DNA from: Obrimoposthia wandeli
Lineage: Eukaryota
Reading direction: 5' to 3'
NCBI GenBank assembly: GCA_977020255.1
Contig: CDROCS010000506.1
Coordinates: 3,162,001 to 3,226,000, forward strand
DNA: 64,000 bases
Shown: in pieces, positions 1 to 64,000 of the stretch
Layout: each line of letters opens with the position of its first letter
Numbering within the stretch: position 1 is the stretch's first letter
Position numbers and translations under genes: made by a program
Notes under the pieces: generated by a model
The model's database searches: none
What the model saw: the letters and a program-made list of their open reading frames with translations, nothing else
What the model was told of the DNA's origin: nothing

Positions 1-2
1 AC

Positions 3-233
3 GTGGTGATTGTTGATTACCAGTTAGATGTGTTTAATGGACTTGAGTTAATTACTAAAATGAAATTTATGCAAAGCAATGCACAGATCCAATATTTCAT
101 TTTATCCGCCAATGATAAAAATGAGATTGTCGATAGTGAGCACTATCCAGATGTTTATTTCATGCAAAAACCGTTTAATACCGCGATATTTTTAAGTTGC
201 TTAGTAAGTGGAGTCGCTTCCCAGAAAGCGTAG
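3..233 (+). CDS. C-terminal receiver (REC) domain of a response regulator or hybrid protein, truncated by the window edge
   Basis: IVDYQLDVFNGLELI ... FILSA ... MQKPF matches the phospho-Asp, T/S and KP motifs of a REC domain. Confidence 0.75.
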   Translation: MVIVDYQLDVFNGLELITKMKFMQSNAQIQYFILSANDKNEIVDSEHYPDVYFMQKPFNTAIFLSCLVSGVASQKA

Positions 234-313
234 TGGGCGGTATGATAGAACACATCTAATATGCTTGATTATTGCTGTGTCGTTTGATACAGCGGACTAC
301 CTAAGGTGAACCT

Positions 314-707
314 ATGGCTAAGTATAACCCCGTCACTAAAATGCAAACCTATGGCATTCACTCGCAGTGGCAAAGCAAATCAAAAGATTTACCGAGCATT
401 CAAAAATTCACGACAGATATCCCCGCAGAAATTGATATTGAATTTGGTTTTATCGTTAATATTAAAAAAGCCCGTGGCGCTAAATTGCAATTTTGTATTG
501 CTCATCCTGGTATTTTAGACGTCGATGGTAATGTACGCGCACCGTTTACCGGCGACGTGCATGTGACAAACAGTGATTGGAATTTTTACTTGGGCGACAC
601 AGTATGGCAAACTGATTTGGGTCATTGATAAATGTGGTGACTCGTGCTATTAATCGTATCACTCGATGGTAAAATATTAAAGCGGATAAACCTTCAACAT
701 CGCTTAA
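314..707 (+). pseudogene. DUF3859-family protein with an apparently frameshifted C-terminus (open frame 314..628)
   Basis: N-terminal part matches my recollection of DUF3859 (EFGFIVNIKKA, WNFYLGDT). Fragments VIDKCGD, LDGKIL, ADK and FNIA* lie in shifting frames over 621-707. Confidence 0.55.
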
Positions 708-854
708 CACTGTTAAAAAATCCAGCCCTATTATATAACCAACAAAGGCAGCAATTGTGGACGCGTTTATTTCCCAAAAAAATTGGGATAACTCAGCGTT
801 AAGATCCACCCATGGATGCGAGCATGGTATCGGATGAGTTTTATGAGTATATAT

Positions 855-1403
855 ATGGACTTTAAACAACAGCCTGAGTTGATCCGCAGTGCGTTAGAAG
901 ATTTGTTACCGTTTCAACAGTGGGAATTTGTTGAACAGTTTTATCGTTTAATCGAATGGGTGAATGGTGCAAGCTCGTTATTAGAAAGTAATGACTGTGT
1001 GTTTAATGCCGCGGAAGATAATAGCGACCAGCAATATCCGTATGCGAAAAAATGCAGTGCACGATTAATGATTTTATTCCGAGATATTCCTGAAAATTGT
1101 CAGGACAAAAGTCTTGATTGGTTAATGAATAATATCCAGTCAATGGCCTCGTCGATGAAACCAGGCTTTAAAGCCGGTGCTATTGGCTTATCAAAATCAC
1201 CGACCTGTTATTTAGCCTTGGGTGATAAACCGGATTCCGGCGGAATGGGTTACCAAGTCACGTTAAACTTCTTTGCCTATGGAGAAGATGAGCAAGCGTG
1301 TTATGCGAACCTGAACGATGTATTGGCAATCACTCAAAAAGCATTACTGCGTGTAAATATGCGCATTAAAAATGGCGAAATAGATGCGCTTTACGCGATC
1401 TAA
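855..1403 (+). CDS. Hypothetical protein (~182 aa)
   Basis: Long ORF with a GAG-type RBS before ATG 855, followed by a hairpin at 1453-1487; no family recognised. Confidence 0.7.
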   Translation: MDFKQQPELIRSALEDLLPFQQWEFVEQFYRLIEWVNGASSLLESNDCVFNAAEDNSDQQYPYAKKCSARLMILFRDIPENCQDKSLDWLMNNIQSMASSMKPGFKAGAIGLSKSPTCYLALGDKPDSGGMGYQVTLNFFAYGEDEQACYANLNDVLAITQKALLRVNMRIKNGEIDALYAI

Positions 1404-1452
1404 ATACCAAGTAGCTATAATATTAGTAACTATGCCAATACCGATGCTAAGA

Positions 1453-1487
1453 ACTGATGCGTTGAATATAGCATTGAACGCATCAGT
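1453..1487. terminator. 11-bp inverted repeat between convergent genes
   Basis: actgatgcgtt (1453-1463) / aacgcatcagt (1477-1487). Confidence 0.55.
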
Positions 1488-1521
1488 AGCTTCGTTAGAT
1501 TGTAGTAATAATTGAGTTGGA

Positions 1522-2301
1522 TTATAACGGTAACTTCGTTAAATCAACCCGCAATAAACAGTTAAATTCTTTACCAAAATCTACCGATACGCGGGCGTGT
1601 ACTGCGCCTTGTTTATCGGCAAACTCTTGTTCACCGGCAATCGCAAATACGCCTTCGTGCCAAACGTTGGCATGAATATAGGCACCGCGCTCACCACTGA
1701 AATAAAAACATACAAAGTCTTGTGGTTTGACATCGTCCCCCGGCAAGGCTAATGGCAGTAAAAATGGTTGATTAGCCTTAGGATAAAACATCTGCCCACC
1801 ATCGGGGTGATAGTTTGCATGCCATAAGAGCAGTTGTGTTGGTTTGTTACTGTGGTTGTCGATAGCGATTTCTGGTCGTTGGTTATAACCGATAATATAA
1901 TGGCCATCGACGGCTTTATTACGGCCAAACAGATTGTCTCCTTTCCAGGTACTAATAAACGTCCCTTCAGTCACACCGCCTTCATCACCAGTATCTTCAT
2001 CGACTTTACGCCAACCTTGCGCTGGCCAGCGGGTGATCTCAATATCAAAAGTCTCAGGATCGTCAACAAAGAAACCATAACCTTTTAGACTTTCGGGTGT
2101 TGCTTCAATAATGGGAATATCTAACAGCGCGAGATCAGACGCGATATCAGGGTTTAAATAGTCAGGCACAGTATTCGATATGGTATTCGGTGCATTATTT
2201 GAATCTGTATTTAAAACTGTATTTGGATTGGCGATTGTAGTTGTAGATGAAGTTGTAGATGAAGTTGTAGCTAAAGTTATAGATGTCGCGGTAGATGTCA
2301 T
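1522..2301 (-). CDS. Ureidoglycolate lyase/hydrolase-family (cupin) protein with Thr/Ser/Asn-rich N-terminal extension
   Basis: IIEATPESLKGYG, NYHPDGGQMFYP, YIHANVWH motifs. Confidence 0.75.
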   Translation of the reverse strand: MTSTATSITLATTSSTTSSTTTIANPNTVLNTDSNNAPNTISNTVPDYLNPDIASDLALLDIPIIEATPESLKGYGFFVDDPETFDIEITRWPAQGWRKVDEDTGDEGGVTEGTFISTWKGDNLFGRNKAVDGHYIIGYNQRPEIAIDNHSNKPTQLLLWHANYHPDGGQMFYPKANQPFLLPLALPGDDVKPQDFVCFYFSGERGAYIHANVWHEGVFAIAGEQEFADKQGAVHARVSVDFGKEFNCLLRVDLTKLPL

Positions 2302-2539
2302 GTTGGTGCTCTATTTGGCTGAATTAAGCATAAATTAGCATTTTATTGTTTAATTTTAATGACAGTGCTACCGCAACTGCGTAAATCATTATATCCATAC
2401 AAGGCTTTATAAATTTATATAGCGTGATACATATCACGTTTAGTGGGTTATGTTGTCTTGCATTTAAATGATAAATAATGCTATACGTGCGGATTTATTA
2501 AGATAGAATACGCGGCTAATTTACAGTTCTGAGCATATT

Positions 2540-4426
2540 ATGACGTTAAAATATAGAATATTGGTTTTTTTCGCTTCGTTGGTTATCACTATTTGTGGTG
2601 CGATTACTTTTTTTGGTTATAGCGCCTTCGATAATTTTAGTCACACTAATTATGAAGATAAAATGGATAGCCAATCGCGGTTAATCGCGAAAGCATTAGA
2701 TGAAAAATTAATGCGTTATTTTGATGCTTTGAACGCCGTTTCTTTTGAGTTCGGTGATAATGGTGAACCGTTATCAGTCGAGCGTGCTGTACAGAAAACC
2801 CGTCATTTTATTAACAGCATTGATGGTGTTGAAAATATATTTATTGGCTTAAAAGATGGCCGTGCGATTGAAGGCGGCGGTTATGTTGCTAACTTCAATG
2901 CTAAAGCACTTAACCGTGAATGGTACAGCCGTATTTTCTATGATAATGAAAAAATAATTGTTACTAAAGCTTACCAAAATGCGTTAACCAAACAAAATAT
3001 CATTTCTTTGGTTGTGCCTATTTACCATCATAATCAAACGGTGGCAGCACTGTCGATTGATATCGATTTAGATAATATTACTCGTTTTATTACCTCGCTG
3101 ACCAGCGACAACCAAATTTTTGTTTATCGCAATGACGGTTATGTCATGTCGAGTAAAGATACTCAGCTGTTAGGCAAGAACATGTTTCAAGTTCGCCCAC
3201 AGTATGAGCAGGTAAACCAAGGAATTAGCCGCTTCACATATGAAGTTAATGGCGAAATGGTCTCTGTCGTCACCAACAAGCTATCAGTACGTAACTGGAT
3301 CGTGGCGAGTTATGAATATGGCAAGGATATTAATGCGGCGAGTAATGCCAACCTAGTCGGTTCATTACTGTTTTTATGTATCGCGATTATTGTGGCGATT
3401 ATTATTTTTTACTTCTTCATTGTTAAATATATTTATGCACCAATCGGTGGTGAGCCTGAAGACATTTCCAACTTGATGGACAAAATGGCGCGTGGTGATC
3501 TGACTGCGGTTAGCGACACGAATCAAGCGACCACAGGTATTTATGCCAGTATGTTGATCTTGTTACGTGAATTACAAAATATCGTACAGCAAACCCATGC
3601 TATTTCTGACAATGTGTCATCAGCATCGGTAGAACTTGCAGCCGTAATGGCGGAAGCAGCAACGAATTCACAGCATGAAATCGCGCAGATAGAGCAAGTG
3701 GCAACGGCTATTAATGAGTTATCTTGTACTGCGGCTGAAGTCAGTCTAAATGCCAACAATGCAGAGAATGCAGCCAATAACGCGATTGAAAGCGTTAGTC
3801 GTGGTAATACTGCGTTGCAGGAATCAGATGTGATCACTAAACGTATTGAAGATTCAGTGCGTGAGTCAACGTTAATGGTTAATCAGTTAAGAGCCTATTC
3901 GGTTGATATCGGTAGCGTTGTCGATGTGATTAATACCATTTCGCAACAAACTAATTTATTAGCATTGAATGCCGCTATTGAAGCTGCGCGAGCGGGTGAG
4001 CAGGGCCGTGGTTTTGCTGTCGTGGCAGATGAAGTGCGTGCTTTAGCTGCGAAAACGCAGGAATCAACGGTTAATATTCAAGAAATAATCACTAAACTGC
4101 AAGATCAGTCTGAAAAAGCGGACAGCTACATGAGCAGTAATGTTGAGCTGTTTCAAGATTCACGCGTAATAGCGCAAACGGTGAGTCATTGCTTTACGGA
4201 TATTTCACATCTGGTATCGCAAATTTCGGATATGAATACGTTAGTATCAACGGCATCGCAAGAGCAATCGACAGTAACCCAAGATGTCGCTGCTAATGTC
4301 ATGCAAGCGTCAGATATGGTGACTCAAAATGTTGCTGGTATCGATCAGAGTAATCAGGCGAGTGAAGAGCTAGCGCGTTTATCGGAAGAGCAAAAAACTA
4401 TCTTGAATTTCTTTAAATTAAGCTAG
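2540..4426 (+). CDS. Methyl-accepting chemotaxis protein with Cache-type sensor
   Basis: Two TM segments, REWY Cache motif, [31 protein letters not shown]. Confidence 0.95.
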
Positions 4427-4448
4427 TTGTTAGTTGCTAATCGTTATC

Positions 4449-4486
4449 TGCTGTTAATATTTCACATGATCGAAATATTAACAGCA
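4449..4486. terminator. 15-bp perfect inverted repeat downstream of the MCP
   Basis: tgctgttaatatttc-acatgatc-gaaatattaacagca. Confidence 0.6.
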
Positions 4487-4552
4487 TAAAAATGTCATAT
4501 ATCACCCCTAGAATATACGTCCTGCATACAGTATTAATTTCAGGACTTGTCT

Positions 4553-5659
4553 ATGTTTACACTACACGCTTCCCACCTTGTTTATAATAATCAGCCATTG
4601 CATTATTTTTGGCTAAAAGATAATTGCCGTTGCAGCGCATGTTTACATTCGTCTGGACAACGCTTACAAGAGATCCTCGATTTAGATTTAACGATCCAGC
4701 CAGAAGTGGTGACGATTGAATACGGGGACTTAGTCATTACTTGGCAAGATGGCCATCAAAGCCGCTACAGCCAGACTTTTTTAGACAGTATGCAAGCTTT
4801 TGAGCAAGACGCTAATGACACGACTGCGCACGATGAGCAAGTATTGTGGGATGGACAACTCGATGCGCCAGCAATCACTTTTCGTTACCCTGACGTACTC
4901 AGTCGTCAGGATATTAAGCGTGATTGGTTAGGGGCGGTGAAGCAATTTGGGCTGGCATTCTTAACCGATGTACCGAATGTGGATAAACAGTTATTTAAGG
5001 TCGTCGAGCAATTTGGCTTTGTGCGTGATACCAACTACGGCAGTCATTTCGAAGTGGTGTCGCAAGAAAATCCGGTTAATTTAGCATTCACCCCCAAGCC
5101 ATTAAGCCTACATACGGACAATGCTTACCGCCATCCAGTGCCGACTTTACAGCTTTTGCATTGCTTAGTCAGTGCTGAAAAAGGGGGGGTAACAGCGTTA
5201 ACGGACGGCTTCTACGCCGCGCAATTATTGCAACAACGTTTTCCACAACAATATAAGTTATTAACCTCGACGCCAGTGACGTACCGTTTTAAAAATGCAG
5301 ATACTCATCTTGAACATACGGGTTATATCATCGAGTTAAATAATAGCGGCGGTCTTGAGCGTATCCGTTTAAATAACCGTTCTATTCAAGCGATTCAATT
5401 ACCGTTTGCAGAGATGGCTGCATTTTATCAAGCGTATCAAAATTTCAGCCGTATCTTGCATAGCGCTGAGTGCAAATTCTTGTGTACCTTGCAACCGGGC
5501 GAGCTGATGATATTTAATAATGAACGGATTTTACATGGCCGAGAAGTGGCTGCTGAAGGCGCTCGTCATCTGCAAGGTTGTTATGCCGATATTGATTCAT
5601 TAAAGAGCACGCTAGCAGTATTAGAGACGACATTAGAATGTCAAATGGAGACTAAATAA
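4553..5659 (+). CDS. tmpA: Fe(II)/2OG dioxygenase, gamma-butyrobetaine hydroxylase-like; probable TmpA (2-trimethylaminoethylphosphonate dioxygenase)
   Basis: WLKDNCRCSAC Zn-site N-domain, LHTD and LHGR facial triad; stop overlaps the start of a PhnZ-like HD gene (TAATG). Confidence 0.75.
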   Translation: MFTLHASHLVYNNQPLHYFWLKDNCRCSACLHSSGQRLQEILDLDLTIQPEVVTIEYGDLVITWQDGHQSRYSQTFLDSMQAFEQDANDTTAHDEQVLWDGQLDAPAITFRYPDVLSRQDIKRDWLGAVKQFGLAFLTDVPNVDKQLFKVVEQFGFVRDTNYGSHFEVVSQENPVNLAFTPKPLSLHTDNAYRHPVPTLQLLHCLVSAEKGGVTALTDGFYAAQLLQQRFPQQYKLLTSTPVTYRFKNADTHLEHTGYIIELNNSGGLERIRLNNRSIQAIQLPFAEMAAFYQAYQNFSRILHSAECKFLCTLQPGELMIFNNERILHGREVAAEGARHLQGCYADIDSLKSTLAVLETTLECQMETK

Positions 5660-6234
5660 TGGATATAATTGCGTTTATTAAACAGCAGTTCGAAGACAAT
5701 GGCCACGTTGCTTATGGTGAGAATATCTCTATGGGTGAGCATATGCTGCAGTCGGCTTATTACGCCGAGCAAAAAAATAGCAGTGACGCGATCATTACCG
5801 CGGCCTTATTGCATGACTTTGGCCATTTAATTTTAGAGCTGCCAGAAGATATAGCTGAGCACGGTATTGATGGTTATCATGAAGATGTGGGGGCTAAATT
5901 TTTAGCGCCGTACTTCCCGAAGCAGATCATTGATGGTATTGCGTTACATGTGCAAGCCAAGCGTTATTTGTGCGCGGTGAAGCCTAAATATCACAGCCAA
6001 CTTAGCCAAGCATCACAAGATAGTCTCGTTGTGCAAGGTGGGGCAATGAATGCGCAAGATATTAGCGAGTTTGAACAACTGCCATTTTATAAAGACGCCT
6101 TACAAGTACGCTTGTTTGATGATTTAGGTAAAGACTTAGCACTGGAACACCCCGATTTGGCACACTACTTACGTATTGCCCAGCAGTTTGTGATGAATAA
6201 GCCTCCTGTCTTGTTATCGACAGAGGCTTTTTAG
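5659..6234 (+). CDS. tmpB: PhnZ/TmpB-like HD-domain diiron phosphonate oxygenase
   Basis: YGENISMGEHMLQSA, ALLHDFGH, HEDVGA, LHVQAKRYL motifs. Confidence 0.75.
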   Translation: MDIIAFIKQQFEDNGHVAYGENISMGEHMLQSAYYAEQKNSSDAIITAALLHDFGHLILELPEDIAEHGIDGYHEDVGAKFLAPYFPKQIIDGIALHVQAKRYLCAVKPKYHSQLSQASQDSLVVQGGAMNAQDISEFEQLPFYKDALQVRLFDDLGKDLALEHPDLAHYLRIAQQFVMNKPPVLLSTEAF

Positions 6235-6263
6235 TACCGCTTAATTAACGGATGTGAGCAAGT

Positions 6264-7373
6264 CTATACCGACTTGATCACATCGATAAGCTGCTGTATT
6301 TCTGTTTCATCATTATAGATGTGTGGTGATATACGCATGCCATGCAATCGATTGTCGACACTGATTTTATGCGCCGATAATGCCGAAATAACTTCCGCTT
6401 GTTGTGCACCAAAGTGTAAAATGGCGGTGCCATTACGCTGAGGTATTTGCTGTGGTGACACCAGTTGTCCTGGAAAAGCATTGGCCAACATATCCAATAA
6501 CGTTTGGTTATGTTGGCGTAATGTTTCTGTCCCTAACCTGGCAAAGTATTCGATACTATTGGCAGAGATAACATACGGCATGATCGATGGCGTGCCTCCC
6601 CAAAATTTCAATGCGCTGTTGTGTTCACGAAAATCATGGATATCAAACTCAAACGGCTGTTGATGAGAAAACCAACCGACATCTTGTGGATGACAAGACG
6701 TTATTTGCGTTGGATTAACCCATAAATAACTGCTGCCAGGCCCACCGCATAACCATTTCACACAAGATCCAATCATAAAGTCTGGTCTCGTGACGCTCAG
6801 ATCGAGTGGTATGATCCCGGCTGATTGCGCGACATCGATGATAGATAATACCTGATGCTGACGGGCAATCGATAAAATGTCATTCAGTGGTGCTTGTTGA
6901 CCGGTGTTGGAGTACGCATGGCTGATAAAAACCAGGTCAATCGTCTCATTAAGGTATTCAGCCCACACATTTGGATCGGTAACATCCAGCTGACTTGGAA
7001 TGTAGGTGATGCTTGCTGTTGATGCTAATGCTCGCTGCATGACAAAGCCCATACTGGGGAAGTCAGCTTCAGACATGAGTATTTTGGTGTGTGGTTGTTG
7101 TAACCTATCGACGGACATGACTAATTTAGTGAGCGCACTCGATAGATTCACTTGTGGGCAAAAATTAGCGCCATCATCATTAAACAATGTACCTAACGCT
7201 GAATTGTAGCGGTCAATGGCCGTCATCCATTGCGGCCATGGTTCGCTACTCGTATGCTGCCAGTGGTCCATGAAATGGCGTTTAAATTGTTGCTCGGTAT
7301 TTTTAAGTGGGCGACCAACAGAATGGTTGAGTAAATAAATATTGTCGTTAAGTAAAAAATCTTTTTTATACAT
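6264..7373 (-). CDS. Class V PLP enzyme, kynureninase-like
   Basis: YLLNHSVG, IIDVAQSAG, GSCVKWLCGGPG, GWFSH, GGTP motifs. Confidence 0.8.
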   Translation of the reverse strand: MYKKDFLLNDNIYLLNHSVGRPLKNTEQQFKRHFMDHWQHTSSEPWPQWMTAIDRYNSALGTLFNDDGANFCPQVNLSSALTKLVMSVDRLQQPHTKILMSEADFPSMGFVMQRALASTASITYIPSQLDVTDPNVWAEYLNETIDLVFISHAYSNTGQQAPLNDILSIARQHQVLSIIDVAQSAGIIPLDLSVTRPDFMIGSCVKWLCGGPGSSYLWVNPTQITSCHPQDVGWFSHQQPFEFDIHDFREHNSALKFWGGTPSIMPYVISANSIEYFARLGTETLRQHNQTLLDMLANAFPGQLVSPQQIPQRNGTAILHFGAQQAEVISALSAHKISVDNRLHGMRISPHIYNDETEIQQLIDVIKSV

Positions 7374-7460
7374 GACTGTTCAATTCCTTCATATGTACAT
7401 GTCGGTGTTAAATGCTGTTAGCAAGGTGGTTAAAGCGTGTTGTAGTGGCTGCATTGGTGA

Positions 7461-8639
7461 TTAATTGAGTGATGAATGGAGTGTTAGCATGTCGTGATAA
7501 CGTGTTGCTATGTCCTCTCTCGGATTCGCAGCACGAAGATCTCGGAGCTTTTCGAGTGAACGCAGTAATATGTGTAATGGTGGACCACTGGCTGTTAACT
7601 TATCCATATGCTGTGATTGCACCTGACTTGCTGGTTGCGCTATGTATTTATTCACCAGTTGGTCATGGTGTTGGATTGCAGTAGCGCCGTGTAATTTACA
7701 GACGTCTAAAAAAACAGTTAAATTACGTTGATACCAAGCTTGGTTTTTATATTGCTGTTGACTAAGAAAATCATCCATTAAATTGGCACGTTGCATACAG
7801 TCACGCAGTAACTGCTGGTCTTCAGGCATCATGTAAGTGAATTTATCAACCAGCATTTGTGAGTAAAATGGTTCATTGGCGCGACATAATCCAAGTAACA
7901 TATCGACAATGTTGATACCGGCAAAATCACCGGCATTAGCACCACGATAAATCTGAGTGCCGACACGATAAGGTTTGTAATAAGGGCGGACGCAATGGAA
8001 GAAACGATCGGTATCGAGTTCACTGAATAAGATGGTGTTTGAGTCAATAACCTCACTTAGCCCCTGCTTGGCTGCGAGCAATAAGTCATAACAAAGCGGG
8101 TGAGAGATACCCATGACATGTATTTTGGATAGCGCCTCTGCGGCACGTTTAAAGGCCAATATACTGCGCGTATTGTAATCAACAAATAAGCTCTCGTCAT
8201 GTAAGGTGGTGAAGCGTTTGTAGATGCCATTCTCGGCGATATTATGCGTGGTTAAGTGCGTGGTAGAAAAACGTGGTGCCATACCTATCGTTGGACCTAA
8301 GTGCATGGCGAGAGCGGATGCTGCGATAAGTGGTGAACGGGTTTCGCGTGACGGTTCTGTTAATTCATGACGGCGGCAAGCGGCCATGTATAACCCGACA
8401 CTGCCGAGTAAATTAAACGCGTTATCAAAATTTTGGCTGGTATTACCCTCTGCTAGAAGTACTTTTATTAGCGCATTGCCCTCAGACTCGAGTTGTTGTT
8501 TCAATGCGTCACCAACGCCGTCGACATTATCCCTATCTTCTTGTTGCCAATATAACGCTTCTAATGCGTTATTGATGTCGACAAAAGGACCTCTAATCCA
8601 TTGTTCAAAAGCTTGGTTTGCCTTACTCGTGTTTTTCAT
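7461..8639 (-). CDS. PrnB-family / IDO-like heme protein (DUF1864)
   Basis: FEQWIR N-terminus, YMAACRRH, VRPYYKPY, YRGANAGDF motifs as I recall them for PrnB-like proteins. Confidence 0.75.
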   Translation of the reverse strand: MKNTSKANQAFEQWIRGPFVDINNALEALYWQQEDRDNVDGVGDALKQQLESEGNALIKVLLAEGNTSQNFDNAFNLLGSVGLYMAACRRHELTEPSRETRSPLIAASALAMHLGPTIGMAPRFSTTHLTTHNIAENGIYKRFTTLHDESLFVDYNTRSILAFKRAAEALSKIHVMGISHPLCYDLLLAAKQGLSEVIDSNTILFSELDTDRFFHCVRPYYKPYRVGTQIYRGANAGDFAGINIVDMLLGLCRANEPFYSQMLVDKFTYMMPEDQQLLRDCMQRANLMDDFLSQQQYKNQAWYQRNLTVFLDVCKLHGATAIQHHDQLVNKYIAQPASQVQSQHMDKLTASGPPLHILLRSLEKLRDLRAANPREDIATRYHDMLTLHSSLN

Positions 8640-8876
8640 TGCATTACCTTTTGGTTGTTAATAAACGGATGAATATTAACGTATTAGGTAATGTTGTCAG
8701 TGTGTTTAAATTGTGAGCAGTTTAGTGTAAACGTTGATTTATATATAAATGATAAGATTAAGCGTATTGTTATTATTGTTTTTTTGTAGTGCTTTTATTT
8801 CTTTTACTCACACTGTAGTGTCAATGAAACCACGGGGTTGTGGGGCATTATTTTTGCGTTAATTCAGGGTTGGGTC

Positions 8877-10394
8877 ATGGCATTGAAAAAAATATTATTT
8901 GCACTATTCTTCTTTTTATTTGGTGTGTTCGCAAGTCATGCTCTTCTCGGAAACGATCCACAACCGATTATTAAAGCGGATGTTGTCGACTCTTGGAGTG
9001 AAGTCAAAAAACTTAAAGCGGATCTATTAGATAAAAATGATCTGGCGTTTTTAAGTAACATTAAGCAACTCAACAAGTGTGTCGACCCCCATTGGATGCC
9101 GCTTGAAGGGATTGACGAGAATAATCAGCATATCGGTGTAATTGCCGAAATATTAACCTTGGTGACGCAGCAGATTAATGTGCCTTTTTCATTAGTTACG
9201 ACGACAGACTGGGGGCAATCATTAGATAAATTGGCCAGTCGAGAATGTGACATTGTGACGTCCGATCTTCAAAATAGCACACCACCTGATTTTTACCTTA
9301 AAACTGACCCATTTCTTTATCTTCAGCATGTTTACATCACTCAAAAAGAAGCGCCGTTCGAATTGGATTTTTCAGCTATTAAGGATCGTAAAATTGGCGT
9401 GCCGAAAGGTTACCCGACCATTAACTTGATGCAGCAGCGTTATGGTGACATCAATATTGTTGAAGTTAATGATGTCAGCGAAGGTGTACTGCTGGTATCA
9501 CAAGGCAAGCTCTATGCTTTTGTCGATATCTTGCCAGTGATTAGCTATGGCATAGAACAGCAGGGATTAACAAACTTAAAAGTGGCCGGACACTTAGATT
9601 TAAACCTACCCACTGTCATGGCTGTCCGCAGTGATATGCCGGAATTGGTGATTATTTTAAATAAAGTGTTTAGCAGCATGAATCAAACCATTTCCAATCA
9701 GCTATTATCGCAATGGGTGAAGATTGAATACGACATGCGCATTGATTGGTCGAAGTGGTTAAAATATTTGTTAGTGCTGGTATTTGTTATGTTAATTATT
9801 ATTTACTGGAATAATAAGCTGCGGAATATGAACGCGCAACTTGATGAGGCCAATAAAAAACTGGCTGATTTAAGTGAAACTGATGGCTTAACACAGCTCA
9901 AAAACCGTCATTTTTTAAGTCAGCGCCTCCCTGTTTTGATCGAAATAGCTAACCGTAGCAATACCTCAATTGCAGTGGCGATGCTTGATATCGACCACTT
10001 TAAAAAGATTAATGATAATTATGGTCATGCTGTCGGTGATGATTGTTTAGTTGCGTTCAGCCAATTAATTCACACGGTATTTAAACGAGATTCAGATTGC
10101 CTTATTCGCTTTGGTGGCGAGGAATTCTTGGTGATTTGTTTTGGTATAACCCAGATGCAATTGGCGACGTTACTGGAAACATTACGCTTTGCTGTTGAGG
10201 CGTTAGTTGTCACGAATAAAGCTGTTTTGGATAAATCTGTGCGCTTTACCATTTCTAGTGGTTATACATTTTGTTTGACTGCGCCTTCTCATGATATCGA
10301 AGCGTTATTATTGTTGGCGGACCAACATCTTTATCAAGCCAAAACTAATGGTCGTAATCGCATTGTTGGCTTTGAACTTGAAGCAAGAGTGTAA
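8877..10394 (+). CDS. Diguanylate cyclase with periplasmic solute-binding (family 3) sensor
   Basis: CVDPHWMPLE SBP motif, TM helix, TDGLTQLKNR, DIDHFKKIND, RxxD I-site and GGEEF. Confidence 0.92.
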   Translation: MALKKILFALFFFLFGVFASHALLGNDPQPIIKADVVDSWSEVKKLKADLLDKNDLAFLSNIKQLNKCVDPHWMPLEGIDENNQHIGVIAEILTLVTQQINVPFSLVTTTDWGQSLDKLASRECDIVTSDLQNSTPPDFYLKTDPFLYLQHVYITQKEAPFELDFSAIKDRKIGVPKGYPTINLMQQRYGDINIVEVNDVSEGVLLVSQGKLYAFVDILPVISYGIEQQGLTNLKVAGHLDLNLPTVMAVRSDMPELVIILNKVFSSMNQTISNQLLSQWVKIEYDMRIDWSKWLKYLLVLVFVMLIIIYWNNKLRNMNAQLDEANKKLADLSETDGLTQLKNRHFLSQRLPVLIEIANRSNTSIAVAMLDIDHFKKINDNYGHAVGDDCLVAFSQLIHTVFKRDSDCLIRFGGEEFLVICFGITQMQLATLLETLRFAVEALVVTNKAVLDKSVRFTISSGYTFCLTAPSHDIEALLLLADQHLYQAKTNGRNRIVGFELEARV

Positions 10395-10712
10395 GTTGTG
10401 GTTACTGTATGCGGTGATGGCGCAATATCGAATAAACAGTGTAGATTGGTAATTAGTGATAGCACTAGGAGTGCGAGTAATGCTGGTGGCTATTGATGGA
10501 CGAATCGATACTGATGAGCGTTGTTTTTTGAAATTAAATAATAGTTTTTATAATCCCACCTAGATCCTGACAAACTTTACACTAGTTGACCCTAATCTCC
10601 ACATTTTCTCCATATTTCCCTGCCCCTTTTACGGTATTATAGCGTATCAAAATTTTAGACTCGCTATTCATGGATGAAAGCAAGACACGCTCATTTTTAT
10701 AGAAGAGATATA

Positions 10713-11777
10713 ATGTATAAACGTACTTCCCTGGCGATCATTAGCGCACTGATGTTTAGTTTTTCGAGTTACACCATTCCAGTTCAGGCCAAAGGCGGCA
10801 ATGCTGGGAAAGGCGCTGAGCGTGTGGTTTCTGTCTATACCGAGACGGTGCAATACCATGAAGTCTCACAATCTATCTCGTTAATCGGTAAGTTACAGTC
10901 AACGCAATTTGTCAGCGTCGCACCGGAAGTAGCTGGTAAAGTTGATAGTATCAAGATCACCGCCAATCAAACGGTGAAAGCAGGGCAGTTATTAGTGCAA
11001 CTTGATGACAGTAAAGCACAAGCGGCATTGCTGGAAGCGAAGGCTTATCATACCGACGAGAAACGTAAGCTAAATGAATATTCAACGTTAGTAAAAAGTA
11101 ATGCCATCACCCAAACCGAAGTCTATGCACAATCAGCAATCGTCGCGATTGCACAGGCGCGTTTAGCTGCAGCACAAGCAAATATGGATGATCATTATTT
11201 AACAGCGCCATTTGCGGGCACGGTTGGTTTACTCGATTTTAGCCGCGGTAAAATGGTATCTGTTGGTACAGAGCTGTTAACCCTTGATGACTTATCGACA
11301 ATGCAGCTTGATCTTGCCGTACCAGAACGTTATTTATCGCAATTATCCACGGGTATGGCAGTGACATCAACCAGTCGCGCTTGGGATGGTCAATCTTTTA
11401 AAGGCGAGGTTGTGGCGATTGATTCGCGCATTAACGCTGAAACGTTAAACTTGCGTGTACGAGTTAATTTTGAAAATAAAGATAACCACCTTAAACCGGG
11501 CATGATGATGTCATCAAGTGTGGTTTTCCCTGCGATTAATGAACCTATTATTCCAGTGCAAGCGCTAGAATATTCAGGTACCAAACGCTTTGTTTATGTG
11601 GTGGGTGACGATGAACGTGTAACCCGAACACAAGTATCACTTGGCGCGCGTATTGTTGACCAAGTATTGATTGAAAATGGCTTAGAAATTGGCGACCGTA
11701 TTGTCGTTCAAGGCCTAGTGAACATGCGTAATGGATTGCAAGTGAAAGATTTAACTGGCCAGCAGGAGACTAACTAA
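10713..11777 (+). CDS. RND efflux periplasmic adaptor (MFP)
   Basis: Lipoyl-like GQLLVQLD, APFAG, LKPGM motifs; stop overlaps the start of the RND permease. Confidence 0.93.
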   Translation: MYKRTSLAIISALMFSFSSYTIPVQAKGGNAGKGAERVVSVYTETVQYHEVSQSISLIGKLQSTQFVSVAPEVAGKVDSIKITANQTVKAGQLLVQLDDSKAQAALLEAKAYHTDEKRKLNEYSTLVKSNAITQTEVYAQSAIVAIAQARLAAAQANMDDHYLTAPFAGTVGLLDFSRGKMVSVGTELLTLDDLSTMQLDLAVPERYLSQLSTGMAVTSTSRAWDGQSFKGEVVAIDSRINAETLNLRVRVNFENKDNHLKPGMMMSSSVVFPAINEPIIPVQALEYSGTKRFVYVVGDDERVTRTQVSLGARIVDQVLIENGLEIGDRIVVQGLVNMRNGLQVKDLTGQQETN

Positions 11778-14700
11778 TGTGGTTGTCTGATACCTCAGTC
11801 AAACGACCGGTTGTCGCTATTGTACTCAGCTTATTGCTGTGTGTGTTTGGTGCCGTGTCGTTTAGTAAACTTGCAGTACGCGAAATGCCAGATGTTGAAA
11901 GCCCTGTTGTTACCGTGATGACACGATATGAAGGTGCGGCTGCATCCATTATGGAAAGCCAGATCACCTCTGTTGTTGAAGATCAAATTACCGGTATTAG
12001 TGGCATCGATGAAGTGAAATCGGTCACTCGTAATGGTATGTCACGTATCACCGTGACGTTTGATTTGGGCTGGAATTTAACCGAAGGTGTCAGTGATATT
12101 CGTGACGCGGTGGCCAAAGCGCAGCGCAGTTTACCGGATGAAGCCGACGATCCTATCGTCTCGAAAGATAACGGCAGTGGTGAACCCTCGGTTTATATTA
12201 ATTTAAACTCCACTGAAATGGATCGTACCCAGCTAACCGATTATGCCCAACGGGTATTAGAAGATCGCTTTAGTCTGATCTCGGGCGTGAGTTCGGTTGA
12301 TTTATCCGGCGGTTTATATCAGGTGATGTACGTTAAGTTGTTCCCTGACTTAATGGCCGGTCGCGCGGTCACGACAAGTGATATCGTCGATGCGTTAAAA
12401 ACCGAAAATGTCGAGAATCCCGGTGGTGAAGTACGTAACGATACGACGGTGATGTCAGTACGTACTGCGCGTTTATATGCCCAGCCACAAGACTTTGAAT
12501 ACCTGGTAGTGAGAACCACTAGCGATGGTGCGCCGGTGTATTTACGCGATGTAGCACAAGTTTATGTTGGCGCTGAAAATGAAAGCTCGTCATATAAAAG
12601 TAATGGCATCGTTAACCTGAGTTTAGGTGTGGTGACGCAATCGGACGCTAACCCGCTTGATGTGGCGTCAGCGGTGCATGCAGAAGTCGATAAGATGCAA
12701 GCGTTCTTGCCTGCAGGCATGAGCTTAGCGGTTGATTACGATTCCACTGTGTTTATTGATCAATCTATTTCGGAAGTATACAGCACGCTCTTTATTACCG
12801 GTGGTCTGGTGGTATTAGTCTTGTATATCTTTATTGGTCAAGCGCGCGCGACGTTGATCCCCGCTGTTACAGTGCCGGTATCGTTAATTTCGTCATTCAT
12901 TGCCGCTTATTATTTTGGCTTTTCAATTAACTTGATTACCTTAATGGCGCTGATTTTATCGATTGGTTTAGTTGTTGATGATGCGATTGTGGTGGTGGAG
13001 AATATTTTCCATCATATCGAGCAAGGTGAAAAACCATTATTAGCCGCCTATAAAGGTACACGTGAAGTGGGCTTTGCTGTTGTTGCGACCACCATGGTAT
13101 TGGTGATGGTGTTCCTGCCTATTTCCTTTATGGATGGTATGGTCGGGTTGTTGTTTACCGAGTTCTCTGTGTTGTTGTCCATGTCGGTGATCTTCTCGTC
13201 AGTGATAGCCCTGACATTGACCCCAGTACTTGCCAGTAAAATGTTAAAAACAGAGCAAAAAAGCAGTCGCTTTAGTGTGTGGATGGAAGGGTTATTCCAA
13301 CGCTTAGAAAACGGTTATCGCGGTATTGTTGCTAAAGCTGTGCAGTTTAGATGGGTTGCACCTGTGGTCATTATCGCTTGTGTTGTCGGCAGTTTCTTGT
13401 TGATGAAACAAGTGCCATCACAGTTATCACCACAAGAAGATCGCGGGGTATTGTTTGCCTTTGTCAAAGGCGCGGAAGGCACCAGTTTTAACCGTATGAC
13501 GGCGAACATGGATATTGTTGAATCGCGTTTATTACCGCTTGTTGGTCAAGGCGTTATTAAATCGTTTAATACCCAAGCGCCTGCATTTGGTGGCCGCGCC
13601 GGAGATCAAACGGGCTTTGTGATCATCATTCTTGAAGACTGGGCTGACCGTAGTGTGAGTGCGACTGAAGCGTTAGGCATGGTAGCAAAAGCACTAAAAG
13701 ATATTCCTGATGTGATGGTGCGACCGTTAATGCCAGGCTTCCGTGGTGGTTCGAGTGATCCTGTGCAATTTGTATTAGGTGGCTCTGATTATTCTGAACT
13801 AGAACAATGGGCTGAATTACTGAAAACCAAAGCCGAAGACGCGGGTGTATTAGTCGGTGGCGATCTGGATTATTCAGAGAAAACCCCTGAGCTAGTCGTG
13901 AGCATTGATAAAGAACGTGCCGGTGAATTGGGTATCAGTGTTGATGAAGTATCGACGACGCTTGAGATCATGCTGGGCGGCCGCAGTGAAACCAGTTATA
14001 TCGAACGTGGTGAAGAGTATGATGTGTACTTACGTGGTGACGAAGATAGCTTTAATAACGTCAACGATTTAAGTCAGATTTATATTCGTAGTGCCAAGGG
14101 AGACCTGATCACGCTCGATACGCTGACGACAATCGAAGAAGTCGCATCGGCAAGTCGCTTGTCGCACAATAATAAGCAAAAATCTATTACCTTAAGTGGC
14201 AGCATAGGCGAAGGTTATACGTTGGGCGAAGTGCTAGATTTCTTAGACGCACAATCGGTTGAGTCATTACCAAGTGATATATCTATTGCTTACTCTGGCG
14301 AGTCAAAAGACTTTAAAGAAAACCAAAGCAGTATTTTAGTGGTCTTTGGTCTAGCCCTGCTGGTGGCATATTTAGTATTGGCGGCGCAGTTTGAAAGCTT
14401 TATTAACCCGATGGTGGTGATGTTTACCGTACCTATGGGGGTATTTGGTGGCTTCTTAGGCTTGTATGTTATGGGTGGTGGTCTGAATATTTATAGCCAG
14501 ATTGGTATGATCATGTTGATTGGTATGGTAACCAAAAATGGTATCTTAATTGTCGAGTTTGCCAACCAGTTACGTGACCGTGGTATCGCTATTGAACAAG
14601 CGATTATTGATGCGTCTGCGCGACGTCTACGTCCTATTTTGATGACTGCATTCACTACGTTAGCGGGTTCTATACCGTTAATTTTATCAACGGGTGCAGG

Positions 14701-14944
14701 TTCAGAAAGTCGTATTGCCGTGGGTACTGTGGTGTTCTTTGGTATGGCGTTTGCTACTTTAGTTACCTTGCTGGTTATTCCGGCAATGTACCGTTTGATT
14801 TCGGGTTCAACGCATTCACCAGGTTATGTTGAAGCGATGTTAGAAACGGAATTAGCAGAGCAGGCTGCAAAAATAGCGGCAGCTGAAACCGATAAATCGA
14901 GTGAGCAGATAAATGGCGTACATGTAGTGAAGGACGTGGCTTAG
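11777..14944 (+). CDS. RND efflux permease, AcrB family (Vibrio VexH-like)
   Basis: 1055 aa; GLVVDDAIVVVENI, KNGILIVEFA, RLRPILMT motifs. Confidence 0.95.
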   Translation: MWLSDTSVKRPVVAIVLSLLLCVFGAVSFSKLAVREMPDVESPVVTVMTRYEGAAASIMESQITSVVEDQITGISGIDEVKSVTRNGMSRITVTFDLGWNLTEGVSDIRDAVAKAQRSLPDEADDPIVSKDNGSGEPSVYINLNSTEMDRTQLTDYAQRVLEDRFSLISGVSSVDLSGGLYQVMYVKLFPDLMAGRAVTTSDIVDALKTENVENPGGEVRNDTTVMSVRTARLYAQPQDFEYLVVRTTSDGAPVYLRDVAQVYVGAENESSSYKSNGIVNLSLGVVTQSDANPLDVASAVHAEVDKMQAFLPAGMSLAVDYDSTVFIDQSISEVYSTLFITGGLVVLVLYIFIGQARATLIPAVTVPVSLISSFIAAYYFGFSINLITLMALILSIGLVVDDAIVVVENIFHHIEQGEKPLLAAYKGTREVGFAVVATTMVLVMVFLPISFMDGMVGLLFTEFSVLLSMSVIFSSVIALTLTPVLASKMLKTEQKSSRFSVWMEGLFQRLENGYRGIVAKAVQFRWVAPVVIIACVVGSFLLMKQVPSQLSPQEDRGVLFAFVKGAEGTSFNRMTANMDIVESRLLPLVGQGVIKSFNTQAPAFGGRAGDQTGFVIIILEDWADRSVSATEALGMVAKALKDIPDVMVRPLMPGFRGGSSDPVQFVLGGSDYSELEQWAELLKTKAEDAGVLVGGDLDYSEKTPELVVSIDKERAGELGISVDEVSTTLEIMLGGRSETSYIERGEEYDVYLRGDEDSFNNVNDLSQIYIRSAKGDLITLDTLTTIEEVASASRLSHNNKQKSITLSGSIGEGYTLGEVLDFLDAQSVESLPSDISIAYSGESKDFKENQSSILVVFGLALLVAYLVLAAQFESFINPMVVMFTVPMGVFGGFLGLYVMGGGLNIYSQIGMIMLIGMVTKNGILIVEFANQLRDRGIAIEQAIIDASARRLRPILMTAFTTLAGSIPLILSTGAGSESRIAVGTVVFFGMAFATLVTLLVIPAMYRLISGSTHSPGYVEAMLETELAEQAAKIAAAETDKSSEQINGVHVVKDVA

Positions 14945-14980
14945 TTTTCGTGGCTAGCTATCAACATAGAGACTGACGAT

Positions 14981-15018
14981 AAGGGTAAGTATGATTAACT
15001 TCATGCTTACCCTTTTTT
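14981..15018 (+). terminator. Rho-independent terminator of the RND operon
   Basis: 14-bp stem aagggtaagtatga/tcatgcttaccctt followed by a T run. Confidence 0.8.
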
Positions 15019-15022
15019 GTTT

Positions 15023-15679
15023 TTAATCGGCATGACCAAATAAAAATTCTTCATTGGTTTCTAACCACTGTGGGTATTTCGCCATTGCCTTCGCAAAGCG
15101 TTGGTCTTGTAAATGTTTATTCAGCCAATTACGTAAGTGTGGGAAGGGCGCTTGCAGATACCACTGACGATCAATACGGGCAAACTGACGGATAAGCGGC
15201 AAAATGGCGTAATCAGCTAAACTGACTTGTTCACCAATTAAATAAGTATGTTGGCATAAATGTGATTCGAGCATCGTTGCATAAACTGCACATTGGGTGC
15301 GTAGCTCAATTTCATCATCGGTATGGTAACGCACCGCGTATTTATATTTACTTAATGCAGAAGTAAACACCGTATCGTGAATATCAATCAGGGCGAGCAT
15401 GGCGGGATAGGCCTCCGGCTCATGTCTGTGCAGTAAATCTAATGGGTCACTTTGATGCAGCGCCCAAATCATAATATCTAAGCTTTCGTCAATGACAGTA
15501 CCATCATCAAACACTAATACCGGCACTGTGGCTTTTGGCGATACCGCGAGCATTGCTGCTGGTTTATTTTTCATGACCACTGCACGTAGCATTACCGCTT
15601 GCTGTGCAAGTAATAACCCCAGTCGCGCGCGCATCGCATAAGGACAGTTTTGTAATGAGTATAAAATTGGCAGTGGCAT
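15023..15679 (-). CDS. Glutathione S-transferase family protein
   Basis: LYSLQNCPYAMRAR, PKATVPVL, ESLDIM, SLADYAI. Confidence 0.92.
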   Translation of the reverse strand: MPLPILYSLQNCPYAMRARLGLLLAQQAVMLRAVVMKNKPAAMLAVSPKATVPVLVFDDGTVIDESLDIMIWALHQSDPLDLLHRHEPEAYPAMLALIDIHDTVFTSALSKYKYAVRYHTDDEIELRTQCAVYATMLESHLCQHTYLIGEQVSLADYAILPLIRQFARIDRQWYLQAPFPHLRNWLNKHLQDQRFAKAMAKYPQWLETNEEFLFGHAD

Positions 15680-16025
15680 TTAGCCTTCCTTTTTATTGTC
15701 AGCGTTATGGCATGTTTTTTCTGCCTTGATAGTAACGCACTTACGGTTATTTATGGCTAATTACGATTAATTTTGTTGGAATAAGCAGGGATAGTTGTTT
15801 TAGGCTGTGTGATATCGGGGTTATATGCGTGTTTATAAAGCGTAGTGATATAAAAGTAATACCTAAAAATGCATATTTAATTCAAAATTATTTCATATTC
15901 AAATTTTTAATCGAAAACGCAATATTATATAAAAAATAAAGCCGTATTATGAGCCCATATCAAATTATAAACATATTAATTTATAGAGTGATTTATAAAT
16001 TAGAAACTTAGTTATCGAGGCTATT

Positions 16026-16175
16026 ATGAACAAAGAACAAGTACAATACGTTATTCAATTATTACGCGAAGGCCATTCACTAACTGAAATTACTAAGTTA
16101 GCAAAAATTAACGTGATGTACGTTAGTGTTATCCGTAAGCTGATGGTGATGGATTTACTCAACATTGAAGCATAG
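16026..16175 (+). CDS. 49-aa small protein, copy 1 (HTH-like); absent from the ORF track
   Basis: MNKEQVQYVIQLLREGHSLTEITKLAKINVMYVSVIRKLMVMDLLNIEA; RBS ttatcgagg; paralog at 16445. Confidence 0.8.
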   Translation: MNKEQVQYVIQLLREGHSLTEITKLAKINVMYVSVIRKLMVMDLLNIEA

Positions 16176-16189
16176 TTCATAATACCGAT

Positions 16190-16227
16190 GACAACGCGCT
16201 ACAGTCTCTAGCGCTTTGTCGTTTTTT
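16190..16227 (+). terminator. Terminator after small-protein copy 1
   Basis: gacaacgcgcta-cagtctc-tagcgctttgtc followed by a T run. Confidence 0.7.
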
Positions 16228-16444
16228 CTCGCTTTTTTATAGTCCCTTCTAGCACATCAAAACGCTCTCTAAAACGCTTCTTACTGGCATAATAAAGTAA
16301 CCCGCCACTCTCTAAAGCAAGATTTATAGCACTCGCTATAGCACTGGTAAATTTACGTGTTTGCGGCTGGTTTTATGATAATTTATTGTATTTAGTTGCT
16401 CTTGACGTATGGTGCTAAATTTGAATATGGTTATCGAGGTAATG

Positions 16445-16594
16445 ATGGATAAAAAGCAAGTTCTGTATGTGGTTAAATTATTACGTGAAGGGCACTCACT
16501 GACTAAAATAACTCAGTTAGCAAAAATTAACGTGATGTACGTGAGTGTTATTCGTAAGTTAATGGTGATGGAGTTATTAAATATTGAAGCGTAA
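16445..16594 (+). CDS. 49-aa small protein, copy 2 (HTH-like)
   Basis: MDKKQVLYVVKLLREGHSLTKITQLAKINVMYVSVIRKLMVMELLNIEA; same RBS ttatcgagg. Confidence 0.8.
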   Translation: MDKKQVLYVVKLLREGHSLTKITQLAKINVMYVSVIRKLMVMELLNIEA

Positions 16595-16609
16595 TTGATC
16601 ATATAAATG

Positions 16610-16638
16610 ATAAAGCGCTACAGTCTCTAGCGCTTTAT
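16610..16638. terminator. Hairpin after copy 2, between convergent genes
   Basis: ataaagcgcta-cagtctc-tagcgctttat, perfect 11-bp stem with the same loop as copy 1. Confidence 0.7.
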
Positions 16639-16659
16639 AGTTTTTACCGCTTTATGATA

Positions 16660-16923
16660 TTAAGATGCGGCGATAACTTCGTTATGATGTTGTTTTAATT
16701 GCTGATATAAAACATCTTTTAAATTGGCTCGTTGTAATTTGAGCTGGGTCATATGCTCATCATCAGTCGGACTGCCAGCGATTTCTAATTGGCGAATGTC
16801 ATAATCAAGTATATGGTACTGTTTTGATTTTTCTCTGAACGACTCATTTTTATAGTTTAAATATACGATATCTTGTTTTAATTCTGGAAAGTCAAAAATA
16901 AGTGCATGATTCTCATTTAGCAT
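16660..16923 (-). CDS. YdcH / DUF465 family coiled-coil protein
   Basis: MLNENHALIFDFPE ... LKLQRANLKD pattern; gagg RBS. Confidence 0.85.
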   Translation of the reverse strand: MLNENHALIFDFPELKQDIVYLNYKNESFREKSKQYHILDYDIRQLEIAGSPTDDEHMTQLKLQRANLKDVLYQQLKQHHNEVIAAS

Positions 16924-17547
16924 GGGTTTTCCTCAAGAGTGAAAGTAAACGTCTATAACGCGATTACTACCTTACTATTATCTTATTACTACCTTACTAC
17001 TATAGCACTCCACTATTTACGAAAGTTGACCTAATCGTGGTTACAGCTAAATTCATACTAAAAAATGAGGTTGTTATATTAAAGATTAATTAAGGTTTTA
17101 TCATTGATTTTATTATGTATTATTGTTTTTATTTTTATGGAGTATTATCATTTGAAGGGCTGGCTTTTCAATTAGTAATGGGTTTTTTTTTTACTGGTTG
17201 ATTCGAGAGTTAATTTTTTGAGATATTGCGTCTCATCAAAACCTAATGGCACATCAGCGATTATTTAATCGTAAGATACTGCTTTATAACAATTACATAA
17301 CTATATCCGCGTTGATAGAAATATTGTCGCGATAATTTTAGCTTTCAGTGGAAGTTAAGATAATCATAGTTTGACGGGATTAACAAAAACGCACTTAATT
17401 AAAGTCGTTATACCTATAATTGTATATTCTTATTTATTTAACGACCTATTTCTTAGGCGTACAAATTCATTAAGCCACAGCAGTAGCGACGTGTTTCGCT
17501 ATGAGTTTATGACGTTCAAAGTATCTACTTTGAAATAGGAATGGTAA

Positions 17548-18669
17548 ATGCTTAATTATAGTGAAATAAATAAAATGTTTAATCAAGATGAAGATACGTC
17601 AGTTCATCTTGATGCCCTCTACAATGTGGCGATTAACAACTACCAAGGGTTATCGCGATTGTCGGTTATTTTGATTAAAGATGATCACGCGTCTAATTAT
17701 TTTGTTCGAGACAGACTTACCGCAGATTGTAATGATGAACTTTTTATCAAGAAAGTAAATCAAGAAGGCGGCATCCCTAAAATTATCAAGTCAAAATCAG
17801 AACGTATAATCGATGACTTAGCAGGCTTAGCGTCAAATCCAAGAGCACTTTTTTTATTAAATCATGGCCATCGTAGTAGCTTTTCTTATCCATTGATGTT
17901 TAAAGGGGAGGCGATTGCGATGGTATTTTTCAATGCCTCCGAACTTGGTTTTTTTGCGAAACGTTCGATACAGAAAGATATGCTTTTTTTATCAACTGTC
18001 ATTCATTCTTTGATGGTACGCCAGTTTGAAAAAAAGAAGTTTATCGATATTTCACTGGCGATCGCCTTGAATATGGGTCATGCCAAGGATCCTGAAACAA
18101 AAGGGCACCTGAATCGAATGGAACGTTATAGTGCCAAGCTGGCGTATTTATTGAGTGATAATAAAGAGATAACCCATGAATTCATCCGCCGGATTGAGTC
18201 CTTTGCGGCCTTTCATGATATTGGTAAGTATAAGATCCCCGATGAGATTTTATTTAGTCGTGCGATCTTTACCACTGAAGAACGCGAGATAATGAATCAA
18301 CATTGTGCGCATGGCGTTGATATTATCAATGATGTACTGGGATATTTCCCGGTGAATATGCGCTATGTTGAAGAGTATCGTTTTCTTAAAAATATTATTC
18401 TACATCATCATGAACATTTCGATGGTAATGGTTACCCGATGGGATTAAAAGCAGGTGCGATCCCGCTGGAAGCTCGAATCGTAATGGTTGCAGATGTGTT
18501 TGATGCGTTATTAAGTAAACGTTTATATAAACCAGCTTGGTGTATTGATGATGTGATTGCTTATATGATCGCGCATTCAGGCACTATGTTTGATCCAGAT
18601 TGTGTCCAGGCTTTAATTAATAACCTTGCTGATTTTATTGGAATCTATGAAGCTTATGCAGATGAATAA
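17548..18669 (+). CDS. HD-GYP c-di-GMP phosphodiesterase with GAF-like N-terminus
   Basis: KDPETKGH, FHDIGK, HHHEHFDGNGYP, ADVFDAL. Confidence 0.92.
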   Translation: MLNYSEINKMFNQDEDTSVHLDALYNVAINNYQGLSRLSVILIKDDHASNYFVRDRLTADCNDELFIKKVNQEGGIPKIIKSKSERIIDDLAGLASNPRALFLLNHGHRSSFSYPLMFKGEAIAMVFFNASELGFFAKRSIQKDMLFLSTVIHSLMVRQFEKKKFIDISLAIALNMGHAKDPETKGHLNRMERYSAKLAYLLSDNKEITHEFIRRIESFAAFHDIGKYKIPDEILFSRAIFTTEEREIMNQHCAHGVDIINDVLGYFPVNMRYVEEYRFLKNIILHHHEHFDGNGYPMGLKAGAIPLEARIVMVADVFDALLSKRLYKPAWCIDDVIAYMIAHSGTMFDPDCVQALINNLADFIGIYEAYADE

Positions 18670-18870
18670 CTGTGTAGATGAGTAAATAAAATAGGCCAGT
18701 TGTAACGACCAGTTTGCAAGGTGTAGAGGGTGTTGTCAATGTATAGTATTGATGTACCTCATATCATTAGCTATACGTTCAATTATATTGAACCTTATGT
18801 TAATTTCATTCTAATATTATTAACTAGTATGACAAGTTATACTTATTTCTCTTATAAATAGAGAGTTCCT

Positions 18871-19818
18871 ATGTTTAAATCATTCACAAACTATTCATTC
18901 AAAAAAACTGATTTGTTGTTTATTATTATCGGTCTTTTATGTTTAACCCCCCTTATCTCATCTCCCGTTGCTTTAGTGCTTGGCTTTACGCTAGCGACAT
19001 TAGGCTTAGTACCTACAAGTATTAATTTAAGTACGATCACCAAAAAAGCATTGGCGTATTCTATTGTTGGTTTAGGTTTTGGTATCAATTTAGACGAAGC
19101 GATTGTCGCGACTAAAGAGGGGCTTGGTATTATTGTAACGTCAATATTCTGTACGCTAATACTTGGTTGGTTGTTGACGAAAGCGTTTAAAATTGACAAA
19201 AAAACGGGGTATTTAATTTCTGCCGGTACGGCTATTTGTGGGGGCAGTGCGATTGCCGCTATTTCACCTGCTATCAATGCTAAAAATGATCAAACATCAT
19301 TGGCATTGGCTGTGGTATTCATTCTTAACTCTGTTGCTTTGTTTGTCTTCCCTGTGATTGGACACCTCTTAGAAATGAGCCAGCACGCCTTTGGTGTGTG
19401 GAGTGCGATAGCTATTCACGATACTTCATCTGTTGTTGGTGCTGCGTCTGCTTATGGTGATGAAGCCTTATTAACGGCGACGACATTAAAATTAGCACGG
19501 GCATTATGGATTATTCCAGTGGCATTTATTAGTGCATTGTTGTTTAAAGGCGATAGCAAAAAGATAACGGTGCCGTTCTTTATTTTGTTTTATTGTTTCG
19601 CTATTTTTATTGCTTATGCACTACCTGATTATCAGGTTTTATATCAAGGTATCTTTAATGTGTCGAAACAAGTATTAGTCATGTGTTTGTTCTTGATTGG
19701 TGCTGGTATCACGGTGCAAAAAGTGAAAGACGCGGGTGTAAGACCATTAGTACTCGGTGTACTGCTGTGGATAGTCATCAGTGTCAGTTCATTGGTGTAC
19801 ATTCTATATTTTATGTAA
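18871..19818 (+). CDS. YeiH family putative sulfate exporter
   Basis: Multi-TM; [29 protein letters not shown]. Confidence 0.9.
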
Positions 19819-19874
19819 AAATTGATTATTAATCATAAATTGGCATAGGCATAAATAGCCCTATAAATAGAAAT

Positions 19875-19904
19875 AAAAAAGGAGGTTTAGCAACCTCCTT
19901 TTTT
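19875..19904. terminator. Bidirectional terminator
   Basis: aaaaaa-ggaggtt-tagc-aacctcc-tttttt. Confidence 0.85.
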
Positions 19905-20056
19905 CATGTCCGCAGATTGCTTTTTTTAACGCTGAATAAATAACTAATTAATAATGTAAATGCGACAAGATCTAGCGCTGATGATGTTAGCCCTTGGGTA
20001 AATACCGACAGTAATATACATAAAAACACCAGTGTAATTATTAACTTATTGGTCAT
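19904..20056 (-). CDS. 50-aa hydrophobic small protein; absent from the ORF track
   Basis: MTNKLIITLVFLCILLSVFTQGLTSSALDLVAFTLLISYLFSVKKSNLRT; aaggag RBS; stop abuts the bidirectional terminator. Confidence 0.65.
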   Translation of the reverse strand: MTNKLIITLVFLCILLSVFTQGLTSSALDLVAFTLLISYLFSVKKSNLRT

Positions 20057-20232
20057 AACATTAGCTCCTTTTATTAATGCTTAGACATATTATTGGAGCA
20101 AAGAGGGTTAAATAGGAAATACCGTAAACGAATAACTCATAACTAATTGTAAATCCTTGGGTACTCAACACATTGTTTTCATGTTTCTTACGCTATTCTT
20201 GTTAGGCGAAATTTGAATTTGTGAGGTTGGTA

Positions 20233-21054
20233 ATGAAGGACACACCACATGGTCTAATTAAGGGCGAAGTGACAGGGCGGGTTAACTGGACGGATAGCGA
20301 ATTCAGTTTGCAGGTCACTGCCGATATAGCATGCTATACCGCGGGGCAATTCACTAAATTGGCACTATACGATGATAGTAAAAACGATTGCGGAAACGAG
20401 AGTAGAAATGAGAGTGGAGATGATAAGGGTGAATGGATCCGCAGGGCTTATTCATTTGTTAATTCCCCAAATCATGCGCTAGGTCAGCAAGTGATGGAGT
20501 TTTTGATTATCGCTGTACCAGAGGGACAATTGTCATCACGATTAGAGAGGTTACAAGTGGGTGATGATGTGTATGTCGGTAAAAGTCCCGCTGGTTTTAT
20601 GACCCTAGATGAAATACCGCGTTATACAAAAGATTTATGGCTATTGTCTACTGGCACCGCGATTGGCCCTTTTTTATCCTTGCTTGACGAAGTCGAGACC
20701 CAGCAACGTTTTGATAATGTGGTATTAGTACACGCGGTAAGAACGTCTGCTGAGTTAGTCTACCAAGATAAAATACAACATCTTGAAGAAAGGTATCAGG
20801 GCAAGTTTCATTATGTGCCGATTGTGTCTCGTGAAAATAGAAAAGATACATTACGCGGCCGTATTCCCGCACTATTAAAATCGGGTGACTTGGTTGATGC
20901 TGCCGGTATTGCACTGACGACTGAGCGTAGTTTTTTCTATTTGTGTGGTAATCCCAGTATGGTGAAAGACACGAGTACGGTGTTGAACGAGCTTGGATAT
21001 CAAAAACATTCACGTCGTAGTGCTGGGCATTTCAACTCAGAGAATTATTGGTAG
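20233..21054 (+). CDS. fpr: Ferredoxin/flavodoxin-NADP+ reductase
   Basis: AGQFTKL, RAYS, STGTAIGPFLS, YLCGNP, C-terminal ENYW; polar ~18-aa insert. Confidence 0.92.
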   Translation: MKDTPHGLIKGEVTGRVNWTDSEFSLQVTADIACYTAGQFTKLALYDDSKNDCGNESRNESGDDKGEWIRRAYSFVNSPNHALGQQVMEFLIIAVPEGQLSSRLERLQVGDDVYVGKSPAGFMTLDEIPRYTKDLWLLSTGTAIGPFLSLLDEVETQQRFDNVVLVHAVRTSAELVYQDKIQHLEERYQGKFHYVPIVSRENRKDTLRGRIPALLKSGDLVDAAGIALTTERSFFYLCGNPSMVKDTSTVLNELGYQKHSRRSAGHFNSENYW

Positions 21055-21069
21055 TGAGGCTGGTAGTCT

Positions 21070-22158
21070 TTAATTATATTGTACAGAGGCTTGTTGTTTT
21101 AACCAGATTTTGAAGCATTCAATCGCAGGCGAGTGATGATGCTGAATCAAGTAATATCCAGCCTGGGCATCGATAGGGCTGAAAGGAGAAGCTAACCCTT
21201 CTTTCGCTAAATCGGCGGCGGTAAAACCGTTATTAAATAGCGCACAGCGGGCTAATGCAACCCCTAATCCTGCGGCAGCTGCGGCCATTGCCATATCGGT
21301 ACGGTTAAAATAATGCCCGTGTTTACTCAGTGTATTTTTTGTTGGTGTGGTAAGAGACATCTGCTGTAACCAAAATTGCCACTCCGCGTCTTTATCGGCG
21401 TGCTGCCAAGGCATCGCATCATGTAGCAGTGTCATACGCTGCCAAAGTTCGGCATTATAAAAATCTTCAGTGTTTTTATTTATACCAACACTTTCAGGAA
21501 CATCAGCACTTTCAGACCCCTCAGTACTTTCAGCAACATCCGAACGCTTAACAATGTCCGGACTCTTAGTAAGATCAACGATGTTAACAATCGTAGTAAG
21601 ACTCAAACCAAACTTGGTCATATATTGTGGACTCATTACGGGTAATAATTGTTCTGCTAATAACAATTCCGCGTTAATCTTTTTATCATTCGCTTGATAG
21701 GGACTTTGGCCATAATCGATAGCAAGATCATAATTAGTATCAGTATGATCGACTAATGCACCTTCGGCAAAGGTGTGGATCTTTATATCAGGATATTGCT
21801 GATAGAAATGCTGTAAGCGCGGCACTAACCATTTATATGCAAAAGAGGGCGTCAGTTTAAGATGTATATCGCCGGTATGGCGATTGGCTTGTTGTAACTG
21901 ACTAATGACATCGCCAATATCCGTTAAGCTTTGTTCAACGACTTGATGTAATTGCTGTCCCGCGGGGGTTAAACGAATACCGCGAGAGTGGCGCTCAAAC
22001 AGACTTAACTGTAGATTCTGTTCCAACTGTTTTATTTGTTGGCTAATGGCGCCTGTGGTGATATGCAATCTTGCGGCTGCTTGGGTAAAACTATGGCAGC
22101 TAGCCGTCGCCGCAAATGTAGCTAAACCGGATAACAGATTATCGTTCACTTTTAACAT
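21070..22158 (-). CDS. LysR family regulator (GcvA-like) with a long insertion, divergent from dadA
   Basis: SFTQAAARLHITTGAISQQIKQLE HTH; LKLTPSFAYKWLVPRL. Confidence 0.9.
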   Translation of the reverse strand: MLKVNDNLLSGLATFAATASCHSFTQAAARLHITTGAISQQIKQLEQNLQLSLFERHSRGIRLTPAGQQLHQVVEQSLTDIGDVISQLQQANRHTGDIHLKLTPSFAYKWLVPRLQHFYQQYPDIKIHTFAEGALVDHTDTNYDLAIDYGQSPYQANDKKINAELLLAEQLLPVMSPQYMTKFGLSLTTIVNIVDLTKSPDIVKRSDVAESTEGSESADVPESVGINKNTEDFYNAELWQRMTLLHDAMPWQHADKDAEWQFWLQQMSLTTPTKNTLSKHGHYFNRTDMAMAAAAAGLGVALARCALFNNGFTAADLAKEGLASPFSPIDAQAGYYLIQHHHSPAIECFKIWLKQQASVQYN

Positions 22159-22282
22159 CAAGGACCTCTGTGTATACACAGTGTTTAGTTTTACTAAAGG
22201 CTGATATTAATACTTATGGATTGTTAAGTAAATGTAACGATCTTATGCTGACGAATTATTTATGAGCGATAGATGGTATAAA

Positions 22283-23551
22283 ATGGAAGTCATAGTATTA
22301 GGTTGTGGGGTTATTGGGTTAACGTCAGCGTGGTATCTCGCGCAAGCTGGACATGATGTGACTGTCGTTGATCGCCAGCCGAGAGGCGCTGAAGAAACCA
22401 GTTTTGCCAATGCGGGGCAGATCTCTTATGGTTATTCCTCCCCTTGGGCTGCCCCTGGTATACCGGTAAAAGCCATTAAATGGTTAGCGCAAAAACATGC
22501 CCCTTTAAAGATTAAACCAGGGTTGTCGCCAGATTTGTACCTGTGGGCGGCAAAAATGTTGGCCAACTGTAATCAGCACAGTTATGAAATAAATAAAGCG
22601 CGGATGTTACGCATTGCCAATTATAGTCGCGATTGCCTGATTGATTTGCGTCAACAGCAAGATCTTGTGTACGAAGGTCGTCAACAAGGTACGCTGCAGG
22701 TATTCCGTCATGAATCACAACTAGCAGGTATAGCTAAAGACATTAAAATATTGGCGGATAGTGGCACGTTATATGAAAGATTGGATGTTGCGGGGTGTCT
22801 CGCTGTGGAGCCTGGATTAGCCAGTGTTAAAGATAAAATTGTCGGTGGATTACGATTACCTAATGATGAAACCGGTGACTGTTATTTGTTTTGCCAACAG
22901 CTAACAGCATTAGCACAAGCGGCGGGGGTTAAATTTAAATTTGATGTAACGGTGAATAAACTGAATCATCAAGATAACAACATTAGCTCGGTGGATACCA
23001 GTATTGGGGAGTTAACGGCAGATGCTTATGTGGTCGCGATGGGGTGTTATTCATCAGCGTTACTCGACCCGATTTTGTCGCCACTCGGATTGGCTATGCC
23101 GATTTATCCGGTAAAAGGCTATTCGCTCACGGTGCCGATTGTTGACAGTAGCCAAGCGCCGGTGTCCACGGTGATGGATGAAACTTACAAAGTGGCGATG
23201 ACGCGTTTTGACCAACGAATACGTGTTGCAGGCACGGCAGAGTTGACGGGGTATAATTTAGATTTAACGGAATCTCGAAAAGACACGATAGCGATGGTGA
23301 TAAATGACTTATTTCCCAACGCGGGTGATATGAGCAAAGCGGAGTTTTGGACGGGTTTACGACCGATGACACCCGATGGCACGCCAATTATTGGTAAAAC
23401 GCCGGTGGCTAACTTATTCACCAACTGTGGACATGGTACATTAGGTTGGACCATGGCGTGTGGCTCGGCGCGTTATCTTGCTGATGTGGTCAGCGGCGTT
23501 ACACCTGATATTGATAGCAGTGATTTGGATGTTTATCGCTATGGTTGTTAA
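22283..23551 (+). CDS. dadA: D-amino acid dehydrogenase
   Basis: VLGCGVIG, ETSFANAGQISYGY, PVKGYS, WTGLRPMTPDG, GHGTLGWTM. Confidence 0.93.
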   Translation: MEVIVLGCGVIGLTSAWYLAQAGHDVTVVDRQPRGAEETSFANAGQISYGYSSPWAAPGIPVKAIKWLAQKHAPLKIKPGLSPDLYLWAAKMLANCNQHSYEINKARMLRIANYSRDCLIDLRQQQDLVYEGRQQGTLQVFRHESQLAGIAKDIKILADSGTLYERLDVAGCLAVEPGLASVKDKIVGGLRLPNDETGDCYLFCQQLTALAQAAGVKFKFDVTVNKLNHQDNNISSVDTSIGELTADAYVVAMGCYSSALLDPILSPLGLAMPIYPVKGYSLTVPIVDSSQAPVSTVMDETYKVAMTRFDQRIRVAGTAELTGYNLDLTESRKDTIAMVINDLFPNAGDMSKAEFWTGLRPMTPDGTPIIGKTPVANLFTNCGHGTLGWTMACGSARYLADVVSGVTPDIDSSDLDVYRYGC

Positions 23552-23570
23552 TGTTCTCTAAATAATACTA

Positions 23571-24494
23571 TTATTTAAACAATGCGGCATGATGACTGGC
23601 TAAAAACTGTGTGCCCATTTCATAACCCATTTTGTAATCGGCCGCTAAGGCTTCATCACTGCTACCAAGAATACGACTTGCTAATGGTTGCGGTGGGGCA
23701 ATTTCAATTATCTGGGCATCCTCTGGTGGTGTCTGAATAAAGTCTATTGCCTCACTGTAAGCGTTCTCATGACCGGTGATAATGTCTAATACTTTGGGGC
23801 AGCGCTGTGAACTGCATACCCAAGATTTGAGTTTATGTGCCCACGGCGAACGTACATTTTGATGTGCCGGCACGGTACGCAATACGATTATTTTTTTAGC
23901 GCCACGATGATAAGCTTCTTGAATTGGAATCGGTAATGCCACGCCACCATCAACGTAACGACCGTCACCAATCGTAACCCCTTTCTTATATAAATACGGC
24001 AGCGCGCTGGATGCTTTCAGCATGGTAAGCCAATTATCTGCTGTCGGTTCAAGAAATGCGGGACAGAAGCCGTTAATCGTTGTCGCTGAAAAAAGCAGTT
24101 GACGGTTTTTCAATTGTGCTTGTGCGCAGTTCATATTGAGCTGGTATTCAGGGTCATTGACTCTATCAAAATACCAATCAAGATCGACAGTATTGCGCCC
24201 AGAAAGAGGCCGTTTCATATCAAAAAATTCAGGATGTTTGGATAGCTGCATGATCGAACGTTTGGCATGGCCAGATTGTCTGGTCATATAACTTGATAAA
24301 TTCTGCGCACCAGCAGATGTACCGATGAGTAATGAAAAAGGGTTAAAGTCGTTTGCTAACCAACTATCTAAGATACCAGCCGTAAAAATACCACGTTGTC
24401 CGCCGCCTTCTACTACCAGTGCGGCGTCTTTGATCGGCGTTGTTGCAGTACAACTGGCGATATTGATTAAGGTATTATTGGTTTGTTGGCTCAT
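23571..24494 (-). CDS. Patatin-like phospholipase (YjjU-like)
   Basis: VEGGGQRG, GTSAG, YVDGG motifs. Confidence 0.92.
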   Translation of the reverse strand: MSQQTNNTLINIASCTATTPIKDAALVVEGGGQRGIFTAGILDSWLANDFNPFSLLIGTSAGAQNLSSYMTRQSGHAKRSIMQLSKHPEFFDMKRPLSGRNTVDLDWYFDRVNDPEYQLNMNCAQAQLKNRQLLFSATTINGFCPAFLEPTADNWLTMLKASSALPYLYKKGVTIGDGRYVDGGVALPIPIQEAYHRGAKKIIVLRTVPAHQNVRSPWAHKLKSWVCSSQRCPKVLDIITGHENAYSEAIDFIQTPPEDAQIIEIAPPQPLASRILGSSDEALAADYKMGYEMGTQFLASHHAALFK

Positions 24495-24624
24495 AGTTCC
24501 TCCGGTAGTAGCAAGGAAGTAATTTACCTGATTATAAGAGGAAGGTTAAGTCGATTGTTTATTTTAAATCGATAGCTATTAGCTATCGATTTGTTTTTTT
24601 GGGGGGGGCAAGTTTAAAGTGAGT

Positions 24625-25479
24625 TTAGTTTAGATAGTCTTGTTGGCAGACGCTGTTAACTAATAATTCGGGTTTAATTTTTTGTAAACTGGCGGTAATA
24701 ATTTGGCGCACACGTTCTCGAGACATGAATAGGCGTTCACCAATAGCATTAAGGGTTTGTGGCTCTTCTCTGCCAAGGCCAAACCGGAGTTGAATGATCT
24801 CTTTGTCACGGTCGCATAAGTGATTTAATACTTCAGCTAAGTAGCTTGAGGTATCGGTATTTTCTATTTCATCATTCGGTGTACAAATCGAGCTGTCTTC
24901 AATAAGGTCGACTAATGCTGTATTTGAATCGTTCTTGGTTGCAATCGTTTTGTCTAGGCTCGCTTCAGTGAAGTAGTGAGAAAGTACCTCAACTACATCA
25001 TCAAATTCGAGTTCTAAGTTAGTCGCAATCGTTTGTAAATCCTGGTTACATTTTAAATCTAGGAGTTCTTCACGTGCATTCTTTAAGATACGTTTGTAGG
25101 TTTTACCTACATGAATCGGGACGCGAATGGTACGAGATTGGTTCATGATAAAGCGTTCGATATTGTTTTTAATCCACCATACCGCGTAAGTTGAAAATCG
25201 AAACCCTTTGGTTGCATCAAATTTTTCAACGGCGTGAATTAAACCGGTATTACCTTCTTGGATGATATCAACAAGTGCTAATGAAGTATGTTGATAGCGT
25301 TTAGCGATGTTGATTACTAAGCGCAAGTTAGATTGGATCATACGTTGACGTGCTTTTTGATCGCCTCCATGCGCAGCAATAGCCGTATCGTACTCTTGTT
25401 CTTTGGTAAGTAAGACACTGGTTTTACTGACTTGTTGCATGTAAAGATCTAATGCGTTTGATTCGTTAAATAATTCCAT
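24625..25479 (-). CDS. RpoS-like sigma-70 factor, stand-alone paralog
   Basis: Regions 1.2 (LDLYM), 2 (SNLRLVINIAKRY, EKFDATKGFRFSTYAVWWI), 3 and 4 (LRFGL, SRERVRQI). Confidence 0.9.
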   Translation of the reverse strand: MELFNESNALDLYMQQVSKTSVLLTKEQEYDTAIAAHGGDQKARQRMIQSNLRLVINIAKRYQHTSLALVDIIQEGNTGLIHAVEKFDATKGFRFSTYAVWWIKNNIERFIMNQSRTIRVPIHVGKTYKRILKNAREELLDLKCNQDLQTIATNLELEFDDVVEVLSHYFTEASLDKTIATKNDSNTALVDLIEDSSICTPNDEIENTDTSSYLAEVLNHLCDRDKEIIQLRFGLGREEPQTLNAIGERLFMSRERVRQIITASLQKIKPELLVNSVCQQDYLN

Positions 25480-25849
25480 TTTTTAACCCTCAACGTATTT
25501 TATTAGCGATACTCGCTCATCCCTGTAAAAATACGTAACTAGATGACAGATGAAGAAATTCATAATGTGACAACTCGTCTAATTATAATCCTCCTAAGGG
25601 AGAAATATAGATAGCGGTATAAACGAAAAAAGGCTGATGTTGTGAATAGGTTAAAAGAATTGAACAAATAGGAGTGATGTCTGACCAGTTTTTAGTAAAT
25701 ACTAACTAATTTTGAATAAGGGTTGATCCTTTATCGCCTTATTTGTTCTATATCAATGAATAGCGACGGCTCAATTCATCAAACGCATCATGAAAGCGTT
25801 ATCAATGGGTTGTTGGTATGCCCATTGATAGTGTCAGCAGGCTGATTGC

Positions 25850-26140
25850 TTACATATGTGCTTTACGTTCTTCTTCGCATTCATATGATGCCATTTCAAA
25901 TATACGACATACCCAAGGTCTGTTTTCATAGATGCTGCACATTAATGTATCTCTATCGAGCGCAGCACACCAACCATCATGACCTTGCGCCATAACTTGG
26001 CCGCCCCAATCATCGGTGGTGATATAACGTTTAGGTACACCCGTTTCTGTCAGTAGCATGACTTCTAGGCGACAGCAACATGCTTCACAGTTAGCACAGG
26101 TGATTTCTGCAACGGGTAGGTTCGTTATTTCAATTGTCAT
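25850..26140 (-). CDS. YkgJ family Cys-cluster (Zn/Fe-chelating) protein
   Basis: CANCEACC, WCAALD, CSIYENRPWVCR. Confidence 0.9.
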   Translation of the reverse strand: MTIEITNLPVAEITCANCEACCCRLEVMLLTETGVPKRYITTDDWGGQVMAQGHDGWCAALDRDTLMCSIYENRPWVCRIFEMASYECEEERKAHM

Positions 26141-26142
26141 TA

Positions 26143-26811
26143 TTATGCCTTTTCTACCGGTTTAATGCGGTTGTTTACAAACTCATGTGCTGAGGGCGCT
26201 ATATCTGCACCTTCAGATTGTCTACCTAGGTTGGCCGCTGCAACTAACGTCGCGCCGGAACCGAAGAAAGGGTCAATAATCAAGTCACCAACGCTTGAAC
26301 TTTGGCTGATTAGTTTTTCAATCAGTGGCACTGGCTTCTCGGTAGGGTAACCGCGCCATACCCGTTTTTCTTGTAATACATCAGGCATGCCTAAATCTTG
26401 TAATTTTCGCTTACCTTTTTCGAAAAACAAAATAAATTCATAACGTGCGCGATAATGATAACCCATACCAATTGCGCATTTATCCCATACGATGGGTTTC
26501 CAAAATTTAAACCCAAGGTCTTCAGCGATAGGTTTAATCACAAACATGGTTTCTTGATCGCAAAATAAATAAAAGTGACTGTTTTTTTTCAGTACGCGAT
26601 AAATTTGTTCAACTAATGCAGGAAAATCACTATTTGGAAAGATACTAAACCATTGGTTACTCGAACCAGCGCTGTTTTTTAAGCGGGTTGTCGTGCCTAT
26701 TTTTCGGTGTTTTTCTAAGGATTCATAAGGTGGATCTGTGATAACCAGATCCACACTTTCATTCGGGAGGGATTTTAACCAATCTACTGCATCAATCTTA
26801 TGTAACTTCAT
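26143..26811 (-). CDS. N4-C/N6-A DNA methyltransferase, beta class, orphan
   Basis: Motif IV DPPY near the N-terminus, PTEKP, motif I DPFFGSG near the C-terminus. Confidence 0.9.
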   Translation of the reverse strand: MKLHKIDAVDWLKSLPNESVDLVITDPPYESLEKHRKIGTTTRLKNSAGSSNQWFSIFPNSDFPALVEQIYRVLKKNSHFYLFCDQETMFVIKPIAEDLGFKFWKPIVWDKCAIGMGYHYRARYEFILFFEKGKRKLQDLGMPDVLQEKRVWRGYPTEKPVPLIEKLISQSSSVGDLIIDPFFGSGATLVAAANLGRQSEGADIAPSAHEFVNNRIKPVEKA

Positions 26812-26934
26812 TTATTTTTTTCAACATGTTTGCAGTGGTCTGCATGGATTAGGGCGCCATGTTATCAGGTAACGTCTGCAAACAGTAGTGTTGCATTAGC
26901 TTGGTAAAATATAACCACAATGGTCGTTATTCAA

Positions 26935-27513
26935 TCATGGCTCTTTATTACCTGTGCGTCTATCAATTGCAGCGATAAGTGGTTTGTTATTTTCATCACT
27001 GACCATAAGTTCAATACTCGCGCTGCCGACATTTGTGTGTTCACCTGTGGTGATCTTGGAAATAACGGAAATACCCAAGCTTACTGGCACGATACTACTT
27101 GTCACGGCCAAGATCGGATTTGGCGTTTCGACATTACTAATGGCAATACTCAAGTGCAGGGTGTTTTCTGTTGGTATTTCGACAATCTTCTTATGCGGCG
27201 ATATGGTGTTAATTAAGCTCTCGGTGAGGTAAGTTGTGATTGTTTCAATCTCTTCATCAGACAAGCTATCGTCTTCGACTAATACATAGACACGATCTAA
27301 TATCACACTGTCGTATTGTGCTAATTTATTACGCACTCTATCGGTATTACGTAACCCTATTCTTGCCCATACCAGCGCAACCCCGTCTTCGGGACCGGCT
27401 TTGAAATCATCATATGAGGTAAATTTTGTCGCTGATATTAAGTTGGTTTTCGCGCAGCCTGCTAACAATAAGCAGCAAAGTAGGGAGATGATAACGCGTG
27501 ATTTTAGGGGCAT
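26935..27513 (-). CDS. DUF3313-family lipoprotein, possibly C-terminally truncated
   Basis: Lipobox LLAGC; LSIAISNVETPNP, GSASIE, AAIDRR; ends abruptly after RRTGNKEP. Confidence 0.65.
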   Translation of the reverse strand: MPLKSRVIISLLCCLLLAGCAKTNLISATKFTSYDDFKAGPEDGVALVWARIGLRNTDRVRNKLAQYDSVILDRVYVLVEDDSLSDEEIETITTYLTESLINTISPHKKIVEIPTENTLHLSIAISNVETPNPILAVTSSIVPVSLGISVISKITTGEHTNVGSASIELMVSDENNKPLIAAIDRRTGNKEP

Positions 27514-27642
27514 AAGATAGTTGACTCATAGTATGTAAAACAAGGGGTTATATTAATTGGATTATAGCATGTTTTACTATTAGCTTGAATGTTAAGTAGC
27601 GCTTAAACTTGTGTTGATAGATATCAGGTGTTGGTGTGTGGC

Positions 27643-27691
27643 GGAAATAGGAAATAGGAAATAGGAAATAGGAAATAGGAAATAGGAAATA
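27643..27691 (+). repeat. Heptanucleotide VNTR (GGAAATA)x7
   Basis: Seven perfect copies counted directly. Confidence 0.97.
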
Positions 27692-27729
27692 GTAGCAGAG
27701 AGTACCGAGACTCCCTGCTGCTGATAATA

Positions 27730-28047
27730 TTATTCTTCGCCGTAATCTAAATCTTCGTCTTCTTCATTGATCACGCGAATGCCATCTTTTACCAAAATTT
27801 CGATATAGAAAGATGCGTCTTTGCTTAGGTCACCGCTATCAATTGATTTATTGATTTCTGATAGGTGAATAACCTGCGCTTCTTGTTCTGTTAAGCCATA
27901 CTTACAATCAAAGTCCCAGTAATCTACGCCTTTAGGTAGCGTTTTTTTACGCTCTCTTTTGATGTATTTTCTGATTTCGCTTTTGATAGATTCAATTTGG
28001 CGAGCTGGAACGATTTTTGGGTGGTTCAATACAAACGTTTTTTTCAT
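27730..28047 (-). CDS. DUF6172-family protein
   Basis: MKKTF..HPK, RKYIKRERKK.LP.GVDYWDFDCKYG. Confidence 0.75.
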   Translation of the reverse strand: MKKTFVLNHPKIVPARQIESIKSEIRKYIKRERKKTLPKGVDYWDFDCKYGLTEQEAQVIHLSEINKSIDSGDLSKDASFYIEILVKDGIRVINEEDEDLDYGEE

Positions 28048-28204
28048 TTTTACCCTTTAAGGAATGACGGAATATTTCATAACATGGGTTAATTATATCA
28101 GGGAAAAGAATAAATGGGGCGAACAGTACACTTTCTCTGCACTTTTAATCGAGTTAGATTTTTTAATTACTGATAATGACGCATCATAAATGTGGGAGTT
28201 GGTA

Positions 28205-28666
28205 ATGAAATATAGTTTACTAATTATCTTATTGTTACTGACATCGACAGCGCAGGGTAGTTATTGTAGTGGTAAAAATTGGCAGGATGCTTATCAATTT
28301 TACACCCACAATATCGATTTGCTTAATGATCACATTGACCGCTATAACGTCTTGTTGAATAAGATGAATTCATCAGACTTTAACGAGGGTGAACAACAAT
28401 TATTGGCTGCGAAATTAGCCATTGAAGAGTTAGACCAGCTCAATGTTGATGTGGAGAAGTTAGACGCTAAATTTGATAATACCCAGCAACTATGGCAGCT
28501 GATCAGTGAGCACTGCTTCGATGATGATGAACTCGATTATAATAATAAGGCAATTGAAAATGCACGAGGGGCTGATATCGGCCGCAGAGAAGTGAATGAC
28601 TTGTTGTCTCGAATTGAAATTATAAGAGTAAAATTTTTTCAAGTGATTGAAAATATGAGCCATTAG
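28205..28666 (+). CDS. Secreted helical hypothetical protein
   Basis: Signal peptide MKYSLLIILLLLTSTAQG, two Cys, coiled-coil character. Confidence 0.7.
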   Translation: MKYSLLIILLLLTSTAQGSYCSGKNWQDAYQFYTHNIDLLNDHIDRYNVLLNKMNSSDFNEGEQQLLAAKLAIEELDQLNVDVEKLDAKFDNTQQLWQLISEHCFDDDELDYNNKAIENARGADIGRREVNDLLSRIEIIRVKFFQVIENMSH

Positions 28667-28770
28667 TCCTGCCTAAGAAAAGTTTACGCTAAATTACATT
28701 GTATTATTTTGCTATAATAATCACTTTATGATAATTATTAGCCTCATAAATATTCTTATAGAAGGTAATA

Positions 28771-29781
28771 ATGACACTGTTAATAATTTACGCTGTGATT
28801 TCCATTGTGGTCTCGTTTTTTTGTTCAATCTTAGAAGCTACTTTGCTAAGTATGACGCCAAGCTATATCGCTAAAACGCAACGTGAAGACCCTAAGCTTG
28901 CAACAAAATTAGCTAAGCTAAAAGACAATCTCGATCGTCCTTTAGCAGCAATATTAACACTTAATACAGTGGCCCATACTGCGGGTGCTGCTGGTGTAGG
29001 TGCGCAAGTAACGGCAATGTATGGTAGTGCATATTTAGGTATTGCATCTGCTGTCATGACGGTATTAATTTTGGTTCTTTCGGAAATTATCCCTAAAACA
29101 ATGGGCGCAACTTATTGGCGACAACTGGCACCATCAAGTGTCAGTATCTTGAATTCGATGATTTTCTGCTTAAAACCTTTCATCTTTATGTCAGAGCAAA
29201 TCACCCGTCGCATTGGTAAGGGTCATAGTCATGACATTGATATGCGAGAAGAAATTATAGCGATGGCGCATGTTGCAAAAGACACGAATGAAATTGATGA
29301 CGATGAAAGTCGGGTTATTTGTAATATATTGGATCTTCACAACATTAAAGTGAAAGACATTATGACACCACGTGGTGTTGTATCGTGTGTTGATGCCGAT
29401 ATGAATGTGAATGATTTTGAAGCCTTAATTAGCAACATTCCTTTTAGCCGTTTACCGTTATTGACTGATGATGAGTTCTTTGGTTACGTGCATAAGTCAG
29501 ATATTTTACATCATGATGGTGACACTAAACTGCTCGCATTAGCTAAGCCACTTGAAGTGTACTTACCGACGCAAAACGCGGAGCATGTCTTTAATGACAT
29601 GCTCCGTTCTCGAAATCATCTGGCGAGTATTCATGATGAATTGGGGACTTGGTTAGGTATTATCACTATGGAAGATATTTTAGAAACTATTCTTGGTCGA
29701 GAAATTGTCGATGAAAGTGATACCAGTGTCGATATGCGTAAAATAGCCAAAGCGAAATGGCAGAAACGATTAGCCAAATAA
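28771..29781 (+). CDS. CNNM (DUF21) + CBS domain protein
   Basis: SFFCSILEATLLS, AAILTLNT, SEIIPKT, DIMTPR, GIITMEDILE. Confidence 0.92.
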   Translation: MTLLIIYAVISIVVSFFCSILEATLLSMTPSYIAKTQREDPKLATKLAKLKDNLDRPLAAILTLNTVAHTAGAAGVGAQVTAMYGSAYLGIASAVMTVLILVLSEIIPKTMGATYWRQLAPSSVSILNSMIFCLKPFIFMSEQITRRIGKGHSHDIDMREEIIAMAHVAKDTNEIDDDESRVICNILDLHNIKVKDIMTPRGVVSCVDADMNVNDFEALISNIPFSRLPLLTDDEFFGYVHKSDILHHDGDTKLLALAKPLEVYLPTQNAEHVFNDMLRSRNHLASIHDELGTWLGIITMEDILETILGREIVDESDTSVDMRKIAKAKWQKRLAK

Positions 29782-29831
29782 TTAACGTCTTGTTATTATA
29801 ACATTGTTATTAAGTTCTAATCAAATGAGAT

Positions 29832-29864
29832 AAAAAGCGAGGCTATTAATGCCTCGCTTTTTTT
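29832..29864. terminator. Bidirectional terminator
   Basis: aaaaa-gcgaggc-tattaat-gcctcgc-ttttttt. Confidence 0.85.
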
Positions 29865-29872
29865 ATTCAATA

Positions 29873-30808
29873 TTACTCTTCCGCTACCCGCTCTGCTCGG
29901 TAGTCAATATAAAACTCTTTCATACGTTCGTAAGGATCGATATAAGCTTGTTTGAAGGCTTCATAATCGCCGAGACTAAAGTATGTCGCATTTACTTTAT
30001 CTACAGCTTGCACCGTGATTGATAGCTTATCTGGGTGTAAATAGGTTAGAGGGCTAAGAAAATAATCAGTTCCACGTCCCACTGTATCTCTTAATGTTGA
30101 TGGACCAAATACTGGCCAAACAACATAGGGGCCATTGCCAATACCGTATTTTCCTAATGTCAGTCCCATGTCTTGATTATTCGGTTGCCAATCCAAGTAA
30201 TCTTCAGCAGGATCCATGACACCTAATAGACCAACCGTCGTATTGACCGCGAAACGACCTAACTCGATACCTGATGATTCAAGATCACCTTGCAGCAAGC
30301 TACTGGTAAAACGAATTGGCATGGTGATGTTATGGAAAAAATTAGCAACACCGACACGAAAAAACTGTGGCGTGATGGCTTTATATCCTTGAGCTGTAGG
30401 GCGTAACACCCAGAAGTAGAGTTTATCATTGACATGAAACATGGCTTTATTGAAGTAATAAAAAGGGTCTGATATCTCAGAGTGTGATTCCGCTTCAATA
30501 AAGCTATCATCACTAAACAAATCATCGTCATCATCAGCAAATAAACTATCATCTTCAAATGCTTCATGACCAAACTGTCCATCATCAAACAAGCCGTCAT
30601 CTTCAAGTGGTTCATCACCAAACTGCTCATCATCAAATAAGCCATCATCTTCAATAAATTCAGATTCAGAGATGACAATTGGCGATATAGGTGTCGGCTC
30701 GGTATTGTTTTCGGTATTATTTTTTGAACTGACACAACCGCTCATCAGCAAGATGAGCAGTGATAGTGGCAGTTTAACTAAATACGGAGAGGCATTATTA
30801 TTCAGCAT
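29873..30808 (-). CDS. mlaA: MlaA/VacJ lipoprotein with acidic repeat linker
   Basis: Lipobox LMSGC; DPFYYFNKAMF, RFAVNTTVG, GPSTLRDTVG, DPY. Confidence 0.9.
   Translation of the reverse strand: MLNNNASPYLVKLPLSLLILLMSGCVSSKNNTENNTEPTPISPIVISESEFIEDDGLFDDEQFGDEPLEDDGLFDDGQFGHEAFEDDSLFADDDDDLFSDDSFIEAESHSEISDPFYYFNKAMFHVNDKLYFWVLRPTAQGYKAITPQFFRVGVANFFHNITMPIRFTSSLLQGDLESSGIELGRFAVNTTVGLLGVMDPAEDYLDWQPNNQDMGLTLGKYGIGNGPYVVWPVFGPSTLRDTVGRGTDYFLSPLTYLHPDKLSITVQAVDKVNATYFSLGDYEAFKQAYIDPYERMKEFYIDYRAERVAEE
30550..30654. repeat. 48-bp coding tandem repeat in mlaA (EDDGLFDD-type, 16 aa; 2 copies plus a partial)
   Basis: catcttcaa recurs at 30550, 30598 and 30646. Confidence 0.85.
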
Positions 30809-31448
30809 TATTGTCCGTGTGTGCTAAGTTTTTTTCATTAAGCAGCGCTAATAATTCATCCGGGGTATTTTTTAATAATAGTGCCGAATATTCTTTACGG
30901 AATGAGCTAATAAGGCTTCGACCTTCAACTTTAACATCATAGATACGCCATCCATCATCTTTGAGTCGCAATGAATAGTCGATAGCCGTTTTCTTGTTAA
31001 TTAAGCTATTAACACGTGCGCGTTGCATATTACGTATTGGTTTCATTGCTGAGGACTTAGTTAACAACACCGAGAACTTACTGTCGTTATTTAGTCTGTC
31101 CAAATACAAGTTACCCAAGTGAATGGTAAATGCATCGGTAAACTTGGCTTGTTGCTCAGGCGTAAAGCGACGATCGCTGTAATCACCTAACGGACTGGTT
31201 GCACCCGCTGAAAATTTACCCAGTGTGAGCTCCGAAATCAAGGTGAAATCAAAATGACCCGTCACAATCGGCCAAAGCTGTTCACGTTTAACTTCAGTTG
31301 TCAGCGCGGGATCATTAATGATGTTTAACGATTTTGTCATCGCATTATCAATTAATGCCGTCGCTTGGTTAATGTTATTGGTATTCGCATTTACTGCGGT
31401 TGTTAATAGTAAAAGTGTTGAAATACATAACGTAATAATTTTTTTCAT
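30798..31448 (-). CDS. mlaC: MlaC/Ttg2D phospholipid-binding protein
   Basis: Signal peptide; FDFTLISELTLG, WRIYDVKVEGRSL. Confidence 0.88.
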   Translation of the reverse strand: MKKIITLCISTLLLLTTAVNANTNNINQATALIDNAMTKSLNIINDPALTTEVKREQLWPIVTGHFDFTLISELTLGKFSAGATSPLGDYSDRRFTPEQQAKFTDAFTIHLGNLYLDRLNNDSKFSVLLTKSSAMKPIRNMQRARVNSLINKKTAIDYSLRLKDDGWRIYDVKVEGRSLISSFRKEYSALLLKNTPDELLALLNEKNLAHTDNNAE

Positions 31449-31499
31449 AGAATACCTAATAATACAAAGTTCGAATATAGCGTCGCGTTGGTGTTGTAA

Positions 31500-31952
31500 T
31501 TATTCACCTTCACTACTAAATACATATTTACTGATGAGATCTTCAATATCAAGTGCGGACTCTGTTTCTTCAATACGCTCACCCGCTGCTAGATATTCAT
31601 CACTACCACCTGGGGTCAGAGACAAGTATCTATCACCGAGTAAACCTGCCGTTTTAACGGATGCGATCACATCGACAGAAAGGCTTATATCGTTGTCAAT
31701 TTTTAGCTTTACACGCGCAATTTTAATATTGGGTAATAATACGACGTCTTCAATTTGACCTATTTTAACGCCAGCCATTTCGACATTTGCGCCACCTTTT
31801 AAACCTGTGGCAGAGTTGAAATCGGCATAAACACTATAATAGTTATCGCCTAGCAACTCCATTTTCCCGAGTTTAACTGTTAGATAACCAACACACAGCA
31901 TGCCTATTAGTACAAATAGACCGACAGAGGTTTCAATTGATGATTTTTTCAT
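31500..31952 (-). CDS. mlaD: MCE protein MlaD
   Basis: VGLFV TM, GANVEMAGVKIG, TAGLLGDRYLSL. Confidence 0.92.
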   Translation of the reverse strand: MKKSSIETSVGLFVLIGMLCVGYLTVKLGKMELLGDNYYSVYADFNSATGLKGGANVEMAGVKIGQIEDVVLLPNIKIARVKLKIDNDISLSVDVIASVKTAGLLGDRYLSLTPGGSDEYLAAGERIEETESALDIEDLISKYVFSSEGE

Positions 31953-31972
31953 AATAGCTCCAAATTTTTATG

Positions 31973-32731
31973 TTAATCGATATCGAGTAATGATGACTCA
32001 TGACCGTGGATAAAGGTTGAAATAACGGGATTGTCATCATTATTTAATTGTTCAGGAGTACCTTGAAAAATAATCTCACCTTTATTAAGTAATGCGATGC
32101 GTTGGGAAATACTAAATATTTCAGGGATCTCATGGCTGACAATGATCCCGGTAAAACCAAGTTTGCGTTGATAGTCTGCAATCATCCGATGAACTGCCTT
32201 TTTACGTATTGGGTCTAGTCCTGTCGTTGGTTCATCAAATAAAATTATTTCTGGTTCAGTAACAAGTGCACGAGCGAGGGCGACTCTTTTACGCATACCA
32301 CCAGACAGTTGTCCTGGGTATTGTTGTTCAGTGCCCATAATATCGAGTTGTGTCATGCGCATTTCAACCCGTTGCTGTATCTCTGCTTTGTTTAAGTTAC
32401 TTGCTTCCTGTAATGGTAGCGCAATATTTTCATATACCGTCATCGAATCAAACAATGCGGAGTCTTGAAACATATAACTAAATTTCTTTTTTAAGCTAAC
32501 TCGCTCTACTGAAGAGTGCTTTGAAAAGGCTTTACCGCCAAAAAGTATCGAGCCTGAATCGGGTTTAAGTAAGCCAATAATATGTTTAAGTAAGACACTT
32601 TTACCTTCACCACTTTTGCCTATGATCGTCGTTATCTCACCCTTGTAAATACTGAGATTGATGTTATTTAAGACTGTGTTTGTGCCGAATTTTTTACTAA
32701 CATTACAAAACTGAATCAGTGGCGTATTCAT
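31973..32731 (-). CDS. mlaF: ABC ATPase MlaF
   Basis: GKSGEGKS, LSGGMRKR, DEPTTGLDP. Confidence 0.92.
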   Translation of the reverse strand: MNTPLIQFCNVSKKFGTNTVLNNINLSIYKGEITTIIGKSGEGKSVLLKHIIGLLKPDSGSILFGGKAFSKHSSVERVSLKKKFSYMFQDSALFDSMTVYENIALPLQEASNLNKAEIQQRVEMRMTQLDIMGTEQQYPGQLSGGMRKRVALARALVTEPEIILFDEPTTGLDPIRKKAVHRMIADYQRKLGFTGIIVSHEIPEIFSISQRIALLNKGEIIFQGTPEQLNNDDNPVISTFIHGHESSLLDID

Positions 32732-32738
32732 AGTATTC

Positions 32739-33542
32739 CTATAATAAAAACGACGTTAAAATATAATCAATAACAAGCACAATTATACTTGCTTGTACAA
32801 CAGCGGTTGTTGTTGATAGACCTACGCCTTTAGCACCAAAATTATCACGTCGGGTATGAGTATAATAACCGTGATAGCAGCAAACTGCGATGACCGTGAT
32901 GGCAAAGAATATTGATTTGATAAAACCTCCTGCGACATCGGCCATGATCACACTATTTTCGACGCGATAAAAATAAGTCGCAGGATTAATGCCTAATAAT
33001 TGAGAACCAGTCAGGTAACCACCAAAGATACCAACAGTATCGAAGATAGCGGTTAATAGTGGAAAGCTAATAAGCGCAGCAATAATGCGTGGACTGACCA
33101 AAAATCGGATTGGATCTATAGTCATGGTTTTGAGTGCATCAATTTGTTCCGATATTCGCATAATGCCTATTTCTGCGGTCATTGCAGAACCCGCTCGGCC
33201 GATGATCATAATGGCAGTTAATACCGGACCTAATTCTCGAATAAGGGTGAGCGCGACTGCAGAGCCGAGTAAGCCAGTTGAACCAAATTGAGATAGGGTG
33301 TAATAACCTTGCAATCCCAACACCATACCGGTAAATAAACCAGTGACACAAATCACAACAATTGATTTTGCGCCAATAAAATACAGTTGTTCAATTACCC
33401 TACGCCACTGCCAAGGGCGAGAAAACATATGTATCATACTATGTAATAGAAACAGTGCTGCTTTACCAAAATCTTGGAGTAAAGAGATAACAGATCGGCC
33501 TAGTTGGGCTACTGGATTCATCGAAAAGCTGGCTTGAGGCAT
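32739..33542 (-). CDS. mlaE: ABC permease MlaE
   Basis: RELGPVLTA, GRAGSAMTAEIG, EQIDALK. Confidence 0.93.
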   Translation of the reverse strand: MPQASFSMNPVAQLGRSVISLLQDFGKAALFLLHSMIHMFSRPWQWRRVIEQLYFIGAKSIVVICVTGLFTGMVLGLQGYYTLSQFGSTGLLGSAVALTLIRELGPVLTAIMIIGRAGSAMTAEIGIMRISEQIDALKTMTIDPIRFLVSPRIIAALISFPLLTAIFDTVGIFGGYLTGSQLLGINPATYFYRVENSVIMADVAGGFIKSIFFAITVIAVCCYHGYYTHTRRDNFGAKGVGLSTTTAVVQASIIVLVIDYILTSFLL

Positions 33543-33715
33543 GCGTACTCCTTAATACATTTAATTTTACTTATGTCCATTATGGCTAATTACCTTCAAA
33601 TAAGAGAATGCAGAATAGTATCAAATATTTAATGTGTCAAAGGGGGAATGGATAAGGGTGCTCATTATTTTATATATTAGCGCTTATTTAATTTTATATC
33701 ATTTATTTTCGTTAA

Positions 33716-33745
33716 TTTAAGGGCAAATCAATAATGGTGTACTAT
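33716..33745 (+). promoter_or_regulatory. Candidate sigma70 promoter for the + strand repeat RNA
   Basis: TACTAT -10 at 33740-33745, ending ~10 nt before the start of the closing stem; only a weak -35 (tttaag/ttaagg). Confidence 0.4.
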
Positions 33746-33803
33746 ATTTGTAATTAGGTCGACGGATATTATATACCAACTACCTTCTGCGATATGTAAG
33801 TGA

Positions 33804-34424
33804 GTGTAAGTGAAGAACGTACTATGGCAGATACGTGTAAGTGTAGACGAATAACGTATGTGACAGATGCGTGTAAGTGAAAAAGAAAGTGTAAATGAAG
33901 ACGAATAGCGTGCGTGAAAGGTGCGTGTAAGTGAAAAAGAAAGTGTAGATGAAGACGAATAGCGTGCGTGAAAGGTGCGTGTAAGTGAAAAAGAAAGTGT
34001 AGATGAAGACGAATAGCGTGCGTGAAAGGTGCGTGTAAGTGAAAAAGAAAGTGTAAATGAAGACGAATAGCGTGCGTGAAAGGTGCGTGTAAGTGAAAAA
34101 GAAAGTGTAAATGAAGACGAATAGCGTGCGTGAAAGGTGCGTGTAAGTGAAAAAGAAAGTGTAAATGAAGACGAATAGCGTATGCCAAAGATACGTGTAA
34201 GTGAAAAAGAAAGTGTAAACGAAGACGAATAACGTGCGTGAAAGGTACGTGTAAGTGAAAAAGAAAGTGTAAACGAAGACGAATAGCGTATGCCAAAGAT
34301 ACGTGTAAGTGAAAAAGAAAGTGTAAATGAAGACGAATAGCGTATGCCAAAGATACGTGTAAGTGAAAAAGAAAGTGTAAATGAAGACGAATAGCGTATG
34401 CCAAAGATACGTGTAAGTGAAAAA
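33804..34424 (+). repeat. 54-bp tandem repeat: 10 full units (33871-34410), two shorter 5' units and a 3' partial
   Basis: gtgtaagtgaaaaag recurs at 33871, 33925, 33979, 34033, 34087, 34141, 34195, 34249, 34303, 34357 and 34411. Confidence 0.97.
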
Positions 34425-34529
34425 GTAAGTAAGGAAGTTAGTAAGTGAAGAAAGTAAGTAAAGTAAGTAAGAAAAGTATTGCGAAGATAGAAGTATATAT
34501 TTCAGTCGACCTTCTTTTCCCATATATGT

Positions 34530-34558
34530 AAGTCAGGCTAACAACCTGACTTTTTTTT
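34530..34558 (+). terminator. + strand Rho-independent terminator after the repeat array
   Basis: aagtcagg-ctaacaa-cctgactt with a T8 run; no U tract in the opposite direction. Confidence 0.85.
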
Positions 34559-34773
34559 GTCTTAAATTCCTGTCAATGATGCCTTCCAGTTTAATATCCA
34601 CAATCTAACACTTACAATAATGCCAATAAACGCGTGTAGATGTTTAATTCTATTGTTGAATAAGTATGATGTTTTGGAATGAAAATACGAAGGAGTGTAT
34701 GCAGAGGAGGGGAATAATGCCCCGATATTAAAACTTTATCTAGTTAAAATATCGGGAATTGGTATTGATGTAA

Positions 34774-35001
34774 TTAGCTATTAACTAGCATATCAATAAA
34801 GTTACGGCGTTCTTTTACTGTTGCAAGTTGAGCTATTTTCTCACCTTGTGAATCTGTAAAAGCTACTCGGTTTTTGTGAACTGAAATCGAGTGTACCGGT
34901 TGTTTAATTTGGATCTGTGTACCATTAAAAATAATAGTCATAATAAAACTCACTATAAAGGCGTAGCTTAACGCTATCGCATAATTTGTAATAAGCTTCA
35001 T
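34774..35001 (-). CDS. 75-aa membrane-anchored hypothetical protein
   Basis: N-terminal TM helix; downstream hairpin cccgatatt/aatatcggg near 34720-34756. Confidence 0.6.
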   Translation of the reverse strand: MKLITNYAIALSYAFIVSFIMTIIFNGTQIQIKQPVHSISVHKNRVAFTDSQGEKIAQLATVKERRNFIDMLVNS

Positions 35002-35368
35002 TACCGTATAACGATAATATTCTGAAATCTCACTATCTTTATTCTTGTATAAATAGCTGACTTAATAAGAAGTGTTTACAGCACGCAACATTTGCTGTAT
35101 TTCGTTGTTCAATAATTTAGCTTTATATGTTGGATTCTTTAATCTGGCTTACGGAATTTTCTAGGTAAGGCTTAATCGATGATTTTTATTTCGAGGATTG
35201 TTATTAAATAAATCTGAGCTGATAATAACAGCGTGTTTCTGTTGTAGCAAGTTTATTTTTGTTTATTGTTACTTATTTTTAGTTATTGCTTAGTTCCATC
35301 TCACTTTTCCGCTATTATATCCCTCCTAATGATTAAGATAACGTGATGTTTTCACTGAGAGTTTTATT

Positions 35369-36046
35369 ATGAAATACCAATGGATCTTATTTGATGCCGA
35401 TGAAACATTATTCCATTTTGATGCATTTAAAGGTTTGCAGTTAATGTTCTCTCGGTTTGATATTGACTTTAATCGAGATGATTTTGGCCATTATCAGACG
35501 GTTAACTTACCTTTATGGGTAGATTATCAAGATGGTAAAATTACCGCGACACAATTACAAAACCGCCGTTTTCAATCGTGGGCAGATAAGTTAAAAGTGA
35601 CAACCCACATTTTAAACAGCGCATTTATGACAGCAATGGCTGATATTTGTTGTTTGCTACCGGGGGCAAAAGAGCTTATTTCTGCCTTAAAAGGTAAAGT
35701 AAACATGGGTATTATTACCAATGGTTTTACAGAATTACAGCGTGTTCGTTTAGAAAAAACAGGCTTAAAAGATGTGTTCGCACCACTGGTTATCTCTGAG
35801 CAAGTCGGTATTGCTAAACCCGATGTTGGTATCTTTGAATACGCGTTAACCCACATGGGAAAAATACAACGTGAGCAAGTATTGATGGTTGGCGATAATC
35901 CCCATTCGGATATTTTAGGTGGCATGAATGCCGGTTTTGATACTTGCTGGCTCAATAGCGAGAATTCAGCATTACCTGATGGTATAAAACCTAGCTATCA
36001 AGTTACCTCATTAGCACAGTTACAATCATTGTTATTCGCGACTTAA
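35369..36046 (+). CDS. yjjG: Pyrimidine 5'-nucleotidase (HAD)
   Basis: LFDADETLFHFD, IITNGFT, AKPD, MVGDNPHSDILGG. Confidence 0.92.
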   Translation: MKYQWILFDADETLFHFDAFKGLQLMFSRFDIDFNRDDFGHYQTVNLPLWVDYQDGKITATQLQNRRFQSWADKLKVTTHILNSAFMTAMADICCLLPGAKELISALKGKVNMGIITNGFTELQRVRLEKTGLKDVFAPLVISEQVGIAKPDVGIFEYALTHMGKIQREQVLMVGDNPHSDILGGMNAGFDTCWLNSENSALPDGIKPSYQVTSLAQLQSLLFAT

Positions 36047-36193
36047 TTTAGTTCGAAGTTATAAAAATACTTATATTTTTTGGCTGCTTGCCGATATAAT
36101 TTTAGTGATTAATATAGTTATATTTTTAGCTAAACCGTTAGTAAAAAATGAATACGTAAATTAAAGTTTAATTTTATAGGAAAAGGAAAAAAC

Positions 36194-36799
36194 ATGTTTA
36201 AAGTTTCAACGCTTGCAAGCATACCGTTACTTATTGTTGCGCCAACACTCATGGCTGAACCATTTAACCATAATAATGCGCAGGTAAGTTATCGAGCAGA
36301 GCATTGGGCGCTAAATGTTGAACGTGCTATTACTGAAGATTTCTATATTACAGGTTTTTATCATCACTCCGGTGATATAGCGCTTAGCCCGACAGTAAAA
36401 GCTAAAGCTAGAGTTTTGGGCGCAGGTTTAATGACGTCAACAAATATTGGTCATATGACTGAGTTTTATGCTGGTGCTAACCTTACTCAAAACAGAATTA
36501 AGTCTTCGGAGAACGGCGTTGGACGACCAAGTGAAACAAATTTTTATCCGAGTGTGATTGCCGGTATAAAGCTGTCATCTAACGAAAAATTTGAAGCCGA
36601 CTTTAATGTGAATCATGGTTTTAGTGATAGCCAATATACTTATGGTTATCTTGATTCAACGTCATTTACCCTCGGCGGTAAGTACTTTATCGATCAGGCT
36701 ATGGCACTGGGTTTATCTTATGTATGGATTAAAGATCAAGATAAAGCGATTAGCGGGGACAATATAGAGCTGTCATTTAGCCTATACTTTGAATCGTGA
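36194..36799 (+). CDS. Outer-membrane beta-barrel protein (hypothetical)
   Basis: Signal peptide, alternating beta-strand pattern, aromatic-rich C-terminal strand. Confidence 0.65.
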   Translation: MFKVSTLASIPLLIVAPTLMAEPFNHNNAQVSYRAEHWALNVERAITEDFYITGFYHHSGDIALSPTVKAKARVLGAGLMTSTNIGHMTEFYAGANLTQNRIKSSENGVGRPSETNFYPSVIAGIKLSSNEKFEADFNVNHGFSDSQYTYGYLDSTSFTLGGKYFIDQAMALGLSYVWIKDQDKAISGDNIELSFSLYFES

Positions 36800-36817
36800 T
36801 TACTGATATTAAGATAT

Positions 36818-36848
36818 AAAAAAAGACGAGATTGCTCTCGTCTTTTTT
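36818..36848. terminator. Bidirectional terminator
   Basis: aaaaaaa-gacgaga-ttgc-tctcgtc-tttttt. Confidence 0.85.
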
Positions 36849-36874
36849 GTATCTATTAAAACTACTTTTTTGTG

Positions 36875-38173
36875 TTATTGCACGAGTGAATAAAAAATAG
36901 CGGTAATTGAAATTAGACCAATAAGAGTAATGAATATATTACTTAGTGCACCAGAGTACTTATGCATCGCTGGTACTTTATGGATTGCATACATTGGCAT
37001 AATGAATAGCAGTAACGCAATGATTGGGCCGCCTAAGCTTTCAATCATATGTAAGATGTTAGGGTTAATCGTTGCCACTGCCCATGCAGTCACAAGCATA
37101 AAGATAGTAGTGAAGTTGTTTAATGTTTTTTTACTGACTTCTTTACCTTTACTACGTGCCGCTTTTACAACTAGACCATTAAGACCTTCACTTGCACCGA
37201 TGTAATGACCTAAGAATGATTTGGTGATCGCAATGATTGCTACAACGGGTGCAGCATAAGCGATGACTGGTGTATCAAAGTGATTCGCTAAATAAGTCAA
37301 AATAGATATGTTCATCTCTTTAGCTTCAACAAGGTTCGCCGGTGATAGACTTAATACACAGCTGAATACGAAAAACATCACTGTTGCTACCATCATTATG
37401 TGTGCACACAATAAAATACGTGAACATTTTTTCTCGGCATCATCACCGTATTCATTTCTTTTTGCCACTGCAAATGACGAGATAACAGGTGAGTGGTTAA
37501 ACGAGAACACCATCACAGGTATGATCAACCAGACAGCCATCATTACGGTACCCATGCCACCTTCTGCAGGCATGACTTGTTCGAAGATTGCGCCATTCCA
37601 ATAAGGAACGAGGTAAAACGCTAGCATTAATAATACGGCTACGAATGGAAAAACTAAAACACTCATTGCTTTGATGATGAGTTGTTCACCAAGGCGTACA
37701 ATTGCAATTAAGGCAAGGATAAGGACAAGTGCTAAAATAGCACGTGGTGGTGGTTGAATGTGCAGTTGATTTAACATGAAATCTTGGACTGTATTTGTTA
37801 GCGCTACACTATAAACAAGTAAAATTGGATAGATAGCAAAGAAATATAGTAGGGTGATTAGTTTACCCATGCCCACACCAAAATGTTCTTCAACTACTTC
37901 AGTAATATCGGCACCAGGCTTCGAGCTTGATAATACAAAGCGAGTCATGGCACGGTGAGCAAAGAAAGTCATAGGTAATGCTAATACGGTCATTATCAAT
38001 AAAGGAATAAGACCAGCTACACCTGCAGTGATTGGCAGGAATAAAGTACCAGCACCAACGGCTGTGCCATATAGGCCAAGTACCCAAACGATGTCACTTT
38101 TAGACCATGTTGAACTGGTTTTTTTTGTTGTAGCTGTAGCTGAAGTCGAAATGTTTGCTGTTAACGTATCCAT
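36875..38173 (-). CDS. HAAAP serine/threonine permease (SdaC/TdcC-like)
   Basis: LYGTAVGAGTLFLP, FSFNHSPVISSF, KSFLGHYIGA. Confidence 0.93.
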   Translation of the reverse strand: MDTLTANISTSATATTKKTSSTWSKSDIVWVLGLYGTAVGAGTLFLPITAGVAGLIPLLIMTVLALPMTFFAHRAMTRFVLSSSKPGADITEVVEEHFGVGMGKLITLLYFFAIYPILLVYSVALTNTVQDFMLNQLHIQPPPRAILALVLILALIAIVRLGEQLIIKAMSVLVFPFVAVLLMLAFYLVPYWNGAIFEQVMPAEGGMGTVMMAVWLIIPVMVFSFNHSPVISSFAVAKRNEYGDDAEKKCSRILLCAHIMMVATVMFFVFSCVLSLSPANLVEAKEMNISILTYLANHFDTPVIAYAAPVVAIIAITKSFLGHYIGASEGLNGLVVKAARSKGKEVSKKTLNNFTTIFMLVTAWAVATINPNILHMIESLGGPIIALLLFIMPMYAIHKVPAMHKYSGALSNIFITLIGLISITAIFYSLVQ

Positions 38174-38535
38174 TATGGATATCTCCTATAAGAGGTATAA
38201 ACCTACAAAGAGCTATAGTCATAATTCTTCCGTGCTTCACTGTAAAGTGAACAAATACACATGATAAATGGATAATGCGTATCTCTATTTTGACACCTAT
38301 CTAGGTACCTATTTAGTACTATATATCTTCTTTCAGACTGCAATTTATAAAATATAGTTTAATCTGTCAAATAAATTTGAGCCTGTAATGGCCGTTGTTG
38401 AAACCGTCATTAAATAGTGTGATCCAGCACCTGTTATTAGCCTATTTCGTCAATAAGAGCTGATGATGAATTAATCAAAATACAGCTAAATAAGATCAGA
38501 TACGGGGATTTATTTAGATAAAAATAGAGGAATGT

Positions 38536-41268
38536 TTAGGTTAATCGCGGTAATTTGAGCATGTTGTCTATTGGTTGTGGTTTTCCTATGCCATAACCTT
38601 GTGCAAAGTCGATACCAATCGCTTCAATTTTTTGTTTGATAGCATCGTTTTCCACGAATTCGGCAATGGTTTTTAATTCCATTAAGTGACCAATCTCATT
38701 GATTGATTTTACCATGGCGGCATCAATAGGGTTGGTTAAGATATCTTTAATGAATATGCCATCAATTTTCAGGATATTGACGGGGAGATTCTTAAGATAG
38801 GCAAAAGAAGATAAGCCACTGCCAAAGTCATCTAATGCAAATTTACAGCCGAAAGTACTTAACGTATTAATAAAAACGGTAGCATGAGCAAGGTTACTAA
38901 TTGCGGCCGTTTCGGTTATTTCAAACATGATCTGTTGCGGGGAAATATTGGCGTGAGTGATAGTGGCCATAATATGTTGCAATAGTTCGTCATCACCAAG
39001 TGACGCACCGGATAAATTAATACTGATATGATCAAACATATCAAGTTGTTTGCTGTGTGTTTTCATCCACAGTAATGTACGCTCTACTACCCAACGATCT
39101 ATAGGCTGGGATAAGTTATAGCGCTCTGCGATTGGTAAGAAGACACCTGGAGAAATCAGCTCACCATTTTTATCTAACATGCGTAGTAATACTTCAAAAA
39201 CAGGCTTATGGTCAGGATCCTGCAATGCGACGATAGGCTGAGCGTAGAGTTCAAATCTGTCCTCATGGAGGGATTCTTTTATTGCATTAACCCAGCGAAA
39301 CTCCCCATCTCGAGCCGCCAACAACTCATCATTATCATGATAGGTATGTACTCTGTTACGGCCTAAGTCCTTAGCGGCATAACAGGCGAGATCGGCGTGG
39401 ATCAAGGCTTCACTGGTATTGCCCGAAGTACTACAAATTTCAGTAACACCGATACTGACGCCAATGCTGAAACAACTTTTTTTCCATATAAATTGGAATT
39501 TTTTAACTTTTTCTAATATTTCATTCGCTATAGCAACCGCTTCTGTAAGCTGACTGTTGCGTATTAATATGGCAAATTCGTCACCACCTAACCGTGCTAA
39601 CGTATCGTTTGGTTGTAGATTATCACCGATTAACACTGCGATTTGGCGTAATAACTCGTCACCCGCGGCATGACCGCAAGTATCATTAATTATTTTAAAT
39701 TGGTCTAAGTCTAAGAAGCATAAGACGTGGGTAAGTTCGCTACCTTGTGCGCTGCACACGGCATCGCTAAGTTGATGCTCAAATTCATAACGATTGATTA
39801 GACCTGTTAGCATATCGTGTTTTGCTTGATAGGTTATCTGTTTAGAAATGATTCTTGATTTTGTAATATCAACTTGAATGCCGATGAAATGCGTTATTTC
39901 GCCACTGTCATTTGTCATTGGTATTATGGTGACTTTAGCCCAATATAACTCACCATTTTGACGTTTGTTTTGTACTTCACCTGTCCACTCTTCACCTTTT
40001 GAAATTCGACTCCAGAGTTTATTGTAGATGTTATTACTGGTGGTATTTGAGCGGAAAAAATTGGCTTTATTACCAATAGATTCAGGTGCGGAATAACCTG
40101 TTATCTGCGTGAATTGAGGGTTCACGTATTCAATGATACCTTTGGTGTCGGTGATCATAATACCGTCTAAACTACATTCGACAACACGTGATAGTTTTTT
40201 TAAATTTACCGTATTCTGCTGTTGAATGGTGATATCGTCACACACACCAACCCCGCCGTCTATTTCGCCTGAGCTGGAGTAGAGTGGTACTAAATCGACT
40301 TCTAAATAAGATTTTTTACGATGTGATACCGAAATATACTCACCTTCAAAGGTAGTTATCTGACCTTTTAGTGATGATTTAATTGCGTTTGAAAGGCCTA
40401 TGTTTTGCACCTTTTTCAACATATTAAAACCGATCAAACCATTTTTATTGGCACCGATAATATTTTCAAAATGGCGATTGGTTCTAAGCAATATCCCTTG
40501 TTTATTATAATGAAAAATACCCACTGGCGAATGTTCAAAAATAGAGTTTAATTTAGCTTCACTTTGCACCAGTTCATTGGTTCGTAGGGCAATTTTGTAG
40601 TGGAGTTTTTTTACTTGTTGGCGATAGCTGATGGTTTGCATCAGAAACAACAAAAATACTGTGAGCATGAAAATAGCGGATATAAGCATGGTTTTGTTGA
40701 AATGTTCATTCAATTGCGCGGACACGGTATCTATGGTGATATCGGCAGCAGCAATGTAAAGACTGCCGTCTGCTGCATAGAGAGGGATAAAGATACTGCG
40801 GAAGCGGCCCCACTTATCTTGGTATTCAACTAATCGGGGCTGTTTATCAGAAAAAATAGCATAGAGGCTAGGATCTGCATCTCTATAGACAGATAGAAAA
40901 TCTGTATTCGCTTTATCTTGACTATTATCAACTGGCGTTGTGCTAGATGACGTAAATAGGATCTTATTATCACGTATAATCAGGGTGTATAAGTTACTAA
41001 TGTGGGCATTTTTTACGTATGTCGTTAGTGCATCTCTATTGTTTAAATTGAGTTGTGCAGAATTTTCATCATAGCGCATATCTTGTTGATGAAAATTGTC
41101 AGGTAATAGCGAGGATATGGTTAACGCAGCAGTCTTTAATTTTAAATCAAGCGCTATATATATATGATTTCGTTCTTGAAAATAACTATAAATAGCCAAG
41201 CTAACAATCGATAAAATATAGACGAAAATTGAAATGTAAATCCGTTTATTTGATTTAAAAGAGCGCAT
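38536..41268 (-). CDS. Membrane PAS-PAS-GGDEF-EAL protein
   Basis: Periplasmic domain (DKWGRFRS), PAS motifs, ARLGGDEF, EVLLRM, DDFGSG. Confidence 0.93.
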   Translation of the reverse strand: MRSFKSNKRIYISIFVYILSIVSLAIYSYFQERNHIYIALDLKLKTAALTISSLLPDNFHQQDMRYDENSAQLNLNNRDALTTYVKNAHISNLYTLIIRDNKILFTSSSTTPVDNSQDKANTDFLSVYRDADPSLYAIFSDKQPRLVEYQDKWGRFRSIFIPLYAADGSLYIAAADITIDTVSAQLNEHFNKTMLISAIFMLTVFLLFLMQTISYRQQVKKLHYKIALRTNELVQSEAKLNSIFEHSPVGIFHYNKQGILLRTNRHFENIIGANKNGLIGFNMLKKVQNIGLSNAIKSSLKGQITTFEGEYISVSHRKKSYLEVDLVPLYSSSGEIDGGVGVCDDITIQQQNTVNLKKLSRVVECSLDGIMITDTKGIIEYVNPQFTQITGYSAPESIGNKANFFRSNTTSNNIYNKLWSRISKGEEWTGEVQNKRQNGELYWAKVTIIPMTNDSGEITHFIGIQVDITKSRIISKQITYQAKHDMLTGLINRYEFEHQLSDAVCSAQGSELTHVLCFLDLDQFKIINDTCGHAAGDELLRQIAVLIGDNLQPNDTLARLGGDEFAILIRNSQLTEAVAIANEILEKVKKFQFIWKKSCFSIGVSIGVTEICSTSGNTSEALIHADLACYAAKDLGRNRVHTYHDNDELLAARDGEFRWVNAIKESLHEDRFELYAQPIVALQDPDHKPVFEVLLRMLDKNGELISPGVFLPIAERYNLSQPIDRWVVERTLLWMKTHSKQLDMFDHISINLSGASLGDDELLQHIMATITHANISPQQIMFEITETAAISNLAHATVFINTLSTFGCKFALDDFGSGLSSFAYLKNLPVNILKIDGIFIKDILTNPIDAAMVKSINEIGHLMELKTIAEFVENDAIKQKIEAIGIDFAQGYGIGKPQPIDNMLKLPRLT

Positions 41269-41436
41269 TTTTAGTGAACTATTATTGTTAATGATTTTTT
41301 AATATGCCTTTTTTAGATATTGATTGCAATATCTCAGCATAATTTATGCTACCTCTAAGGGTATAATATTTAGGACTGCGGACTAAGTGCTGGTATTCGT
41401 ATAGGTAATAGGCAATCAATGACGTGTCTACTGACA

Positions 41437-42423
41437 TCACTGTTTTTGTTGTTGACGTAGTTGACCCGGTGAGAGGTTAAACCGCTGCCTAAACACTTTG
41501 CACAAATAACTACTATCTTGAAAGCCAACTTCATCTGCGAGATTTGCTAGGCTATGATCTGAATTGATTAATCGCCAATGGACATGCTGTAAACGCATTT
41601 CCGCCCAGTATTGATGCGCAGAGAGTTTAAAATAAAATTTAAAATGTCGGTCTAATTGTCGGCGGCTTAACCCTGTAATGGCTGCTAAATTTTCTATGGA
41701 TGTAGTGCTGGCCATCAACTCTTGCATCAAGGTTATCGTTCGTCCCAAGTGGCGATCGTGATGCTGTGTTTGCTGCCGTGATTTGAGCTGATGTAGTTGG
41801 CTGCGGCTTTCATCAATGAGCATATCTGCTAGCCCTTTAATAGCCCTTGTTTGACCAAGGTGGCGGCTGAGTATGGCCACGGCTAAATCAATGGCAGCAC
41901 TGCCGCCTGAACAGCTGATACGTTTATTATCGATGCAATATAATTGTTCACTTGCGATCTCTAAACGTGGGTAGGCATGACTGAATTCATTGATGTGGCG
42001 CCAGTGAACAGTGACTTTATGATTATTTAAGAGGCCCAATTCTGCTAATGTAAAACACGCGTTATCAATACTGATTAAAGTCAATCCCTGCGCTGCCGCT
42101 TGTTTTAAAAGTGGCCCATAAGCTTGCGCTTGCTGTTGTGCTTGGCGTGCGGTGCGACAACCAAAAATAACCAGATAATCATACTGACATAAGTTTATGT
42201 CTGTAGGTGTTGCAGGTATCGCGATAGGAATGCCACTGCTAGACACAATATGGCCTTTGTCTAAACCGACAACTTGCCATGAGCAATATCGTTGTTGGCT
42301 ATGGTCTGCATCATCAGCCGAAAACCGCAGCTTATCTAAGAATCCACCAAACGGTAACATATTAAATTCGGGTAGGGGAAGGAGTAGAAAGCGCACCTCT
42401 GCTGAATTAATTGCGGTATCCAT
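41437..42423 (-). CDS. GlxA-family AraC regulator (DJ-1/PfpI + HTH)
   Basis: VTVHW, SCSGGSAAID, GLSRRQLDRHF, VGFQDSSY. Confidence 0.9.
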   Translation of the reverse strand: MDTAINSAEVRFLLLPLPEFNMLPFGGFLDKLRFSADDADHSQQRYCSWQVVGLDKGHIVSSSGIPIAIPATPTDINLCQYDYLVIFGCRTARQAQQQAQAYGPLLKQAAAQGLTLISIDNACFTLAELGLLNNHKVTVHWRHINEFSHAYPRLEIASEQLYCIDNKRISCSGGSAAIDLAVAILSRHLGQTRAIKGLADMLIDESRSQLHQLKSRQQTQHHDRHLGRTITLMQELMASTTSIENLAAITGLSRRQLDRHFKFYFKLSAHQYWAEMRLQHVHWRLINSDHSLANLADEVGFQDSSYLCKVFRQRFNLSPGQLRQQQKQ

Positions 42424-42561
42424 CGATGGTTTTCCTCTCGGTTTATTTGATGGTTTATGTCGTGATGAATTTAGTCGTTAGTCCAAATAATACCATTAAA
42501 CGTCCATATTACACCGTTAGTTTTTATTGCAGGAATTTATACTCATGGTACTTTTATTTAT

Positions 42562-43182
42562 GTGGATATGATGATGGCGTTTAATCTTTGGTTAGTATTT
42601 TTAGTTGCAGCGATGGGCTTAGCTGTTGTCCCTGGGCCTAATTCATTATTGGCATTGAGTCATGGTGCGCGTTACGGACATAGACGAACGTTGTTTACTA
42701 TATGTGGTGGTGTATTTGGCTTTTTGATCTTAATTGCCATTGCTATGTTTGGACTAGGCGCGATATTACAGGCACAACCTGATGCGATGACTGCATTGCA
42801 GTGGATAGGAGCGGCTTATCTTGTTTGGCTTGGGATTAAGTTATGGAATGCCCCCGCATTGGAATTAACCGAGCTTGCTGAAAGTCAGTCATATAGCGGC
42901 ACAAGCCTATTCCGACAAGGCTTTTTTGCTGCGTTATCAAATCCTAAGGTGTTGTTGTTTTTTACTGCATTCCTAGCGCAGTTTATTGACCCTGCTATAG
43001 ATTTGTTACCGCAATTTATTGTTATCGCTGTTACTTTTGTGTGTGTCGAGTTTTTAGCTGAATATGGCATTGCTTGTGTTGCTCATAGTATTCGTCCTAA
43101 GCTAATGCAAAATGGACAGGTTTTTAATCAGTGTTGTGGTGTGTTGTTTGTTGTATTAGGGGTGTCGATGACATTAGCTTAA
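42562..43182 (+). CDS. LysE/RhtB translocator
   Basis: VPGPN, GAAYLVWLG, LSNPK; divergent from the AraC gene. Confidence 0.9.
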   Translation: MDMMMAFNLWLVFLVAAMGLAVVPGPNSLLALSHGARYGHRRTLFTICGGVFGFLILIAIAMFGLGAILQAQPDAMTALQWIGAAYLVWLGIKLWNAPALELTELAESQSYSGTSLFRQGFFAALSNPKVLLFFTAFLAQFIDPAIDLLPQFIVIAVTFVCVEFLAEYGIACVAHSIRPKLMQNGQVFNQCCGVLFVVLGVSMTLA

Positions 43183-43312
43183 TGCTATGCATTAGTGAAT
43201 CTATAAATGCTACGTAGCAATGAATAGATTGCTTTATTGCCGTGAATTTACTTTACATTCTATGTGCTTAGGTCACTATGGTGGTCCAATTTATTTTATG
43301 TAAGGGATTAAC

Positions 43313-43852
43313 ATGAATTTATTTTTTAGAATGCTCATTATTATTTTTAGTGCTCGACAGCAGGATGCTGTGGCACTGGTTGAGAAACGCAATGATCGGT
43401 TTCGCGTGTGGTTACACGACCTTGGGTGGCGTGATCATTTACCTAATTACCGGGTATTTAGTTTTATGGAGTTAGGGCGCTTTGGTATTTGGCATAGCTC
43501 TCGATTAGCGCTGTCGGGTCGTTATGGTTTGCGCATGATTGCAGCACAAGACTTTATCTATTTAAAACCTATTCGCCCGTTTCAAGCATTTACCATGACC
43601 ACGGAAATATTAAGTTGGGATGAGAAATATTTCTATTATCAACACCAATTTTTTTGTGGCAAGAAACTAGTTGCGATTGGCTTGGTAAAAGAGATTAATT
43701 TGAAGTCAGGCAAGGCGGTAACCCCTCTGTCATTATTAACCGCAGACTCTGAACTGAATGGATCTGTTATTGATAGTAGTGAAGATAAAACCTTGCACCC
43801 TGTGGTTGAAAAGTGGCTAGCGATGCAGCAAGCAATAAAAGATAACACCTAA
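43313..43852 (+). CDS. Thioesterase (hot-dog fold) family protein
   Basis: MNLFFR, DLGWRDHLPNYR, ELGR, WDEKYFY. Confidence 0.82.
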   Translation: MNLFFRMLIIIFSARQQDAVALVEKRNDRFRVWLHDLGWRDHLPNYRVFSFMELGRFGIWHSSRLALSGRYGLRMIAAQDFIYLKPIRPFQAFTMTTEILSWDEKYFYYQHQFFCGKKLVAIGLVKEINLKSGKAVTPLSLLTADSELNGSVIDSSEDKTLHPVVEKWLAMQQAIKDNT

Positions 43853-43946
43853 CACCCACACCTAAGTCTCTGTATTATTTATGTAAAGAAAATGCGACAA
43901 TATGGGGTGAGTATTTATCCTAATTATAGAAAGTGAGTAAAGCGTT

Positions 43947-44576
43947 ATCATCAAATCAAATAAGCTTAAAGTACAGGGCTTCACCCTAATTGAATTAGTT
44001 ATTGTCATTATCGTATTGGGGATCCTCGCTGCGGTTGCTATACCTAAGTTTATTAATTTACGTTCTGAAGCAGCAACGACTGCAGGGAGTGGTACTTTAG
44101 CGGCTGTTCATGATGCTGTTAATATATACCATTCAGCATGCCAGATTCGTAATGGTAACGCAGGTAAAGTGGATGTTGATGGTATTCAATCATTGGAGCA
44201 TGGTAGTTGTTATCCAGCTTTGGAAAATAAATCTAAGCTATCTAATGGTGGCGACTGCTTTAATATGTTTAATTTATTATTAGACGCGGGCGATTTAATA
44301 AAACCTGCTAATTATGGTCAGGGTAGCAGTGGTTGGACACCTGCGGAGAAGGTGGAGGTGAAATATTTGACCGAGTCGCAAGATAATGGTTATCAATTGT
44401 ATATCCACCAAAGGACTGATGCATTTTCTTACTGTCATTTTTACTATATTGATGGTGTAGATCTAAGTAAAACACCGTATTTATTGTTTGATGGTGATAC
44501 AGGCCGTATGGCGAAGGGTGTAATAGATGCTAGCGATGGTGTTAAATGGGCTGATAGTATTACACTGTATAATTAA
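43947..44576 (+). CDS. MshA-like type IV pilin / prepilin with no canonical in-frame start codon
   Basis: QGFTLIELVIVIIVLGILAAVAIPKF encoded from 43974; in-frame TAA at 43938-43940 and only ATC codons at 43947/43950 before the motif. Confidence 0.75.
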   Translation: MIKSNKLKVQGFTLIELVIVIIVLGILAAVAIPKFINLRSEAATTAGSGTLAAVHDAVNIYHSACQIRNGNAGKVDVDGIQSLEHGSCYPALENKSKLSNGGDCFNMFNLLLDAGDLIKPANYGQGSSGWTPAEKVEVKYLTESQDNGYQLYIHQRTDAFSYCHFYYIDGVDLSKTPYLLFDGDTGRMAKGVIDASDGVKWADSITLYN

Positions 44577-44596
44577 TAATGACGATATAATAAATT

Positions 44597-44628
44597 AAAA
44601 AGACCGAAGCGATGACTTCGGTCTTTTT
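44597..44628. terminator. Bidirectional terminator
   Basis: aaaaa-gaccgaag-cgatga-cttcggtc-ttttt. Confidence 0.85.
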
Positions 44629-44697
44629 GTATCTGCTATTCAGTGATGGGCACAACGAGCCGTCGCAGCTAGTTATCTTCCTCGTTAAATAGTCTCG

Positions 44698-46527
44698 CTA
44701 CACCGTATATTGGGCGATAGCTTGATCCAGGTTCTTAGCTTGGACTGCAACGGAACTGGCTGCTTGTGCGTTCTCATGAGTGATTTGTGAATTTTGGCTG
44801 GTGATATCACGAATCGAGGTAACGTTACGGCCAATTTCATCAGAGACTACGGTTTGTTGTTCGACTGCTGTCGCAATCTGGGTACTGGTATCCATGATGA
44901 GTTGCATGTCTGTCATAATTTGGCCAATTTTTGATTCCGCGCTATCTGCTTGCTGAACGCTTAATTCGCCCTGTTCGTGGCAGCGAGTTATGTGCATAAC
45001 AACTTGGCCCGTTTGATCTTGTAAGGTGGCAATGATACTGGTGATTTCTTCTGTTGATTGACGCGTTCTTAAGGCAAGAGAGCGAACTTCATCTGCCACA
45101 ACAGCAAATCCACGCCCTTGCTCTCCAGCTCTTGCAGCCTCAATCGCCGCGTTAAGTGCAAGCAGGTTAGTTTGTTCAGCTATTGAACGGATTACATCGA
45201 GCACTGAGCCAATATTATCTGATAGTGTCGATAGATTTGAGATCTCATCACTCGTTTTAGATAAGTCATCAGATAAAATACGAATGCGATCTTTAGTCGC
45301 GCTGACCTCTGATAAGCCTTCCATTGCGCCATTATGACTATTGTCGGCATTACTTGCCGCACTTTCAGTATTGTTCGCAATCTCGCGGATCGTTGAACCC
45401 ATTTCGGTGATCGCTGTTGCCACTGCGTCAGTTTCAGCTTGTTGACGGCTCATTGCTGTTTCTGAATCAACACTACGACTTTGTAACTCAGTCGAGGCAG
45501 AGCCAAGTTCATATACTGCTGACTGCACATTACTGACAAGCTCACGCAGATGGGTCAATAGATAATTAAAGTTACCGGCCATATGCGATAGTTCATCGTT
45601 ACCTTTTTCATCTGCAACGGCGGTTAAATCATGGCTTTGTGCGATGGTTGCCATTAACTCGCTAAGCGCTTGCATGCGACGTTGGATTGAACTGCTAATT
45701 AACCAAGAAAGTGTTAATAAGACCGCGATGACAATTAATACGGCCGCGATAATCAGGTTCATGGTTCGTTGTTGTTGTCCTGCAATTTCATTATCAAGTT
45801 GTGCACTAACAGTCTTAAATACTTTTTCGACTTGGTGAGAATCTTCGCGCATATCACCACGTAACCCTTCGGTATGGGTATTACCAATAATATTGTATTG
45901 GTTAATGATTTCATCCATCGTGTCACGGAATTCGGTATAACGATCACCAAAATCGAGAGAGAGTTGTTGATCGTAAAGTGCAAGCTTAGCTTGGTAGTCA
46001 AGGTTGTACTCTGGTTTTCCAAGCAGTGCGAACATTTTTGCTGTTTGTGCAAGATCGGTCGTGATCAAAAGGTTACGATTGTAACGGTCGGCTGTTTGCA
46101 GCAAACTTGCATAGCGGCTTTCAAGACGTTTTAGCAATCCCTGTTCGACGCTTAGCCCGAGCGTTTGATAATTATTAACTAGAGCTATCATGCTGCTGTC
46201 ATAGTCTTGCATAGATACAGTTAATGTCGCGACGCTAGGAATACGAATATTAAGCGTAGATAGCTCACCCTCTAATTGCTTTAATTCGCGTTGGAATAGA
46301 GTGTAATTATCTTTAAATTTGTCGAGATATTTAGTGTCATGTCGTAGCAAGAAGTCTTTCTCATTACGGCGTAAATTTAATAGCGTGATTTCAAGCTGTT
46401 TGACATCGGTAGCGGCGTGATTAATTCCCATCACATTGTTATTAGCAACCCAAGACATACCAACTACTAGCAGTAGTGCACTGACTGAAATACCAGCAAG
46501 GCCTAATAATTTATCCCTAATTTTCAT
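44698..46527 (-). CDS. Methyl-accepting chemotaxis protein (helical-bundle sensor)
   Basis: [13 protein letters not shown] domain, [31 protein letters not shown]. Confidence 0.95.
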
Positions 46528-46812
46528 ATTAACTCTACCTACCTAATGAACATTGCCAAACCAGTGGCTAAGTCTATATAGTCGGCACTCGCGTTAATAT
46601 CTTTAAGGTTATTTAGCTGGAAAGTAGTCGGTTTTTAATCTGTTCCTATAAAAAGTTTTAAAATTAAATGCTTAGCTTGGAAAATAAAATTACACAAAAT
46701 AAAGTTATGGTAAGTATTTATTAATCATTAAAATAAAAGCCGTAATTTATTACTTATTTATTGGTAACTATAGTTAGGTGCTTTTTTAATTGTGGGGCAT
46801 GTTTGATTGGCG

Positions 46813-47490
46813 TTAATTTTCGCTACTAAATTCAAGCTCAAATAAACAGGTTTCTAAACCCGCTGGTAAATTTAATAACAGCCGATTTTCGTTCAGCTCA
46901 AATTCTATTTCTTTAAACTGGATAGCATCAAGAAGATTAAGTTGTTCTGCGAATAATAATAACCCTGTCGTCACGAGGACCGCATAGTGGCATTGACGCG
47001 ATGACGTATCGTCGGTTTCCATTATTGCTTTAAAGGTTTCTAAGAAGAGGATGAGTAATTGATCTGTTTCTTTATCGCGATAAGATTCTTTGAGCTGAAT
47101 TAATTGCCAATAAGTAAGGGTAAATTTATGTTCAAAATTACGCATGTTAATACAAACACTGTTTTCTTTTTTATTATCGCTATTTACAAATCGAGCGACG
47201 CTGTCACTTTCTACATCAACTAAAAAGCTGATATTACTATCCTTATCAGTTGATTTTTTGATTGTTTCAATACTCATTCCATCTTCATTTAAAATACTGA
47301 TATGGTAATTTAATATTGCTTTTATGAGTTCATTTTTGCTGATACCTGCCTGCAGCATTTGCTGATAAGTATCGGTAAGGTGGATACCGGCGATGTCAGA
47401 TGAAAGTTGTTGATATTCATCACTGTCGATAAAAGAAGCGATCACTTGCTTTGAAAATTCAAAGTCAAAACCATTCAAATGAATATACAT
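46813..47490 (-). CDS. Hypothetical protein (225 aa)
   Basis: Long AT-rich ORF with an agg/gag-type RBS; no family recognised. Confidence 0.65.
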   Translation of the reverse strand: MYIHLNGFDFEFSKQVIASFIDSDEYQQLSSDIAGIHLTDTYQQMLQAGISKNELIKAILNYHISILNEDGMSIETIKKSTDKDSNISFLVDVESDSVARFVNSDNKKENSVCINMRNFEHKFTLTYWQLIQLKESYRDKETDQLLILFLETFKAIMETDDTSSRQCHYAVLVTTGLLLFAEQLNLLDAIQFKEIEFELNENRLLLNLPAGLETCLFELEFSSEN

Positions 47491-47664
47491 ATCAACTCCT
47501 GGTTAGCTATTTGCTAAAGCTGGGAGGAATAACGCAGTTGCTATAAGTATAACGGGTTAAATACGGTTAGGCGGATAGATTAAAAACGAGTAGGAGTAGT
47601 TAAGGAACATAAGCAGAGAAACACATGGTTTTCTCTGCCTCTAAATAACGTTAATCAGTTAATG

Positions 47665-48006
47665 TTATTTTAATTTTAGTGGTAACGTTTCAAATTGAAT
47701 ACCTGACCAGCCTGTGCGCATGAAATAACGGATGTTGGCATGATCATCACCATCTGGGTTATTTAGTACGTCATCACGGTAATAAGTACCGAAACACTCA
47801 AGCATTTGTTGCTTAGTGAATTTATTTAAACGACCTAATGCAAACAACTTGCATGAGCCAGTGTTTTCAGTTGCTTCGTTTGCTAGGTAGCCATTATAAA
47901 ATTTAGTGGGAGTGAAATCATAGCTTTCATCAATAACAGCGATGACATCGTCGAACTGCATAGTAGTTGGCTGTGCTGCTAATTTATTTAAAAAATCATT
48001 TAACAT
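47665..48006 (-). CDS. HopJ-family protein (PF08888-like)
   Basis: YDFTPTKF, NTGSCKLFA, CFGTYYR, HANIRYFM..GW.G. Confidence 0.82.
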   Translation of the reverse strand: MLNDFLNKLAAQPTTMQFDDVIAVIDESYDFTPTKFYNGYLANEATENTGSCKLFALGRLNKFTKQQMLECFGTYYRDDVLNNPDGDDHANIRYFMRTGWSGIQFETLPLKLK

Positions 48007-48234
48007 GGAGTGTCCCATCAATTTAAAGTATTTGCTATCTTCCCTTAATTTACCATAAATATGGGTTAAATGAGTGATAATTTACCAATTAGTTTTAATC
48101 TTGGGCTATTTATCCGTTTTAATGGGATCTATAGCGTATGTTTTCTTGCTTAAATTGTTATTTTTTTGTGATAAGTAAAGCCTAGTATTTGGTGTATGCT
48201 TTACTTAAAATAAGCAGTAACAAAAGGAGACGTT

Positions 48235-48777
48235 ATGGTGCCCGATCCCGTAGTACAATTTAACACGGTAATTAAAGGTAATATCGAAGGTTTAGATCAA
48301 GGCATTGCTTTGTTGACTGCGATGACAAATGAGCAGTATTGCATGCGTGCGCAGCCTTATATTATGAGTTGTATTGGTGAGCATTTGCGTCATGTGCTGG
48401 ATCTTTATTATGCTGTAAAAGCAGATGTTGACGTAATTGATTATGATGTACGTCGTCGTGGTGCATTGGTTGAATCGTGTCGTTTGACTGGATTAGCTGA
48501 ATTAGCATGCATAAAAGCCTGGCTGTTAACCTTACAACCACAGATGATGAATACTAAAATAGTTATGTCGACAGAGGTCTCGGTGCTTAATACCTTGGTC
48601 GCACAAGTTGAAACAACATTAATTCGTGAACTTATATTTGTTAGCACTCATGCTGTGCATCATTATGCGTTAATGGATATTTCGGCTAAGTTATGTGATT
48701 TTAATACCCCGAAAAATATGGGCATAGCACCAGCGACACTCACAGCATTAAGGAGTGAACCACCATGTGTACAGTAA
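48235..48777 (+). CDS. DinB/YfiT-family four-helix protein
   Basis: IGEHLRHVLD, YDVRRR, RELIF..THAVHHYA, PAT. Confidence 0.85.
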   Translation: MVPDPVVQFNTVIKGNIEGLDQGIALLTAMTNEQYCMRAQPYIMSCIGEHLRHVLDLYYAVKADVDVIDYDVRRRGALVESCRLTGLAELACIKAWLLTLQPQMMNTKIVMSTEVSVLNTLVAQVETTLIRELIFVSTHAVHHYALMDISAKLCDFNTPKNMGIAPATLTALRSEPPCVQ

Positions 48778-49688
48778 GTTGGTTGTTGGCAAATGATGGC
48801 TATCAAGTATTCTTTAACCGAGATGAACAAAAGGGTCGAGCACTGGCGCACGCACCAAAATATTTTAATGATCTAGGTGTTAAATATTTAATGCCTGTAG
48901 ATCCTGTGGGTGGTGGTAGTTGGATAGCGATGAATCAAGCGGGTTTATCGATATGTTTGCTGAACTACTATCAACAAAAACCAGCGGGTAAAGAATTAAT
49001 TAGTCGTGGCTTATTAGTTAAATCCCTAGTCAGTAATACGTCGCTCACCAAAATCCGCAGCGCATTAAATAAACTGCCGCTGCAACGTTATGCTGCTTTT
49101 ACCTTATTAGTATTCCCAAGTCATCTCACGGCCAAAACCGGTGATGTGTACGCTGTGCGTTGGGATGGTTGTGAACTTAGCACTGTGACTGCGGTATCGC
49201 CGATGGTATCGTCATCTGTCGCATTAGCTGAAGTGAGTAATTACCGCGAAGACTATCACAACTCTATTTTGTTACAGCATCAGGTTTTATTCTCGGGTGA
49301 GGGTTGCAATGATGATTTAGAATTAAGCCAAACCTCGGGAGCGTCTGATATTGATATTGATATTGATGCTGAGTGTAATAGCCTTATTGAGAGTGATAGC
49401 CAGGTTAACAGTATTGAAGATAATATTATTGCGTTAACTAATCAGCGTTGCCTCGATGATAAAAACAGTTTAGCACTCACACGTTTCCATGCGAGTCATG
49501 AACCCAGCCCGTCTTATTTATCCGTTTGTATGCACCGAGATGACGCGCACACTGTGAGTTTTACCCATCTTATTGCTACTCGTAAGCAACTTAAAATGAA
49601 TTATGTCTGTGGTTGTCCGTGCTCTTCAAAGCAACATGAATCTTATGCATTATATCCGCAGCGAGAAACCTACGTCGAAGTCGTTTAA
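48765..49688 (+). CDS. NRDE/TANGO2-family protein (Ntn-hydrolase-like) with acidic insert
   Basis: MCTVSW, FNRDE, GGGSWI, SRGLLV, SVCMHR..AHTVS. Confidence 0.88.
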   Translation: MCTVSWLLANDGYQVFFNRDEQKGRALAHAPKYFNDLGVKYLMPVDPVGGGSWIAMNQAGLSICLLNYYQQKPAGKELISRGLLVKSLVSNTSLTKIRSALNKLPLQRYAAFTLLVFPSHLTAKTGDVYAVRWDGCELSTVTAVSPMVSSSVALAEVSNYREDYHNSILLQHQVLFSGEGCNDDLELSQTSGASDIDIDIDAECNSLIESDSQVNSIEDNIIALTNQRCLDDKNSLALTRFHASHEPSPSYLSVCMHRDDAHTVSFTHLIATRKQLKMNYVCGCPCSSKQHESYALYPQRETYVEVV

Positions 49689-49699
49689 GTCGCTATAAT

Positions 49700-49747
49700 A
49701 TAAAGCCGTATTTGCTTATTGATGAAAATAAGCAAATACGGCTTTAT
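49700..49747. terminator. 21-bp perfect inverted repeat between the two convergent halves of the cluster
   Basis: ataaagccgtatttgcttatt-gatgaa-aataagcaaatacggctttat. Confidence 0.75.
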
Positions 49748-49787
49748 TGTTTCTAGACATATTTGATTTGTCTGCCTTTAACAATAT

Positions 49788-50948
49788 CTATTGAGCTATG
49801 GGCTTATGTACTTGCTGATACAATACATACACCGCAATTAAGGGGATAACCGCCCAGTAAACCTGATTTAAGCTAAAGGTTGTTAAAGTCGATAGCGTAG
49901 ATAAACCAGCAAAAAATAACACGATACCCAATTGAGAATACAGACTCTTGCTAATTAAATAATGGTAGTTCGCTTGTTGCTTAGCTTTATCATAGAAACG
50001 TTTATTGAAGTATAAGCGAAACAGCGCGGTAGCAAAGGCAATACTCAATAACCCTAAACCAATCGCAAACCCGCTCCAATCTGCTGATATCCACCCACGC
50101 AGTAACCAACCACCAAGATAAAGTAATGTGGCGACTTGATATAATCGGTATTGAGGTTGCTTGTCTATCGTATTCTTAATGAAGTAAAAAATAACGGCTA
50201 AAGCTAACGAAAGTGCTATTACAGTTAAGCTAAATTGGCTGGTATCACTATTTGTTAGATGATAAATACTCACCACCCACAGGTAGCTTTCAAGGTATAG
50301 AAACGGTCCATCAACGAGAAAAACTAGCTTATCACGTAGGCTGATCACTGATTTAGGTTGTACGTGATCGCTCTGTTGATAAACAAAAGTTTGGGTCGTG
50401 AGTGAGCTTAGGGTCATCGCGCAAAAACCAACACCGACAATAAGCGTTAAAGTGAAAATAACCCAAGGTTGAGTTTGCATGAAATAGCCACCAAACAAGA
50501 TCCCTAACTTAAGGCTTAAGCCCAATATTAACTGTAAGTTACCGAACAAGCGTCCGGTGTTATTGCTACCACTAATACTGTTAAACAAGATGCGTTGTAA
50601 CATCCAATAGCTGCAATTAAACAGACCATTAAGCAATCCGAGTATGATTAAGTTAGTACTGGCGACATGAAATAGGGCGACGTAGATAAGGCTGAGCTCA
50701 AACACGAATGATAAAACGATTAAAGTGCGCCAGTAACCGCGTGTGAACAGCTGATGCCAGCCCCACAAGGCCATTACAAACCCAGCACCTGTCCAAGCTA
50801 TAAACTCCGTCAGTGGCGCTAGGTGTTGGTATTGTTGCCAGATAAGAATGGGCAGATAGAAAGGCAAAAGGCCAATCACAAAACTGTGAATGGCCGAGAA
50901 TAACGTAAAATAGCTGGCTGGAGCCAGCTTAGAAGGTAACAGGGACAT
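49788..50948 (-). CDS. MFS-type transporter
   Basis: About 12 hydrophobic segments in two halves; start overlaps the upstream stop. Confidence 0.75.
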   Translation of the reverse strand: MSLLPSKLAPASYFTLFSAIHSFVIGLLPFYLPILIWQQYQHLAPLTEFIAWTGAGFVMALWGWHQLFTRGYWRTLIVLSFVFELSLIYVALFHVASTNLIILGLLNGLFNCSYWMLQRILFNSISGSNNTGRLFGNLQLILGLSLKLGILFGGYFMQTQPWVIFTLTLIVGVGFCAMTLSSLTTQTFVYQQSDHVQPKSVISLRDKLVFLVDGPFLYLESYLWVVSIYHLTNSDTSQFSLTVIALSLALAVIFYFIKNTIDKQPQYRLYQVATLLYLGGWLLRGWISADWSGFAIGLGLLSIAFATALFRLYFNKRFYDKAKQQANYHYLISKSLYSQLGIVLFFAGLSTLSTLTTFSLNQVYWAVIPLIAVYVLYQQVHKPIAQ

Positions 50949-51856
50949 TAGAAAATGTCTGCTTGCTGATTCGTTGCAACGCTAATCAATCCTAAGTGCT
51001 CAGAAAGGTCATCTGCTTCACCATAGCGTGGGTAGTTGTGCATTTTTAAATAGGGACGTGAATTTACTTCAAGGAAAATGAGCTTTTGTTCGCGGGCATC
51101 ATGTTCAATACCTTGCTCCATGATCACATCAATACCTAAGATCTCAGCATCAAATAAATCCAATACCTTAGCAAACAATTCATGGTTGTACGCAGGGATA
51201 AGATCTCGTTGAATCGTTTCAACTACGCCACCGGGTGCTAACGAAATACGATAAAACAATTCAACTTGCTGCTGGTCTTCAGGAACCGAAGATAAAGTTA
51301 ACCCTTGTTTAGCAAGATAAGCGACCGTTTGTTGACCCTGAGATATCGGGTTATTACATGGGTATAGCCCCATTTTTTCACGGATCGCATTTTCTGATTC
51401 GATTAATGCGCTGATAGTATTGATGCCATCACCTTTAACAAACGCAGGGTAGCGCTGTAATACCGAAATAACCCCAGCTTTGGTGATCACTACGCGGTAG
51501 TTTTTACCTTGTAAATATTGTTCTACTACCGTTGTTGGCCACCACAATTTAGCCAGGAATATAGCACGCCAGAGTTCTTTATTATTACGGATAGGGAAGT
51601 GACTACCACGAGAAAAACCACTAACGTTGGGTTTTATCACTAACGGAAAGCCATGTTCTTTAGCAAATTTTATCGCCGTAAACGGGTTAAAGAAAATCGT
51701 GCCTTGTGCATGCGGAATATCACCAGCAGCAAACTTATCACGGGCTTGTTTCTTTGAGCGACAACCGCGACGGACTTCTAGGCTGTTGTAGTTACTACAG
51801 CCATCCATGAATTTGCTACTGATCCATTTGTAAATGAGTTGTTTTATTAGTTTCAT
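50948..51856 (-). CDS. ATP-grasp ligase resembling the cyanophycin synthetase/GshF ATP-grasp domain
   Basis: PLVIKP, VVEQYLQGKNYRV, GIDVI, LEVNSRP; no Mur-ligase domain. Confidence 0.85.
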   Translation of the reverse strand: MKLIKQLIYKWISSKFMDGCSNYNSLEVRRGCRSKKQARDKFAAGDIPHAQGTIFFNPFTAIKFAKEHGFPLVIKPNVSGFSRGSHFPIRNNKELWRAIFLAKLWWPTTVVEQYLQGKNYRVVITKAGVISVLQRYPAFVKGDGINTISALIESENAIREKMGLYPCNNPISQGQQTVAYLAKQGLTLSSVPEDQQQVELFYRISLAPGGVVETIQRDLIPAYNHELFAKVLDLFDAEILGIDVIMEQGIEHDAREQKLIFLEVNSRPYLKMHNYPRYGEADDLSEHLGLISVATNQQADIF

Positions 51857-52688
51857 CTTGATTCAAAATCCTTGTATTTTGACCCCGTCTGGCGGCGATC
51901 AACTTATTAAAAAATATACCTTGCGTTACTTTGGTGCTGTTTAGCTGCTGGGCTAAATGAGCAAGAGAATGCGTGGTTTTATACAGTAACTGGTATTTCT
52001 GTAAACGGGTCAAATTATCACTTAATAAACTCAATGGCATAGGTACATATAAATTAACTTCGACGAGTTTAAATTGTCGTTGTAATAATGCCCCAAGTGA
52101 ATCTGCTTTTAAGCTATAGCGGGCTATCGTGAAGTCGCCCATTCGGTTAAGTTCTTGCCATAACTGTTGTTGTTCTGTCGATGAAAGCTGTTCGGTAATA
52201 TCTTGGTAGCGAGTATCATTATTATAAATACCATTCACCGGGAATTTATCGGTGCTGGCATTGATTACTTGGGTTATCGACATTACTGCAAACTGCCCCG
52301 TTTTTATTGGGTGTTTAACAACGAACACTTCAAACTCAATCGCACCAATAGCAGCTTCTTGAATTAAATAACTCTGCACTTGATAACCCGGACTTGCTCT
52401 TAATGCTTCAAGTTCTGCGGCGTTATGGATACAGCAGACACCTGTTGAATTTTGTCCCCATTCTGGTTTTGCGAATACCGGGTAGTGGGCAGGGACAAGC
52501 TCAGGCCTATCAATATACTGGTTTAAACGCCACTCTACAGGCGTTATGGCATCTAAATCTTGCTTTGAGAATATCTTTTTTTGACGATTGAAGTAACGTG
52601 CATTCAATTGGAAATAGCGCCACGGAATAGTCAAAAATCGTAAGCAAAATACCATGTAATGTAATATTAATAAGGCACGTATAAGCAT
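51816..52688 (-). CDS. Second, divergent ATP-grasp protein
   Basis: YPVFAKPEWG, YLIQE, EFEVF, RYSLKA, LVEVN. Confidence 0.75.
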   Translation of the reverse strand: MLIRALLILHYMVFCLRFLTIPWRYFQLNARYFNRQKKIFSKQDLDAITPVEWRLNQYIDRPELVPAHYPVFAKPEWGQNSTGVCCIHNAAELEALRASPGYQVQSYLIQEAAIGAIEFEVFVVKHPIKTGQFAVMSITQVINASTDKFPVNGIYNNDTRYQDITEQLSSTEQQQLWQELNRMGDFTIARYSLKADSLGALLQRQFKLVEVNLYVPMPLSLLSDNLTRLQKYQLLYKTTHSLAHLAQQLNSTKVTQGIFFNKLIAARRGQNTRILNQDETNKTTHLQMDQ

Positions 52689-52692
52689 AGGA

Positions 52693-53196
52693 TCACTCTG
52701 CTTTAATTAATTTTAAGTTAATGGCACATAATACCAAGCCTAGAATAAGGATAGAGACTGCCGCCATAAATAATGAGCCTCCGTCACTTTTACCTTCATG
52801 AAGCACTTCAACACCTAACGGGGTAAAGAGATGAAAGAATACCGCACCAGCCATGATCCCTGATGATGCTAAACCGCCTACGGCATGAATTTTAGCGCGT
52901 AAAAGCGCACTATTTTGACCAGACATTTTATCTTTTAGCAATAACACCAAAGGGCTGAGTAATAACAAACTTGTCGCTAATTCAGCACTGCCTACTGCAA
53001 TGGCACCGTATTGAGTAAAGAAACTGCCTAAATCAACAGACAGGGTGGTTGCCATCCATGAACCAATGGTAGAGAAGATATGCATGGTATCTGGGTGACC
53101 AGAGAACTTGTATGGTATTGATGATAAAAATACTTTAGCAATCCAAGCTACAATCACCCAGTTAGCGATAGTGTAAATACGTTTTTTTGTTAGCAT
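52693..53196 (-). CDS. DoxX-like membrane protein
   Basis: YKFSGHPDTMHIF, AELA, GAVFFHLFTPLG; about four TM segments. Confidence 0.75.
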   Translation of the reverse strand: MLTKKRIYTIANWVIVAWIAKVFLSSIPYKFSGHPDTMHIFSTIGSWMATTLSVDLGSFFTQYGAIAVGSAELATSLLLLSPLVLLLKDKMSGQNSALLRAKIHAVGGLASSGIMAGAVFFHLFTPLGVEVLHEGKSDGGSLFMAAVSILILGLVLCAINLKLIKAE

Positions 53197-53263
53197 ATCA
53201 AATGTCCTTTTAATTATGTTTATATTCCATCACTCTGTGGCGACTTATTCAGTACAATTCAGT

Positions 53264-53707
53264 TTAGTTCAATACGTGTGGCCAGTTTTGATCAGCTTTT
53301 TCAATAAAGTTTAGTTTGTCTGCTAACCATTGCTGTTTAATATCAGCATTATAATTTAAATAAAGCTTACCATCTTCGATGGTCCACTGCGTTGGATCTG
53401 ACGATGCAGTATCGTTTTTAGCCACGGCAAAGGCACAGTAACCGCCATATTGTGGTGCATATTTTGCTGGATCTTGTTTGAATAAAGCCAGATGTTGGCT
53501 GTTGCTAAAATACCAGTCTTCACCTTGGTATTCATAGCTGAATTTTTTCAAGCCTTTCACTGCTTTAGATTGGGTGAAATAAGCAACAGTATCGTATCCG
53601 CTTACCGCTTCACTGCTAAAATAACCTGTGTAGATTGGATCTTTAGCAAAACTGTTAAATGATAAGAGTAGGCTGCTGATAGCTAACAACTTTATTATAT
53701 ATTTCAT
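53264..53707 (-). CDS. YHS domain-containing secreted protein
   Basis: Signal peptide; SGYDTVAYF, F..DPAKYAPQYGGYCA, GKLYLN. Confidence 0.88.
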   Translation of the reverse strand: MKYIIKLLAISSLLLSFNSFAKDPIYTGYFSSEAVSGYDTVAYFTQSKAVKGLKKFSYEYQGEDWYFSNSQHLALFKQDPAKYAPQYGGYCAFAVAKNDTASSDPTQWTIEDGKLYLNYNADIKQQWLADKLNFIEKADQNWPHVLN

Positions 53708-53895
53708 ATCAATCCATCCATCGTGTCTGTTATCTAGTGAGGTATGCACTAGCTGTTGTATATACTATAGCGGTAATTAGATTTATAATTATCACGAAGT
53801 TATCACAATTTAATAGCAAAACAGTGCATCGTGATAAATTTGGTGCTGTTTGCCCCCATTGTTTATTGTTTGCTGTTCTTTACCAAGGTTATTTT

Positions 53896-54138
53896 ATGGA
53901 TTTTTATACGTTAGCATTAGGTCTATTCATGTTTTGTCACGGCGGTTATATTTTAGTCACACGTGCTAAAGCAAAACATCAAAAAGCTCGTTTAGACTTT
54001 ATGACCAAAGCATTAGGTCGACCATTTGGTTTGACCATTTATTCTCTTATATATGTCATCCTACCAATTGTGTTTGGTGCATATATATCGTACGCGGGTA
54101 TCAATAATGTGCCATTAAGTGCATTATTTGCAGGTTAA
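53896..54138 (+). CDS. 80-aa two-TM hypothetical protein
   Basis: aagg RBS; two hydrophobic helices; the upstream part of the called ORF overlaps the YHS gene start. Confidence 0.7.
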   Translation: MDFYTLALGLFMFCHGGYILVTRAKAKHQKARLDFMTKALGRPFGLTIYSLIYVILPIVFGAYISYAGINNVPLSALFAG

Positions 54139-54155
54139 TATCCTGAGGAACAAAC

Positions 54156-54815
54156 ATGTCTGATAAAGAAAAAGCCTATAACGTGAATATGTTGAATCTC
54201 GTTAGAGAAGGTTTAACGGCGTTATCTGATGCGCAAGCAGAAAAACGCAGCTTACAGAATCCAGTTTCAGAAACACATTTTCTGGGTAATTGGATCATCA
54301 CAGCGCTTAAAGAGAAGCGCTTTGATATCATTTTAGCGGGTGATTTAAGAATTTGGTTGCAAGAAAGCCGAACATTGGGGCCAAAAGCTGATTTTAAACA
54401 GCGTTTTGAGACAATTGAACGTGTTTATACCCAGATCTGCGAACTGGAATATAAGAATTTAACTCAGTTTATTTTAGAAGATATTTTAACTGAGCTTGCG
54501 ACAGAAGGCTGGTTGATTGAAACTGAAAGTAATGTCACGGATAAGTTTAAATTAAGCTCAAGTGGTGAAAATTCACTGGTTATTTGTGCTGAAGTTTATG
54601 ACCGTGCGTTCTCTGATACCGATGGTGTATTAGATTGTCCACTTTCTGTGTTTATTCGTCACGGTGATCAGGCATTTATTGATAAAATGTACTCACACGG
54701 TTACTTAGTGTTTGGTTCAACGAATCGTTCGATTGTAAAACGTCATAACCGTTATATCTTACGTCCGTTTAATCACGCTAAAAAATTAGCTATTTTACCG
54801 ACGTTAGCAGACTAA
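54156..54815 (+). CDS. DUF2913-family protein
   Basis: ETHFLGNWIITALKEKRF..LAGDL pattern; gagga RBS. Confidence 0.65.
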   Translation: MSDKEKAYNVNMLNLVREGLTALSDAQAEKRSLQNPVSETHFLGNWIITALKEKRFDIILAGDLRIWLQESRTLGPKADFKQRFETIERVYTQICELEYKNLTQFILEDILTELATEGWLIETESNVTDKFKLSSSGENSLVICAEVYDRAFSDTDGVLDCPLSVFIRHGDQAFIDKMYSHGYLVFGSTNRSIVKRHNRYILRPFNHAKKLAILPTLAD

Positions 54816-54869
54816 TTTAGCCTGCTATACAACAGGGATGATCTTGATTATCCCTGTATGATTTTGCTA

Positions 54870-55343
54870 TTAAATACCTTGTTTACCCGCTTCGATAACG
54901 ACACTTTCTTTCTCTGCTATTACTGCTTTGTCTGATAACACTAATCTAGCTGGATACTGTTCTGGTAATGGTTTCAATAAACTAAATATTTGTGAAAACA
55001 TCACTAGCACAAAAGTAATAAACAAATAGAAGTGCTGGATATCAGGTAACGGTAATATCACGCTAAACAAAATAAAGATGAGTGCAAATTTACAAGCATG
55101 ACCGAGGATCATAAACGTATTGGCGCGCATCATATTTGCTGAGCCGGTATACAAAAATGATAATCGGGTAAAGATGTATTGTGGAACCAAGAAGATCATC
55201 CCACCTAACGCAGCAGAGCGTGTCGATTTATGATCGGTACCAAGGTAAGTTGCTGAAACTATAAATATGACTAACAACAACTGACCTAAAATAAGCTTTA
55301 GTGCGTAACCTCTGATGGCTAATTCATATGCATTATGTGGCAT
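54870..55343 (-). CDS. AtpI-like (ATP synthase protein I) membrane protein, orphan
   Basis: A.KLILGQL, SAALGG...VP...F, GHACKFAL; four TM segments. Confidence 0.72.
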   Translation of the reverse strand: MPHNAYELAIRGYALKLILGQLLLVIFIVSATYLGTDHKSTRSAALGGMIFLVPQYIFTRLSFLYTGSANMMRANTFMILGHACKFALIFILFSVILPLPDIQHFYLFITFVLVMFSQIFSLLKPLPEQYPARLVLSDKAVIAEKESVVIEAGKQGI

Positions 55344-55576
55344 TTACAGCTGATCCTCCAACGATATTAAATGAATTATACGATTGCCATTTTACCTCTT
55401 TCTACCTACACCTGCATAGCTAATCTTACGTTCTCTGATTAAAATAAGATAAATAATTGATCTGTATAACTAACTATTTTTAAACATTGTCACGGTTCAA
55501 TTTTGGTATTAGGTTATTGAGCAGGGGATAAAATGACGGCTACCTGATAATACCAAGCAGCCGAGGTTTTGCTGGT

Positions 55577-56140
55577 TCAGTTATCTAGCATGTCCTGTTT
55601 TAAGGACTTATCCGTTGGTTTGTCGCCGAGCCAGATTGCCAACACGGTTTTTCTAAAGTCTTCACCGGATGTGATAGACATAAACTCGCCATTTTTATAA
55701 TTAATCAAACCTTCACCTGGCACGCTCAGAAGCGTAAATTGATCACCTTTTTGAATCGGTTCTGCAAAGGTGTTAATAAAGTCAGCTATTTTGGTATCAA
55801 GGTTGCTACTCTTCTCTGTAGTTGCCAGTTCAAAACCTTCCTTCATTGCCTTGATCATTTTTTCTGAAGTGATCATATTTGAAGTAATGTTTAAGCGAAT
55901 CGCTACTGCTTCATCACTATTAATAACGGCATCGCCTTGACTCAGCTTTTCAGTGGTAAATAATGAACCAACATATAAATCAATAAAAAACTTGCTGCGA
56001 ATGCCAGCACCATTTAACTGTAAATTTTCACCTTGTGGCGTAATGCTGTCTGGTACGCTGACGCCTGAAATCTCAGTTGCTGCTTGAAGACCAGTGCTCA
56101 TCATTAATAGGGTTGTTAGTACCAAAGCTTTTTTTTTCAT
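55577..56140 (-). CDS. Chalcone isomerase-like (fatty-acid-binding fold) protein
   Basis: Signal peptide; LNGAGIRSKFFIDLYVGSL, IWLGDKP. Confidence 0.88.
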   Translation of the reverse strand: MKKKALVLTTLLMMSTGLQAATEISGVSVPDSITPQGENLQLNGAGIRSKFFIDLYVGSLFTTEKLSQGDAVINSDEAVAIRLNITSNMITSEKMIKAMKEGFELATTEKSSNLDTKIADFINTFAEPIQKGDQFTLLSVPGEGLINYKNGEFMSITSGEDFRKTVLAIWLGDKPTDKSLKQDMLDN

Positions 56141-56225
56141 TGTATTATTCCTGATATTATTTATTCGTCATGTAATCAGGCTATATCGATACTTAAATAT
56201 AAATACAGCCTTTCTTTATCGTGAA

Positions 56226-57059
56226 TTAGAATGCGTAGTTGTAACCAACCGCGTAGCTATCATCACTCGACTCACCATCATCACCGCGATAAATAAGCGT
56301 TACATTCTGGCGGTCTGTTAATTGATAACCTAGGGTTAGATCATATTTGGCATTGGCCATTTGCAAGCCGCCATCCGCAATATCGTCAGACCATGATTTA
56401 CCATCAATATCAGTGGTATAAGAATAGCTACCAAGCGCCCAAAGTTGATCCGTAATTGCGTATCGAGCGTAAACCATACCCGTTAGCACCGTTGATGCAA
56501 TATCGGTGTTACTCCCACTGGATACGGGGATATCTGGAATACCGATGAGATCATCATTACTTTCGACAATGACGCCACCAACATAAACAATTGGCCAGAG
56601 ATAGAAACTATCACCAATTGGAATCGTCATATTCGGGCCTGTTTGCACCACCGTCATGTTGCCAAAGAACGGGTGTTCGGCATTCACTGCATCAATTGAC
56701 CAGCCTAAACCATTTTGGGTGTTGATCGTGCCCCAGCGAAGGCGGTAAGAACGAGCACTGACTTCATCTTTCGTGAGGGGGTTAATGGCGTCAGCATCTT
56801 CGTTAAACATATTTTTAGCTTCAAAAATCACCCCTGTTTTTTGCGTTGCAGTACTTGAAAGCATCAACATGCCTTTAAAATCTAACCCCGCATTACCGTA
56901 AGAGAGACCGAGTGTAGTATATACATCTGTAGGGTTTGACATGTCGATTTCAGCTTTGTTTTCGTTAGCGGTTGTGGCTGTTGCTATTGTTTCTGCTGCC
57001 ACTGCCATCGCTGAAGATATTGACGTTAAGATTGCTAGGCTAATGATTGTTTTTTTCAT
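56226..57059 (-). CDS. Outer-membrane beta-barrel hypothetical protein
   Basis: Signal peptide; DMSNPT; C-terminal GYNYAF barrel signature. Confidence 0.72.
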   Translation of the reverse strand: MKKTIISLAILTSISSAMAVAAETIATATTANENKAEIDMSNPTDVYTTLGLSYGNAGLDFKGMLMLSSTATQKTGVIFEAKNMFNEDADAINPLTKDEVSARSYRLRWGTINTQNGLGWSIDAVNAEHPFFGNMTVVQTGPNMTIPIGDSFYLWPIVYVGGVIVESNDDLIGIPDIPVSSGSNTDIASTVLTGMVYARYAITDQLWALGSYSYTTDIDGKSWSDDIADGGLQMANAKYDLTLGYQLTDRQNVTLIYRGDDGESSDDSYAVGYNYAF

Positions 57060-57134
57060 AATTGACTCCGTTCATCACTATGATTAGATAGAATATTTAT
57101 GGTTAATACGTGCAGATTGGGCTCTGGATTAATA

Positions 57135-58319
57135 TTATGCTGTTGCTTTAGTCTGTTGACGTTGCTGCCATTTCTTGCTGAAGAATATGTATGCATACAC
57201 GCCATTGATGATAAAACTCGCGGCGCCAGCTGCTAGCATCAATTCATCATTACGTGGCATGGCGACGACATTACTTTCAAACATCGCGGGGTTGGTGAAG
57301 TAATACATAAATGAACCAGCGAGTGTGAATGCTCGAGCTTGCAACCAAGTGCCTTTTTTGATGAACAGCGCAGGGATAGTTGCTGATACCAACACCATCA
57401 TTTGTGCTGTCGCAGAGCCGGGGAAGTTTAAATAAACAAAGACAATATTCCATACATCATAAGCGATGATCCAGAAGATCGTCATTGCTGGCCAAATCAT
57501 ATCGCGTTCTTTGCTTTTGTCTGCTTGGATACTCATCCAGCCTGTTAAGGTGATAATGGATAGAATACCGCCAATTGCGTTAAGTACATTGGCCATATTA
57601 CCCATGCTAAAGTCTTGCATTACGGCTTCGGAAATATTAATGGCAAGGAAGGCTGCGGCGCCAAATTTTGCCCATTTCATGTTACCTATTTTAGTAAAGC
57701 GGATCAGTGTAAACAACGCTGCTGCCCCCACCACAGAATACAATTTCACCCACTTGAACCAATACGTCACGTCATAACTCGACCACAATGGGATAAGTAC
57801 AATCGGTAGGATGAAAAACAGTAAGTAGTTACTCCATACAACGCGTCGACATATTTCGTTAAGTAGCATTAAGCCAAACAAAACTAATAATACGTGGCCA
57901 AAAGCGCGGTATTTATACCATTTGTGTATTATAAATGCGTCGCCATCCAAGTTAAATTTAACCCGATCATCAGCATAAAATGTCAATGTTGCGCCGTCAA
58001 AATCTTTGATTTTAGAATCAACATGGCTGGTAATGATGATGCGGTTATCTTGTTGCTGCCAAGTTTGCAATTCGCTGTGGTTAAAACCACCGGACTGTTT
58101 GATGACGGTTACCTGATTGTTCTCTGCAAACTCTAAACGATAAAGCATGCTCCCTTCACCTGGTTTACCATCACGTGTACCTTGCCAGACTGTGTCTTTT
58201 ATATCGCTCACATAAGTCATGTCGTTGCTGATAGTAGTCGCGTTAACGCCACTAGCGAAAAATATGAGTAGCAATGATCCGATTGCTATAAACATAGAAT
58301 TAATCTTGTTTTTCATCAT
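57135..58319 (-). CDS. DUF5692-like membrane protein with an extra N-terminal extracytoplasmic domain
   Basis: LLNEICRR, WFKWVKLYS, AINISEA, YDVWN, WLQARAFTL. Confidence 0.72.
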   Translation of the reverse strand: MMKNKINSMFIAIGSLLLIFFASGVNATTISNDMTYVSDIKDTVWQGTRDGKPGEGSMLYRLEFAENNQVTVIKQSGGFNHSELQTWQQQDNRIIITSHVDSKIKDFDGATLTFYADDRVKFNLDGDAFIIHKWYKYRAFGHVLLVLFGLMLLNEICRRVVWSNYLLFFILPIVLIPLWSSYDVTYWFKWVKLYSVVGAAALFTLIRFTKIGNMKWAKFGAAAFLAINISEAVMQDFSMGNMANVLNAIGGILSIITLTGWMSIQADKSKERDMIWPAMTIFWIIAYDVWNIVFVYLNFPGSATAQMMVLVSATIPALFIKKGTWLQARAFTLAGSFMYYFTNPAMFESNVVAMPRNDELMLAAGAASFIINGVYAYIFFSKKWQQRQQTKATA

Positions 58320-58389
58320 GATTCTCTCAATCATATAAGGTCAGAGATAGCGCCCATCCACCGGACGCTCTGTTTGTTGTCATGGTTAG

Positions 58390-59298
58390 TTAAGTTTTTG
58401 CTAACCGTCCTGCTGGCGTTGGATTTAACTCGGTGCCTGCGAATTCGCTCAGTAAAGGTTGGTTGTCGCCACAAGGTGGCTCACCTATGGGGTTATTGCG
58501 TTTCTTATTGAAGTACCAGATTGCGAAAGGTACGTGTAATGCTAGGTTTATAGCTCCCCAGAACCACAATACTTGTTCATTCGCCCAGCTAGATGAGTCC
58601 ATTACTGGAGTGAAGATGTCGGAGTTCGCACGCACTAATATATGGAACGCTAACGTATAGATACGGGCTGTAATGTATAGCTCTGGGCGACCTTTGATCA
58701 CGGGGTAGAGTTCGGCTGCGATTAAGATACAGAATGAACTAGCAAAGAAACCGGCATTTTCACCAAATACAAAGGCTAGATTCCAAGTTGTATACAGGAA
58801 GTTCCATGCTGCAGTGGAGTAAAACAAGACATCGTTGGGTTTATTACGGCCGACCACCCAGTACATACGTTGACCATTTTTGTAACGCGGGAACGGAATG
58901 GTTATACATAAGATCACGCCACAAATAGCATTGAAGTAATTGGCGGTCGCGAAGTCTTTGGCGGTTGCTTCGGCAATATTAAGGAATAGTACGGCGTAAA
59001 GAACTTTCAATACCCAGTCACCACGGAAGAATGACAAAAATTTATTAGGGTTATCGTGATAGAGCCAAGCTATACGTGCACCACCAACCACAATCGCTGT
59101 TGGGATCAGCACGCTGACGGTTTTAACCCAACGGAACCAGCCGTCCAGGTTATCTGCCCACAATGGCGCTGTTAATAAAGATAATAGCCAAAATGCCGCG
59201 GTTAACTTAGGTGTTCGACGCATGCCTTCAACTAAGAATAGTAGGAACAATATATAGCAACTCATAGATACAGCGTATTGCCAGACCGGAATATTCAT
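58390..59298 (-). CDS. DUF5692-like membrane protein (paralog)
   Basis: WFRWVKTVS, LNIAEA, YTTWN, YITARIYTL; ggagg RBS. Confidence 0.72.
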   Translation of the reverse strand: MNIPVWQYAVSMSCYILFLLFLVEGMRRTPKLTAAFWLLSLLTAPLWADNLDGWFRWVKTVSVLIPTAIVVGGARIAWLYHDNPNKFLSFFRGDWVLKVLYAVLFLNIAEATAKDFATANYFNAICGVILCITIPFPRYKNGQRMYWVVGRNKPNDVLFYSTAAWNFLYTTWNLAFVFGENAGFFASSFCILIAAELYPVIKGRPELYITARIYTLAFHILVRANSDIFTPVMDSSSWANEQVLWFWGAINLALHVPFAIWYFNKKRNNPIGEPPCGDNQPLLSEFAGTELNPTPAGRLAKT

Positions 59299-59707
59299 AA
59301 TACCTCCAATAAATGTATAACTTCTCAATCCCTTTGTAGAGTATTAACTCTAACTTGGGTTTATGATAACCATTTAGAGTTATTTATTAAGCGATTATGA
59401 TCACAATACTCAGCACTTATAGCCCTAAAGAGTTACATCCTGCTTGCGTTGTGGTTGACTTCACGTTTATTAAACTTTTAGTTGTTCGCTGCAGCATGTC
59501 GCGTGTTATTAACTTGATATTTAATTGGCATGTCGATATATGAATGAATAGAAAGATGAAAAATAGATAGAAGAGCAGAATCGACAGTTGTTAATTAAAG
59601 ATAAGGTTATGTACAGTAAAGATAATGCTGGTAGGAGGGCATTTTGTTAGCATTAAGACAATCGCGAAATAACCACTAAAGTAATGACTATCAAGGAACT
59701 GATGAGC

Positions 59708-60562
59708 ATGGACATTGAATCGAGCTATAACACTTTTACATTAACGGTCGACAACAGCATCGCGCATTTACAATTTAATCGCCCTGAGAAATTGAATTCA
59801 ATGAACTTGGATTTTTGGCGTGAATTTCCAGTCGCTATTTCGGCACTTTCAATGAGCAATGATTTACGGGTATTGGTTATCTCGGCACAAGGTCCGCATT
59901 TCTGCGCAGGCATGGATTTAGAAGTATTTCAAACTCCAGATCAATTCCCCATGGGTAAAGATAAAGCCCGTGTTAGCGAGGCTATGCGCCGTTTTGTCAT
60001 GCAATTACAGCAAGTCTTTACCGACCTTGAGCAATTACGTGTACCGGTATTAACCGCTATTCAAGGCGGCTGTATTGGTGGTGCGTTAGATTTAGCAGCA
60101 GCATCAGACATGCGCTATTGTACTCAAGATGCGTTCTTTACCATTAAAGAAGTGGAGTTAGGTATTACTGCTGATTTGGGTACATTGCAGCGTTTACCGA
60201 GCATTTTACCCCAAGGTATTGTTCGAGAACTGGCGTACACAGGGCGTAATTTCAGCGCTGCTGAAGCGGATAAATTTGGTTTGGTTAATCAAGTATTCGC
60301 AACTCAAGAAGCTATGCTAGATGGGGTATTACAGATCGCCAGTCAGATCGCTGCACATTCACCGTTGGCGGTAACGGGCAGTAAAGAAATGCTGAATTAC
60401 AGCCGTGACCATAGCGTCGATGACAGTTTGAAATACATGGCAACGTGGCAATCTGGGATGTTGTGTTTAGAAGAAACAATGAAGATCATGCAAGCGAAAA
60501 AGCAGCGTAAAGCACCGGTATTAGATCCGTTACGCAAAGTCACTGGCTTATTTGCAGAATAA
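59708..60562 (+). CDS. Enoyl-CoA hydratase/isomerase (crotonase)
   Basis: FCAGMDL, GGCIGGALDL, ADLGTLQRLP. Confidence 0.92.
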   Translation: MDIESSYNTFTLTVDNSIAHLQFNRPEKLNSMNLDFWREFPVAISALSMSNDLRVLVISAQGPHFCAGMDLEVFQTPDQFPMGKDKARVSEAMRRFVMQLQQVFTDLEQLRVPVLTAIQGGCIGGALDLAAASDMRYCTQDAFFTIKEVELGITADLGTLQRLPSILPQGIVRELAYTGRNFSAAEADKFGLVNQVFATQEAMLDGVLQIASQIAAHSPLAVTGSKEMLNYSRDHSVDDSLKYMATWQSGMLCLEETMKIMQAKKQRKAPVLDPLRKVTGLFAE

Positions 60563-60688
60563 TAAAGAGTATAAAAAGTATAAAGAGTATAAAATGTGCT
60601 TGCTCGAAGACCTGCTAGAGACAGATGTAGGTCTTCGTTATAAGCTGATTTATTATCGGTAATGCCTCGGTGTTATGTAGGGAGAGGG

Positions 60689-61036
60689 TTATAACAAATT
60701 GTTAAACAGGTAACCTTCACCCGAGATGGTGATAATTTTATTATTACCAATGACGCTTCTGATTTCTGATATCGCAACCACCACTGAAGAATTGCTGACA
60801 ACTCGACCTGGCCAGCCAATATCTTTAATATCTTGTTTGCTAAAAATGATACCAGCGTTGTTATATAACACATTGATGATATTACGTTGTGGTCGAGAGA
60901 TTATTGTTAGCATCAAGCCTGTTTCTGCGTCAAGGACGACCTTGGTTTTTGACGATATTATCTTTCCATCTATCTCAACGTAAAACTCTTCTAATAAATT
61001 TTTTCGCTCTAATGTGGAATTATTTAACTGCATCAT
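60689..61036 (-). CDS. Stand-alone OmpR/CadC/ToxR-type winged-helix DNA-binding protein
   Basis: GWPGRVVSNSSVVVAISEIR ... ITISGEGY. Confidence 0.72.
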   Translation of the reverse strand: MMQLNNSTLERKNLLEEFYVEIDGKIISSKTKVVLDAETGLMLTIISRPQRNIINVLYNNAGIIFSKQDIKDIGWPGRVVSNSSVVVAISEIRSVIGNNKIITISGEGYLFNNLL

Positions 61037-61359
61037 ATTCTCTTGTGTTAATCATATCTTTAAAGTTGACTTATGGTAATAAACTGCACGGATACTTAGT
61101 ACCGTAAAACTACTGATTTAATAATTTAATAATTATTAAAGGCACAGTATTGTGCAGGGGGAGGGGGTTAGAAATTATTACATTTAACTAAAATCCAACA
61201 TGCTTCAAACATTACCATAAGAAATAATATAAAAATAAACTAAAACAATAATAAAACGATAATAATAATACCCAGATAAAACGTTAATAAAAAACAAGGT
61301 AAGAATCATAAGATATACCGCCTGATAAACGAGACAAGCGATATATTATTGAAAAGAGA

Positions 61360-62793
61360 TTAAAGGGAAAGGTGCTGCTTATAAAATCCTAGTGCCTGCT
61401 CCCGCGCGGTTTTGTGATCGACAATGGGCGGGTAATAGATCGCCGTTTGCCCTGTATCCGCTAAATACGGATGGGGGAAATGGATCTGCTTACTGGGTAA
61501 TGCTGCTAGCTCTGGTACGAACTTACGAATAAATTCACCTTCAGCGTCAAATTTCTTACTTTGGGTTATTGGGTTGAAAATCCGAAAATAGGGTTGTGCG
61601 TCACAACCAGTCCCTGCTGCCCATTGCCAGCCGCCATTGTTCGCGGAAAAGTCACCATCGATAAGGTGCTGCATAAAGAAACGCTCGCCACGTCGCCAGT
61701 CCACCAATAAATGCTTGGTTAAAAAGCTCGCCACGACCATACGTAATCGGTTGTGCATCCAACCCGTTTGTAATAGCTGGCGCATCGCTGCATCGACTAA
61801 AGGGTAGCCTGTCTTGCCTTGGCACCAAGCATCAAACAAGGCGTTGTCGTTAGGCCAATACAAGTGGTTATATTTTTGTTGGTAATTTTGATGTTTACAC
61901 AATGCTGGAAAATGAAACAATAAATGTTTGTAAAAATCTCGCCACGCCAGTTCATTGAGCCAACAAAAAGCAGGTGACGCTATATCATCAAGTACTGTTG
62001 GGAATGCTTGTGTTAATGCATTGACTAGGGTGCGCGGACTTATCGCGCCAATGGCTAAATAAGGGGATAGCCCTGATGTCCCTTTTATCGCTGGATAGTC
62101 TCTTAGCTGCTGGTAATCCTGGCACTTATTTTCAATAAATTCGGGAATTACTTGCTGTAAAATGACAGTTACTAGCGGCCATTTTTTGGAACAGGTTTTA
62201 TTACCTGCTAATACAATGTCTTCTCTTGGCTGGTGGCCTACTACTGTCGTTGTGGCTGCTGTGATAGCTGCGGGCTCAGGCAAGAAAGCCAAATTGAGTG
62301 GGTTCTGCCTTAACTGTTTTAACCAGGCATTACGAAAGGGGGTAAACACCTTATACATTTCATGCTGGCCATTGAGTACAGCGCCTTTTGGCACGATGAC
62401 ATCGGCCTCGCTGAGTCGTAACGGCAGGCCATTGGCGATGATCTTTTCATCACGGCGATGTTCGTTTAGTTCAACTTCGCTGTTGGCGTAAATATATTTG
62501 ATCTGTTGTGCTTGGCAGTATGTGGTTAAACAGTCAATTTGCGCTTCAAAATCTGTCACGGTTAAGCAGGTTAGTTCCACGCCGAGTTCAGCGAGCTGAT
62601 CACGTAATAAATTTAAATGGCGCTCAATAAAATCAAGCTGAATAGGCGCCATATCATGCAGTACCCATTGTCCAAGTGGAGCAATGAATAAAGCTTTAGT
62701 GCAACCTTGTCTTAATGCTTTCGCCAAAGCTGGGTTATCTAATATACGTAAGTCGCTGCGAAACCACATGACACTTTCAGCTTTATTTTCCAT
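61360..62793 (-). CDS. phrB: Deoxyribodipyrimidine photolyase
   Basis: WFRSDLRILDNPAL, TSGLSPYL, GWMHNRLRM, DGDFSANNGGWQW. Confidence 0.95.
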   Translation of the reverse strand: MENKAESVMWFRSDLRILDNPALAKALRQGCTKALFIAPLGQWVLHDMAPIQLDFIERHLNLLRDQLAELGVELTCLTVTDFEAQIDCLTTYCQAQQIKYIYANSEVELNEHRRDEKIIANGLPLRLSEADVIVPKGAVLNGQHEMYKVFTPFRNAWLKQLRQNPLNLAFLPEPAAITAATTTVVGHQPREDIVLAGNKTCSKKWPLVTVILQQVIPEFIENKCQDYQQLRDYPAIKGTSGLSPYLAIGAISPRTLVNALTQAFPTVLDDIASPAFCWLNELAWRDFYKHLLFHFPALCKHQNYQQKYNHLYWPNDNALFDAWCQGKTGYPLVDAAMRQLLQTGWMHNRLRMVVASFLTKHLLVDWRRGERFFMQHLIDGDFSANNGGWQWAAGTGCDAQPYFRIFNPITQSKKFDAEGEFIRKFVPELAALPSKQIHFPHPYLADTGQTAIYYPPIVDHKTAREQALGFYKQHLSL

Positions 62794-62892
62794 TCGTTAT
62801 TATCCACTCGTTATTATCGTTCCGTTATGCCGCATAAACTTATTCCGATCAATTCCTTTCCCACTCACGGCGATTAATTTATCGCTCTAAAA

Positions 62893-63864
62893 TTAAATGC
62901 CGTATCTTAATTTTAACGAATCAGGGTAAGGAGATAGATATACCTGAGAATTTAAATAGTCATTCGAGTGCTGTTTCAAATAATGATTAATCAGTGTTAA
63001 TGGCACTAATAATGGTGCTAAACCCGTGCGGTAATCATCGATGTGTTGGGTGAGCTCAGATTTTTCATCGGTGTTTAAATGGGATTTAAAATAGCCCTGT
63101 AAATGGTGTAGGGTATTGGTATGGCTTTTACGGTTTGCCATGTGTTTTAACCCCGCCATTAGCCCTGCTATATATTTATCCGCCATCTCTTCTAAATTCA
63201 TATCAGCGTTACCTAACAATTTACCAACGCTTTTGTATGATGGCGTGTGATGGCTCATTAACAGGTATTTCCTTTCACTGTGGAATTTAATCAGTTTATG
63301 TTTTGTTAAACCACTGGCGACCAGTTCTTGCCAAAGTTTGTAGGTATATACGCGAATAATAAAGTTTTCACGTAACCCTGCATCATTTAAACGGCCATTT
63401 TCTTCACAAGGTAGCAGTGGGTTTAGCTCCATGATTTGTTTTGTGAACAGCCCAACCCCGTCATTTGCACTGCCTTTACCGTGTTCGTAATACACTTTTA
63501 CGCGTTCCATACCGCAACTTGGACTTTTCTGACAGAAAATGAAACCACTCAAGCCATCAATGTTACGACCTACCGACTGACCATAGTCTGTCAACGCTTG
63601 CGTTACGTCACCACTACCATCTGGACGACTTACAGCAATGACATCGCCGTGTTTAATTTGACGTATTGTTGGTCGTGGCGTCGGTAACCCTACCGCCATT
63701 TCAGGACAAAAGCCTTTGAACTCCATATGTTTGCTTAATTCATTCATACAGAAGTCTGATTTTTTATGACTCTTATCAAAACGAACCGGTTCGCCTTTAA
63801 CACAAGCACTGATACCGAGCGTAATTGTTGTTTTTGGTATGATCATAGTGGCCGCCGTTTTCAA
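62893..63864 (-). CDS. ybgA: YbgA family (DUF523 + DUF1722) protein
   Basis: GISAC..G..VRFD..HK, CPEMAVGL, KSPSCGMERV, HLQGYFK, YL.PYP. Confidence 0.92.
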   Translation of the reverse strand: MKTAATMIIPKTTITLGISACVKGEPVRFDKSHKKSDFCMNELSKHMEFKGFCPEMAVGLPTPRPTIRQIKHGDVIAVSRPDGSGDVTQALTDYGQSVGRNIDGLSGFIFCQKSPSCGMERVKVYYEHGKGSANDGVGLFTKQIMELNPLLPCEENGRLNDAGLRENFIIRVYTYKLWQELVASGLTKHKLIKFHSERKYLLMSHHTPSYKSVGKLLGNADMNLEEMADKYIAGLMAGLKHMANRKSHTNTLHHLQGYFKSHLNTDEKSELTQHIDDYRTGLAPLLVPLTLINHYLKQHSNDYLNSQVYLSPYPDSLKLRYGI

Positions 63865-64000
63865 AAATTAATTTAAAAATCATCCATGCTGGAACGATTT
63901 GATGTTTTATAAGTGTTTTATTTTGTTGCTATAAATAACAATACGATAGTAATTAAAGAATAGATCACTATTAATTTAAAAAGTTTATTATTTAATTAAA

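Follow-up and report, generated by a model that had tools for sequence, protein, structure and literature searches.

A very abundant, repeat-built non-coding RNA from one branch of Moritella, with a suggested role in binding an unknown partner

A tandem array of short hairpins and purine-rich linkers lies between two minus-strand genes in a 64,000-nucleotide window (contig CDROCS010000506.1, positions 3,162,001 to 3,226,000, of the Obrimoposthia wandeli assembly GCA_977020255.1), and raises the question of whether such an array can be a gene in its own right and, if so, what it might do. A preliminary description made from the sequence alone proposed a novel RNA of about 800 nt, comprising twelve covarying hairpins on GUAAG purine linkers, enclosed by a helix between its two ends and followed by its own terminator, that would act as a sponge or scaffold in the manner of CsrB/RsmY and CrcZ. 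Our analysis confirms the structural observation and supports the existence of a new plus-strand RNA, whereas the sponge or scaffold function remains an inference.

The elements listed in the preliminary description are present in the sequence, and are collected with our refinements in the table below. Tandem Repeats Finder recovers the array with 94% matches between units, and the 35-nt linker occurs 10 times with at most one mismatch, against 0 expected from shuffled sequence. Eleven hairpins carry exactly the stem variants described previously, each folding as 6 bp with a 7-nt loop at -4.2 to -6.2 kcal/mol. The closing helix is found in both the minimum free energy and centroid folds, and forms 31 bp at -32.8 kcal/mol in isolation. 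The terminator is the only terminator-like site between 33300 and 35400, and there is no plus-strand ORF of 40 aa or more between 33632 and 35369. The flanking genes are an MlaE-family permease, the first gene of an mlaE-F-D-C-A-like operon, and a 75-aa ORF with no Pfam match, both on the minus strand, with a HAD hydrolase following on the plus strand. The folding energy of the whole molecule is uninformative (z = -1.44 on the plus strand and -2.29 on the minus strand), and the case for structure rests on comparison between lineages instead.

Positions of the features of the RNA gene and its immediate context within the 64,000-nt window
Feature	Position	Strand	Description
Divergent promoter of the mlaE-F-D-C-A-like operon (context only)	33612..33640	-	TTGACA-17-TATTCT
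AT-rich UP-like tract and weak -35-like hexamer (promoter role inferred)	33690..33725	+	Tract at 33690-33719; AGGGCA at 33720-33725
-10 box	33743..33748	+	TATATT, 7 nt upstream of the mapped 5' end; overlaps the previously proposed TACTAT at 33740-33745
RNA 5' end (likely transcription start)	33756	+	A of AGGUCGAC; previously placed at 33752
5' arm of closing duplex	33756..33795	+	Pairs with 34476-34512
Loose first hairpin	33817..33836	+	ACGUAC...AUACGU; 5 pairs plus one C-A mismatch
54-nt x 11.0 tandem array	33835..34430	+	19-nt hairpins starting at 33854, 33908, 33962, 34016, 34070, 34124, 34178, 34232, 34286, 34340 and 34394; stems GCGUGC/GUGCGU x5, GCGUAU/AUACGU x4, ACGUGC/GUACGU x1, ACGUAU/AUGCGU x1; 35-nt purine linkers beginning with GUAAGUG
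GUAAG-rich microsatellite-like tail	34413..34478	+	(GUAA)n / (AGUAAGUAA)n, repeat periods 4 and 13; contains the conserved block GUAAGGAAGUUAGUAAGUG
3' arm of closing duplex	34476..34512	+	Pairs with 33756-33795
Predominant 3' end of the abundant RNA	34522	+	Previously placed at 34558
Intrinsic terminator	34530..34558	+	8-bp stem, 7-nt loop, U8 tail; hairpin at 34530-34552

At least 14 marine metatranscriptome runs from 8 studies contain the sequence, with 28-40% of the sampled words of 33560-34700. In six RNA data sets (X1, X5, X6, X8, X10 and X17) assembled contigs are confined to approximately 33749-34522, or 34570 at the furthest, at summed depths of 10^2-10^6, with essentially nothing on mlaE and a depth of 9 or less on the right flank, where the only signal among the first four runs examined was in X5. 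In X5, 28,675 of 857,259 contigs lay on the element. By contrast, a DNA-like run (X15) is flat at 20-50 across the whole region and serves as a control. The runs were found because they contain this sequence, and contig depths are summed over variants and repeats and are therefore a poor measure of expression, although the contrast with the flanking genes is qualitative and reproducible.

Contigs carry no read direction, and the assignment of strand rests on a small number of observations, all of which point to the plus strand. A contig in X1 carries what appears to be the SMART template-switch oligo tail, GTATCAACGCAGAGTACATGGG, immediately before the mapped 5' end and in plus orientation, as is the signature of an RNA 5' end, and RNA coverage begins at 33749-33756 in four runs. 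Plus-sense sequence runs into read-2 adapter at 34522 in X8 and at 33780 in X6. The closing duplex and terminator contain 16 G.U cells across lineages that would be A-C mismatches on the other strand, and the terminator U-tail is on the plus strand. Most molecules end 10 nt past the duplex, upstream of the terminator hairpin, with an X5 piece ending at the same position as the X8 contig, and summed depth in X5 falls from 367,413 (bin 34458-34538) to 29 (bin 34539-34619). This suggests 3' trimming of a primary transcript back to the protected duplex, although a capture bias may produce the same picture. One 179-nt X1 contig (depth 228) joins 34495 to 33749, going back 747 nt, and differs from the window at 8 of 73 positions in its 5' part; it could be a reverse-transcriptase template-switch chimera of a very abundant RNA, a tandem arrangement in a related strain, or a circular form.

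To establish which features of the RNA are maintained, we searched for the element in other genomes. Among GTDB representative genomes the repeat pattern occurs only in Moritella dasanensis ArB 0140, at two contig ends that are the two sides of this same locus, and a scan of metagenome and viral contigs for three closely spaced GTAAGTG motifs found no wider family. We then used MlaE homologues to fetch syntenic loci, numbered here with the prefix L, and found the element in the same place and orientation in five Moritella lineages. The window type (L011-L013, 99% MlaE identity) has the same 54-nt units in different order and number, and the L268 type (L266, L268 and L269, 93%) has 54-nt units with diverged closing arms. 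The L003 type (L003-L010, L025, L267 and L270, 91-93%) has 5-7 irregularly spaced hairpins and no high-identity array, the partial L014 locus (86%) has (GUAAGUGAA)n, and the L015 type (L015-L017, 81%) has (GUGUAA)n and a single clear hairpin. The element is absent or vestigial in L018-L020 (79%), L022-L024 (81%) and L021, whereas the mlaE promoter block is conserved in every syntenic locus, including those that lack the RNA.

Across these lineages the frame of the gene is conserved to a degree that its interior is not. The -10 box is kept as TATATT (L003, L268), TAGACT (L015) and TATAAT (L014), 7 nt (6 nt in L014) before the A of AGGUCGRC or AGUCGGC, and a hexamer AG(G/C)GCA or GAGGCA keeps a 17-18 nt distance from it in the L003 and L015 lineages. 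Every complete lineage has a closing duplex of 29-33 bp at -31 to -36 kcal/mol, whose middle part differs in sequence between lineages, as well as the terminator, in which one stem pair reads U-A, U-G or C-G and another G-C or A-U. In the alignable part 179 of 186 cells pair, and six pairs change on both sides, two of them in the terminator. Support from the hairpins is more modest. Over 18 distinct hairpin sequences 91.7% of cells pair, with U-A, U-G and C-G at position 4 and U-A, U-G, C-G and A-U at position 6, and the covariation score exceeds 495 of 500 shuffles; however, only 2 of 6 pairs change on both sides, and units related by duplication are not independent events. Most loops could add one more pair (U.G, C.G or U.A) after a 1-nt bulge, which would leave a GNRA tetraloop (GAAA, GACA, GCAA or GGCA) or CAAA.

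The interior feature shared by all lineages is the number of GUAAG(U) motifs, of which they carry 9-22 against 1-2 expected. GUAAG occurs 21, 21, 22, 18, 14 and 10 times per RNA, compared with 0.9-2.3 expected from composition, in unrelated repeat backgrounds and with 56 distinct flanks, over which the extended consensus is W-GUAAGU-R-A. The preliminary description had emphasized the 54-nt unit and twelve hairpins, but this unit occurs only in the window and L268 lineages, GUAAG spacing is irregular in L003 and 6 nt in L015, and relatives have 7, 5 or 1 hairpin. The tail likewise differs in length in M. dasanensis, L011 and L268, while its conserved block is kept in L003 and partly in L015. 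GUAAGU is also the eukaryotic 5' splice-site consensus, UGUAAG is complementary to a tRNA-Val(UAC)-type anticodon loop and several hairpin loops look like anticodon loops, although there is no supporting evidence for any of these resemblances.

Comparison with described RNAs gave no match. A covariance-model search against Rfam 15 returned no hit at gathering score in the whole window, and only chance hits over the element (GAIT, a snoRNA and the L20 leader) at E up to 10; there was no similarity in the plasmid and phage collections, and no description of this RNA in the searchable literature, including PMC4462113. Like the CsrB/RsmX-Y-Z RNAs, it is an abundant stand-alone transcript with its own promoter and intrinsic terminator, many small hairpins and about 10-20 copies of a short motif whose number varies. 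However, the motif is GUAAGU in single-stranded linkers and not (A)GGA in loops, with only 2 GGA (2 ANGGA) in 803 nt, none in the 54-nt units and 3-5 in relatives. A long closing duplex is not a Csr/Rsm feature, and the only match to a GacA/UvrY box (TGTAAG-N6-CTTACA) within 2 mismatches in the 64-kb window is at 27889, against 3.5 expected by chance. The A-rich motif AANAANAA, which recalls CrcZ/CrcY, is present once per unit in the window type (10 copies) and 9 times in L011, but is absent from L003, L004 and L015 and occurs once in L017, so that the CrcZ/Hfq analogy does not hold across the family. ToxI-type antitoxin arrays share precise head-to-tail repeats followed by a terminator, but here no toxin gene follows and unit size and sequence are not conserved. 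The IMES RNAs likewise appear to be far more abundant than neighboring mRNAs in marine metatranscriptomes without an assigned function, but their Rfam models do not match, and here the organism and locus are known and the architecture is repeat-based. We propose a Moritella GUAAGU-repeat RNA family, defined by the -10 box 7 nt before AGGUCGRC, the closing duplex of about 30 bp, at least 9 GUAAGU in a pyrimidine-poor interior, the intrinsic terminator, and a position upstream of and divergent from the mlaE-like gene. The window, L011, L268, L003, L004, L267, L015 and L017 conform to this definition, and the partial loci L012-L014, L025, L266, L269 and L270 agree as far as they reach.

Taken together, the interval from 33756 to about 34522 (primary transcript to 34558) is a stand-alone plus-strand gene for a highly abundant, stable RNA, a conclusion we hold with high confidence, as we do, to a slightly lesser degree, its non-coding nature. 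It exists as one locus in M. dasanensis and one in the window, and among the loci examined is confined to a subclade of Moritella. Its ends are locked together by an imperfect duplex of about 30 bp, and its interior is a pyrimidine-poor single strand with about 20 copies of W-GUAAGU-R-A, interrupted by small hairpins of the form NCGYRY, 7-nt loop, RYRCGU, that is rebuilt quickly by tandem expansion and contraction. The one interior property kept through complete sequence turnover is a high number of one short single-stranded motif, which is the logic of CsrB/RsmZ and CrcZ. It is plausible, therefore, that the RNA acts as a multivalent decoy holding many copies of one factor that recognizes GUAAGU or purine-rich single strands, most likely an RNA-binding protein. 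In this model, the number of sites would be tuned by repeat copy number, and the closing duplex would protect both ends and explain the accumulation. CsrA is an unlikely partner, given the missing GGA motifs. We give this reading as a whole a probability of roughly 0.5; its decoy component is the more tentative part, as there is no binding, genetic or phenotypic evidence and no partner has been identified.

Among the alternatives, a transcribed minisatellite with little or no function is unlikely but deserves the most weight. Copy number and unit order differ between near-identical strains (the window versus L011, L012 and M. dasanensis, and L003 versus L004), and rapid turnover of the interior together with loss in sister lineages would also fit a weakly constrained or dispensable RNA that accumulates only because its ends are protected. 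Conversely, promoter spacing, duplex and terminator are kept by compensatory changes across lineages whose interiors cannot be aligned, GUAAGU density is kept at 10-20 times expectation in independent repeat types, and making so much of a useless RNA would be costly. It is also possible, though improbable, that the RNA sponges other RNAs, with its GUAAGU sites pairing with ACUUAC in an sRNA seed, a tRNA loop or an mRNA leader, as sponge RNAs for bacterial sRNAs are known. The motifs lie in purine-only stretches that cannot self-pair, the centroid fold leaves the interior open, the RNA itself contains no ACUUAC and motif number is conserved. However, a 6-nt site is short for stable pairing, the flanks vary, and no complementary partner was found or could be searched for, the window having no tRNA and no known sRNA. 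A precursor cut at every unit into small RNAs is similarly doubtful. The head-to-tail units each carry a hairpin and only short contigs were recovered, although a repeat would break assembly anyway; against this, no toxin or nuclease gene follows the terminator, with no plus-strand ORF of 40 aa or more between 34558 and 35369 and the HAD hydrolase 800 nt away, and the conserved closing duplex argues that the full-length molecule is the functional form.

A protein-coding explanation is very unlikely. The 54-nt period is 18 codons, the minus-strand frames stay open for 222-248 codons, gene callers annotated them as genes of 239 aa and 160 aa in two metagenome records (L011 and L268), and each window-type unit with an ATG has a 36-nt, 11-codon ORF (MKTNSVRERCV). 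However, all three minus-strand frames are open at once, as a plus strand with about 10% C and about 22% U would produce, and these ORFs have no Pfam match and shrink to at most 149 and 76 codons in L003 and L015, so that the antisense gene calls are artefacts. The mini-ORFs are found only in the window type, are missing from L003, L015 and L267, and have ACG in place of ATG in two window units. Moreover, the 3' repeat tract differs in length between strains, stem changes preserve pairing rather than amino acids, and the RNA 5' end is plus-sense. Least likely is a DNA-level element, such as a MITE-like insertion, an iteron or decoy array, or a repeat regulating the divergent mla-like operon. 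Inverted repeats do flank the array, which lies about 150 bp from the mlaE promoter, and TGTAAG appears to be the half-site of the GacA/UvrY box. Nevertheless, the element is single-copy per genome with no plasmid or phage match, its arms diverge but covary through G.U pairs that mean nothing at the DNA level, no palindromic GacA box within 2 mismatches lies nearer than 27889, and the RNA is massively abundant.

It remains possible, although we consider it more doubtful than not, that this RNA is the titrating arm of an undescribed post-transcriptional control system, in which an unknown Moritella protein, or an RNA, would recognize GUAAGU and be held by what may be the most abundant non-ribosomal transcript of the cell. 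The number of sites, 9 to 22, would then be reset between strains by expansion and contraction of the repeats, making it a heritable, fast-evolving dosage dial for a global regulator.

Few multivalent decoy RNAs are known in bacteria (the Csr/Rsm, CrcZ and 6S types), and each one revealed a global regulator. The RNA described here has the same overall design but a different motif and is expressed at extraordinary levels, making it a direct handle for finding its partner in a cultivable psychrophile. As gene callers annotate its antisense strand as a protein, and as it can take up a visible share of a marine metatranscriptome, it is worth a family model. It is also a clear natural case of a structured RNA whose frame of promoter, closing duplex and terminator is held by compensatory change while its interior is rebuilt by tandem duplication, which bears on how new non-coding RNAs arise and how their number of binding sites evolves.

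The abundant RNA species ends near 34522, upstream of the terminator hairpin, with only a trace of coverage reaching 34570, which suggests 3' trimming back to the closing duplex. One contig from the metatranscriptome run X1, with a depth of 228, joins the 3' arm region back to a point 7 nt upstream of the RNA start, a step back of 747, and its 5' part differs from the window at 8 of 73 positions. It is possible that this contig represents a reverse-transcriptase template-switch chimera, a tandem gene copy in a relative, or a circular or permuted form.

In the 86% lineage, represented by locus L014, a separate tandem repeat of about 20 bp (tcgacatagatatttaattt, 4-5 copies) lies between mlaE and the RNA gene, and this repeat is absent from the window. 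In two further loci, L011 and L268, public gene calls lie antisense to the RNA gene; however, these appear to be artefacts of the pyrimidine-poor repeat. In the 81% lineage, the mlaA-like gene of locus L015 is called in two pieces (224 aa and 82 aa), possibly reflecting a frameshift or an assembly error.

Positions of features at and around the RNA gene in the window and in the Moritella loci L003, L011, L014, L015 and L268
Locus	Position	Strand	Feature
Window	34495 joined to 33749		Junction in the X1 metatranscriptome contig
Window	34522-34558		Segment from near the end of the abundant RNA species through the terminator
Window; L003 and L011	31500-33542 (window)	- (window)	Neighboring mla operon
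Window	34774-35001	-	75-aa ORF
L014	1-421	read on -	Tandem repeat of about 20 bp, upstream of mlaE
L011	4055-4774	antisense to the RNA gene	Public gene call, 239 aa
L268	462-944	antisense to the RNA gene	Public gene call, 160 aa
L015	6700-7597		mlaA-like gene called in two pieces

The 75-aa ORF has a hydrophobic N-terminus and no Pfam match, is called as 55, 68, or 75 aa in other records, and is conserved next to the locus in all Moritella lineages, including those without the RNA. The neighboring operon, in the window as well as in loci L003 and L011, has the gene order mlaE-mlaF-mlaD-mlaC-mlaA as opposed to the E. coli order mlaFEDCB. Moreover, outside Moritella its MlaE is closest (66-73% identity) to proteins from Desulfobacterales and Thermodesulfobacteriota MAGs, which may point to horizontal acquisition.
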